A stretch of DNA of 64,000 nt from assembly GCA_024679065.1 (NCBI GenBank), contig JAGIQG010000043.1, forward strand, positions 868,001-932,000, in the 5' to 3' direction. Origin of the DNA: Sphyrna mokarran (lineage: Eukaryota). Positions 1 to 64,000 of this stretch are shown piece by piece. The stretch's first letter is position 1; the number at the start of each line of letters is the position of its first letter. The notes beneath the pieces were generated by a model. That model saw nothing but the letters and a program-made list of their open reading frames with translations, did no database searches and had not been told where the DNA came from. The position numbers and the translations under genes were made by a program.

Positions 1-276
1 TTAATTTAACATAACATCAAAACCATCATTGCTGACAAAATGGGAAGTCGATTAATAACAATGATTAGAAAGGAATTAATCCCAATTGTGATTTCTCCTG
101 TTGTATGATGTGTGAGTAGGCTCCGTTAACAATATAGGCCACTTTGGAGAAAAAAAAACGCATTTCAAGTAGAACTTCTGAGTGAAAAATAAGTTTTTTT
201 TTCACGAAAAAGGTGCCCAAATTCGGTGGAGGAGAAGAAGAAACAAACAAAAACAGAAACTGCTGGAATTTCTCAG

Positions 277-560
277 CGGCACAGTGGTTAACATTGCTGC
301 CTCTCACCACCCGGAGCCTGGGTTCCATTCCTGCCTGCGTGGATTTTGCATATCTTTGCCATGTTTGCGAGGCTTCCTTCTGGGTGTTCTGGTTTCCATC
401 CACAATCACAAAAAAAATGTGCGGGTGTTTGTTCATTGACTGCTAAATTGCCCCATTGTTTCAGGGGATTAGCAGGGTAAATAAGTGGGATTATGGCGAT
501 TGTCACCAGTGCAGGCTCGATGGGCCATGTGGCTTCTTTCTGCATTGTAGGGAGCCTATG
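277..560 (+). mobile_element. HE1/V-SINE-type tRNA-derived SINE
   Basis: gcggcacagtggttaacattgctgcctc (A-box-like), gggttccattcc (B-box-like), central conserved block and LINE-like tail. Confidence 0.75.
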
Positions 561-919
561 ATTCAAGGTCTGAGAGCTTTTGTCAGATAGCATGGAGGAC
601 TGAGGGTAACCCACAAGGGGAATGTTGGGTCTAGTTTTCTCTCCATAGAGGCTCTCAGACCTAGAATTATATTCACCTACAGTCCTGAAAGACGTCATTG
701 GGCCCATCGGATCTGCACTGACCACAACTCCCATAATCCAACAGAGATTTTCCAGCATTTCCTGGTTTTGGTTCAGGTTCTAGCATCCTCAGTCAGTTGG
801 TGTCATATAAGGAGAGAGAGTGATGTAAGCAATAGTTGAGGAATGCAGTTTCACTGTAGCTCCTTATGTGATTATCATTACACAATTCATATGTGCCTCC
901 TGCCAAACCAGATTCAAGA

Positions 920-1180
920 TGTAGAGATGCCGGCGTTGAACCGGGGTAAACTCAGTAAGAGGCCTGAAAACACCATTTTAAATCCAACCGATTTAGAATG
1001 CGATTCACATTCTAATTTGCAATCTGTAAACTCTCTGTGCTGATATGTGTGCTATTGCAGACCAGAACACCTCATTTGCCTGACGAAGGCACAAAGGCCG
1101 AAAGCTAGCAGGTTTACTATAAAATAAATCGATTGGATTTAAAATTGATGTTGTCAGACCTCTTACTGAGTTTAAAGCAG
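920..1180. mobile_element. Penelope-like element terminal remnant with ~49-bp inverted repeats and a hammerhead-like motif
   Basis: 947-995 is an imperfect reverse complement of 1125-1174. Internal CTGACGA-aGGCacaaagGCC-GAAAGCTAG is followed by AATAAA. Confidence 0.65.
1074..1113 (+). ncRNA. Minimal type I hammerhead ribozyme-like motif
   Basis: Stem I AUUUGC/GCAGGU, core CUGACGA, stem II GGC/GCC, GAAA, palindromic AGCU stem III, CUA cleavage triplet. Activity is unknown. Confidence 0.5.
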
Positions 1181-1639
1181 ATTCAAACCAGATTTACTGA
1201 TGAATGGAGGTGTATTCTACCTTTCGAAAGTGAGGAGGAAAATGGGGTAACTAAGCGCAATGATTAGAGCAATTTAATAATGCTGTTTTAATTTTGAATC
1301 AGACATTTTAAAAAAGATTCACTGTTGTCACATCTATTAACAGACAGTGAAAAGTATTGTTTGTAATGCATTATACAGACAAAGCATGCCGCTCGTAGAG
1401 AAGTAAAGGAGAAAGTTGAGAATGTAGTGCTAATATCATAACAGGAGTGTAGAGGAAGACCAATTTAATGCTATGTAGTCCATTCAGAAGTCTGATGGCA
1501 GCAGGGAAGAGATTGTTCATGAGTCGGTTGGCACGTTTGTATCGATTTTCCGACAGAAGAAGGCGGAAAAGATGATGTCCAAGTTGTGTTGGGTCCTTGA
1601 TTATGTTGACTGCTTATCCAAGGCAGTGGGAAGTGTCGA

Positions 1640-2320
1640 TGGAACATAGAACATAGAACATAGAACATTACAGCACAGAACAGGCCCTTCGGCCTTCGAT
1701 GTTGCGCCGACCAATATAAAAAGCAATGCCCCTCCAAACTAAACCATTCCCTTCTCTTCCATATACTTATCAACTAACCTCTTAAACGCCACCAAACTTG
1801 GCGCATCTACAACTGCTGCAGGCAGGGCATTCCACTCCCGAACCACCCTTTGGGTAAAGAACCTACCTCTGATATCCGTCCTATAACTATCACCCCTTAA
1901 TTTAAAGCTGTGTCCCCTCGTGCTAGCTTTCTCCATCCTAGGAAAAAGGCTATCACTGTCCACCCTATCTAAACCTCTAATCATCTTATATGTTTCGATT
2001 AGGTCCCCTCTTAGCCGCCTCCTTTCTAACGAAAACAACCTCAAATCCCTCAACCTCTCTTCATAAGACCTGCCCTCCATACCAGGCAACATCCTGGTAA
2101 ACCTCCTCTGTACCCTCTCCAATGCCTCCACATCTTTCTTATAATGTGGGGACCAGAACTGCACACAATACTCCAAGTGCGGCCGCACTAGAGTTTTGTA
2201 CAGTTGCAACATGACGTTGCGGCTCCGAAATTCAATCCCTCTACCAATAAAAGCCAAGACTCCATATGCCTTCCTAACAACCTTCTCGACCTGACTGCCT
2301 ACTTTCAGGGATACTTTCAT
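1640..2320 (-). mobile_element. CR1-type LINE, 5'-truncated (ORF2 C-terminus and 3' UTR)
   Basis: ORF 1739-2362 has LYKTLVRPHLEYCVQFWSP...LERRRLRGDLI; (TTCTATG)n tail. Confidence 0.92.
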
Positions 2321-2450
2321 GGAGTCAATGGATGGGAGGCTAGACTGATAATTTACTTCCAATTCGGCGTGTCATAATTGAGGGCTGTCTTCAGGGAATG
2401 TTCTATAACCTGAGGTGACTGTCATGCCTTTCTCTCTCTCTCTTTCCTAG

Positions 2451-2789
2451 TTACAGTGTCTCAGATCGCCTTGTCCCAGTCTCCGGCGGTTCAGACACTC
2501 TCTGTCGGAAGTCCTGTTAAATTAAGGTGTCGTACCCAGGGTCAAGCTTCCAGCTATTTTCATTGGTACAGACAGAGAGAAGGAAACGGCATGGATTTGG
2601 TTTACAAAGCGTTCCAGAAAATTTCAGCTAAGGGGAGGTTTTCCAGCGAGATTTCTGAAAAAGCAGACATCTGTTCACTGATCATTGCAGATTCCCAGAA
2701 AAATGATTCTGGGGTGTATTACTGTGCAATCCCGGAATTTCAAAATGCGTTCTATTTATTCGGAAATGGCTCCAAGTTAGTGATTACAG
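2451..2789 (+). CDS. Gene A: germline-joined V+J Ig V-set exon of a non-rearranging antigen-receptor-like receptor
   Basis: Polypyrimidine acceptor ...tctttcctag|TT at 2450/2451 and donor ACAG|gtaaat at 2789/2790, phase 1-1, 339 nt. Translates to TVSQIALSQSP...VKLRC...WYRQ...GRFS...DSGVYYCA...FGNGSKLVIT, with canonical Cys, Trp, DxGxYYC and an FGxG J-type motif in one exon. No RSS seen. Confidence 0.93.
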
Positions 2790-2885
2790 GTAAATCCCGT
2801 TATTATTCCATTGCAGTGGGTATCTCAAATGAATTAAAGTGTCCTGCTCCACTAATATGTTCTCGATTTCATTTATTGGATTTAG

Positions 2886-3185
2886 CGGGTTCTCCCACCA
2901 TATTCCTCCTCACCCCACCACTGGATGAGATTCCCGCCATGGAAAGGGTCCCGTTATTGTGTTTGGTCAGAGGCGTGTCTCCCGATTCCGTTCCCGTCCG
3001 CTGGAATGTTTCGGGGCGGGATGCTGAGGGGCAGACCGATTCGGGGACACTGGAGCCGGACGGAACCTACACCGTCAGGAGTTACATCAGCGTCTCGCAG
3101 GAAACTTGGAGAAGCGGCGCTCGTTTAACTTGCGCCATTCAGGTCAACTCCGGTGAAAGTATTCTCAGTGCCTCAACTCAGAGAG
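2886..3185 (+). CDS. Gene A: Ig C1-set domain exon
   Basis: Acceptor tttag|CG at 2885/2886, donor AGAG|gtaact at 3185/3186, 300 nt, phase 1-1. SPTIFLLTPP...LLCLVRGVSP...VRWNVSG...DGTYTVRSYISV...W.SG...TCAI shows C1-set hallmarks. Confidence 0.92.
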
Positions 3186-3734
3186 GTAACTATTCACAAT
3201 GACCATTTATCAATGAATTTAACATTAATGGGACCCGTTACGAAGAATCGTCCAACTTTGTAAATTAGCAATGTCTCTGTAGGCATCTGTAGGTCCAATT
3301 CGTCCTTGTCCAGTCACAGCTCTCCCGATTGTTCAGAGTTCCGCTTTCTGATCTGTTCGCTGCCGTAGAGAACCGTGGGTGTTCAGGCACATTTGTGAGA
3401 ACGTATAGATTACACGGTCAGGGGAAAGGCCGGGAAAGTTAAGTTTATGTACAAGGTTAGCCATAGTGTTATTGAAAGGCAGAACAGACCGGATAGGCCT
3501 AAAGGCCTCTTTCCTTCTCTCACTTCTTGTGTCTGCTGAAGACACCGTTATATTTCTGAAGGTCAGGGGCCACTCGGTCCATGTGTCAAAAAGAAATGTG
3601 CGACTATACCCACAATGTTGCACTTCTCAGCGCGGTGGTGAACCTCTTATTTATCCCTTCGTCTCTCTCTCTCTCTCTCCTTCCTTCAATCCCTTTCAAT
3701 TGCACCTTGCGCTACAAGTTATCTGCGCAATGGC

Positions 3735-4400
3735 ATATTGACATTTTTGTCTCACTGCTCCGGTGACCCGGGTTAAACTCCAGCTTTGGATGACTGTCTG
3801 TGTGGAGTTTGCATGTTCTCCCCGTGTCAGCGCGGATCCCCTCCAGTTACTGCAGCTGTTCCAAAGATGTGCCCTTTACGTGGATTGGCCGTGCTAACTT
3901 CCCCGTTAGTGTACAAAGATGTGCGGATTAAGTGGATTAGCCACACTAAATTGCCCCTTAGTGTCTAAAGGCATGTATGTTATATGGATTGTCCATACTA
4001 AATTCCCTTATAGAACATAGAGACATAGAAAAACTATAGCGCAAAAAGGCCCTTCGTCCCACAACTTGCACTGATCTTATCCCTACGTATTAGGCTTATC
4101 TATAACCCTCAATCCTATTAAGTCCCATGTACTCATCCAGAAGTCTCTTAAAAGACCCTATCGAATTTACCCCCACCGCTACCGACGGCAGCCAATTCCA
4201 CGCACCCACCACCCTATGAATGAAAGAAAAATACCAAAAAAAACTTTAGTGACCAAAGATGTGTGAGTTAGGTGAAATAACGAGGATAAATTGTGTGGGT
4301 AAATACTTGGGTTCATTTGGTTGGGCCTTGGGTGGCACTGGTGTCGTGCTTATTCGAAAGGCCGAATAGACTTGTGTGTAATGTTGGGATTTTACGATCT
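3735..4400 (+). mobile_element. HE1-type SINE with internal ~52-bp tandem units, interrupted by a minus-strand CR1 3' fragment (~4010-4220)
   Basis: Repeated aaagatgtg...gtggattggccatgctaaattgccccttagtgt units; CR1 tail (tagaacatag) at about 4010. Confidence 0.65.
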
Positions 4401-5989
4401 GTCCATTTGTTTATCTTTCCCTGTTAACCTCCCCTCCCTCCCCCTCTCTACCAAACCTCCATTTTACCCTGGCGTTGCTTTCTCAGCCAGCCTGTCCTAA
4501 CACACTGTTTGCATCTCTTGCCTCTCACTCTGCCTTCAGCTGTTAATCTTCCCCTCTCTTTCTCCCTGTCTCTATCTCTCCCATTATTTATTGGTTTATC
4601 TAATATTCTCCAGCATTCCATCTAAACGTCTATCTCCCTCCGCTTTATCTACTTTGTTCTCTTCTGTTCTTTCTTTCTGTAAACCTCTCTCTGTGTTTCA
4701 TCATTGGAAATCGAGCTAAATAATTTTGTGTAAGTTATCTGCTCTGGCCTGTCGCTCCATCTCCTGTCCTGTTCGGAAAGTATTCCATCAGATTGATGCT
4801 CTAACGTTGAATCATGTATTCTTTCCATGTATCTGGGGGAACTTTTTTTTCACACAGATGATGGTGAGTGCCTGGAACAAGCTACCAGAGGTAATAGCAG
4901 AGGCGTGTAAAATTTTATCTTTAAAAAAAAACGTTTTATGAGTAAGATGGTTGAAGAAGAATATTGGCCAATCATGTGCAAATAGGACTAGCATAGAGGT
5001 TATAGAAAGAAGCATGTTGGGTCGAAGGGCCTGCTTCCATGTTGTAAACCTCTATGACTGTATGATTGTATCCTGCGCTTTATTACTGCGTTGTTTCAAC
5101 TGTGCTTTGTATCATCTTGATTCTTACTCTCTCCACGAATCTGCCACATTTTCCACCTTTCCCTATGTGTACGCTGTTCAAAAAAATGATCCGTCCCTCT
5201 GTCACTATGTCTTCCTACTTTTCCCTGTGTCCTATTGGGAAATTCCTGTTTTGAAGTCTCTCAATTGGGCAGCACCGTGGGACAGTCGTTAGCGCTGATG
5301 CCTCACCGCGCCAGGTGCAAGGCCTCAATTCTGACGTCCGATCAATGTATACGTGGAGTTTGCACATTGTCCCGTGACGGCATCCGTTTTCTCCATGTAA
5401 TTCGGTTTCGTCCTACAATCCAAAGTCATGTGGTTTGCTTGGGGATGCTAAATTGACTGGATTTTCAGGGGGAATAGCAGGACAAACGCTTGGGTTTATG
5501 TAGATAGCGTCAAATTGTTGTCGGAGCGGATAGGATGGGTCGAATGTACTCCTTGTGCACTATGGGATTCAATGATTACACAATCCCTGAATGTTTCGCT
5601 CTCTCTCTCTGTCTCTCCTTCTCTGTAGACGCTCTGTTCAAAAATTCCACGTATCTCTGCCACTATTTCGCTCTAGTTCCTGTTGTATCTATGGATCTAC
5701 AAACATAGGTCCTGTTAGATCTATAAACATAGACAGGGATCACGGGTAGAGGTGGGAACATCGGGGTGGCGGCGCGCTCTCGTTGGGCCGAAGGGCCTGT
5801 TTCCCGTGCTGTTTTGTTCTTTGTATCCTGCTGTATACAAAAGTGCTACTCTAATATATAATGGGAAAGTATGCAAAATGTTCTGCCATTTTCCAGTCCA
5901 TTTGGACAGGCCGATTCAGCAGATCCCTTGGCTTGTTTAATTACTTCCACAATCGATATTTTTAACTGAAAATTTAATTCTTTTTGTAG

Positions 5990-6109
5990 ATTCTCCGTTC
6001 CCCACCACATGCAGTATCGTGTTTTCCGGCGGGTTGTCGGCCACGGCACTTCTCTTTCTAGGATTGGTTCTTGTGGCCGGAAGAAGGATCTTCAAGAACC
6101 GGCAGAGAG
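5990..6109 (+). CDS. Gene A: connecting peptide and transmembrane exon (DSPFPTTCSIVFSGGLSATALLFLGLVLVAGRRIFKNRQR)
   Basis: Acceptor tttttgtag|AT and donor AGAG|gtagcg, 120 nt, phase 1-1. Hydrophobic stretch followed by basic residues. A same-length homologue lies at 44967-45086 (-). Confidence 0.88.
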
Positions 6110-6248
6110 GTAGCGATTGACGGAGGACGCTGTTACTCCGCAGTGCTCTCAATCCATTCATTTATCACCGAGTTATTGACACTTCTGAGCGGGTTCGGTG
6201 TGAGATGTAGCCATTTTAAATTTCAATTTAAATTACTCTTTCTAGCAG

Positions 6249-6307
6249 GAGCAGCGAACAGTGATGACGAGCTGACAGAATCCAGGGAACACAAGCAAAA
6301 TAAAGAG
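6249..6307 (+). CDS. Gene A: cytoplasmic exon 1 (GAANSDDELTESREHKQNKE)
   Basis: tctagcag|GA...GAG|gtgaat, 59 nt, phase 1-0. A 59-nt homologue lies at 44789-44847 (-). Confidence 0.85.
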
Positions 6308-6859
6308 GTGAATGAATGGGATTAGTGTGGCGATAACCACACGGATACTTTTCATTTTTTTTTTAATCCAGATTTCTTTTCAGTCAATTCGTGGGTCTTT
6401 TGATTTGATGTGATTTATTATTGTCACATATATTGGGATGAAATGAAAGTTATTACCCCTTGCGTGCAATACCGACAAGCAGTACTGCTCATAGAGAAGG
6501 AAATGAGAGAGTTTAGAATGTGGTGTCAGAGTCATAGCTCGAATGTGAAGAAAAATCAACTTAATGCGAACCAAGTCCATTCAACTGTCTGATGGCAACT
6601 GTCTGATGGAAGAATCTGTTCTTGAGTCGATTGGTACATGATCTCAGATTTTTGTACCTTTCTTTTCCTGACAGAAGGAGATGAGAGTATGCCCAGGGTG
6701 TGTGGGATCAGTGTTATGCTGGCAAGCATAACCGAGGCAGTCGGAAGTGTTGATAATATCAATGGATGGGAGGCTTGTTTGCGTGATGGACTAGGCTTGT
6801 TCACAAACCTCTGTTGTTTCTTGCGTTATTGGACAGAGCAGGAGCCATACCGAGTTTAC

Positions 6860-7630
6860 TCACTTTGAAAGCAAAAATAAGAAGGGTGATTACGACCTGA
6901 ATGGTTCTGATTTGGGAGAGAGGAGTTTGCAGCAGGACCTGGGTGTCTTTGTACACCAGTCCCTGCAGTTAATACAGATAAAGCAGGCGGTAAAGAAGGC
7001 AATTTGTATGTTGGCTTTCATGGCGAGAGGTTTTGATTACAGGGATAGGGATATGTTGTTGCAATCTTACAGGGCCTTGTTGAGGCCACCGCTGTGGTAT
7101 AATGTGCACTTTTTTCTCCTTTTCTGAGGAATGATGTTATTTCTCTCGAGGGATTGGAACAAAGGTTTATCAACTGATTCCAGGTATGGCAATGTATGAG
7201 GAGAAGTTGACTGGGTTAGGATAGTTTTTGCTGGAGTTCGGAGGAATGAAGGGGAATCTTATAGAGGCTTATACAATTCTAACATGACTAGACACGTAGA
7301 TGCAGGGAGAATGGTGGGAGCATTCATAATTAGGGAATCACAGTCTGAAGATTGATGTTAGACCATTTAGGACGGAGATGAGAAGATATTTCTTCATCCA
7401 AAGAGTGGTGAACTTGTGGAATTCACCACCTCAAGTAGCTTATGTCAATATATTGAATGGATTCAAGAGGTGGCTAGATATCGCACTTGGAGCGAATGGG
7501 GTCAAAGGTTATGGAAAGAAAACAGGATTAGGTATCTGAGTTGGATAATCAGCCATGATCGTGATCAATAGTTAAGCAAGGCTCGAAGGGTCAAATGGTT
7601 TTCTGCTTGCTCATAAATTCTATGTTTATA
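6860..7630 (+). mobile_element. Old degenerate CR1-type LINE 3' region
   Basis: QQDLGVFVHQSL...VKKA..MLAF..RG motif in ORF 6912-7127; frameshifted. Confidence 0.75.
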
Positions 7631-8388
7631 TGTAAAAGCAGCAGCATTCTCAAGGACCCTATGTATGCTGGACACACTCTTTCCCATTTTCTCCATCGGG
7701 AACTCGATACTGAGGTCACATACCAACCGACCCTGCTTCCATCCGGCTTTTGAATGGATCCGCGTTTAATCAAGCTGAATTTTCTCTACACCACTAGCCA
7801 TGATTGTAACACTATAATCGACACCCACTGCATTCCTTCTCTATGAACCGTATGCTTTATCTGTATAACATGCATTTTTTTTTCATTGTAATACGTGTGA
7901 AAATAATAAATCAAGTCAAAAAGAACTTCACACATAGCGTGAATGGAACCGACTGCCGTCGGAGGTTGTTGAGGTAAACTCACTGGGGTCTTTTAAGAGA
8001 CTTCTGGATAAGTATATGGAATAGAATAGGATAGGGGGTTATAGATAGGTCTGTGGATTGGTAGATGTGATCGGTGCAACTCGTGGGCCGAAGGGCCTGT
8101 TTGTGCTGTATTGTTCTATGTTCTATGTTCACACATAACGGGGCTGAATTCTGGAATACTATAAACCAAAAAAACTATACAGAGCAGCGGACAACCAGAA
8201 CTCTTAAAATTGAGACGGATGCATTTATGTTCGAGAATGGATTAATAATTATTCAATGTTGTTGGATTATGTGAGTTGAGCTACTAGTCAGCCATGAACA
8301 GATAGAATAGAATGGAGGGGCTTAATGGCCTCACCTAACCCTGTAACGATGGTGTGGATGACACTAACTGGTCACTTTTCATCTACAG

Positions 8389-8433
8389 ACACTCTACGCT
8401 CACCTGGCCTTTAACAAGGATCCAACAGTCTAA
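8389..8433 (+). CDS. Gene A: terminal coding exon with tyrosine motif (TLYAHLAFNKDPTV*)
   Basis: ttttcatctacag|ACA, phase 0, stop TAA at 8431-8433. Homologous to 43025-43069 (-), which encodes TDYARLAFNKNPTL*. Confidence 0.85.
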   Translation, partial: TLYAHLAFNKDPTV

Positions 8434-8583
8434 CTCGAGAGAAAAGAGAGAGACAGATGACTCGCCGATTGTTTCTGTACGCCTTTTGTGCTACAGATAT
8501 GCATCTTGTAGCACGGAAATTCGAAAAGTGCAACGGGTGCAAATTTGGGCGAACTGGTGACTTAATTTTCATCAAAATCAGAA

Positions 8584-8589
8584 AATAAA
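8584..8589 (+). promoter_or_regulatory. Candidate polyadenylation signal (AATAAA) for gene A
   Basis: AATAAA about 150 nt downstream of the predicted stop codon. Confidence 0.5.
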
Positions 8590-9324
8590 TTTTCTGCAAA
8601 TAGCCGTCATTCTAAGATGGAATATGACCTGCAGTGCAATTTCATCTCTTCATGCTTCGATTTTCTCACATAGATTTTACAATTCTATTCTTCATTTTCT
8701 ATCGGAATTGTCCAAGTTATCAAAATGTTGAAACAAAACTTGATGTTCAGTCTGTAATCATTTTATGTTTCAGAACAAACGTGTTTCCATTGGATTTTCA
8801 GCGTATTCACAGAGACATTTTTAGAGTGAATGTGTGTATGATGGATGTGTGGCTAAGGACTGATGAGGCATCTTTGCAACTGGCTTGAGATTTCGGCTCC
8901 ATGAATGTGCAATGCGCAAAATTAAATGTGTCCCCAGTCTTAAATGGATGTACCTTGGTATTGGGCACTGTTATATTTCATTCTGATAAAAATTAGCTGC
9001 AATTCATATTCCTGTCAGTTAACACGGATAAATGGATGTTACAGACACGAAGCTTGGAACTATGACTATTTCCAGCACAAAAAAGTGGCCATTCTACTTG
9101 CACACAAGTGTTATTTGTTCCAATCGGCAGTTCCGTCTGATTTCTCAACTTTCCCGAATGTCTCTGCGAATTATTCCTTTCACCACACCTCAAATTTGGT
9201 TTTCAATTCATAGATCTATAAACATAGACAGGGATCACGGGTGGAGGTGGGAACATCGGGAGGCGGCGTGGGCTCTTTGGGCTGAAGGGCCTGTTTCCCA
9301 TGCTGTTTTGTTCTTTGTTCTTTG

Positions 9325-9705
9325 AGAATCATAGGGGGCTGAGAACATAGTCTTGTGGAGCACCATGGAGGAGGTGTAGTTGTCTATCCTTACTGGTTGT
9401 GATGTGTGAGATAAGCAGTTCAGGATCCAGTCAGAGAGGGAGGAGCAAAGATCCACGCCCCGGAATTTGGAGCTGAGTTATGTGGGAATAATGTTGTTGA
9501 AGGTTGAATTTAGTCAATAAATAAGAGTCTGACATGGGTGTCCTTGTTGTCGAGATGTTCCAGTGTTGAGTGCAGAGTTTGAGAGATGATATCTGTTGTG
9601 GACGACTTCAGTGATAGGCAAACTGTAGTGAATCCAGGTAATCCTTGGAGGCTGATATTGATTCGTGCCATGACTAGCCTTTAGAAGCACTTCATGATGA
9701 TGGAT
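9325..9705 (-). mobile_element. Rex1/Babar-like LINE RT fragment
   Basis: LSDWILNCLSHTSQPVRIDNYTSS resembles the LCNWILDFLT.RPQ.VRIG motif. Related pieces lie at about 1320-1640, 6410-6850, 7630-7915, 34490-34850 and 58260-58640. Confidence 0.6.
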
Positions 9706-10030
9706 AGAACATAGAACATTACAGCACAGAACAGGCCCTTCGGCCTTCGATGTTGCGCCGACCAATATAAAAAGGAATGCCCGTCCAAACTAAACCATTC
9801 CCTTCTCTTCCATATACTTAACAACTAAACTCTTAAACGCCACCAAACTTGGCGCATCTACAACTGCTGCAGGCAGGGCATTCCACTCCCGAACCACCCT
9901 TTGGGTAAAGAACCTACCTCTGATATCCGTCCTATAACTATCACCCCTTAATTTAAAGCTGTGTCCCCCCGTGCTAGGTTTCTCCATCCTAGGAAAAAGG
10001 CTATCACTGTCCACCCTATCTAAACCTCTG
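9705..10030 (-). mobile_element. CR1 3' fragment
   Basis: Near-identical to 1640-1980. Confidence 0.9.
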
Positions 10031-10924
10031 TCAGAACTACTGGCCGATAGTTATTATAGCATGCTGCTTGTATTTTTTATTTTAACTTAGGTGCCTGGTT
10101 AAAATCCTCCGATATTTTAGTTCCTATTTACATACAGCCACGATCAATTTTGGAAATGTTAGCCATATGCAGGGCGGCAAAGGAGGAAGAGCTTCATGCG
10201 TCAGATGAAAGCCAATAGGTGGAATTGAGGTGCCTAACCGATTCACAGAGACATACCAATGTCCACTCTATGTATGGAGCTATGGAGTGGTCCTACATTA
10301 GGGGAACATTGCCACTCAGAGGCATTTGCTTGAGTGACGAGTGTCAATGTTCATTTGAGGGAGGATACTTGCAAATAACAGCATGGCAGGTGGACAAATT
10401 TGAATTAACGCAATTCGATTGGAATGTAATCTAATTCACGGTGACTATTTCTTTTCTGGCAGGTGATTGACCGTCTATATCTCGCCTGGCCTTTATGTGA
10501 CACCAGAGCTACACGAGCAAATTATTCATTTCCAGGGTGGCAAACGAAATCGGAATAGGCATTGAATACTAGGTTATTATAAATGAAGCGTTGCGAATTC
10601 TTGCCAGCGTACCCGAGTCAGCAAAATCGTTCCGTATTTCAATCTGTACCCATGGGACAATTTAAGAATGACAGAGTGTGGTCAAAATATTGCGCAGGAG
10701 GAGCATATTGTTCCCTCAGTCACATTGTGGATGATCTGTGTTTCCACTTCTGCGACCTGGTTTAGTTTAGTAACTTACACTCACCTCCCCAACAAAATTC
10801 TGTTTCCAATCTTTCAATTTCCATCATCAATCGGATTCAACAGAAGGACTTCCAGCTGTTTGAGACAAGTGTGTTACCTTGCTTTTAATGTTTTGCTCAG
10901 TATCTAGGTGAAACGAACGAATCA

Positions 10925-23389: not shown

Positions 23390-24737
23390 CAGTCCCAGTT
23401 TCTGCTGTTTTGGAAAAGAACAGGCTCTTCTTCCAATATTGACCTGGAGTCCCAGTTGAACAATGTACGTACAGACACCGCTACTTCTCCAGAATTACCC
23501 CGACACCATTACATGACTTTTGCTGTTGTAGGTCCCGTCCTCCTCCATTTTCCTGGGATCAGTTGATCTCACAATGACCAGGCCGGAAATATTCCAGAAA
23601 ATAGCAACCTGGTAGGAGAAACTCTACAGACCAAATACACGAAGAGCACATTCTGTTTGAAACTCAGCTCACCCGATGGCACAAAAAAAATGGCCGTCTT
23701 GTTGGTGGCACTATCTGGGAAGAAACTGGGGACAGTTCACGATTAATGCGCACAAAAAATAATGCTGCGCGCAACCTGAATGAATTTCATTTGCCCTCTT
23801 ACCTCCAATCAGGAGGGTGTGTCCATTCCGGAGCAGTGCAGACCCAGATACACGTGGACAGTATAGGAATCCAAGATATTCGTCTGGACATTGCGAATTT
23901 TCAGAATCAATACATCCTCTGGATTGCCTTTTTTTTCAGAAATAAACTTGCAGTTGTCCGTAGTGCACGATTTTCTGCTCATTAAAAAGATGCTTCACCC
24001 AGACGCTGTCGGTTACTTGCATATTCCGGAACCAAATTCAATTTATACGGCGAATGACAGGACAATTCCACCGTCTAGCCCACTGAAACTGTCATTGTGA
24101 AGAGGATCTGAGGCAGGCAGGTTTCGGATTCTGTAACTGGAGAGATTATTGTCACATTGTTATCGATTCTTGAAACATTCGGAGACGCCTCTTAAAAAAG
24201 AAATGCCTGTATTTAAATGTTAATTTATTTCTGTCACAAATATGCTGGCATTAACATTGCAGTGGATTTACAGTGAAAAATCCCCGCGTCTCCACACACC
24301 GGCGACTTTCGAATACACCGAGGGAGAATTTTTAGTCTCGCCAATGCACAAAATCAGCAAGTCTTTTGGAGCAAACCGGAGCAGCCAGAGGAAATCCGGG
24401 CAGACGGGGGGAGTACATGCAGACTCCACAGAGAGTGACCCAAATTGTGTATCGAACCCGGATCACTGGCGCTGGGAGGCAGCAGTGCCATGCACTAAAT
24501 AATCTCATTGTTCTTTCTGGCTCTACTTATTTTCCTTTCTTCATCGGTGGAACCACTTAACTAACTGATATGATCAGATCAAATGCTTCCACCTGACCAC
24601 TGGCTCACGTTTGCCGTGTAGAAAACTTTCATTCTGGTTTATAAAATTGCTTCTACTTAAAAAGAATCCTACACGCCTCTTACTGTGAAACAACAGTGCT
24701 TGCAAAATGAGTATCAGAGATACAAAGTCTTGGACAT
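23390..24737 (-). pseudogene. Pseudogene C: degenerate leader (24684-24737), VJ exon (23803-24136) and C1 exon (23390-23714) of a related VJ-C1 gene
   Basis: Splice sites are intact and the V-C intron is 88 nt. V: ...VSVG*TVELSC...RQRLGEA...LILKIRNVQ...GFLYC...LRNGHTLLIG, with stops and frameshifts. C1: ...VAIFWNISG...EEDGTYNSKSHVMVSG*FWRSSGVCT aligns with gene A VRWNVSG...EPDGTYTVRSYISVSQETWRSGARLT. The leader encodes VSLILILQALLFH|gtaag, out of frame with its ATG by 1 nt. Confidence 0.8.
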
Positions 24738-26034
24738 CTTGACAGAAACTTCCTTGTACAATGTCTCACTGACTAACTTCTGCAGACGCAGTGGACACAA
24801 TGACGTGCTCTGCGTCTCATTTAGTTGGGCCTTTTCTAAGTCGGTGGAAACTTTTCGAGCTGTGCTGTGGAAACTATGACACAGTGTAGGGCGTGCCAGT
24901 GTGAACACAACATTCGTCTGTCACACCTCACCATTTGAGTGTCACAGTACCCAGCAGGTAGAATTCAAAAATATTGTTTTTCGATTATAGGCCAGAGTAC
25001 TATTGGATGGATGCATAATGAATGCTCTGGAAAGATTTTATTTTTTAAAGTGTAATGATCTACACTTTTAAACATTCGTGGGACATGGGCGTTGCTGGCT
25101 TACCGACATTTACTGCCCTTCCCCGTTTGCACTTGGAGGGCAATACAGATTCAAGCACATTGCTCTAAAGTCACATGTAGGCCAGACCGGGTAAGGACGG
25201 CAGGCTTCCGTCCTGAAAGGATATGAGTGAACCAGATGGTTCCTTTCCAAACATTCAACAATGGTTTCATGGCCATCAGTAGATACTTAATTCCAGATTT
25301 TTTTTTATTGAATACAAATGCATCAACTGCTGTGCCGGGATTTGAACGCGTATCCCCAGAGCAATAGCTGTGTTTCTGTATTAATAGGCTTGCAATAACA
25401 CCACTGGGCCATCGCCTCCCCGGAAACAGAAAATCGTAATTTAGAAGGTGATCCAATGTTTAACACATCTTTTCTGTCACCCTTGACCTTGATTTCTTGT
25501 GTTAAAAAAAGTCCCAGCTTGTTTTCCCTTATCTGTTATTTATGACATCTGAGTCCTGCTATCATTCTTAAAAATCCTGCTTGTGCCAGTTCCAGAGTCG
25601 CAATTTCCTCTTTGTAGGAGCCCAAATGTGCACAGTTAATCCAAATTTGAATTGAGACCTTTTGTACGAAAGAATGGCTTAAGAGGTGACCATTATGTTC
25701 CCCTGCAATCTGCATTGTATATTCCAACTGAATTGCAAAAGCAACCTCAGCAAAAAGAGTTGTGGGACAAGATGGTTCAGTGCAAAAAGAGGGTGGCATA
25801 GTGATTACCACTGCTGCTTCACATTCCAGTGACCTGCGTTCAATTCTTGTGTGCACACTCTACACAGACATTTACCCCAGCTGGGAATAAAAAAAAACAA
25901 CATTTGGTGCTGTGAGGCAGCAGTGCGAAAGTCATGCAGGTTAGGTACCACAGGCCGAACGACATGCTTATCAGGTGCAGTAGCCATGCTATATTGTCCC
26001 TTCGTGTATCCGGATCAGGCGCTGAATTCTGGTG

Positions 26035-28116
26035 TAGAACATAGAACATAGAACATTACAGCACAGAACACGCCCTTCGGCCTTCGATGTTCCGCCGACC
26101 ATTATAAAATGCAATGACCCTCCAAACTAAACCATTCCCTTCTCTTCCATAAACTTAACAACTAACCTCTTAAACGCCACCAAACTTGGCGCATCTACAA
26201 CTGCCGCAGGCAGGGCATTCCACTCCCTAACCACCCTCTGGTAAAGAACCTACCTCTGATATCCGTCCTATAACTATCACCCCTTAATTTAAAGCTGTGT
26301 CCCCTCGTGCTAGCTTTTTCCATCCTAGGAAAAAGGCTATCACGGTCCACCCTATCTAAACCTCTAATCATCTTATATGTTTCGATCAGGTCTCCTCTTA
26401 GCCGCCTCCTTTCTAACGAAAACAACCTCAAATCCCTCAGCCTCTCCTCATAAGACCTGCCCTCCATACCAGGCAACATCCTGGTAAACCTCGTCTGTAC
26501 CCTCTCCAATGCCTCCACATCTTTCTTATAATGTGGGGACCAGAACTGCACACAATACTCCCAAGTGCGGCCGCACTAGAGTTTTGTACAGTTGCAACAT
26601 GACGTTGCGGCTCCGAAATTCAATCCCCCTACCAATAAAAGCTAAGACTCCATATGCCTTCTTACAACCTTATCGACTTGACTGCCTACTTTCAGGGATC
26701 TATGCACAAATACACCAAGATCCCTCTGTTCATCAACACTATTAAGAATTCTACCATTAGCCCTATACTCTACACATTTATTATTCCTGCCATAGTGCAT
26801 TACCTCACACTTTTCCACATTAAACTCCATTTGCCACCTCTCGGCCCAGCTCTTCAACTTGTCCAAGTCTCTCTGCAAACTATAACACCCCTCTTCACTA
26901 TCTACCACTCCAACGACTTTAGTGTCATCTGCAAATTTACTAATCCATCCTTCAATACCCTCATCCAGATCATTTATAAAAATTACAAACAGCAGGGCCC
27001 CAAAACAGATCCCTGAGGTACACCACTTGTAACCGAACTCCACGATGAATAACTTCCATCAACCACCACCCTCTGTCTTCTATCTGCTAGCCAATTCCTA
27101 ATCCAATTAGTTAAATCACCCTCCATCCCATACATCTGCATTTTCTGCAGAAGCCTTCCATGGGACACCTTATCAAACGCCTTACTAAAGTCCATATATA
27201 CCACATCAACTGCCTTACCCCCATCCACCTCCTTGGTCACTTTTTCAAAAAACTCAATGAGGTTAGTAAGGCACGACCTACCCTTCACAAAACCCTGCTG
27301 ACTATCCCCAATCAATTCATTTCTCTCTAAATAACTATAAATCCTATCCCTAATAATTCTCTCCAATACTTTGCCCACAACAGAAGTACGACTCACTGGC
27401 CTATAATTCCCTGGAAGGTCTCTCTTCCCCTTCTTGAACAACGGGACCACATTCGCTATCCTCCAGTCCTCCGGAACCACACCCGTAACCAACGACGAAC
27501 TGAAGATCAGAGCCAGAGGCTCTGCAATCTCCTCTCTTGCCTCCCAGAGAATCCTAGGGTAAATCCCGTCCGGCCCAGGGGACTTATCCAACTTCAAACC
27601 CTCGAGAATTTCTAGCACCTCCTCCCTATCTACTACAATACTTCCCAATTTGCAACCCTGTACCTCAGTGTTCTCCATAGCTACATTTCCAGCACTCTGC
27701 GTGAATACCGAAGAGAAATATTTATTCAGTGCCTCTCCAATCTCTTCAGGCTCCACGCACAACTTCACACTGCTGTCTATGACTGGCCCTAATCTTGCCC
27801 TAACCAATCTTCTACTCTTAACATATCTAAAGAAAGCTTTAGGATTCTCCTTAATCCTATCAGCCAAAGTCTTCTCGTGTCCCCTCTTAGCTCTCCTCAA
27901 CTCACTCTTTAGCTCCCTCCTGGCTAATCTATAGCTATCCATTTCGCTAACCGAGCCTTCAAGCCTCATCCTGACATAAGCCTCTTTTTTCCTTTTAACC
28001 AGCGAACCAACTTTTTTCATACACCAAGGTTCCCTTACTCGACCATTTCCTTCTTGCCTGACAGGGACATACTTATCAAGGACTCACAGCAGCTGCTCCT
28101 TGAATAAGCTCCACAT
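26035..28116 (-). mobile_element. CR1 LINE, 3' part of an interrupted host element
   Basis: ORFs 26983-28020, 26642-27043 and 26195-26551 encode RT ([33 protein letters not shown]). Confidence 0.93.
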
Positions 28117-31100
28117 AAAATTTCTGTCTTGGAGGCTACAGTTGAGGAAGAATCAACTGGAGCTGACCAAAGTGAGCAGGTCTCTGGGGGTGAGCCTGCT
28201 GAGAATGCTCAGGTGGGTGGGGGGAATAAGAGATTAGGCTTAGTTATAGGAGACTCCATAGTTAGAGGGACAGATAGGAGGGTAAATAGTAATAAACAGG
28301 ACTCAGGGCTGGTGTGTTGCCTCCCAGGGGCTGGGGTCCAGGATGTTGCAGATCGGGTTTTTAAGATTCTTAAGGGTGAGGGGAGTCAGCCCCAAGTCAT
28401 AGGTCATGTGGGGACACATGATGTAGGTAGGACAAGGGAAGGGGATATTAAACAGAAATTTATGGAGTTAGGGGGGAAGCTTAGGTCCATAACAGGCAGA
28501 GTGGTTATCTCTGGACTCTTGCCTGTGCCAAGAGATAGTTTAGAGATGAACAGAGAAAGGGATAGTTTGAACTCATGGCTGCGTGGATGGTGCAGGAGGG
28601 AGGGGTTCAGGTTCCTTAACAATTGGGACTCATTCTGGGATAGGTGGGACCTCTTCAAGAGCGATGGTCTACACCTGAACCAGAGGGGGACTAATATCTT
28701 GGGGGGAAAATTTGCTAAGGCTATGATGGGGGCTTTAAACTGATTCGGGGGGGTGGGATCCTAAGTAGTTGGGGTGCTGAGAGGGATGAGAGTAAGGGGG
28801 TTATAGAAGAGAGTTGTAAAACACAGCGGCGTACGGGTGGGGTGGGGCATGGTTTGAGATGCGTATACTTTAATGCAAGGAATATTCGCAATAAGGGGGA
28901 GGAACTTGCAGCTTGGACCAGTACTTGGAACTTCGATGCTGTGGCCATTTCAGAGACTTGGGTAGAGCAGGGACAGGAATGGATGTTGCAGGTTCCGAGG
29001 TACAAATGCTTTAGTCGGAGTAGAGAAGGAGGTAGAAGGGGGGGAGGAGTGGCATTATTGGTCAAAGACTGTATCACGGTGATAGAAAAGAAGTTTGATG
29101 AGGACTTGTCTGTTGAGGTAGTATGGGCTGAGATTAGAAACAGGAGAGGAGAGGTCACCCTGTTGGGAGTCTTTTACAGACATCCTAATAGTTCTAGAGA
29201 GGTTGAGGAAAGGATTGCAAAGTCAATTCTGATTAGGAGTGAAAGTAGTAGGGTAATTGTGATGGGGGACTTTAACTTTGCTAATATTGATTGGAATAGC
29301 GATAGCTCTAGCTCGTTAGAGGGGTCAGTTTTCGTACAGAGTGTGCAGGAAGGTTTTTTGAATCAGTATGTAGATAGGCCAACTAGAGGTGAGGCTACAT
29401 TGGATTTGGTGCTGGGCAATGAGCCAGACCAGGGGTTAGGCTTGGAAGTTAGTGAACATTTTGGTGATAGTGACCACAATTCGGTTACGTTCACCTTAGT
29501 GATGGATAGGGATAGGCATGAAGCTGGGGGCAGTAGTTATAGCTGGGGGAAGGGTAATTATGAGGCCATCAGGAGAGAATTAGGGTGCATAGATTGGACT
29601 AGGAAATACAGGGACTGGGAACATCTGGAATGTGGAGCTTATTCAAGGAGCAACTGCTGCGAGTCCTTGATAAGTATGTCCCTGTCAGGCAAGGAGGAAA
29701 TGGTCGAGTAAGAGAACCTTGGTGTACGAGAAAAGTTGATTTGCTGGTTAAAAGGAAAAAGGAGGCTTATGTCAGGATGAGGCTTGAAGGCTCAGATAGT
29801 GCAATGGATAGCTATAGATTAGCCAGGAAGGAGGTAAAAAGTGAATTGAGGAGAGCTAAGAGGGGACACGAGAAGATGTGGGCTGATAGGATTAAGGAGA
29901 ATCCTAAAGCTTTCTTTCGATATGTTAAGAATAGAAGATTGGTTAGGGCAAGATTAGGGCCAGTCATAGACAGCAGTGGGAAGTTGTGTGTAGAGCCTGA
30001 AGAGATTGGTGAGGCACTGAATAAATATTTCTCTTCGGTATTCAAGCAGAGTGCTGGAAATGTAGCTATGGAGAACACTGAGGTACAGGGTTGCAAATTG
30101 GGAAGTATTGTAGTAGATAGGGAGGATGTGCTAGAAATTCTCGAGGGTTTGAAGTTGGATAAGTCCCCTGGCCGGACGGGATTTACCCTAGGATTCTCTG
30201 GGAGGCAAGAGAGGAGATTGCAGAGCCTCTGGCTCTGATCTTCAGGTCCTTGTTGGTTACGGGTGTGGTTCCAGAGGACTGGAGGATAGCGAATGTGGTC
30301 CCATTGTTTAAGAAGGGGAAGAGAGACCTTCCAGGGAAGTATAGGCCAGTGAGTCTTACTTCTGTGGTGGGCAAGGTATTGGAGAGAATTATTAGGGATA
30401 GGATTTATAGTTATTTAGAGAGAAATGAATTGATTGGGGATAGTCAGCATGGTTTCGTGAAGGGTAGGTCATGCCTTACTAACCTCATTGAGTTTTTTGA
30501 GAAAGTGACCAGAGAAGTGGATGGGGGTAAGGCGGTTGATGTAGTATATATGGACTTTAGTAAGGCTTTTGATAAGGTGGCCCATGGAAGACTTCTACAG
30601 AAAATGCAGATGTGTGGAATAGAGGGTGATTTAGCTAATTGGATTAGGAATTGGCTGGCCGATAGAAGACAGAGGGTGGTGGTTGATGGGAGATATTCAT
30701 CGTGGAGTTCGGTGACGAGTGGGGTGCCTCAGGGGTCTGTTTTGGGGCCACTGCTGTTTGTAATTTTTATAAATGATCTGGATGAGGGTATTGAGGGATG
30801 GATCAGTAAATTTGCAGATGACACTAAAGTCGGTGGAGTGGTAGATAGTGAAAGAGGGGTGTTATACTTTACAGAGTGACTTGGACAAGTTGCAGAGCTG
30901 GGCCGAGAGGTGGCAAATGGAGTTTAATGTGGAAAAGGGTGAGGTAATGCACTTTGGCAGGAACAATAAATGTGTAGAGTATAGGGCTAATGGTAGGCTC
31001 TTAATAGTGTTGAGGAACAGAAGGATCTTGGTGTATGTGTCAATAGATCCCTGAAAGTAGGCAGTCAAGTGGATAAAGTTGTTAAGAAGGCATATGGAGT

Positions 31101-31698
31101 CTTAGCTTTATTGGTAGGGGGATTGAATTTAGGAGCCGCAGCATCATGTTGCAACTGTACAAAACTCTAGTGCGGCCGCACTTGGAGTATGGTGTGCAGT
31201 TCTGGTCACCACATTATAAGAAAGATGTGGAGGCATTGGAGAGGGTACAGAGGAGGTTTACCAGGATGTTGCCTGGTATGGAGGGCAGGTTCTATGAAGA
31301 GAGGTTGAAGGATTTGAGGTTGTTTTCGTTAGAAAGGAGGCGGCTAAGAGGGGATCTAATTGAAGCATATAAGATGATTAGAGGTTTAGATAGGGTGGAC
31401 AGTGATAGCCTTTTTCCTAGGATGGAGAAAGCTAGCACGAGGGGACACAGCTTTAAATTAAGGGGTATGAGTTATAGGACGGATATCAGAGGTAGGTTCT
31501 TTATCAAAGAGTGATTAGGGAGTGGAATGCCCTGCCTGCAGCTGTTGTAGATGCGCCAAGTTTGGTGGCGTTTAAGAGGTTAATTGATAAGAATATGGAA
31601 GAGAAGGGAATGGTTTAGTTTGGAGGGGCATTGCTTTTTATTTTGGTCGGCACAACATCGAAGGCCGAAGGGCCTGTTCTGTGCTGTATTGTTCTATA
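28117..31698 (+). mobile_element. Long CR1 LINE: ORF1 C-terminal SGNH/GDSL esterase-like domain and frameshifted ORF2 (APE endonuclease + RT)
   Basis: ORF1 has VIGDSIVR, HVGTHD and DGLHLN. ORF2 has AISETW, MGDFN, LDLV, SDHN, then RT motifs; TTCTAT tail at about 31690. Confidence 0.95.
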
Positions 31699-32206
31699 TC
31701 AGATGTTCCCAGTCCCTGTAGTTTCCTAGTCCAATCAACGCACCCTAATTCTCTCCTTATGGCCTTATAATTACCCTTCCCCCAGCTATAACTACTGCCC
31801 CCAGCTTCATGCCTATCCCTATCCATCACTAAGGTGAATGTAACCGAATTGTGGTCACTATCACCAAAATGTTCACTAACTTCCAAGCCTAACACCTGGT
31901 CTGGCTCATTGCCCAGCACCAAAGCCAATGTAGCCTCACCTCTAGTTGGCCTATCTACATACTGAGTCAAAAAAACCTTCCTGCACACTTTGTACGAAAA
32001 CTGACCCCTCTAACGAGCTAGAGCTATAGCTATTCCAATCAATATTAGTAAAGTTAAAGTCCCCCATAACAATTACCCTATTACTTTCACTCCTGTCCAG
32101 GATTGACTTTGCAATCCTTTCCTCTACCTCTCTAGAACTTTTAGGAGGCCTATAAAAGATTCCCAACAGGGTGACCTCTCCTCTCCTGTTTCTAATCTCA
32201 GCCCAT
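31699..32206 (-). mobile_element. CR1 endonuclease fragment, 5' part of the interrupted host element
   Basis: Corresponds to element positions immediately upstream of where 26035-28116 begins. Confidence 0.88.
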
Positions 32207-32740
32207 GTCTCGGTGTCTCGGGGATTTTCTCGGTAGCTTCACTGCAGTGTTAATCTGAACCTATTTCTGACACAAGTAAATAAAAAAAAGTCAAAATGGA
32301 TATTTCTTATCACATCCATATGTAAACTGTGCATAAGTTTTACCTTACAGTGGTTTGTAAAATCTCATTAAAACTGTGAATAGACAACGTCTTTTGTCCC
32401 TGGGGAGCAGAGTGCAAAATTAGAGGAAATAACTTGAAGATGAAAGGTTAGTGATTTTAAAGGGGCCCGAAGGGGAATCCCTTCACACAGAGAGTAGTGG
32501 TAATGTGGAATCAGCTGCCAGAGAAGGGTATAGGAGCAGCGATAACTATGACATATTGGAAAAATGCATAGTTGAGAAAGATTAGAAGGAAGTGAGCCAA
32601 AGGCAGGAAAATGAGGCTAATATATTATAGGAAATATTCTGGTCGAGTTGGGAGGGGAGAAGTTCATATTTCTGTGTTGCATATCTCTCTAAACAAGCCT
32701 GTTCGCCGTTTGTTGGAAATTACCCCAGGTTCCAAACACT

Positions 32741-33060
32741 CATCAATCTGCAGTTTCACACCGAGTCCCAGTCTTTGATCACTGCAGGCAGCTCTGCACA
32801 TGAAGCGCCTCAATTCTTAAGACAGGAAACTGCTGACTGCTTTTGGCTTGAACATCATTTTCCACTTGAAGCAGGAAACGGTGAAGTGGTCAGAATCTCG
32901 ACCAGCCACCTCGTTTTGCAGAGTCTCGAATGGGTTGTGGGTAAGGGCATATTGACACTCACAGCAAACTGCTGCAGTCACAGGCAATGCACATCTTTGC
33001 TGCCAAATCTCACTCTCTGCTACAACTTCTACTGAGTCCCTTCTTCAAGATCAAGCATTT
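32741..33060 (-). pseudogene. Highly degenerate V(J)-like exon relic
   Basis: Acceptor tattttgcag at 33061, about 320 nt. Fragments across frames: RFLLQVEND...FPVLRIEAL and RFMCRAACSDQRLGLGVKLQID (F-strand Cys plus xGxGxKL J-like end). Multiple stops and frameshifts. Confidence 0.4.
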
Positions 33061-34946
33061 CTGCAAAATAGACATATTACTCATTTCAGGTCACATTTTG
33101 TCTATAATTCCTTTCTCCAGGCTCTTCACATTCAGATTAATGTAACTCATTAATTTTGAATACTACTCCCTTTCCCAGCGACTCGCTGATATCGCACTGT
33201 ATAATATGTACACGCACACAGGGAAAGAAATCAACAAGATTGCTATCTGCTGAAATACTTGTTTGAAGCAGAGTGATATGAAAGAACAATAACCTTCAAT
33301 TGCTCTCCCGGCCGTACCACACACTGACTGTATTGCTGTTCCTCACAGTTCAATGGATCTGGGTTCGATTCCTGGCTTGGTTCCCTGCTTGTGTGTCGTT
33401 TGCGTGTTCTGCCGACATCTGCGTGAATTTCCTCCCACTTTGCGAAACTCATGTTGATAAAGTGCATTGGCGATGCTAAATTGCTGCCCAGTGTACCCGA
33501 AGAGGCAACGGAGTGTGGTGGCTTGGGAATTTTGTGATAGGTTGTTTAAATGTATTTATTTGTGTCACAAGCAATCATACATTAACAGCATAGTGAAAAT
33601 ATTGTGAAAATCCCCTAATCCAACACTCTGGACTGTTCGGGTACACCGAGGAAAAATATGGAGCATGGTTATAGCACCTCACCAACATATATTTCGAACT
33701 GTGGAAAGAAACCGGATGCCCTGAAGTAAACCTATGCCAACACGTATACATCATATAGACTCTACACAGACTTGTCACTCAAGGCCAGAATCAAACCTAG
33801 CTCCCTCGTGCTATGAGGCAGCAATGCTAATCGCTGTGCCTCCATGTCGTGCACAATTAATAGTCATTGCTTTAAAATACTAATTGCAATTTTTTGTTTC
33901 AGATGCCGCAGTGAAATGTGAGTAAATGAAATGATTTGTAAAGCTTTGGGGCCGCACGGTAGCACAGTGGTTCTCACTGCTGTTTCACTGCTCCAGGGTG
34001 CTGGGTTCGATTCCCGGCTCGGGTCACTGTCTGTGTGGAGTTTTCACATTCTTTTGTTTCCTCCGAGTGCTTCAGTTTCCTCACACAGTTCAAAGATGTG
34101 TGGGTTAAGTGGATTTGATATGCTAAAATAATGTCCTTAGTGTTCTGAGGTACTTAGGTTAGAGGGGTTAGCAGGCAAAATATATAGTGTTATGGAATCG
34201 GGCCTGGGTGGGATTGTGCTCAGTGTAAACTTGAAGGGCCGAAGGGCCTCTATCTGCACTATAGGATTCTATGAATCTTGTAGTCGTCGCACTGTTTTTG
34301 GGACTGTCTCAAAACCAGATTGTTCCAAAAATCATTCCCATGGACTGATCTTTCAGCAATTTCCACATTCATTTCTAATATACTCTGAGTGTGGTGAACA
34401 TTCCGACGTCATGATTTATTAATGTGCAGTGACCAATAGCTGAACGTCTTCGAATTGAGAAGGTGTGATGACTGATGAAAGTGGAAATGGTCGCGAGCTT
34501 CAAGTTTCTGTGTGCACAGATCACCAACAAACTGCCACTCCCACATTGCTTTAAATAAAGACAGCCAGCACTTCTACTTTCTCAGGACACTAAGGAAATT
34601 TTACATTTCCGCTACGACTCTCAACAATTTTTGCAGATACACCATGAAAGGAATCCTTTTCGGACGTTTCACAACTTGGTGTGGCCACTGCTCTGTCCAA
34701 GACCGGAAGCAACTACAAAAGGTTGTGAACTTAGCCAAGCCCCATCACACAAATCAGGCTCCCATCTCTTTTCTTTGTCCATTTTCTGTTGCCTTGGAAA
34801 AACATCAGCGTAACGAAGGAGCCATACACCCCAGTCATAATCTCTTCTTCCTTTTTCAATCGCAAAATAAATCTCAAAGTGCTTTCTCATAGAATATAGA
34901 AAATAATAAAAACAATTGCAACATGCTAAAAGCATGTTGCATCGCC

Positions 34947-35690
34947 ACGTTGTCTATTCACAGTATAAATGAGATTTTATAAACCACTATAAGGTAAAAC
35001 TTATGCACAATTTACATATGGATGTGATAAGAAATATCCATTTTGACTTTTTTTTTATTTACTTGTGTCAGAAATAGGTTCAGATTAACACTGCAGTGAA
35101 GCTACCGAGAAAATCCCCGAGACACCGAGACATGGGCTGAGATTAGAAACAGGAGAGGAGAGGTCACCCTGTTGGGAATCTTTTATAGGCCTCCTAAAAG
35201 TTCTAGAGAGGTAGAGGAAAGGATTGCAAAGTCAATCCTGGACAGGAGTGAAAGTAATAGGGTAATTGTTATGGGGGACTTTAACTTTACTAATATTGAT
35301 TGGAATAGCTATAGCTCTAGCTCGTTAGAGGGGTCAGTTTTCATACAAAGTGTGCAGGAAGGTTTTTTGAATCAGTATGTAGATAGGCCAACTAGAGGTG
35401 AGGCTACATTGGATTTGGTGCTGGACAATGAGCCAGACCAGGTGTTAGGCTTGGAAGTTGGTGAACATTTTGGTGATAGTGACCACAATTCGGTTACATT
35501 CACCTTAGTGATGGATAGGGATAGGCATGAAGCTGGGGGCAGTAGTTATAGTTGGGGAAGGGTAATTATGAGGCCATAAGGAGAGAATTAGGGTGCGTAG
35601 ATTGGACTAGGAAACTACAGGGACTGGAACATCTGAAATGTGGAGCTTATTCAAGGGGCAGCTGCTGCGTGTCCTTGATAAGTATGTTGA
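34947..35690 (+). repeat. Inverted duplicate of 31699-32390 (flank, SINE remnant and CR1 endonuclease fragment)
   Basis: Near-identical reverse complement, including the same flank/LINE junction (gacaccgagac|atgggctgag). Confidence 0.9.
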
Positions 35691-35859
35691 TAAGCATTGC
35701 ATGTTCCCTTTAAACAAAGACAACTTTTGTACATCGAATTAACAAAATGGAATAACATTGTATCAAAGGCCAGGCAGTAGTGTTCCCAAGACAAGTTGCT
35801 TTTGAATTTTGCTCAATCAGTTTAAATTAGGCACTTTGCTAGCAACAGCCTATTAGATT

Positions 35860-36360
35860 TAGAACATAGAGCATAGAACACTGCAGTGCAAACAGGCCCT
35901 TCGACCCACAAGTTGCGCCCATCATATCCATACCTACCAGGCTATAGAAAAATCCATAACTCCCAATCCCATTAAATCCCATGTACTCATCCAGAAGTCT
36001 TTTAAAAGAGTCCAACGAGTTTGCCTCTACAACAAACAACGGCAGCCGATTCCATTCACTCACCTCACTCTGAGTGAAAAGCTTACGCTGACACCATTTC
36101 AGCTCTGGAAAATAGCCTCCGAGAATCCACCCTATCTTTTCTTATCAACATTTTATAGACCTGTATCAGGTCGCCTCTCAACTTCGTCTCTCCAGAGAGA
36201 AGAGACCTAGCTCCTTCAACCTATCTTCATAAAGCATACCCCCCAATCCAGGCAGCATCCGTGTAAATCTCCTCTGCACCCTCTCAATAGCTTCCACATC
36301 CTTGCAGTAGTGAGGCGACTAGAAATGCGCACAGTGGGGTGTGACAAGGGTCTTATAAAT
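35860..36360 (-). mobile_element. CR1 3' fragment
   Basis: WNRLP..VVEANSLDSFKRLLD in ORF 35839-36063; tagaac tail. Confidence 0.8.
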
Positions 36361-36499
36361 TCTCATAAGGGTCTTATATTTCAATTTGATGGTTTGATAT
36401 CTTGAGAACCAATCCTACCGTGGTGGTGATGGTTATCATCGGGGGATGGGGCAATTGCACAAACTGGATAAGAGTCCCTGCCACAGCTCACAGCTTTAG

Positions 36500-36667
36500 N
36501 NNNNNNNNNNNNNNNNNNNNNNNNNNNNNNNNNNNNNNNNNNNNNNNNNNNNNNNNNNNNNNNNNNNNNNNNNNNNNNNNNNNNNNNNNNNNNNNNNNNN
36601 NNNNNNNNNNNNNNNNNNNNNNNNNNNNNNNNNNNNNNNNNNNNNNNNNNNNNNNNNNNNNNNNNNN
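36500..36667. other. Assembly gap (N run); others at 48131-48230 and 52490-52589
   Basis: Runs of N. Confidence 1.
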
Positions 36668-39424
36668 CAGAGACACAGCGACTGCTCTTTGCCGTAAAAA
36701 ATAACTTTTAGTTCAAGGCCTCATCTGAATAGTAAATAATAAAATAAGACAGAGATTCCAGACAGAAAAAAAGACAAAATATTCCAGAAGATGACAAATT
36801 TGATTGTAATTTAGAGAGTGAATAATAACCTATTTTTTGTTAGTCAGTGTAATTAGTATTCATCGAAACAGTATTCCAATAGAAACATATGCTATTCGGT
36901 TTTTTAATAGATTATTGAATATGTCCATTCTAAGTTAGATACATTGTTACTTATTGATTTCAGAGATTATGTCGAGGAGTTATTACGATTTAACCACTGA
37001 AATTTGCTGAAGGGCATATATTACGCTTTCTTACACACTTCTAACAAATTATAAGGTGAGGTAATCCTCTTCGAGTGGTTATGTGATAGTTCTCAAAAAG
37101 GGGATGAGCCTCCACTTCATAACAATCCGCTCTCACTGTTTTTTTTATAGATTATCAATACTCTACCAAACTAAAATAATTCCCCAGTTGGAATTTATTT
37201 TCTGTATTACTCTTACTGTGCGACATCTTGTCAAATGCCTATTGAAGTTCAGATACAATGCACCTACAAGGCCCCATTGTCCCCTTTGCACACATCTACC
37301 AGTAACAGTAAACCAAAGTCAGACATGAATTATCCTGTATGAAACAATGCTAACTGATGGATTGCGTTTTGTCTTTCCAAAAGTCCACTCTGCGTCCTTA
37401 ATTATGAATTCAAACAATTTCCCAACGACGGTCATTAACGTAAGTGGTCTATATCTCCCTACATTCTGTATTTCTCGTTCCATGGAATAATAGCATTTCA
37501 TGAGCCTTTTCTAATCCACTGGATTAGATTTGCTTTTGGAACATTATAGCCTGTGGGCGGGATTTTAAGACTGCCTTCGGCTCCAAACAGCAAAATCCAG
37601 CTCAGAGTCAAAAGACCTTTCCAGTATTCGTTCCTGCCTGCTCCGATGTTATGGCAGGCAGGGCGGTGCAATCTGGCTAATGTCTCCATTATCTCTGTTG
37701 CCACTTCCTTCAAGATTCGAGGAGGTAGGTTGCCATCCTGTAGAGACCAGTCTTCTGTCTTCAATTCCAATATTATGGTAGTACCTTTCCCTTAGTGATG
37801 GAATTGGTTTGTGTTCCTCATTTCTCTAGCTACGAAATTTCACTTTCTTGTTTTCACTTGCACTGCGAACTGGTACGGTGGCAGAGTGGTTAGCAATGCT
37901 GTCTTGGGCCCGGGTTCGGTTTGTGGCTTGGGTTACTGATTGTGCAGAGTTTTCAATTTCTCTCAGGGTCTGCTCTGTTTCCCACTGCAGTCCGAAAGGC
38001 ATGCTGGTGCATTAGTCAAGCTAAATTGTGCCCCCGAACAGGCACCAGGTTGGAGTGAATGGAATATCTTCATAATAATTTCATTGTTATTTTATTGTAT
38101 GCCTAATTGTGACGCTAATATATATACACACACATGCATGTGTGTATGTGCGTGTCTGTGTGTGTTCTAATAATTGTAATCCGAATGTCATAGACATTCA
38201 GAAACAGCATGTTTAAGTTTTATTACGTTTCCCTACTGTTGCACGATTCTTTGTGGCAATTCCCTATAACTGTCAACTTGTAAAATACCTTTAGGGACGC
38301 CCTGAGCATGTCTGGTGTCAAGGATAATAAAGCGGAACAAAAAAAAAATCATGTTTACGTATGTTTTGCTAACTCGGCAATTGATGCATTCTATAAATTG
38401 TTTGACGAATGTCTCGCAGTTATTTTGCATACAAATGCAGAATGCAATAATGAACAAGATAAGAAAATAGGAATGCAAAGAGATCAGAGTGAAATATTAG
38501 GCGCTACTCTGCATTTAGTACGGGAAAAAGAGAAATTGCGCAGTAACATGGCTGAATTTGCACCTGTTGGACGTTTAGATGTTCCGGCCAACAAAGGAAA
38601 TTTCCTGCACGTCTCATGTCTGGGACGGGAATTGTGAGCTTTCCCTTTCCTCTCCAACCAGAATCGGGGAACCTGTTCAATGCCATGCGGGATTAAAATG
38701 TCTGTGGAAAAAAAAAATGGATCTGTAAATGTCACCGTTGCTGCGGGTCTGGAGTCCATGTTGGCCAGACTAGATGCGAACGGCAGACGTCTTTCTCCAA
38801 AGGGCATTAATGAGTCAGTTGTTTTTTTTTTTATAAATGACAATTAACAATTGTTTTGTAGTCATCATTACAATTTTAATTCCAGATTTTTATTAATTTC
38901 GAATTTGACCAACTGCAATGGTGGAATACTAATCTAGGTCATCAGAGTTTTAACTTGCTTCATTGAGTTGATCGACCAGTGAAAATGCGACTGCCCAACT
39001 GCCTCTCTTAAAGAGGCATGTGAAGGGGCTGATAAACCCCTTTATTTTATTCTATTAGATCCTGGCTAATATTTAATTTAACGTTTATTTGCCAGATTAT
39101 GTTTCAGGGCTGAATTTTCTCAGCCTTGGAAACGGCTTTTAATGTTTTTTTAAAGGTGATGGATAGCAATGTTAGATTCCCATTCCCATTTGTGTGAACA
39201 AGTGCTCCCTGACGTCACGTGTGTAAGGTACGTTCCATAAGAACATAAAAAATAGGAATAGAACGAGGCCATCTGCGAGCCTGCCCCGCCATTCATGGCT
39301 GATCTGAAGGGGATCAGTTCCACTTTCCCGTTTTCTCCCCATAATTCTTAATTCCCGTGTCTATCAGAAACCTATCTACCCGTGATTTAAATATATTCAG
39401 CGAGGTAGCCTGTACCACTGTAAT

Positions 39425-39765
39425 GGGCGGCACGGTAGCTCAGTGGTTGGCACTGCTGCTTCACAATTCCAGGGTGCTCGGATCGATTCCTGGCTCGGGT
39501 CACTGCCTGTGTGGAGGTTGTACATTCTCCTCGTGTCTGCGTACGTTTCCTCCGGGTACTCCGGTTTCCTCCCACAGTCCAAATATATACAGGTTTGGTT
39601 GATTGGCCATGCTAAGAAATTGCCCCTTAGTGTCCAGGGATGCGTAGGTTAGAGGGATTAGTGGTTATAATATGTAGGGATATGGGGGTAGAGCCTGAGT
39701 GGGATTGTGTTCGGTGCAGACTCAATAGGCTGAAGGGCTTCTTTTTGCACTGTAGGGTTCTATGA
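39425..39765 (+). mobile_element. Full-length HE1-type SINE inserted in an older minus-strand CR1 (39235-40015)
   Basis: gggcggcacggtagctcagtggttgg start and ttctatg tail; the CR1 3' sequence resumes on both sides. Confidence 0.8.
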
Positions 39766-41027
39766 TGTATGAGAATTTCAGAGATTCACCATCCTTTGAA
39801 AGAAGAAGTTCTCCTCAACTCCATTATAAACTATTCCCCCCAACCCCTTATTTTGAGGTTGTGTCCTGTAGTTCTGTTTTCATTTCTAAGCGTAAAGAAT
39901 CTCTCCACTTCCACCCTATCTAGCCCCTTCATTATCTTGGAAGTCTCTATAAGATCCCTCTCAGCCTTCTAAACTCGAACAAGTACACCCCAGTCTATCC
40001 AATCTCTTCTCTTAAGTTTCGAATTAGAATTTCGGCCTATAATTTCTGGAGTCATCCTGCACCAGTGGCAATTCCTTGTCTGCCATTGCTCTATCAAGTT
40101 GATTGATTATATTAAACTAAAACAAAATATTGCGGATGCTGGAAATCTTAACTATTATCAGAAAATGCTACATAAAATCAAATGACTGGCTGCATCTGTC
40201 GCGGGCAACAGAGTTAACCTGTTAAGTACACTTCTATAGAAGAGGATCTCGAATAGATGATGCTTCAATCTCCAACAGCCATGAAAAAGTGAACTTAACT
40301 TGCACTGTGCTATCGTGTTTAAGAACACGAACAGGTCATTCGGCCCTTCAAATTTGCTTCGTCATTCAGAAGGATGATCTGATATTCTTTTTCCTGCCCT
40401 TTGCTCATAACACTTGATTCCCTTACTGTCAAAACCATATCTATCTCAGCCTTAAATATACACATCTTGCCCCACAGCTCTGTGGCAAGGAGTTACAAGA
40501 ATTCAACCTTCGTCTTGGTCTTGTGCTGGCGCCCAATTTTTGCTCAGATTATGTCATCTGATCCTACGCTCTTCCATCGGAGGGTACTATCTTCTCCATA
40601 TTAAGCCACTCAAGTTCCGTAAGAACCATGTTTGTTTATTTAAGATTACCTTTCATTCTTCTAAATTGCAATGGGTAGAGCTCCAAACTGTTAATCCTTT
40701 CCTCATAAAAAAATTCCTCCACATCGCGGATTGTCCAAGTGAACATTTGCTGATCTGGTTTCAAAAGCTATGCAGGAAAAGTAAGCGTGTTTTGTTATTT
40801 TTGGTGAACATACATTTCCAACAACGATTGCAATCTCTGACCCAATATTATTGAAATAAACATCAATCGCATTATCTCAGTGAAAAAGACATCGCAAATG
40901 GCACGGTAGCACAGTGGTTAGCACTGCAGCTTCACAGTGCAACAGTCCTGGGTTCGAGTGTTCGCTCGGGTCACTCTCTCTGTAGAGTTTGTACATTCTC
41001 TTCGTGTCTGCGTGGGTTTCCTCCGGG

Positions 41028-41903
41028 TAGAACATAGAACATAGAACATTACAGCACAGAACAGGCCCTTCGGCCTTCGATGTTGTGCCGACCAAAATAA
41101 AAAGCAATGCCCCTCCAAACTAAACAATTCCCTTCTCTTCCATATACTTATCAATTAACCTCTTAAACGCCACCAAACTTGGCGCATCTACAACAGCTGC
41201 AGGCAGGGCATTCCACTCCTAATCACTCTTTGAGTAAAGAACCTACCTCTGATATCCGTCCTATAACTCATACCCCTTAATCTAAAGCTGTGTCCCCTCG
41301 TGCTAGCTTTCTCCATCCTAGGAAAAAGGCTATCACTGTCCACCCTATCTAAACCTTAATCATCTTATATGTTTCAATAAGGTCTCCTCTTAGCCGCCTT
41401 CTTTCTAACGAAAACAACCTCAAATCCCTCAGCCTCTCTTCATAAGACCTGCCCTCCATACCAGGCAACATCTGGTAAACCTCCTCTGTACCCTCTCCAA
41501 TGCCTCCACATCTTTCTTATAATGTGGCGACCAGAACTGCACACAATACTCCAAGTGCGGCAGCACTAGAGTTTTGTACAGTTGCAACATGATGCTGCGG
41601 CTCCTAAATTCAATCCCCCTACCAATAAAAGCTAAGACTCCATATGCCTTCTTAACAACTTTATCCACTTGACTGCCTACTTTCATGGATCTATTGACAC
41701 ATACACCAAGATCCTTCTGTTCCTCAACACTATTAAGAGCCCTACCATTAGCCCTATACTCTACAGATTTATTGTTCCTGCCAAAGTGCATTACCTCACA
41801 CTTTTCCACATTAAACTCCATTTGCAACCTCTCGGCCCAGCTCTGCAACTTGTCCAAGTCACTCTGTAAACTATAACACCCCTCTTCACTATCTACCACT
41901 CCA
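41028..41903 (-). mobile_element. CR1 3' portion inserted inside an HE1-type SINE (40900-42105)
   Basis: ORF 41429-42049 has RT C-terminal motifs; the SINE sequence is split around it. Confidence 0.88.
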
Positions 41904-43024
41904 GATTCGTCCCACACTACAAAGATGTGCGGGTTAGATTGACAGGTCATGCTATGAAACTGTCCCTTAGCGTCCAGGGATGCTACGTTAGATGGATCAG
42001 AGGTTTTAATATGTCGGAACATGGAGCTAGAGACTGAGTGGGATTGCATTCGGTGCAGGTTCGATGGGCCGAAAGGCCTCTTTCTCCACTATAGGGTTCT
42101 ATGATTCAATCACATTCATTTGCTTGACTGAAATTCTAGGAATTTTGTTCACAATTTGTAATGAATCATTTCACCAGCAAGTTTTTTTTTTCTCTGTCAA
42201 AGCCACAGGCAGTGTAAACATTAAATTTTACCGGTAAAAAAAAAAATCGTTGTGTTCAAAGAGGACTAATTATCAGGGACTTTGGGAAATAGCTAGGATG
42301 CGAGACTAAAGAGCAGATTCATACAGCTGGCACAGGCGTGGCAGGCAGAATTAACTTTTTTTCATGTTGCAAATGACCACAGTTCTAAGTTTCGAGTCTA
42401 TAACATCCACTTCACCATGTTACCAAACTGGAATATGGATTGCAGGTAACTTTTTACTTCAGGTCAATATATATGCATCTACAGTATCATGTTGCAACCA
42501 ATTAAGGATTGGAATGCAGTGAACTGAAGATTTCATATTCATGAAGCTGAAATTCCCATCCAGTTGCTAAGCTGCTTGCCAGTCTTTAACCCACTTCCAA
42601 AGCACATGCATTAACTCCAAAATGTTTTTCTTAATCAGCTGAAGAGACACCCAAAACGCATGTCCTTTGAGCTCTGAAAAAAATGGAATCACACAGCTTG
42701 CATTGACATTCAAATCCTGTTTTAATATATTGCGTTGCGCTTTGCTCACACACTGTATGAAGTGCAATGTGGAGTTGTGAACTCCGATATTGGAAATTAG
42801 AAACTAGAAATTAGAAAATTGAAGTTGAACTGCAAGCAGTTTTTAATTGTACAATCGTTGACACTAGGGAGGAATTCAGTTTCCAGTTGGGCACCATTGT
42901 ATAAATTTAGAAGAAAATCCGCCTGAAGTTGGAACTTCAAAACTGCGTGTGCAACAAGATCTAAAGTTCCGACGCATCAGATGTCCATGAATCACACAGC
43001 AAGCTGTCCGTCTTTCTTCTCCAG

Positions 43025-43069
43025 TTAGAGCGTTGGATTCTTGTTGAACGCCAGTCGGGCGTAATCTGT
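43025..43069 (-). CDS. Gene B: terminal coding exon with tyrosine motif (TDYARLAFNKNPTL*)
   Basis: ttttcatccacag|ACA, phase 0, TAA stop. ATTAAA on the minus strand near 42842-42847 may be the polyA signal. Confidence 0.85.
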   Translation of the reverse strand, partial: TDYARLAFNKNPTL

Positions 43070-44788
43070 CTGTGGATGAAAAGTAACCTTTTAGTATGTT
43101 AAACTTTGCACTGTGTAGTACAGTATTTAGCCAGTGGCTTGCTTCACACCGCCAGAGGCCCTGGTTCAATTCAGTGACTTCCGGTGTCTCTGTGGGTTTC
43201 CTCTGGGACTCCGGTTTCCTTCCACAGTTCAAAGATGTTGCGGGTTAGGTTGATTGGTTTTGATAAATTGACTTTTATTGATAGGGGGATTTGCAGGATA
43301 AAACCGTGGATAGGACCTGGGAAAGATTGTTCTTGGTGCAGGCTCGATAGGCCAACTGGGCTCTTACTGCACTGCAGGTATTCTGTGATGCTTTAAATGT
43401 CATCCCGGCCATCATTATAGGGATAAGTGAAACTGTTGAACTTATATAACCATAGAATCCCTGGGGTGCAGGAAAGGCTATTGGGTACCTGCTCTCTGAT
43501 AGAGAGTCTTGCCCCCGCCCTATTCCTATTTCTCTGTTTGCTTATCATAAACAATCCATCTAACCTACACACCTTTTGGATACTGAAAGAGAAAATAGGA
43601 AGGCAAATCCAACTAAACTGCACATTTTCGGAAACTAAGAGTGAATTTATCATTGACAATACAGCCAATCTGCAAATCTTTACACATAAAGGTACAATTC
43701 CTCATGATGATCTACTTAACTTGCAAATCTTTAGACACAAACGCATATTAGCAAGGCTAATGCAACTAACCTGCGAATCGTTGGGCACGGAGGGAATTTC
43801 GGCATGGCCTATCCCCCAATCGACTACATTTGGCCTATTGAGTCTGCACCGACTCTCCATAAGAGACCATATCCACATGACCCCACGCATTTACCCCACG
43901 AATAGCACTACTGTACAAATCTGGGCACACTAAGCGGCAATTGATCATGGTAAATTCACTTAACAAGCACACTTTTGAATAGTGGAGGTGATAGGAACAC
44001 TGGCAGAAACCTACACAGACACGGGGAGAAGAAGCACAGGCAGTAACGGCCAGACTGTGTTTCTGGAGCTGTGAGGCTCAACATGGAAGTCATGTTGGAG
44101 TTAGACAGAATGTCGTGAGGTCACAGGTAGAGAACTGTTTGCAGTTCTTTTCTCCATGTTTTCAAAAGTGTGCGATTACACTGGAGAGTTTGCAGAGAGC
44201 AATCACCAGGTTGCCGCCTCCGATGGAACACTTAAGATACAGAGAAGGGTTGAGTAGACTTGGGTTGGTTTCACTGGAGCAGAGAAGACTGAGAAGCGAT
44301 CTAATCAAGGTGTACAATATGACAAGGGACATGTATCAGAGTGGATAAGAAATGGTTATTCCCCTGAAGGGTCAGTCACAAGGGAACATGGCTTCAAGGT
44401 GAGGGACAAGAAGCTTAGGAGGGTTGTGACGAAAATGCTTTTTTTTTAATTTCTGGAATGCGTGGCTGGTTGCCTCATATTCTAAAATCCCTGAATGAGA
44501 AGTTGGTTTTTCATAACATTCAATGTTCAGGGCCAAATGCTGGCAGATAAGATTATATGGGAGTACAGATGTTACTGGTGTGTTAGTACGGGGCCGATAG
44601 ACCGAATGGTCTCTTCTGTATTGTGTGTGATTCTATGATTATATGAGACTCGACTTATTTTTAGTCTTTCCGCAGATGCTGCTGAGGTTCCATACAACTT
44701 CCTTCTTGTACCATCAATTCTAAACTTTTGTTTAAATTGTTCTGTAGTGTGTCCGTGTGTAATCGCAATATTAATTTAATTCATTCAC

Positions 44789-44847
44789 CTCTTCATTCTG
44801 TTTGTATTCTCTGGAACTTGTCAGCTCCTCGCCATTGTTCACGGTGC
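44789..44847 (-). CDS. Gene B: cytoplasmic exon 1 (GTVNNGEELTSSREYKQNEE)
   Basis: ctttctaacag|GC ... GAG|gtgaat, 59 nt. Confidence 0.85.
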
Positions 44848-44966
44848 CTGTTAGAAAGAGGAATGTAAGTTGAAGCTCAATGACCGTATTTCACCTCTCA
44901 AGGGTTCAATAAGGATGTTCTAATTGAGAACGCAAAAAATATAAAGTGTCTCCCAACTATCGCTAC

Positions 44967-45086
44967 CTCTCTTCCGCTTCCTGTAGGCCCATCTCCTGGC
45001 CACAAGAACCAATCCCAGAAGGAGGAGTGTCGCTGCCGACAAAGCCCCGGAAAGCAGCAACATGCATTTAGTCCGGAACGCAGAAT
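44967..45086 (-). CDS. Gene B: transmembrane exon (DSAFRTKCMLLLSGALSAATLLLLGLVLVARRWAYRKRKR)
   Basis: cttttgcag|AT ... AGAG|gtagcg, 120 nt, phase 1-1. Conserved Cys and uncharged TM. Confidence 0.88.
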
Positions 45087-46383
45087 CTGCAAAAGAAAAA
45101 ACAACTTCCAGTTAAAAAAAAATGCGTAAGTGATTAAACAATTGGAGAATTTTCTCAACTCTGTCTGCCTGATTTCACCTGCAATCAGGAACTTTTTTTA
45201 AAACAATCTATTCTACTGTCATTCATTCGCGCGGAGTTCTTATATAGCACTTCTTCAACAGGATATGGGGTGGCATAGTGGTGGTGACACGGTGATAGGA
45301 TGAGAGAGAGAGAGAGAGAGAGGATAAGTAGACACACTGACCGAGAAAAAACAACGGTCAGCTTTCCCTGGACGTAATTGCATGGATCGAGAGAGAAAAT
45401 ATGGAAAAGGAAAGAGAGATGGTGGATTGTCAATGACATAACGACAAACAGGTAGATATTTAGAGAACATTTTTCGGATGAAAATATTTAAATGAGAGTC
45501 AGAGAAGTAGGTTATATGAACGTAAAAATGCGTACAAACATGTCAATATAAAGTGACTCTGGGAATATAATCAGACGTTTCAATGTGGCATATCTCCAAA
45601 TTAGCCACTGATCACCAACTATGACAATATTGCCTAGTCAGATGGAAGAACACTAAGAATAGAAGGATCAGGAGGCCACTCCACCCCTGTAGGCGTCTCC
45701 GTCATACAATAACATCAAAGCTAATCTCCCGTCAAACATCCAGTTTCCTGCTCATTGCCCAAATCCATTAATCCATCGAGGCCTATAACACCATCTGACA
45801 GACTGAACATCCACAACTCTTTGGCGTACAGAAAAGAGGAAGTACATTTTCAGAAAGCGAAATAATGAACCTTTGAGAGGCCCTTTGATGGATCAGTCAT
45901 TAATTTGGTTTATAGAATCCCTATAGTACAGAAGGAGGTTATTTGGCTATTGACAATGTTTCTACAGAAACCCAACCAAACCCTGTAATCTCATAGCTCC
46001 ATCTACTTACCCTGCCAACCCTTCTGACGCTAAGGAACAATTTAGCATGGCCAATCCGCCGAGTTTACACATCTTAGGAAACTAAGGGACAGTTTAGCAT
46101 GGCCAATCCAACTAACCTGCACATCTTTGGACGCCATGGGACAAGATAGCATGGCCAATCCATCTAATCTGAACATCATCGGAAAGTAGGAGGAAGCTGG
46201 TGCTCTTGGAAGGAACCTGCACATAATGAGAGAATGCACGGTCTCCAAATAGTCATGGTGGAATTGAACCTTGTCCTTTCCATGGAAGCAATAGGAAATA
46301 AAGGCACTTCTAATGTACAATGGTGGGGGCCTCTCTTAGTAAAGATTAGCACTGTTTTGTGACTGGTCATTGTAAATAACTAC

Positions 46384-46689
46384 CTCTCTGAGCTGCGACA
46401 CTCTCACTGAAAAGATGATCACCAGAGTTGACCTGAACGGCGCAAGTACAGCAAGCGCCGCTGCTCCAAGTTTCCGCCGAAACACTGATGTAACTCCTGA
46501 TGGTATAGGTCCCATCCGGTTCCAGTGCCCCTGAATCGGTCTGCCCCTCGATATCCCTCCCCACAGCATTCCAGAGGATGGGAAAGGAATCGGGAGACAA
46601 ACCTCTGACCAAACACAACAACGAGACCCTTTCCATGGTGGGAATCTCATCCAGCGGCGGAGTGAGGAGGAAAATGTTAGGAGAGTCCG
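46384..46689 (-). CDS. Gene B: Ig C1-set domain exon
   Basis: tttag|CG ... AGAG|gtagtt, 306 nt. 72 of the first 90 residues are identical to gene A C1 (manual count). Confidence 0.92.
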
Positions 46690-46874
46690 CTAAATCCGGC
46701 AAATAAAACAGAAAATCCATTAATTATGGAATTTTTCGTAGTAACTTTATTGCATTATTACCACATGCAATGTGTGTTATCAGTGAATAAACTTAAAACT
46801 TTAATAGTTGGAACAGGACAAGTTTTAATTGCTGTTTGTATACTCAATTCAATGGAGAAAATAGAAATATTTAC

Positions 46875-47213
46875 CTGTGATCACTAACATAGAGCCGTTT
46901 CCGAATATCAATTCTCTGACCGTGTAATGGCGCACTGCACAGTAATACATTCCAGAATCGTTCCTCTGGGTATCGGCAATGATCAGGGAATACTTATCTT
47001 TTTTGTCAGAAACCTCACTGGAAAATCTCCCTTCTGCTGGGAGGTGATTGCTCGTGATGTAAAGCAGCTTCATGCCGCTATTCTCCCTCTTTTTGTACCA
47101 GTAGACATAATCAATACCTAAGAGCTGGATGTGACAGCTGAGTTTAACATAATCCCCCACCTGGAATGTCTGAACTGGCGGAGACTGGGACAAGATGGAC
47201 TGCGACACTGAAA
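46875..47213 (-). CDS. Gene B: germline-joined V+J Ig V-set exon (paralogue of gene A)
   Basis: Minus-strand acceptor tttccag|TT and donor ACAG|gtaaat, 339 nt. SVSQSILSQSP...VKLSC...WYKK...GRFS...DSGMYYCA...FGNGSMLVIT; 61/112 residues identical to gene A V by manual ungapped alignment. Confidence 0.93.
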
Positions 47214-47329
47214 CTGGAAACAGAGAGAAAATAAGTGTTATCACAGGTTATAGAGCATTCCTCCGAACAACGAAGGTACACAGATAGGAATGTTTCTTGT
47301 CCAAAATAATGGGTTCACAATTAGTATCG

Positions 47330-48100
47330 TGCTGATTAAGTAGGGAGGAAGGCAGCAGACGAGAAATCATAGGGCAATTAACTTGACTTGAATAATTAGC
47401 AAGATTTTAGAGTCCATTATTAAAAATGAATCGAAGAGTACTTGAAGTGCCTGATATAATAGAACTAAGTCAGCACAGCTTTGTCAAGGGGAGATCATGT
47501 CTGACAAATCTGATCGAGTGTTATTGAGGAAGTAACAAGGAAATTAGATAATGGAGAACCAGTGAATGTGATCCACTTAGATTTGCAAAAGGCATTTGAC
47601 AAGCTACTGCGCTGGAGACTATTAAGTAAGTTGAGAACCCATCGTGTTAAGGATACGATGCTGGCCTGGATAGAGGATTGGCTGACAGGCAGACGACAGA
47701 GAGTGGGGATAAATGGGTATTTATTTCAGAATGACAACCAGTGACTGGCGGTGTGCCTCAGGGATCGATCCTTAGACCACAACGTTTCACAATATGCATT
47801 AACGGTTTGGAAGAAGAAACTGAAGGCCCTGTTGCCAAGCTTGCAACTGATGTGAACACATGTAGAGGAACAGGGAATTACTGAGAAAGCGGGTAGGGGG
47901 CTGGCTGCAGAAAGACTTGGACAAGTTAGGAAAGTGGGCAGAGAAGTGGCAGATGTAATGCAACGTGCAAAAACGTGAAATTATGATTTGGAAAGAGCCA
48001 TGAAGGCACACACTATTTTCAAATGGGACAATGCTGAGGCAATCAGAAACACAAAAAGACTAAGGAGTTATTGTTCAAGGTTATTCACGCAGAGTGCTGG
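47330..48100 (+). mobile_element. Old degenerate CR1 RT fragment
   Basis: LDLQKAFDK...WIEDWLTGRRQRVGING. Confidence 0.8.
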
Positions 48101-48439
48101 AAATGTAGCTTATTCACGCAGAGTGCTGGANNNNNNNNNNNNNNNNNNNNNNNNNNNNNNNNNNNNNNNNNNNNNNNNNNNNNNNNNNNNNNNNNNNNNN
48201 NNNNNNNNNNNNNNNNNNNNNNNNNNNNNNTACTGTGGCCCTCCCCAAATCTATGTTACTTACTAATACCTCACTCTGTCACATATATGCAAATCTTGAA
48301 CCTTGGTTCGGAATGGATCAGTTCGAGGAGGGATGGAGACTGAGGGGTTGGGGGCAGCTTTTTTGAGATGTATAAAATTATATGGGTCACAGATAGACTG
48401 GACCATAGAAACGTTTCAACTGTATTTATTCGTGCCACA

Positions 48440-49915
48440 AGTAGAACATAAAACAGCACAGTACAGGCCCTTCGGCCCTCGATGTTGCGCCAGCCAGTTG
48501 ACCCTCTAACCTAAACTATTCCAATATCATCCATATGCCTATCCACCGACCATTTGAATGTCCCCAAAGTAGGCGAGTCCACAACTGCTGCAGGCAGGGC
48601 ATTCCACGCCCTCACCACCCTCTGTGTAAAGAACCTGCCTCTGACATCCGTCATATAACTACCACCTCTTAATTTAAAGTTATGTCCCCTCGTGTTGGTC
48701 ATCACCATCCGAGGAAAAAGGCTCTCACTATCTACCCTATCCAGTCCTTTGATCATCTTATACGCCTCAATTAGGTCACCGCGTAACCTTCTTCTCTCTA
48801 ATGAAAATAACCTCAGGTCCCTCAGCCTGTCCTCATAAGGCCTTCCCACCATACCAGGCAACATCCTGGTAAACCTCCTCTGCACCCTTTCCAATGCTTC
48901 CACATCTTTCTTATAATGCGGAGACCAGAACTGTACGCAATACTCCAAGTGCGGCCGCACCAGAGTTTTGTACAGTTGTAACATAACCTCACGGCTCCTA
49001 AATTCAATCCCTCTACCAATAAAAGCTAACACACCGTACGCCTTCTGAACAACTTTATCAACCTGGGTGAAAACTTTCAAAGAGCTATATACTTGTACTC
49101 CAAGATACCTCTGCTCAACAACACTATTAAGGATCCTTCCATTAGCCCTATATTTCATATGCCTGTTATTCCTACCAAAGTGAATCACCTCACACTTACC
49201 CGTATTGAATTCCATTTGCCACCTCACGGCCCAGCTCTGCAACCTATCTATGTCCCTCTGAAAACTGTAACATCCATCCTCGCTGTCTACAACTCCCCCC
49301 ACTTTGGTATCGTCAGCAAATTTACTAATCCAACCCTCTACACCCTCATCTAGGTCATTTATAAAAATGACAAAAAGCAGTGGCCCTAAAACAGATCCTT
49401 GAGGTACACCACTTGTAACTGCACTCCAGGTTGAATATTTCCCATCAACCACCACCCTCTGTCTTCTATCAGCTAGCCAATTCATAATCCAAACTGCTAA
49501 ATCACCTTCAATCCCATGCATCTACACTTTCTGCAGTAGCCTACCATGGGGAACCTTATCAAACGCTTTGCTAAAATCCATATACACTACATCAACTGCC
49601 TTACCCTTATCTACCTCTTTGGTCACCTCCTCAAAAAACTCAATAAGGTTTGTGAGGCACGACTTACCCTTCATAAAACCCTGCTGACTATGTCTAATCA
49701 ATTTATTTCTCTCTAGGTGCTTATAAATCCTATCCCTTAAAATTTTTTCCAAGACTTTGCCCACAACAGAAGTCAGGCTCACTGGTCTATAATTTCCAGG
49801 ATGGTCCCTACTCCTCTTTTTGAACAAAGGGACAACATTTGCCATCTTCCAGTCTTCCGGCACTATACCTGTAGCCAACGACGACATGAAGATCAAAGCC
49901 AAAGGCTCTGCAATC
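48440..49915 (-). mobile_element. CR1 LINE, RT to 3' end (in-frame stop between ORFs 49522-49902 and 48511-49521)
   Basis: Complete RT motif set and 3' tail. Confidence 0.93.
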
Positions 49916-51284
49916 TTACATTAACCCTATAACGAAGTAACTCTGAAAATCTTCTCGTCGCCACATTCTTGTGCCTGGTCGCGTCATTGAGAGAAAATTT
50001 AGCAACATCAATGCACTTCACCAGTACGTCTTTTGGGCTTTGGGAGAAAACCAGAGCACTCAGAGGACACCCACACAGACACGGGAAGAAAGTGCAGACT
50101 CCACACAGACTGTGATCTAAGTCGGGAATTAAACAACGATCCCTGTTTCTGTGAGGCAATAATGCTGCTCTCTATGCCACCGTGCCACCAGATTTTTCAT
50201 GGTGCAAGGATTAGTGAACCATGTGGCATAGATTTAAGGTAAGGGACAGGATGTTTGGAACCATAGGGTCCCTACTAAGCCAAAGGAGACTCCAAAGGAG
50301 ACTCTCTGAAAGGACGCCTTAACCAAAATCTGTTTTCAGATCTTTTACTCATTTTTTGAACCAAGGCTGGAAAGAAGTAGTTATCTGTGGAACTCTATGC
50401 CGCAGAAGGCTGTGGATGACACGTCATTGAGTGTCTTTAAGACAGAGATGGATAGATTATTGATTCATATGAGAATTGGATGTTATGGGGAAAAGGCAGG
50501 TGTATAGGGATGAGGAAAATATCAGCCATGATTGAATGGCAGGTCAGAATCAATGGGCGAGTGGCCTAATTCTGCTCATTTGTCTAATGGTTTTATGCCC
50601 TTATGATTGCACCGTTTTAATGCTTACATTCTAATAGCAGAAACCAACTCAATTCTCCCGTAAATCTGGGATAAATGCCAGAGTGGACACATGAGGACTT
50701 TCTATTTTATGTTATTATTATTCATTCACGGGGCATGGGAGTTGTTGGCAGGTTACCATTTATTGCCCATTCCTATTTGCCCATGAAAAATTCTGGAATC
50801 ACACTTAGGCCAGGCCAGACAAGGAATGGCAGATATCTTTTGCTAAAGGACATCTGTGAACCACATGTTTTTTTTCTTCCCCAACAATGCAGAATGATTT
50901 CCGAATCATGAATATATTCTTAATTCCAGGTATTTGTGCATTGAATAAATTAAAGAATTTCTTCACAGCAACATTTTTTTTTTCAGAGACTATATTCTGC
51001 CAACTATACTTATCTCTTATTGTTCGCTATCTTTGGTCACTTATCTTTTATCCACAGTTGGTGCTTGGCCTAAAATTCTGATAAAAAAAAACCCTCATCT
51101 CCAAAACTGCCCATATTGTCAATGTAGTAAACACACATCTTTTATTCTGGGGCAAGGGAATTAGAACCCGAGCCATGTGTTCAATTCTAACCTTTGAGCG
51201 AATGTCTGTGTGGAGTTTGAACGTTCTTCCCGATTCTGTGTTGGTTTTCTCAGGGCGCATCCGTTCATTTCCCCACTCCAAAGA

Positions 51285-51656
51285 TAGAACATAGAACATA
51301 GAACATAGAACATTACAGCACAGAACAGGCCCTTCGGCCTTCGATGTTGCGCCGACCAATATAAAAAGCAATGCCCCTCCAAACTAAACTATTCCCTTCT
51401 CTTCCATATACTTATCAACTAACTCTTAAACACCACCAAACTTGGCGCATCTACAACCGCTGCAGGCAGGGCATTCCACTCCCGAACCACCCTTTGGGTA
51501 AAGAATCTGCCTCTGATATCCGTCCTATAACTATCACCCCTTAATTTAAAGCTGTGTCCCCTCGTGCTAGCTTTTTCCATCCTAGGAAAAAGGCTTTCAC
51601 TGTCCACCCTATCTAAACCTCTAATCATCTTATATGTTTCGATCAGGTCCCCTCTT
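51285..51656 (-). mobile_element. CR1 3' fragment inserted in a SINE
   Basis: Near-identical to 1640-2010. Confidence 0.9.
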
Positions 51657-51659
51657 AAG

Positions 51660-52055
51660 ATATGCAAGTGAGGTGAATTGGTCATGCCAAATTGTTCCCT
51701 CATGTTCCAGAATGTGTAGGCTATGTGGATGGCCGTGCTAAATTGTCCCTTATAGGCCAAACATGCATAAGTTAGTTATTGGCCGTGCTAAATTGTCCAT
51801 TACCATCTAAAAATGCGTGGGATACATGAACTGGCTATTATTCATTCTCCCCTTAGTATCCAAAGATAAGTAGATTAGGTGGAATGGTCATGCTAAATTG
51901 GCCTTTCGTGTCTGAAGATGTACAGTTTCGGTGGACTGGCCATGCTAATTTTCCCCTTAGTGTCCAAAGGTGTGCAGGTTAGGTGGATTGGTCATACTAC
52001 ATAGCCGTTTTGTTTCCAAAGATATGCAGGTTATGTGGATTGGACATGCTCAACT
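51660..52055 (+). repeat. Degenerate ~52-bp minisatellite derived from an internal SINE segment (about 8 units)
   Basis: Unit approximately gtccaaagatgtgcaggttaggtggattggccatgctaaattgccccttagt. Confidence 0.8.
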
Positions 52056-54449
52056 GCTGTCAGTGTCATGGAGATTACTGGAGTAAATACCAGAGGTTAA
52101 GTGTATATGGCGTGTTTGACATTATTGACAGTGATTTTTTTTGATTAGCTGAATATCCTATTTCTATGCTGGGGACATATGATTATTATAATTCGGTTTA
52201 TATCCTTTTCCTTAATTGTTTTTGGTGGATACACCACATTTTTCCTTCGTTAATATTTGTTTTGATTTGAATTAAACATGCACGCTAAACTACACATCAG
52301 ATCACCACACAACACAGTTGGAGACCATTCCATCATTCGTTCCTCTGCTGGACCTTTGCAGATTTATCTAACTAGTCCCCGCCCCCTCTTTTCTTGTATA
52401 CCCCATATCTTGCCACTTTTGTCTCCATCACATTTTTAAGCAAATCCCCCTTTTGAAATTTCCAATTGCGCTGTAATGTTCTATGATCTNNNNNNNNNNN
52501 NNNNNNNNNNNNNNNNNNNNNNNNNNNNNNNNNNNNNNNNNNNNNNNNNNNNNNNNNNNNNNNNNNNNNNNNNNNNNNNNNNNNNNNNNATCATAAATAC
52601 TCCAACCATTGCAATAAATCTCAACAAAAAAATGTTTTTTTTTTAAATTCCTTGAGTACCTTCTGGTAAATGTATGTTCTGCAAAAGAACATGAAAGCTA
52701 TCTGAATCATAAAATCATAGAACCTGTGAATTTGACTGATTGAACCGGTAAGAGCAACAGTCCCCTCAAGACCTATTTCTCATAATACCAGGTATTTACG
52801 CTGGTAATCTTCTGGACCGTAGTGGGAATTTTAGAAGGGCAAATCAATCTAAACTGCCCATCTTTAGACAGTAAGGGGCAAATAAAATGGCCAGTCCACC
52901 CAATAAGCTCGTTCGGTCTGTGAGTGGAAACTGAAGCATCTGTGGAAACCCACACAGACACGGGGAGAGGTGCAAACTCCACACAGATGGTCACCCACGG
53001 ATCTAACTAAACAAGGGTCTCTGGCGCTGTGAGGCAGCATTGCTGACCACTGTGCTACTGTGCCGCTCATACTGGAATGTCAGAATATCCTAATGCTTCA
53101 AGCTTTACAAGAATCCTGATTTTCAGATCTTTCCACTCGAGTGAATAGTTTCACATGTTTCAATATCATATAACACAGTCCACTTAATTAGTCAATTAAT
53201 TACGGTTAGAGTTAGAACGGGAAGTGAAACCAGATATCCTCATGCTTGTAACAACAGTTGTGGGGAGTTTATTAGGATATGCTGTCATACCTAATATGAA
53301 CAAATACTTCACTGAAATGAACTGAGTAGAGAGTGCAACAATAATTTCATTAAAGTGTAATCCTGACTGATGAATATCAGATGAATATAATTGAAAATAC
53401 TTAGGAATTTACTAACCAGGGAGATAGCAAATTCTTTCTTAATGATAAGCGCATAATTCTCCCACAAAGTGACCAATAGCCGATTATTGTCAAACTCCGC
53501 ACTGCATGGAGTTAGAACTTTCAGGTTGTGGTTGAAAATTGATTGAGATATTGGGAAAACAGAGTGAAGGCAAAAAGATTGCCGGGTTGTGGGGAGTGCC
53601 CTTCATCAGTGAAGATTTGAGGTACATTTGCTCTTATACCATATTTGATGATGATTGTGATGACAGAATTGAGATTTGCATATTTGGATTACGTTGTCTC
53701 AGTGCGATGGTGATCTATTGAATTGAGAGTTTCAAATTAGAATTGGATCTTTTTGTGACGTTAAATAAATGCAGGGCTTTGGGAAAAGCCATTGGAATGG
53801 TGAGAGTAGCACTGCTGTTTCAGAAAAGGTGCAGGAAACAATGACATCGGAGTCGAAAAACGGGAAGTGGAATTTCAAACCGTCGCGATGGTCCTGACAT
53901 TCCGTTGGGTCAGATGTGATTACTGACCTCATCCACATTTTCTAACAGCATCACAATTTCATTTAATGCCACCTATCTCTAGGGATCTAGCGACATTTGC
54001 GTTGATCATTCCCAATGACTGAGTTTAGGCAGCTCTCTAGAATAGACTATTCAAAGATTCATCACTATGAACTTAACACCTTCCTTGTTCAAAATGTCCT
54101 CTCCAGCTCCTGAGATCAGCCAGCCCCAGGTATTTAATTCATCAACCACGGGGAACCTTATCCAGTGCATTCTATTGCAATCTGTAACACCACATGCAGA
54201 ATTGAGCGTTCGCCTCATTTTTCAAAGTTGTCGGAAATGTGCATTATGTCTCATCAATCTCTTCTCAGACAAATCCTTTTCCGAAATATTGATCAGTATC
54301 CTCAAAGTATGACCATGAGTTCTGGACTCCCCCACATTGGAAACTTTCTTTCTGCATCCACCATCTCAAACCCATGAAAAAATCGATACGTTTCCATGAG
54401 ATTCTTTCTCAGTCTTCCCAACTCCACTGAGTATAATCCTATACGATAT

Positions 54450-54890
54450 ACAGGATGTGGAAACTATTGAGAGGTGCGGAGGAGACTTACAAGGATATAG
54501 CCAGGATCCGGAGGCATGCCTTATGAATATAGATTGGGGGAGCTAAGTCGCTTCTCCCTGGCAAGACGAAGGTTGAGAGTCGACCTGATAAAGGTTTATA
54601 AAATGTTGAGAGGAATAGAAAGGGTGGATTCTTGGAGGCTATTTCCCAGGGCTGAAATGATCGCTACGAGAGGACATAGGTTTAAGGTGCTGGGCAGCCA
54701 GAGGAGATATTGGGGGTAAGTTCTTCACTGAGAGGGTGGTGAGTGAATGGAATCGGATGCCGTCGGTGATGGTGGAGGCGAACTCGCTGGGGTTACAGAT
54801 AATTCTATGGCTTCGTATGTATGGGTATGATCGGCACAACTTGTGGGCCGAAATGCCTGATTGTGCTGTAGTGTTTTATGTTCTATGTTC
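54450..54890 (+). mobile_element. CR1 3' fragment
   Basis: FSLARRRLRVDLIKVYK; ttctatg tail. Confidence 0.8.
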
Positions 54891-57715
54891 CATATCTTTT
54901 CTCATGTGAGAGATCTGCCTTCTCAGGAATCAGCCTGGTGAACTTTCACTGTACTCTCTCTACATCCTTCCTCATTCAAGGACACCACAGATGCACAAAA
55001 TACTCCAGCTGTGGCGTACCAACGCCCAATGCAATTGCTGCAAAACATCCCTTTCCATATACTTAAATCTTCACGCTATGAAGGCTAGCATACCATTTTC
55101 CTTCTTTAATCCCCACTCCAGCTACGCACTTTGTTTCTGTGACTGATGCCCGCCGAAACCAAGATCTCGTTGAGTACCTGTATCTGTTAAGTTATATCTA
55201 TTCAAATAATGTTCTACCTTCCTATTTTTGCTACCAAAGTGGATGAACTCACATTTATCCCCATTATTAAACATGAGCTATTCGTGCGCAAATACCTTCG
55301 GATCCTTCACTGTAAAGTGAATCAGAACAACTTGACTCAAAATGTTTAAACATTATGAGACAGATAAGGTTTTGTACTACTATTTACTCTGATCAAGGAG
55401 GAAACGTTGGCCTTGTTTTATTGCCCTGAACTATTAATCCTGAAATTCAGCTAATGCTCTCGGGATCCAGATTAATCCTTGTCTCGGCAGGTGCTGGGAA
55501 TTGCAACTGTATGAAGCTTCGACTCGGCCGCAAATGGAGTATTGCATTCGATTCTGGTCGCCACACTGTAGGCAGAACATAGTTGCTTTGGAAAGTTTGC
55601 AGCAGAGGTTAAGCAGGGATGCTGCCTAGATTAGGACGTTTAAGCTATACGTTTTGACAATCAAGTTTAAGATTTATTTTAAAGAAAGGTAAAGGCAGAG
55701 CGATTTAGGGATAGAGCTCCAGATCTGTGGTCCGAGTCAGCTTACTACAAAGCAGGAAAGTTGGGGTGATGGAAGTTGGCGGATTTGCGAGACGCCGAAA
55801 TCAATTTTAGTCCCTTTTCCGGAGTCCGCTTTGAAGATTAAATTAGACATTGATTTTAGGGGTAAAGGAATCAAGGGATATGGTGAATCGGAGCGGGGAA
55901 GGGAGGTGGTAGGTGGAGGTGGGGGGTGACTGGAGGAGAGAGCACCTGGATATTGAATGAGAGTTTTTTGAATGAGAAGGGAATTACGGGTTACGGGGAG
56001 AAAACGGGAAAGTGGCACTGAACCTCTACAGATCAGCCATGATCTTATTGAATGGCGGGGCAAGCTCACGGGTTGGATGGCCTACTCCTGCTCTATTTAT
56101 TATGATCTTATGCCATACTCAAAACGAATGGCGGAGCTCGGATTTCCGAGTGGCCTACACTTATTTCTAGTTTGTGAGTTTTAAATCCGGATTTCAATTC
56201 TCAGTTCTGTTCTTGAAACTTTGGCAGTTGATCCATGCCGTTACATCCGTGCATTGCCGAGGGAGCACTGCACTGTTGCTGAAATGTTGTTTTCAGTCGG
56301 AGGCATTAAGTTACTGCCAATCTTGGGCAGATGTAAAAGTGTAAAATGAAACTATATCAGAAGAAAGTAAAGACAGGATTCTGGACTCATGTTTATCTTT
56401 TATAAGGAGGAAGTGGTGGTCTCATAGTATTTTCGTTGGACTTTTGATCCAGAAATGTAGCCAATGATCTGGGGCCCATGTCCGATTCCTCCCTGATACT
56501 GGAATTTTCAGCTGTTTCTAATATTGACTCGGCCCAATTTGGAATGTTGTGTTTAATTCTGGCCGCCGCATTGCACGAAGGATGTGAATGCTTTTGAAAG
56601 ATCAGAAGATGTTCACTAGGATGTTGCCCAGATTCCAACATGGAAGCTGTAAGGAGAGGTTGGAGAAACGAGGGCTGTGTTCTCTGCAGTGGCGAAGGCT
56701 GATGGGAGATCTGATAGAGAAATTATGAAAACTACACATAGTGTTGACAGCCAGAACATTTTCCCCAGAGTTGAAATGTATAGTTTAAGTGAAGGTCAGT
56801 TCGATAGGGAATTTCAAAAGAGACGAGAGATGCAAGTTTTTTTCTTTTACACAGAGAGTGGTAGGTGTCTGAAACTCGCTGATAGAGTTGGTGGCAGACG
56901 AAAATATAATTGGTGTGTTTAAGGAGCTTTTTTTTTTAAATGAGAACATTAATGCTCACGGAATGGAGGGATATGGACGAAGGGAAGACAGAAGGGTTTA
57001 GTTTAAGTTGACGTGATGGCCGGCACAACAACATGAGCCGAAGGGCCTGTTCCTGTGCTGCACTTTTCTATGTTTTAGTAAAAGCAGCCTGGAATTAAGA
57101 CTTTACTGATGATCATGAAACCAATCTCGATTGTTGTAAAAATCCAATTTGCGGATTAATGCCCTTTAAGGAAGGAAATCGGGCGTCCTGACCTGGAACG
57201 CCTGAAATACGGTTCCAGAGCCACCGCTTTGTTTCTCAAATGCCTCTCAAAATTAATTCTCAAATGCCTTCCAAGAGTAACGAAGGATATGTTTAAACTG
57301 CTAGCTAACTGGCGTCGCTCATGTGCTACCAATGCAAGAAAAATAACAGTTGAAAGTTAGCCTATCAAGTCATTAGTACTTTTCTGTCCTAAAGATGTTG
57401 TATTGGGAAGTCTATTGCTGAGTACAGAACGTTACTGCCGTTCCAAATATGCTTCAGTTACTGTAAAGAACCATGAAACATCTTGTAGGCGGGGTTGTTG
57501 CTATATTAAGCACATGACTATCATATTTCTGACACAACGACAAACATGTCCTGTTGTAGACCAAACAAAGCAAAGAGGTAGCACTAATTGCTTGCATACT
57601 AGCCCTTCGATGGCTCTGGTATGCACAGCTTTCAATTCATATTCTTTGTTACCGAATTGTATAAAATGCAAAGCGCAATTTGGGCCCATCTGGCCAACCT
57701 GTTCGGTGCTATTCT

Positions 57716-58090
57716 TATAGAACATAGAACATTGCAGCGCAGAACAGGCCCTTCGTCCTTCGATGTTGCGCCGACAATTAGGAAAAAACAATAACCCTAC
57801 AACCTAAACCATTCCCTTTTCTTCCATAAACTTATCCACTAAACTCTTAAATGCCACCAAACTTGGCGAATCTACAAATGCCGCAGGCAGGGCATTCCAT
57901 ACCCTAACCACCCTCTGGGTAAAGAACGCACCTCTGATATCCATCCTATAACTACCACCCCTTAATTTAAAGATATGTCCCCTCGTGCTAGCTTTCTCCA
58001 TCCTAGGAGAAAGGCTATCACTGTCCACCCTATCTAAACCTCTAATCATCTTATATGTTTCTATAAGGTCTCCTCTTAGCCGCCTTCTTT
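57716..58090 (-). mobile_element. CR1 3' fragment
   Basis: ORF 57804-58049; tagaac tail. Confidence 0.9.
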
Positions 58091-58766
58091 CTTATTGCCC
58101 CAAGCTTGCCTCATCCTATTTCCTCTTCATATCACCCCATCAACATGTCCTTCTATTCATTTCTTTCTGTTCCCTCCCTCCAACTCACTCATTACATTCA
58201 TTTTTCTCATTCATCTCAATCATTAGCCGTGATAGTGTCCTCTACATACTTCCACTTTTGTTCCGTCGGGTAAAAACAAAATGGAAAAGTCTGCGAACAG
58301 GTAGCAAGCGACTCGAGAACAAGCTCTTTCCCTGCTGCCATCGGACATTTGAGTGGACGGGCCATATATTGAGATGGTCTTTCTCGCCAACCTAGTTATG
58401 ACTGTGACATTATAATCTGCAACCTCTCCTTTCCTTTTCCCCATGTACTCTATGTGTAGTATGCTTTGTCACAATAGCACAAACGAAGCAATACCTTTCA
58501 TTGTATATCAATATATGTGAAAATATTAAATCCAATCTATGCACATTATGAACGGTATGGTTTGTTTGTGTAGTGCGAGAAATGATACTTTTCACTGTAC
58601 GGCAATAATACGTATTAACGGTGGCAATAACCGATCACATCAATTCGAATCAAATCCAACCAAGTTCTCCCGAATGTCTTAAATTTTCTATTTAATTTAC
58701 TGGTGACTAGCTTAAACTGTTGACCAATTTATTAGAAATCCTACATCCGTCCTTTCAACAATTCTT

Positions 58767-59458
58767 GAAGGATCTTGGTGTATGTGTCAATAGATCCCTG
58801 AAAGTAGGCAGTCAAGTGGATAAAGTTGTTAAGAAGGCATATGGAGTCTGAGCTTTTATTGGTAGGGGGATTGAATTTAGGAGCCGCAGCATCATGTTGC
58901 AACTGTACAAAACTCTAGTGCGGCCGCCCTTGGAGTATTGTGTGCAGTTCTGGTCGCCACATTATAAGAAAGATGTGGAGGCATTGGAGAGGGTACAGAG
59001 GAGGTTTACCAGGAATGTTGCCTGGTATGGAGGTCAGGTCTTATGAGGAGAGGCTGAGGGATTTGAGGTTGTTTTCGTTAGAAAGGAGGCAGCTAAGAGG
59101 GGACCTTATCGAAACATATAAGATGATTAGAGGTTTAGATAGGGTGGACAGTGATAGCCTTTTCCTAGGATGGAGAAAGCTAGCACGAGGGGACACAGCT
59201 TTAAATTAAGGGGTATGAGTTATAGGACGGATATCAGAGGTAGTTTCTTTACTCAAAGAGTGATTAGGGAGTGGAATGCCCTGCCTGCAGCTGTTGTATA
59301 TGCGCCAAGTTTGGTGGCGTTTAAGAGGTTAGTTGATAAGTATATGGAAGAGAAGGGAATGGTTTAGTTAGGAGGGGCATTGCTTTTTATTTTGGTCGGC
59401 ACAACATCAAAGGCCGAAGGGCCTGTTCTGTGCTGTATTGTCCTATGTTCTATGTTCT
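58767..59458 (+). mobile_element. CR1 3' portion
   Basis: Near-identical to 31020-31698. Confidence 0.92.
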
Positions 59459-59669
59459 AATTCCGTGTTTGCAATCGTCTCTTTCTTCTCAATCCTTAAT
59501 CGTAGCTTGTTTTAGAAAGAAGAACTCCTAGCTATTCAATGTTCACTGATAGTTAAAAGCTTTCAGATCTGCTGTCAATGTTGTGAATATTTCGAACAAC
59601 TATTCCATCGGCATCTTTATCATTACCAGATTAGGAAGCTCCGTGCTCTGTTTTCTAAGTCGGTAAGAA

Positions 59670-60140
59670 TATAAGAACATGAGAAATAGGAGCAGGAGTA
59701 GGCCATCTAGCCCCTCGCGCATGCCCCGTCATTCATTAAGATCATAGCCGATTGGAAGTAGATCAGTTCCGCTTTCCCGCTTTCTCTGCATAGCACTTAA
59801 TTCTCTTGTCTATCAGAAACCTATCAACTGGTGACATAAATATATTCAGCGAGGTAGCCTCCACCACTTCAACGGGCAGAGAATTCCAAAGATTCACCAC
59901 CTTTTGAGTGAAGAAGTTCCTCTTCAACTCCGATCTAAACAGCCCCCCCCTCGCCTTATTTTGAGGCTGTACCCTGTAGTCCTGCTATCCTTTCTAAGCG
60001 GGAAGAATTTCTCTACCTCTGCCCTATCCATCCCCTTCATTATCTTTTATGTCTCTATAAGATCTCCCCACAGCCTTCTAAACTCCAATGAGTACAAACC
60101 GAGTTTACTCAATCTTTCCTCACACGCCAACCCCCTCATC
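59670..60140 (-). mobile_element. Older CR1 3' fragment
   Basis: LGLYSLEFRRLWGDLI; similar to 10925-11410. Confidence 0.8.
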
Positions 60141-61124
60141 TCATCTGAGATGGTCCACCTGATATCATTAGATACGTGTGGTATTTTGCAAAATGTGCTC
60201 AGTGCGTTCCCACGCTTGGGCCTGCAGTAAACAGGAAAACCACAGAGAGCTTTCGACATCAATTTTATTTTCCAAAACCAATCGTGGATGTATTAATAAA
60301 CACAGAGCATAGCATTCACACTGAATATTTCACGCCTCCTTCACAGAAAGTACAAGACCGATTTCGGAGTGAGATTTGGATTGAGATTCACACTCCCACC
60401 GATTGGGTCAAGGACAATGAGTTTGTTTGGCGTCTGTGCATTGCTCCATCTCTTCCAGGGTGAGATATGCTTGACAAATTGTGGTAAAACGCATTCGGAC
60501 TTCTATACGGTAAATAGGGAGATACTAATTCCATTGCGGGTCTGTGATCAGAGAGACGCAGTTTTTGAAGTAAATCAGTAGCAATAACATATCCGGAGAC
60601 GGGAAGAATTATTTTAAACCTATTATTGCAAAATGAAGCGGCTGTTAATACGGGCGGTGTAAACAGATTCAAAGGGAGATTCGCGTGAAAAAAAAAATGT
60701 GATGAGAACAAAAATTTCAGAGGTATGGGGGAAACAAGAAAAGAGGGATTAGATAAATCTGTCAACGATGCAGCAGAGACACTGATGGCGGAACTGTCCC
60801 GAACTGTGCTCTGCAGTAATGTGATTGTGCAGTTTGGCATACACTTTAATATGAAACAAATCAAATATTAACAAAGTGGAAAATGTTGTATGTAAATTAA
60901 TAGCAATTCATGGAAAGGATATAAACAGAATCATCAAATGCCGAATTGAGCATGCCCAATCGACATATCTTTGGAGACAAAAGCGCGATGTAGTTTGGCC
61001 AATCCCCCTAACCCGCAATCTGTGGAAAATAAGGGGTAATTTAGCATGGCCAATAATCCTAAACTACACATCTTTGGACTTTAAGGGGCAATTTAGCACG
61101 GCCAATCCGTATCTCTTACAAGTT

Positions 61125-62572
61125 CTGGGAGGACTGGAGGATGGCGAATGTGGTCCCACTGTTTAAGAAGGGGAAGAGAGACCTTCCTGGGAATTATAGG
61201 CCAGTGAGTCTTACTTCTGTGGTGGGCAAGGTATTGGAGAGAATTATTAGGGATAGGATTTATAGTTATTAGAGAGAAATGAATTGATTGGGGATAGTCA
61301 GCATGGTTTCGTGAAGGGTAGGTCATGCCTTACTAACCTCATTGAGTTTTTTGAGAAGTGACCAAAGAGGTGGATGGGGGTAAGGCGGTTGATGTAGTAT
61401 ATATGGACTTTAGTAAGGCGTTTGATAAGGTGGCCCATGGAAGACTTCTACAGAAAATGCCGATGTGTGGAATAGAGGGTGATTTAGCTAATTGGATTAG
61501 GAATTGGCTGGCAGATAGAAGACAGAGGGTGGTGGTTGATGGGAGATATTCATCGTGGAGTTCGGTGACAAGTGGTGTACCTCAGGGTCTGTTTTGGGGC
61601 CCCTGCTGTTTGTAATTTTTATAAATGATCTGGATGAGGGTATTGAGGGATGGATGAGTAAATTTGCAGACGATACTAAAGTTGGTGGAGTGGTAGATAG
61701 TGAAGAGGGGTGTTTTAGTTTACAGAGTGACTTGGACAAGTTGCAGAGCGGGGCCGAGAGGTGGCAAATGGAGTTTAATGTGGAAAAGTGTGAGGTAATG
61801 CACTTTGGCAGGAACAATAAATGTGTAGAGTATAGGGCTAATGGTAGGGCTCTTAATAGTGTTGAGGAACAGAAGGCTCTTGGTGTATGTGTCAATAGAT
61901 CCCTGAAAGTAGGCAGTCAAGTGGATAAAGTTGTTAAGAAGGCTTATGGAGTCTTAGCTTTTATTGGTAGGGGGATTGAATTGAGGAGCCGCAGCATCAT
62001 GTTGCAGCTGTACAAAACTCTAGTGCGGCCGCACTTGGAGTATTGTGTGCAGTTCTGGTCCCCGCATTATAAGAAAGATGTGGAGCATTGGAGAGGGTAC
62101 AGAGGAGGTTTACCAGGATGTTGCCTGGTATGGAGGGCAGGTCTTATGAAGAGAGGCTGAGGGATTTGAGGTTGTTTTTCGTTAGAAAGGAGGCGGCTAA
62201 GAGGGGACCTAATCGAAACATATAAGATGATTAGAGGTTTAGATAGGGTGGACAGTGATAGCCTTTTCCTAGGATGGAGAAAGCTAGCACGAGGGGACAC
62301 AGCTTTAAATTAAGGGGTATGAGTTATAGGACGGATATCAGAGGTAGGTTCTTTACTCACAGAGTGATTGGGGAGTGGAATGCCCTGCCTGCAGCTGTTG
62401 TAGATGCGCCAAGTTGGGTGGCGTTTAAGAGGTTAGTTGATAAGTATAGGGATGAGAAGGGAATGGTTTAGTTAGGAGGGGCATTGCTTTTTATTTTGGT
62501 CGGCACAACATCGAAGGCCGAAGGGCCTGTTCTGTGCTGTATTGTTCTATGTTCTATGTTCTATGTTCTATG
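61125..62572 (+). mobile_element. CR1 LINE, RT to 3' end (frameshifted), inserted in a SINE
   Basis: Near-identical to 30275-31698. Confidence 0.93.
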
Positions 62573-63299
62573 ATACCAAGAGCTGATTTTGCATGGCCAT
62601 TTCACATAAACTGCATGTATTTTGAGTATGGGAGGGAACCAGAGCACTCAGAAGAAATCCACGGAGACACGGGGAGAGCGTACAAACTCCACACAGGCAC
62701 TCGCTCAAGGTCAGAATAAAACATAAGGCTCGGGTTCATTGTTAAGTGTACCCGGGATTAAAGCTGTATTCATTCTTCATTGACAACATGAGCATCTGTG
62801 GAGAAGAGTTCTATTCAAGTAGAATGTTAGACTAAATTATCAACTCAGCCCAAAGATAGCGCATAAGAAGCAAAGAGCACAGAGGACAGAATATATTCTC
62901 TGAAAATGTTTGCTTTGTCGAAGTTCTTTAATTTATTACATTTACAAATATCTGGAATTAAGAATCTACTGATGACTATGAAATCATTCTCAGTTGCCAG
63001 AAACGCCCATGAGGTTCACTGATATCCTTAGGCAAAGAAATCTGCCGTCCTTATCTGGTCTGGCCTGGATGGGACACAAGAGCCACTCCATTGTGGTTCG
63101 TTCTTAGCCATTCTCCAACTGCAAATAGGGATGGCCAATAAAAGCTAACGAGCCAGCGACGCCCAGGTCCCATGAATAAACAATAAAAAATCATACAATT
63201 CCCATGTAATCACTCCGATATTTCAACGAGATTTGTAGGAGAATTGAGTCAGATCCACCTTTAGATTGTGAGCACGAAAACGGTGTAATCATAACACTG

Positions 63300-64000
63300 T
63301 AAGACCAGAAGGCAAAAGAGCAGAATAAGGCCAATCGGGTCATCTAGTCTGCACCAGCATTCAATCATGGTTGATTTTTTTCATCCCCATTCTCCTGCCT
63401 TTTCCCCAAAAACCCTGATGTCCCTATTAATCAAGAACCTATTTATTTGTCTTAAACACACTCAGTGACCCGGCCTCCACAGTCTTCTGCGGTAAAGAGC
63501 TCCACAGATTCACACTCTCTGGCTAAAGAAAATCCTCCTCATTTCTGTTTTAAGGGATCGTCCCTTCAGCTCCAGGTTGGGCCCTCCAGTTCTAGTTGTC
63601 CGTACTGGTGGAAACATCCTTTCCACATTCACTCTATCCAGGCCTTACAATATGGTGCAATTTTCAATAAGTTCTCGCCTCATCCTTCTAAACTCCACCG
63701 AGTACAGACTTAGACTCCTCAACTATTCCACCTATGACAAGTTCTTCATTACAAGGATCATTCTTCTGAACCTTCTCTGGACCCTTTCGAAGACCAGCAC
63801 ATCCTTCCTTTGATATGGGGCCCCAGACTGCCTGCAATTTTCTAAATGGGTCTGAGTAGAACCTCAGGCAGACTCACAAGCGCATCCGGCTCTTGTACTC
63901 CCGTCCTCGCCACATGAATGCTAAATTGCACTTTTTCTTCTGAACTACCAATGAAACCTGCACGTTAACCTTCGTATAATTTTGAACAAGAACTCCTAAG
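63300..64000 (-). mobile_element. Old CR1 3' region running off the window end
   Basis: Decayed CR1 ORF2 C-terminus and 3' UTR similarity. Confidence 0.7.

Follow-up and report, generated by a model that had tools for sequence, protein, structure and literature searches.

Two paralogous genes, which we call A and B, lie 44 kb apart on opposite strands of the window, the whole 64,000-nucleotide stretch of Sphyrna mokarran DNA analyzed here. Their V domains are alike in the frameworks and share almost nothing in the loops equivalent to CDR1, CDR2, and CDR3. The original prediction read this pattern as a germline-encoded ligand-binding site diversifying under positive selection, in effect an antibody-like repertoire without recombination. 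The locus raises the question of whether its loops have been diversified by selection, and whether the genes that carry them form a repertoire of that kind.

Genes A and B Encode Joined VJ-C1 Receptors

Both genes encode receptors comprising a leader, a joined VJ domain, a C1 domain, a transmembrane segment, and a tail with a tyrosine motif, the leader exon of gene B being the one part not located. No leader for gene B was found in the readable sequence upstream of it, where the window contains a stretch of N. The features below are given in window coordinates unless C1027, the contig that carries the window, is named; A and B belong to family 1.

C1027 ~867548, + strand: gene A leader exon, ~450 bases upstream of the window start
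2451..2789, + strand: gene A V exon, 339 nt, V-set fold, with an AG acceptor before 2451 and a GT donor after 2789
within 2451..2789, + strand: J motif (FGNGS) of the gene A V exon, V and J being joined in one exon
2531..2563, + strand: gene A CDR1-equivalent loop, codons 27-37
2555-2557, + strand: gene A codon 35, in the CDR1 loop, one of two sites flagged by the site models
2606..2626, + strand: gene A CDR2-equivalent loop, codons 52-58
2726..2758, + strand: gene A CDR3-equivalent loop, codons 92-102
2750-2752, + strand: gene A codon 100, in the CDR3 loop, the positively selected site with the best support
2886..3185, + strand: gene A C1-set exon, starting 96 nt after the V exon
5990..6109, + strand: gene A transmembrane exon, with one Cys before the membrane segment and no charged residue within it
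6249..6307, + strand: gene A first cytoplasmic exon
8389..8433, + strand: gene A last coding exon, with TLYAHL, an ITSM/ITIM-like motif
23363..24137, - strand: broken copy of a second family, between A and B, its V and C1 exons carrying stops and frameshifts
43025..43069, - strand: gene B last coding exon, with the tyrosine motif TDYARL
44789..44847, - strand: gene B first cytoplasmic exon
44967..45086, - strand: gene B transmembrane exon, with a membrane-proximal Cys and an uncharged core
46384..46689, - strand: gene B C1-set exon
46875..47213, - strand: gene B V exon, with loops at 47133-47101, 47058-47038, and 46938-46906
60418..60460 (bounds approximate), + strand: leader exon of a third family-1 gene, whose V exon lies just beyond the window end, at C1027:932846

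The window also contains LINE sequence. A LINE 3′ fragment occupies 1640-2312, inside the first intron of gene A, and five further copies of it, at 94-96% identity, lie at 26035-26699, 31047-31708, 41028-41690, 58794-59459, and 61899-62571. Longer LINE frames are present at 26983-30879 and 48511-49920.

Loop Divergence between A and B

In an ungapped alignment, the V exons of A and B share 61 of 112 residues, divided into 59/84 in the frameworks and 2/28 in the loops, which reproduces the counts first given; the C1 identity, put at 72/90, comes to 71/90 (73/96) in our own ungapped count. The loop bounds, originally set by eye, coincide with Kabat light-chain L1, L2, and L3, minus one shared alanine. 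When that alanine is included, identities are 3/29 in the loops versus 58/83 in the frameworks (Fisher p = 1.7e-8), so the contrast is not due to chance.

Selection cannot be read from the A/B pair, whose loops are saturated at synonymous sites as well. Third codon positions differ in 19 of 28 loop codons versus 26 of 84 framework codons, and NG86 gives pS 0.75 and pN 0.61 in the loops. Synonymous divergence is thus equally raised in the loops of this pair, which was the observation named beforehand as telling against selection, and a pairwise dN/dS was set aside as uninformative.

The pair is among the most extreme of its family, owing to gene A. Among the 300 paralogue pairs, 72 have 55-63 framework identities, and loop identity within these ranges from 0 to 20 of 28, the three lowest values all involving gene A. 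In a branch test, gene A has a loop omega of 2.1-2.5 versus 0.16-0.34 in the framework, with p = 0.15 without its broken sister copy and p = 0.03 with it. The test does not separate selection from a faster neutral loop rate, which fits equally well. The near-total difference between the A and B loops would represent two long paralogue branches added together, with that of A unusually fast in the loops.

A Cluster of Two Interleaved Families

Family 1 has at least 43 copies in the genome, at least 36 of them on C1027; the V exon is open in 33 copies, and the other 10 are broken. A second VJ-C1 family, with at least 41 copies, at least 34 on C1027, is interleaved with it. Both copy numbers are lower bounds, as the genome searches scored the best 150 of 461 and the best 150 of 183 candidates. 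On C1027, which is only 2.86 Mb long and not placed on a chromosome, the cluster spans 2.2 Mb and about 70 genes. MHC class I matches fall on C1548 (49/49), with none on C1027 or C894.

The two families alternate, with 53 switches of a possible 69 (shuffle mean 35), and neighboring copies of the two share a common history (Mantel r = 0.66, 15 pairs), which co-duplication suffices to explain. On the 26.5-Mb contig C894, at 2365087-2386266, one family-1 gene and one second-family gene lie head to head, 20 kb apart, as a single pair that may mark the ancestral locus. The cluster has grown by tandem duplication, and its copies have often died or exchanged sequence. V and J are joined in the 339-nt family-1 exon, which carries FGxG, and RSS-like sites were found at none of the 26 V exons scanned.

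Copies on the small contigs C1404, C782, C851-C853, C868, and C891 are identical to C1027 copies or to one another, and several C1027 copies are mutually identical at distances of 10-250 kb. Identical copies reflect either recent duplication or assembly redundancy, and exact duplicates may be assembly haplotypes. An Arg lies within the hydrophobic stretch of 6 of the 33 family-1 transmembrane exons seen (L059, L118, L120, L126, L129, L135), and these copies may signal otherwise; L129 also has a tyrosine-motif exon downstream.

At ~0.96-1.33 Mb and 1.70-1.73 Mb of C1027 (L036-L040; L061-L071), a family-1 subgroup has lost the usual D-strand G-R-F motif, and its second-family neighbors are likewise the most divergent of theirs. 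In five of these neighbors (L061-L065), Phe replaces the first V cysteine while the frames remain open. Second-family V exons, for example L080:1501-1833 (-), carry an additional Cys-x4-Cys pair around CDR2, and most copies have QNG where the FGxG J motif is expected; their CDR3 core YAPL is common to several other sharks.

RefSeq models from Mustelus and further sharks and rays, automatically named as Ig or TCR, are the database proteins nearest to A and B. The layout recurs in relatives from turtles, a caecilian, a newt, sturgeon, gar, coelacanth, and lungfish. In a C1 tree, the shark's own Ig/TCR-type C1 domains form a clade that excludes the family C1 domains (97/94). The teleost proteins P0022 (Coregonus) and P0023 have a related C1 and a VJ-C1-TM-tyrosine layout, and one teleost model, which apparently fuses two adjacent V-C1 genes, hints that a two-gene unit persists in bony fish.

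Tests of Selection on the Loops across Both Families

We fitted codon likelihood models (own code, GY94 type, F3x4) to 25 distinct open V exons of family 1, excluding 10 broken copies, 6 exact duplicates, the C894 outlier, and one near-duplicate; from the second-family sets, 19 of 41 copies (broken, duplicate, outlier, or without C1 in the sequence examined) were excluded. With a single synonymous rate, the Kabat loops have omega 1.29 versus 0.56 for the framework (p = 0.012 against omega = 1), and the loops drawn by eye have omega 1.33 (p = 0.005). The loop estimate is 1.27 (p = 0.029) without A and B and 1.35 with F1x4; when C1 is added, the loop, framework, and C1 values are 1.38, 0.62, and 0.47. 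The omega of C1 is 0.47-0.50 overall, and its synonymous rate is 0.87 times that of V (p = 0.17), which leaves homogenization of C1 unsupported as the cause of its higher identity. Divided by structure, omega is 1.29 in the CDR loops, 0.82 in other loops (p = 5e-5), and 0.44 in strands. With RSS-like sites at 0/26 exons, this ranking bears out the part of the original prediction that described the diversity as germline encoded, non-rearranging, and concentrated in the loops.

Site models locate the excess. The M7 versus M8 comparison, by which the prediction was to be checked, gives 2dL 11.7 (p = 0.003, 25 open V exons), M1a/M2a gives 11.8 (p = 0.003), and M8a/M8 gives 10.4 (p = 0.0006). M2a assigns ~2% of sites to omega 3.2, these being codons 35 (CDR1) and 100 (CDR3), and places about two thirds of V sites in the neutral class; M8 also flags codons 44, 46, 60, and 72 at posteriors of 0.6-0.7. 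With a site-specific synonymous rate, codon 100 has beta 4.5 and alpha 0.6 (p = 0.005, uncorrected), and its codons contain no CpG. The second family (22 copies) has loops at 1.52 versus 0.53, again with one CDR1 and one CDR3 site flagged, and seven horn shark paralogues, whose loops were read from the ungapped layout, vary in the same loops. Simulations of a recombination null with neutral loops and three discordant segment trees never reached the observed M2a statistic (0/49; 11.3 observed, largest 10.2), and reached the partition statistic in 1/49 and omega 1.29 in 2/49; under this neutral-loop null, 5/49 partition tests give p < 0.05.

Positive selection on the loops, as originally claimed, has modest support at the family level that is not robust to giving the loops their own synonymous rate or to tree-free estimation. 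With its own synonymous rate, the loop omega of the 25 copies is 1.19 (p = 0.26); free-rate values are 1.12-1.19 in most sets and 1.02-1.43 overall, never differing from 1 (p 0.15-0.93), and the second family gives 1.22 (p = 0.23). Tree-free loop pN/pS is 0.89-1.28, and 4/4 confidence intervals span 1. The loop synonymous rate in family 1 is itself not significantly raised (x1.11, p = 0.50). The signal rests mainly on two sites. No FEL site survives correction for 112 tests, the 11 copies outside the main clade, A and B included, have no site-model signal (2dL 0.44), and removal of the most divergent clade weakens it to 2dL 5.5. The CC′ loop, at omega 1.31, is as fast as the CDRs, and C′′D has 1.15. 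Recombination is detected in the cluster (PHI p = 0.006 in main-clade V), and the V and C1 trees mutually reject one another. On the terminal branches of seven broken copies, the loops have omega 1.42 versus 0.62 for the framework, the same contrast as in open copies; the broken copies may have died too recently to serve as a neutral control.

Relaxed constraint might account for all of this, with loops drifting neutrally at omega about 1 in a birth-and-death cluster while gene conversion and a slightly higher local substitution rate feign an excess. Free-rate and tree-free tests that never reject omega = 1, the large neutral class (about two thirds of V sites), a loop synonymous rate of x1.1-1.4 in both families, the gene A branch, explained equally well by selection and by a faster neutral loop, the detected recombination, and the loop/framework contrast in broken copies all agree with it. 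However, the M2a statistic exceeds 49/49 recombination nulls, one CDR1 and one CDR3 site are flagged in each family independently, and at codon 100 beta lies far above alpha in codons free of CpG. We consider relaxation alone somewhat unlikely and read the pattern as release from constraint throughout the loops, with probable positive selection at a few positions.

We conclude with moderate confidence that A and B belong to a cluster of shark VJ-C1 membrane receptors that do not rearrange, with tip loops under almost no purifying selection and, at a few positions, likely under mild diversifying selection. As innate, likely inhibitory receptors, they would track variable ligands. The loops would form the ligand site, and binding at their tips would bring the tail tyrosines to phosphatases, damping the cell; selection would come from change in the ligand or in a pathogen.

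Structure and Proposed Chain Pairing

A single-sequence fold of the V domain (pLDDT 44) was replaced by an alignment-based model. AlphaFold, given a 34-row alignment, predicts a V-set fold with confidence (pLDDT 90); its nearest structural matches are TCR and light-chain V domains, and the fold is TCR-alpha-like, with a TM of 0.88 to a TCR chain. Sites were placed on this model by secondary structure and presumed Kabat equivalence, which puts codons 35 and 100 at the start of strands C and G. Equivalents of the V-V interface are largely kept in family 1, and conservation falls on the mid-sheet residues that a V-V dimer would bury. Both families have a membrane-proximal Cys.

A predicted complex of two Mustelus chains, one from each family, scores a weak 0.53 versus 0.00 for the best of three controls, with runs agreeing in at least 76% of contacts and a partner pLDDT of at least 74. 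A passing mark no higher than 0.60 was obtained for 5/78 solved pairs and for every one of the 4 mismatches that passed, and likeness to solved TCR and Fab dimers alone could explain the score. Family-1 chains would pair with the interleaved second-family chains in a TCR-like manner, through V-V and C1-C1 contacts and a membrane-proximal disulfide. A bolder proposal, which we regard as tentative and rather doubtful, is that the two families supply the two chains of a TCR-shaped disulfide-linked heterodimer, with ~26 x 20 germline chains combinable and selection acting at one CDR1 and one CDR3 position per chain, in the center of a shared binding site. If true, the cluster would be an extant V-domain receptor system, combinatorial without RAG and coupled to inhibitory signaling.

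The Cluster and the Repertoire Proposal

To call the cluster an antibody-like repertoire, as was originally done, overstates the case: its members are membrane proteins with one tyrosine-motif tail, a CDR3 of fixed length, and an NYQNM-like CDR3 core common with horn shark. CDR3 has 11 residues in 27/27 aligned open V exons of family 1, the second family having a few length variants, and the main-clade core recurs, as RNYQNM or NNYQNL, in three of seven horn shark paralogues. No AID footprint was seen in the germline, where third-position changes at WRC/GYW stand at 0.93 versus 1.16 in relative terms (means only, few sites).

A germline antigen-binding repertoire like the joined light chains of skate would have many fixed V genes, combinatorial pairing, clonal expression, and perhaps hypermutation. 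The TCR-alpha-like V fold (TM 0.88) and the two alternating chain types suit such a system, as do, in copies that are not independent of one another, a serine AGY:TCN ratio of 27:21 in the loops versus 64:228 in the framework and a WRC/GYW density of 0.139 versus 0.098; Raja (PMC2192082) offers a precedent. We nevertheless judge it very unlikely, given the fixed CDR3 length and shared core, only about 26 distinct open family-1 genes, the tyrosine-motif tail and uncharged transmembrane segment of A and B, a C1 that does not group with the Ig/TCR-type C1 domains of the shark (97/94), and WRC/GYW third-position changes not raised in the germline (0.93 versus 1.16). Ligand binding by the GFCC′ sheet face of a monomer or homodimer, in the manner of PD-1 or NKp30 and with the CDR labels overlapping the selected surface only in part, is the least credible reading and hardly to be expected, for although codons 35 and 100 begin strands C and G, the CC′ and C′′D loops are fast (1.31 and 1.15), and M8 also flags 44, 46, 60, and 72, the mid-sheet residues that would lie within a V-V dimer are those conserved and the CDR loops as a set outpace other loops.

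Comparison with Known Receptors

Among the closest known systems are the PRARP genes, non-rearranging VJ-C1 receptors treated by Fu and colleagues in J Immunol in 2019, which are said to form a gene pair in chicken and to be listed from species other than sharks. PRARP is reportedly a disulfide-linked homo- or heterodimer, and its species range approximates that of the same-layout relatives found here. The likeness, drawn by layout, extends to the joined VJ exon without RSS, the single C1, the transmembrane segment, the ITIM/ITSM-like tail, and two chain types side by side; in contrast to the chicken gene pair, about 70 genes with diversified loops lie here on one contig. No protein named PRARP is among the database matches. 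In PMC10751288, PRARP is listed among VJ genes in the MHC. Our verdict is a cluster of PRARP-like innate receptors under relaxed constraint and probable mild diversifying selection.

The ectodomain of the teleost NITRs is V or V-I, the second domain being I-type. Here the second domain is instead C1-set, and there are two interleaved chain types with a membrane-proximal Cys; the fixed CDR3 length, a germline in which no AID footprint was seen, and the membrane form with one tyrosine motif match the pattern of an innate receptor cluster such as NITR. PMC7916673 describes NITRs as non-rearranging joined-VJ type I proteins, inhibitory and activating, in a birth-and-death cluster with a diversified germline V family, and the title of a paper cited there attributes their diversification to positive selection.

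For the germline-joined light chains of skates and sharks (PMC2192082 and PMC2193156), at least 89 joined VJ-C clusters are reported in Raja, with differences concentrated in the CDRs and replacement changes above neutral ones. A CDR-diversified repertoire without rearrangement is already in print for skate light chains (PMC2192082). Unlike germline-joined Ig light chains, which have two domains and no transmembrane segment, the genes here have transmembrane and signaling exons and a C1 outside the Ig clade. UrIg (three C1, secreted) and UrIg2 (nine or more C1) are, in PMC12227049, non-rearranging elasmobranch genes with a single-exon VJ followed by C1, each described as having one paralogue, in the MHC and the Ig/TCR complex; the genes in the window have one C1 exon each and a tyrosine tail, and dozens of copies exist. 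T cell receptor chains differ in having a split V/J with RSS and charged transmembrane residues, which A and B lack.

A full-text literature search, covering main texts rather than supplements and with Fu 2019 and Ohta 2019 outside it, returned no description of the shark cluster, and within the literature so searched the family seems undescribed in sharks. Loop rates of this kind are usual in clusters of innate receptors, which makes the selection signal by itself no surprise. It is genes of the joined-VJ/C1 type that the RAG transposon is proposed to have split (PMC12227049). The shark cluster, with its two chain types, is a natural test of the limits of V-domain diversification without rearrangement, and its outcome here is loops of fixed length with substitution rates just above neutral.
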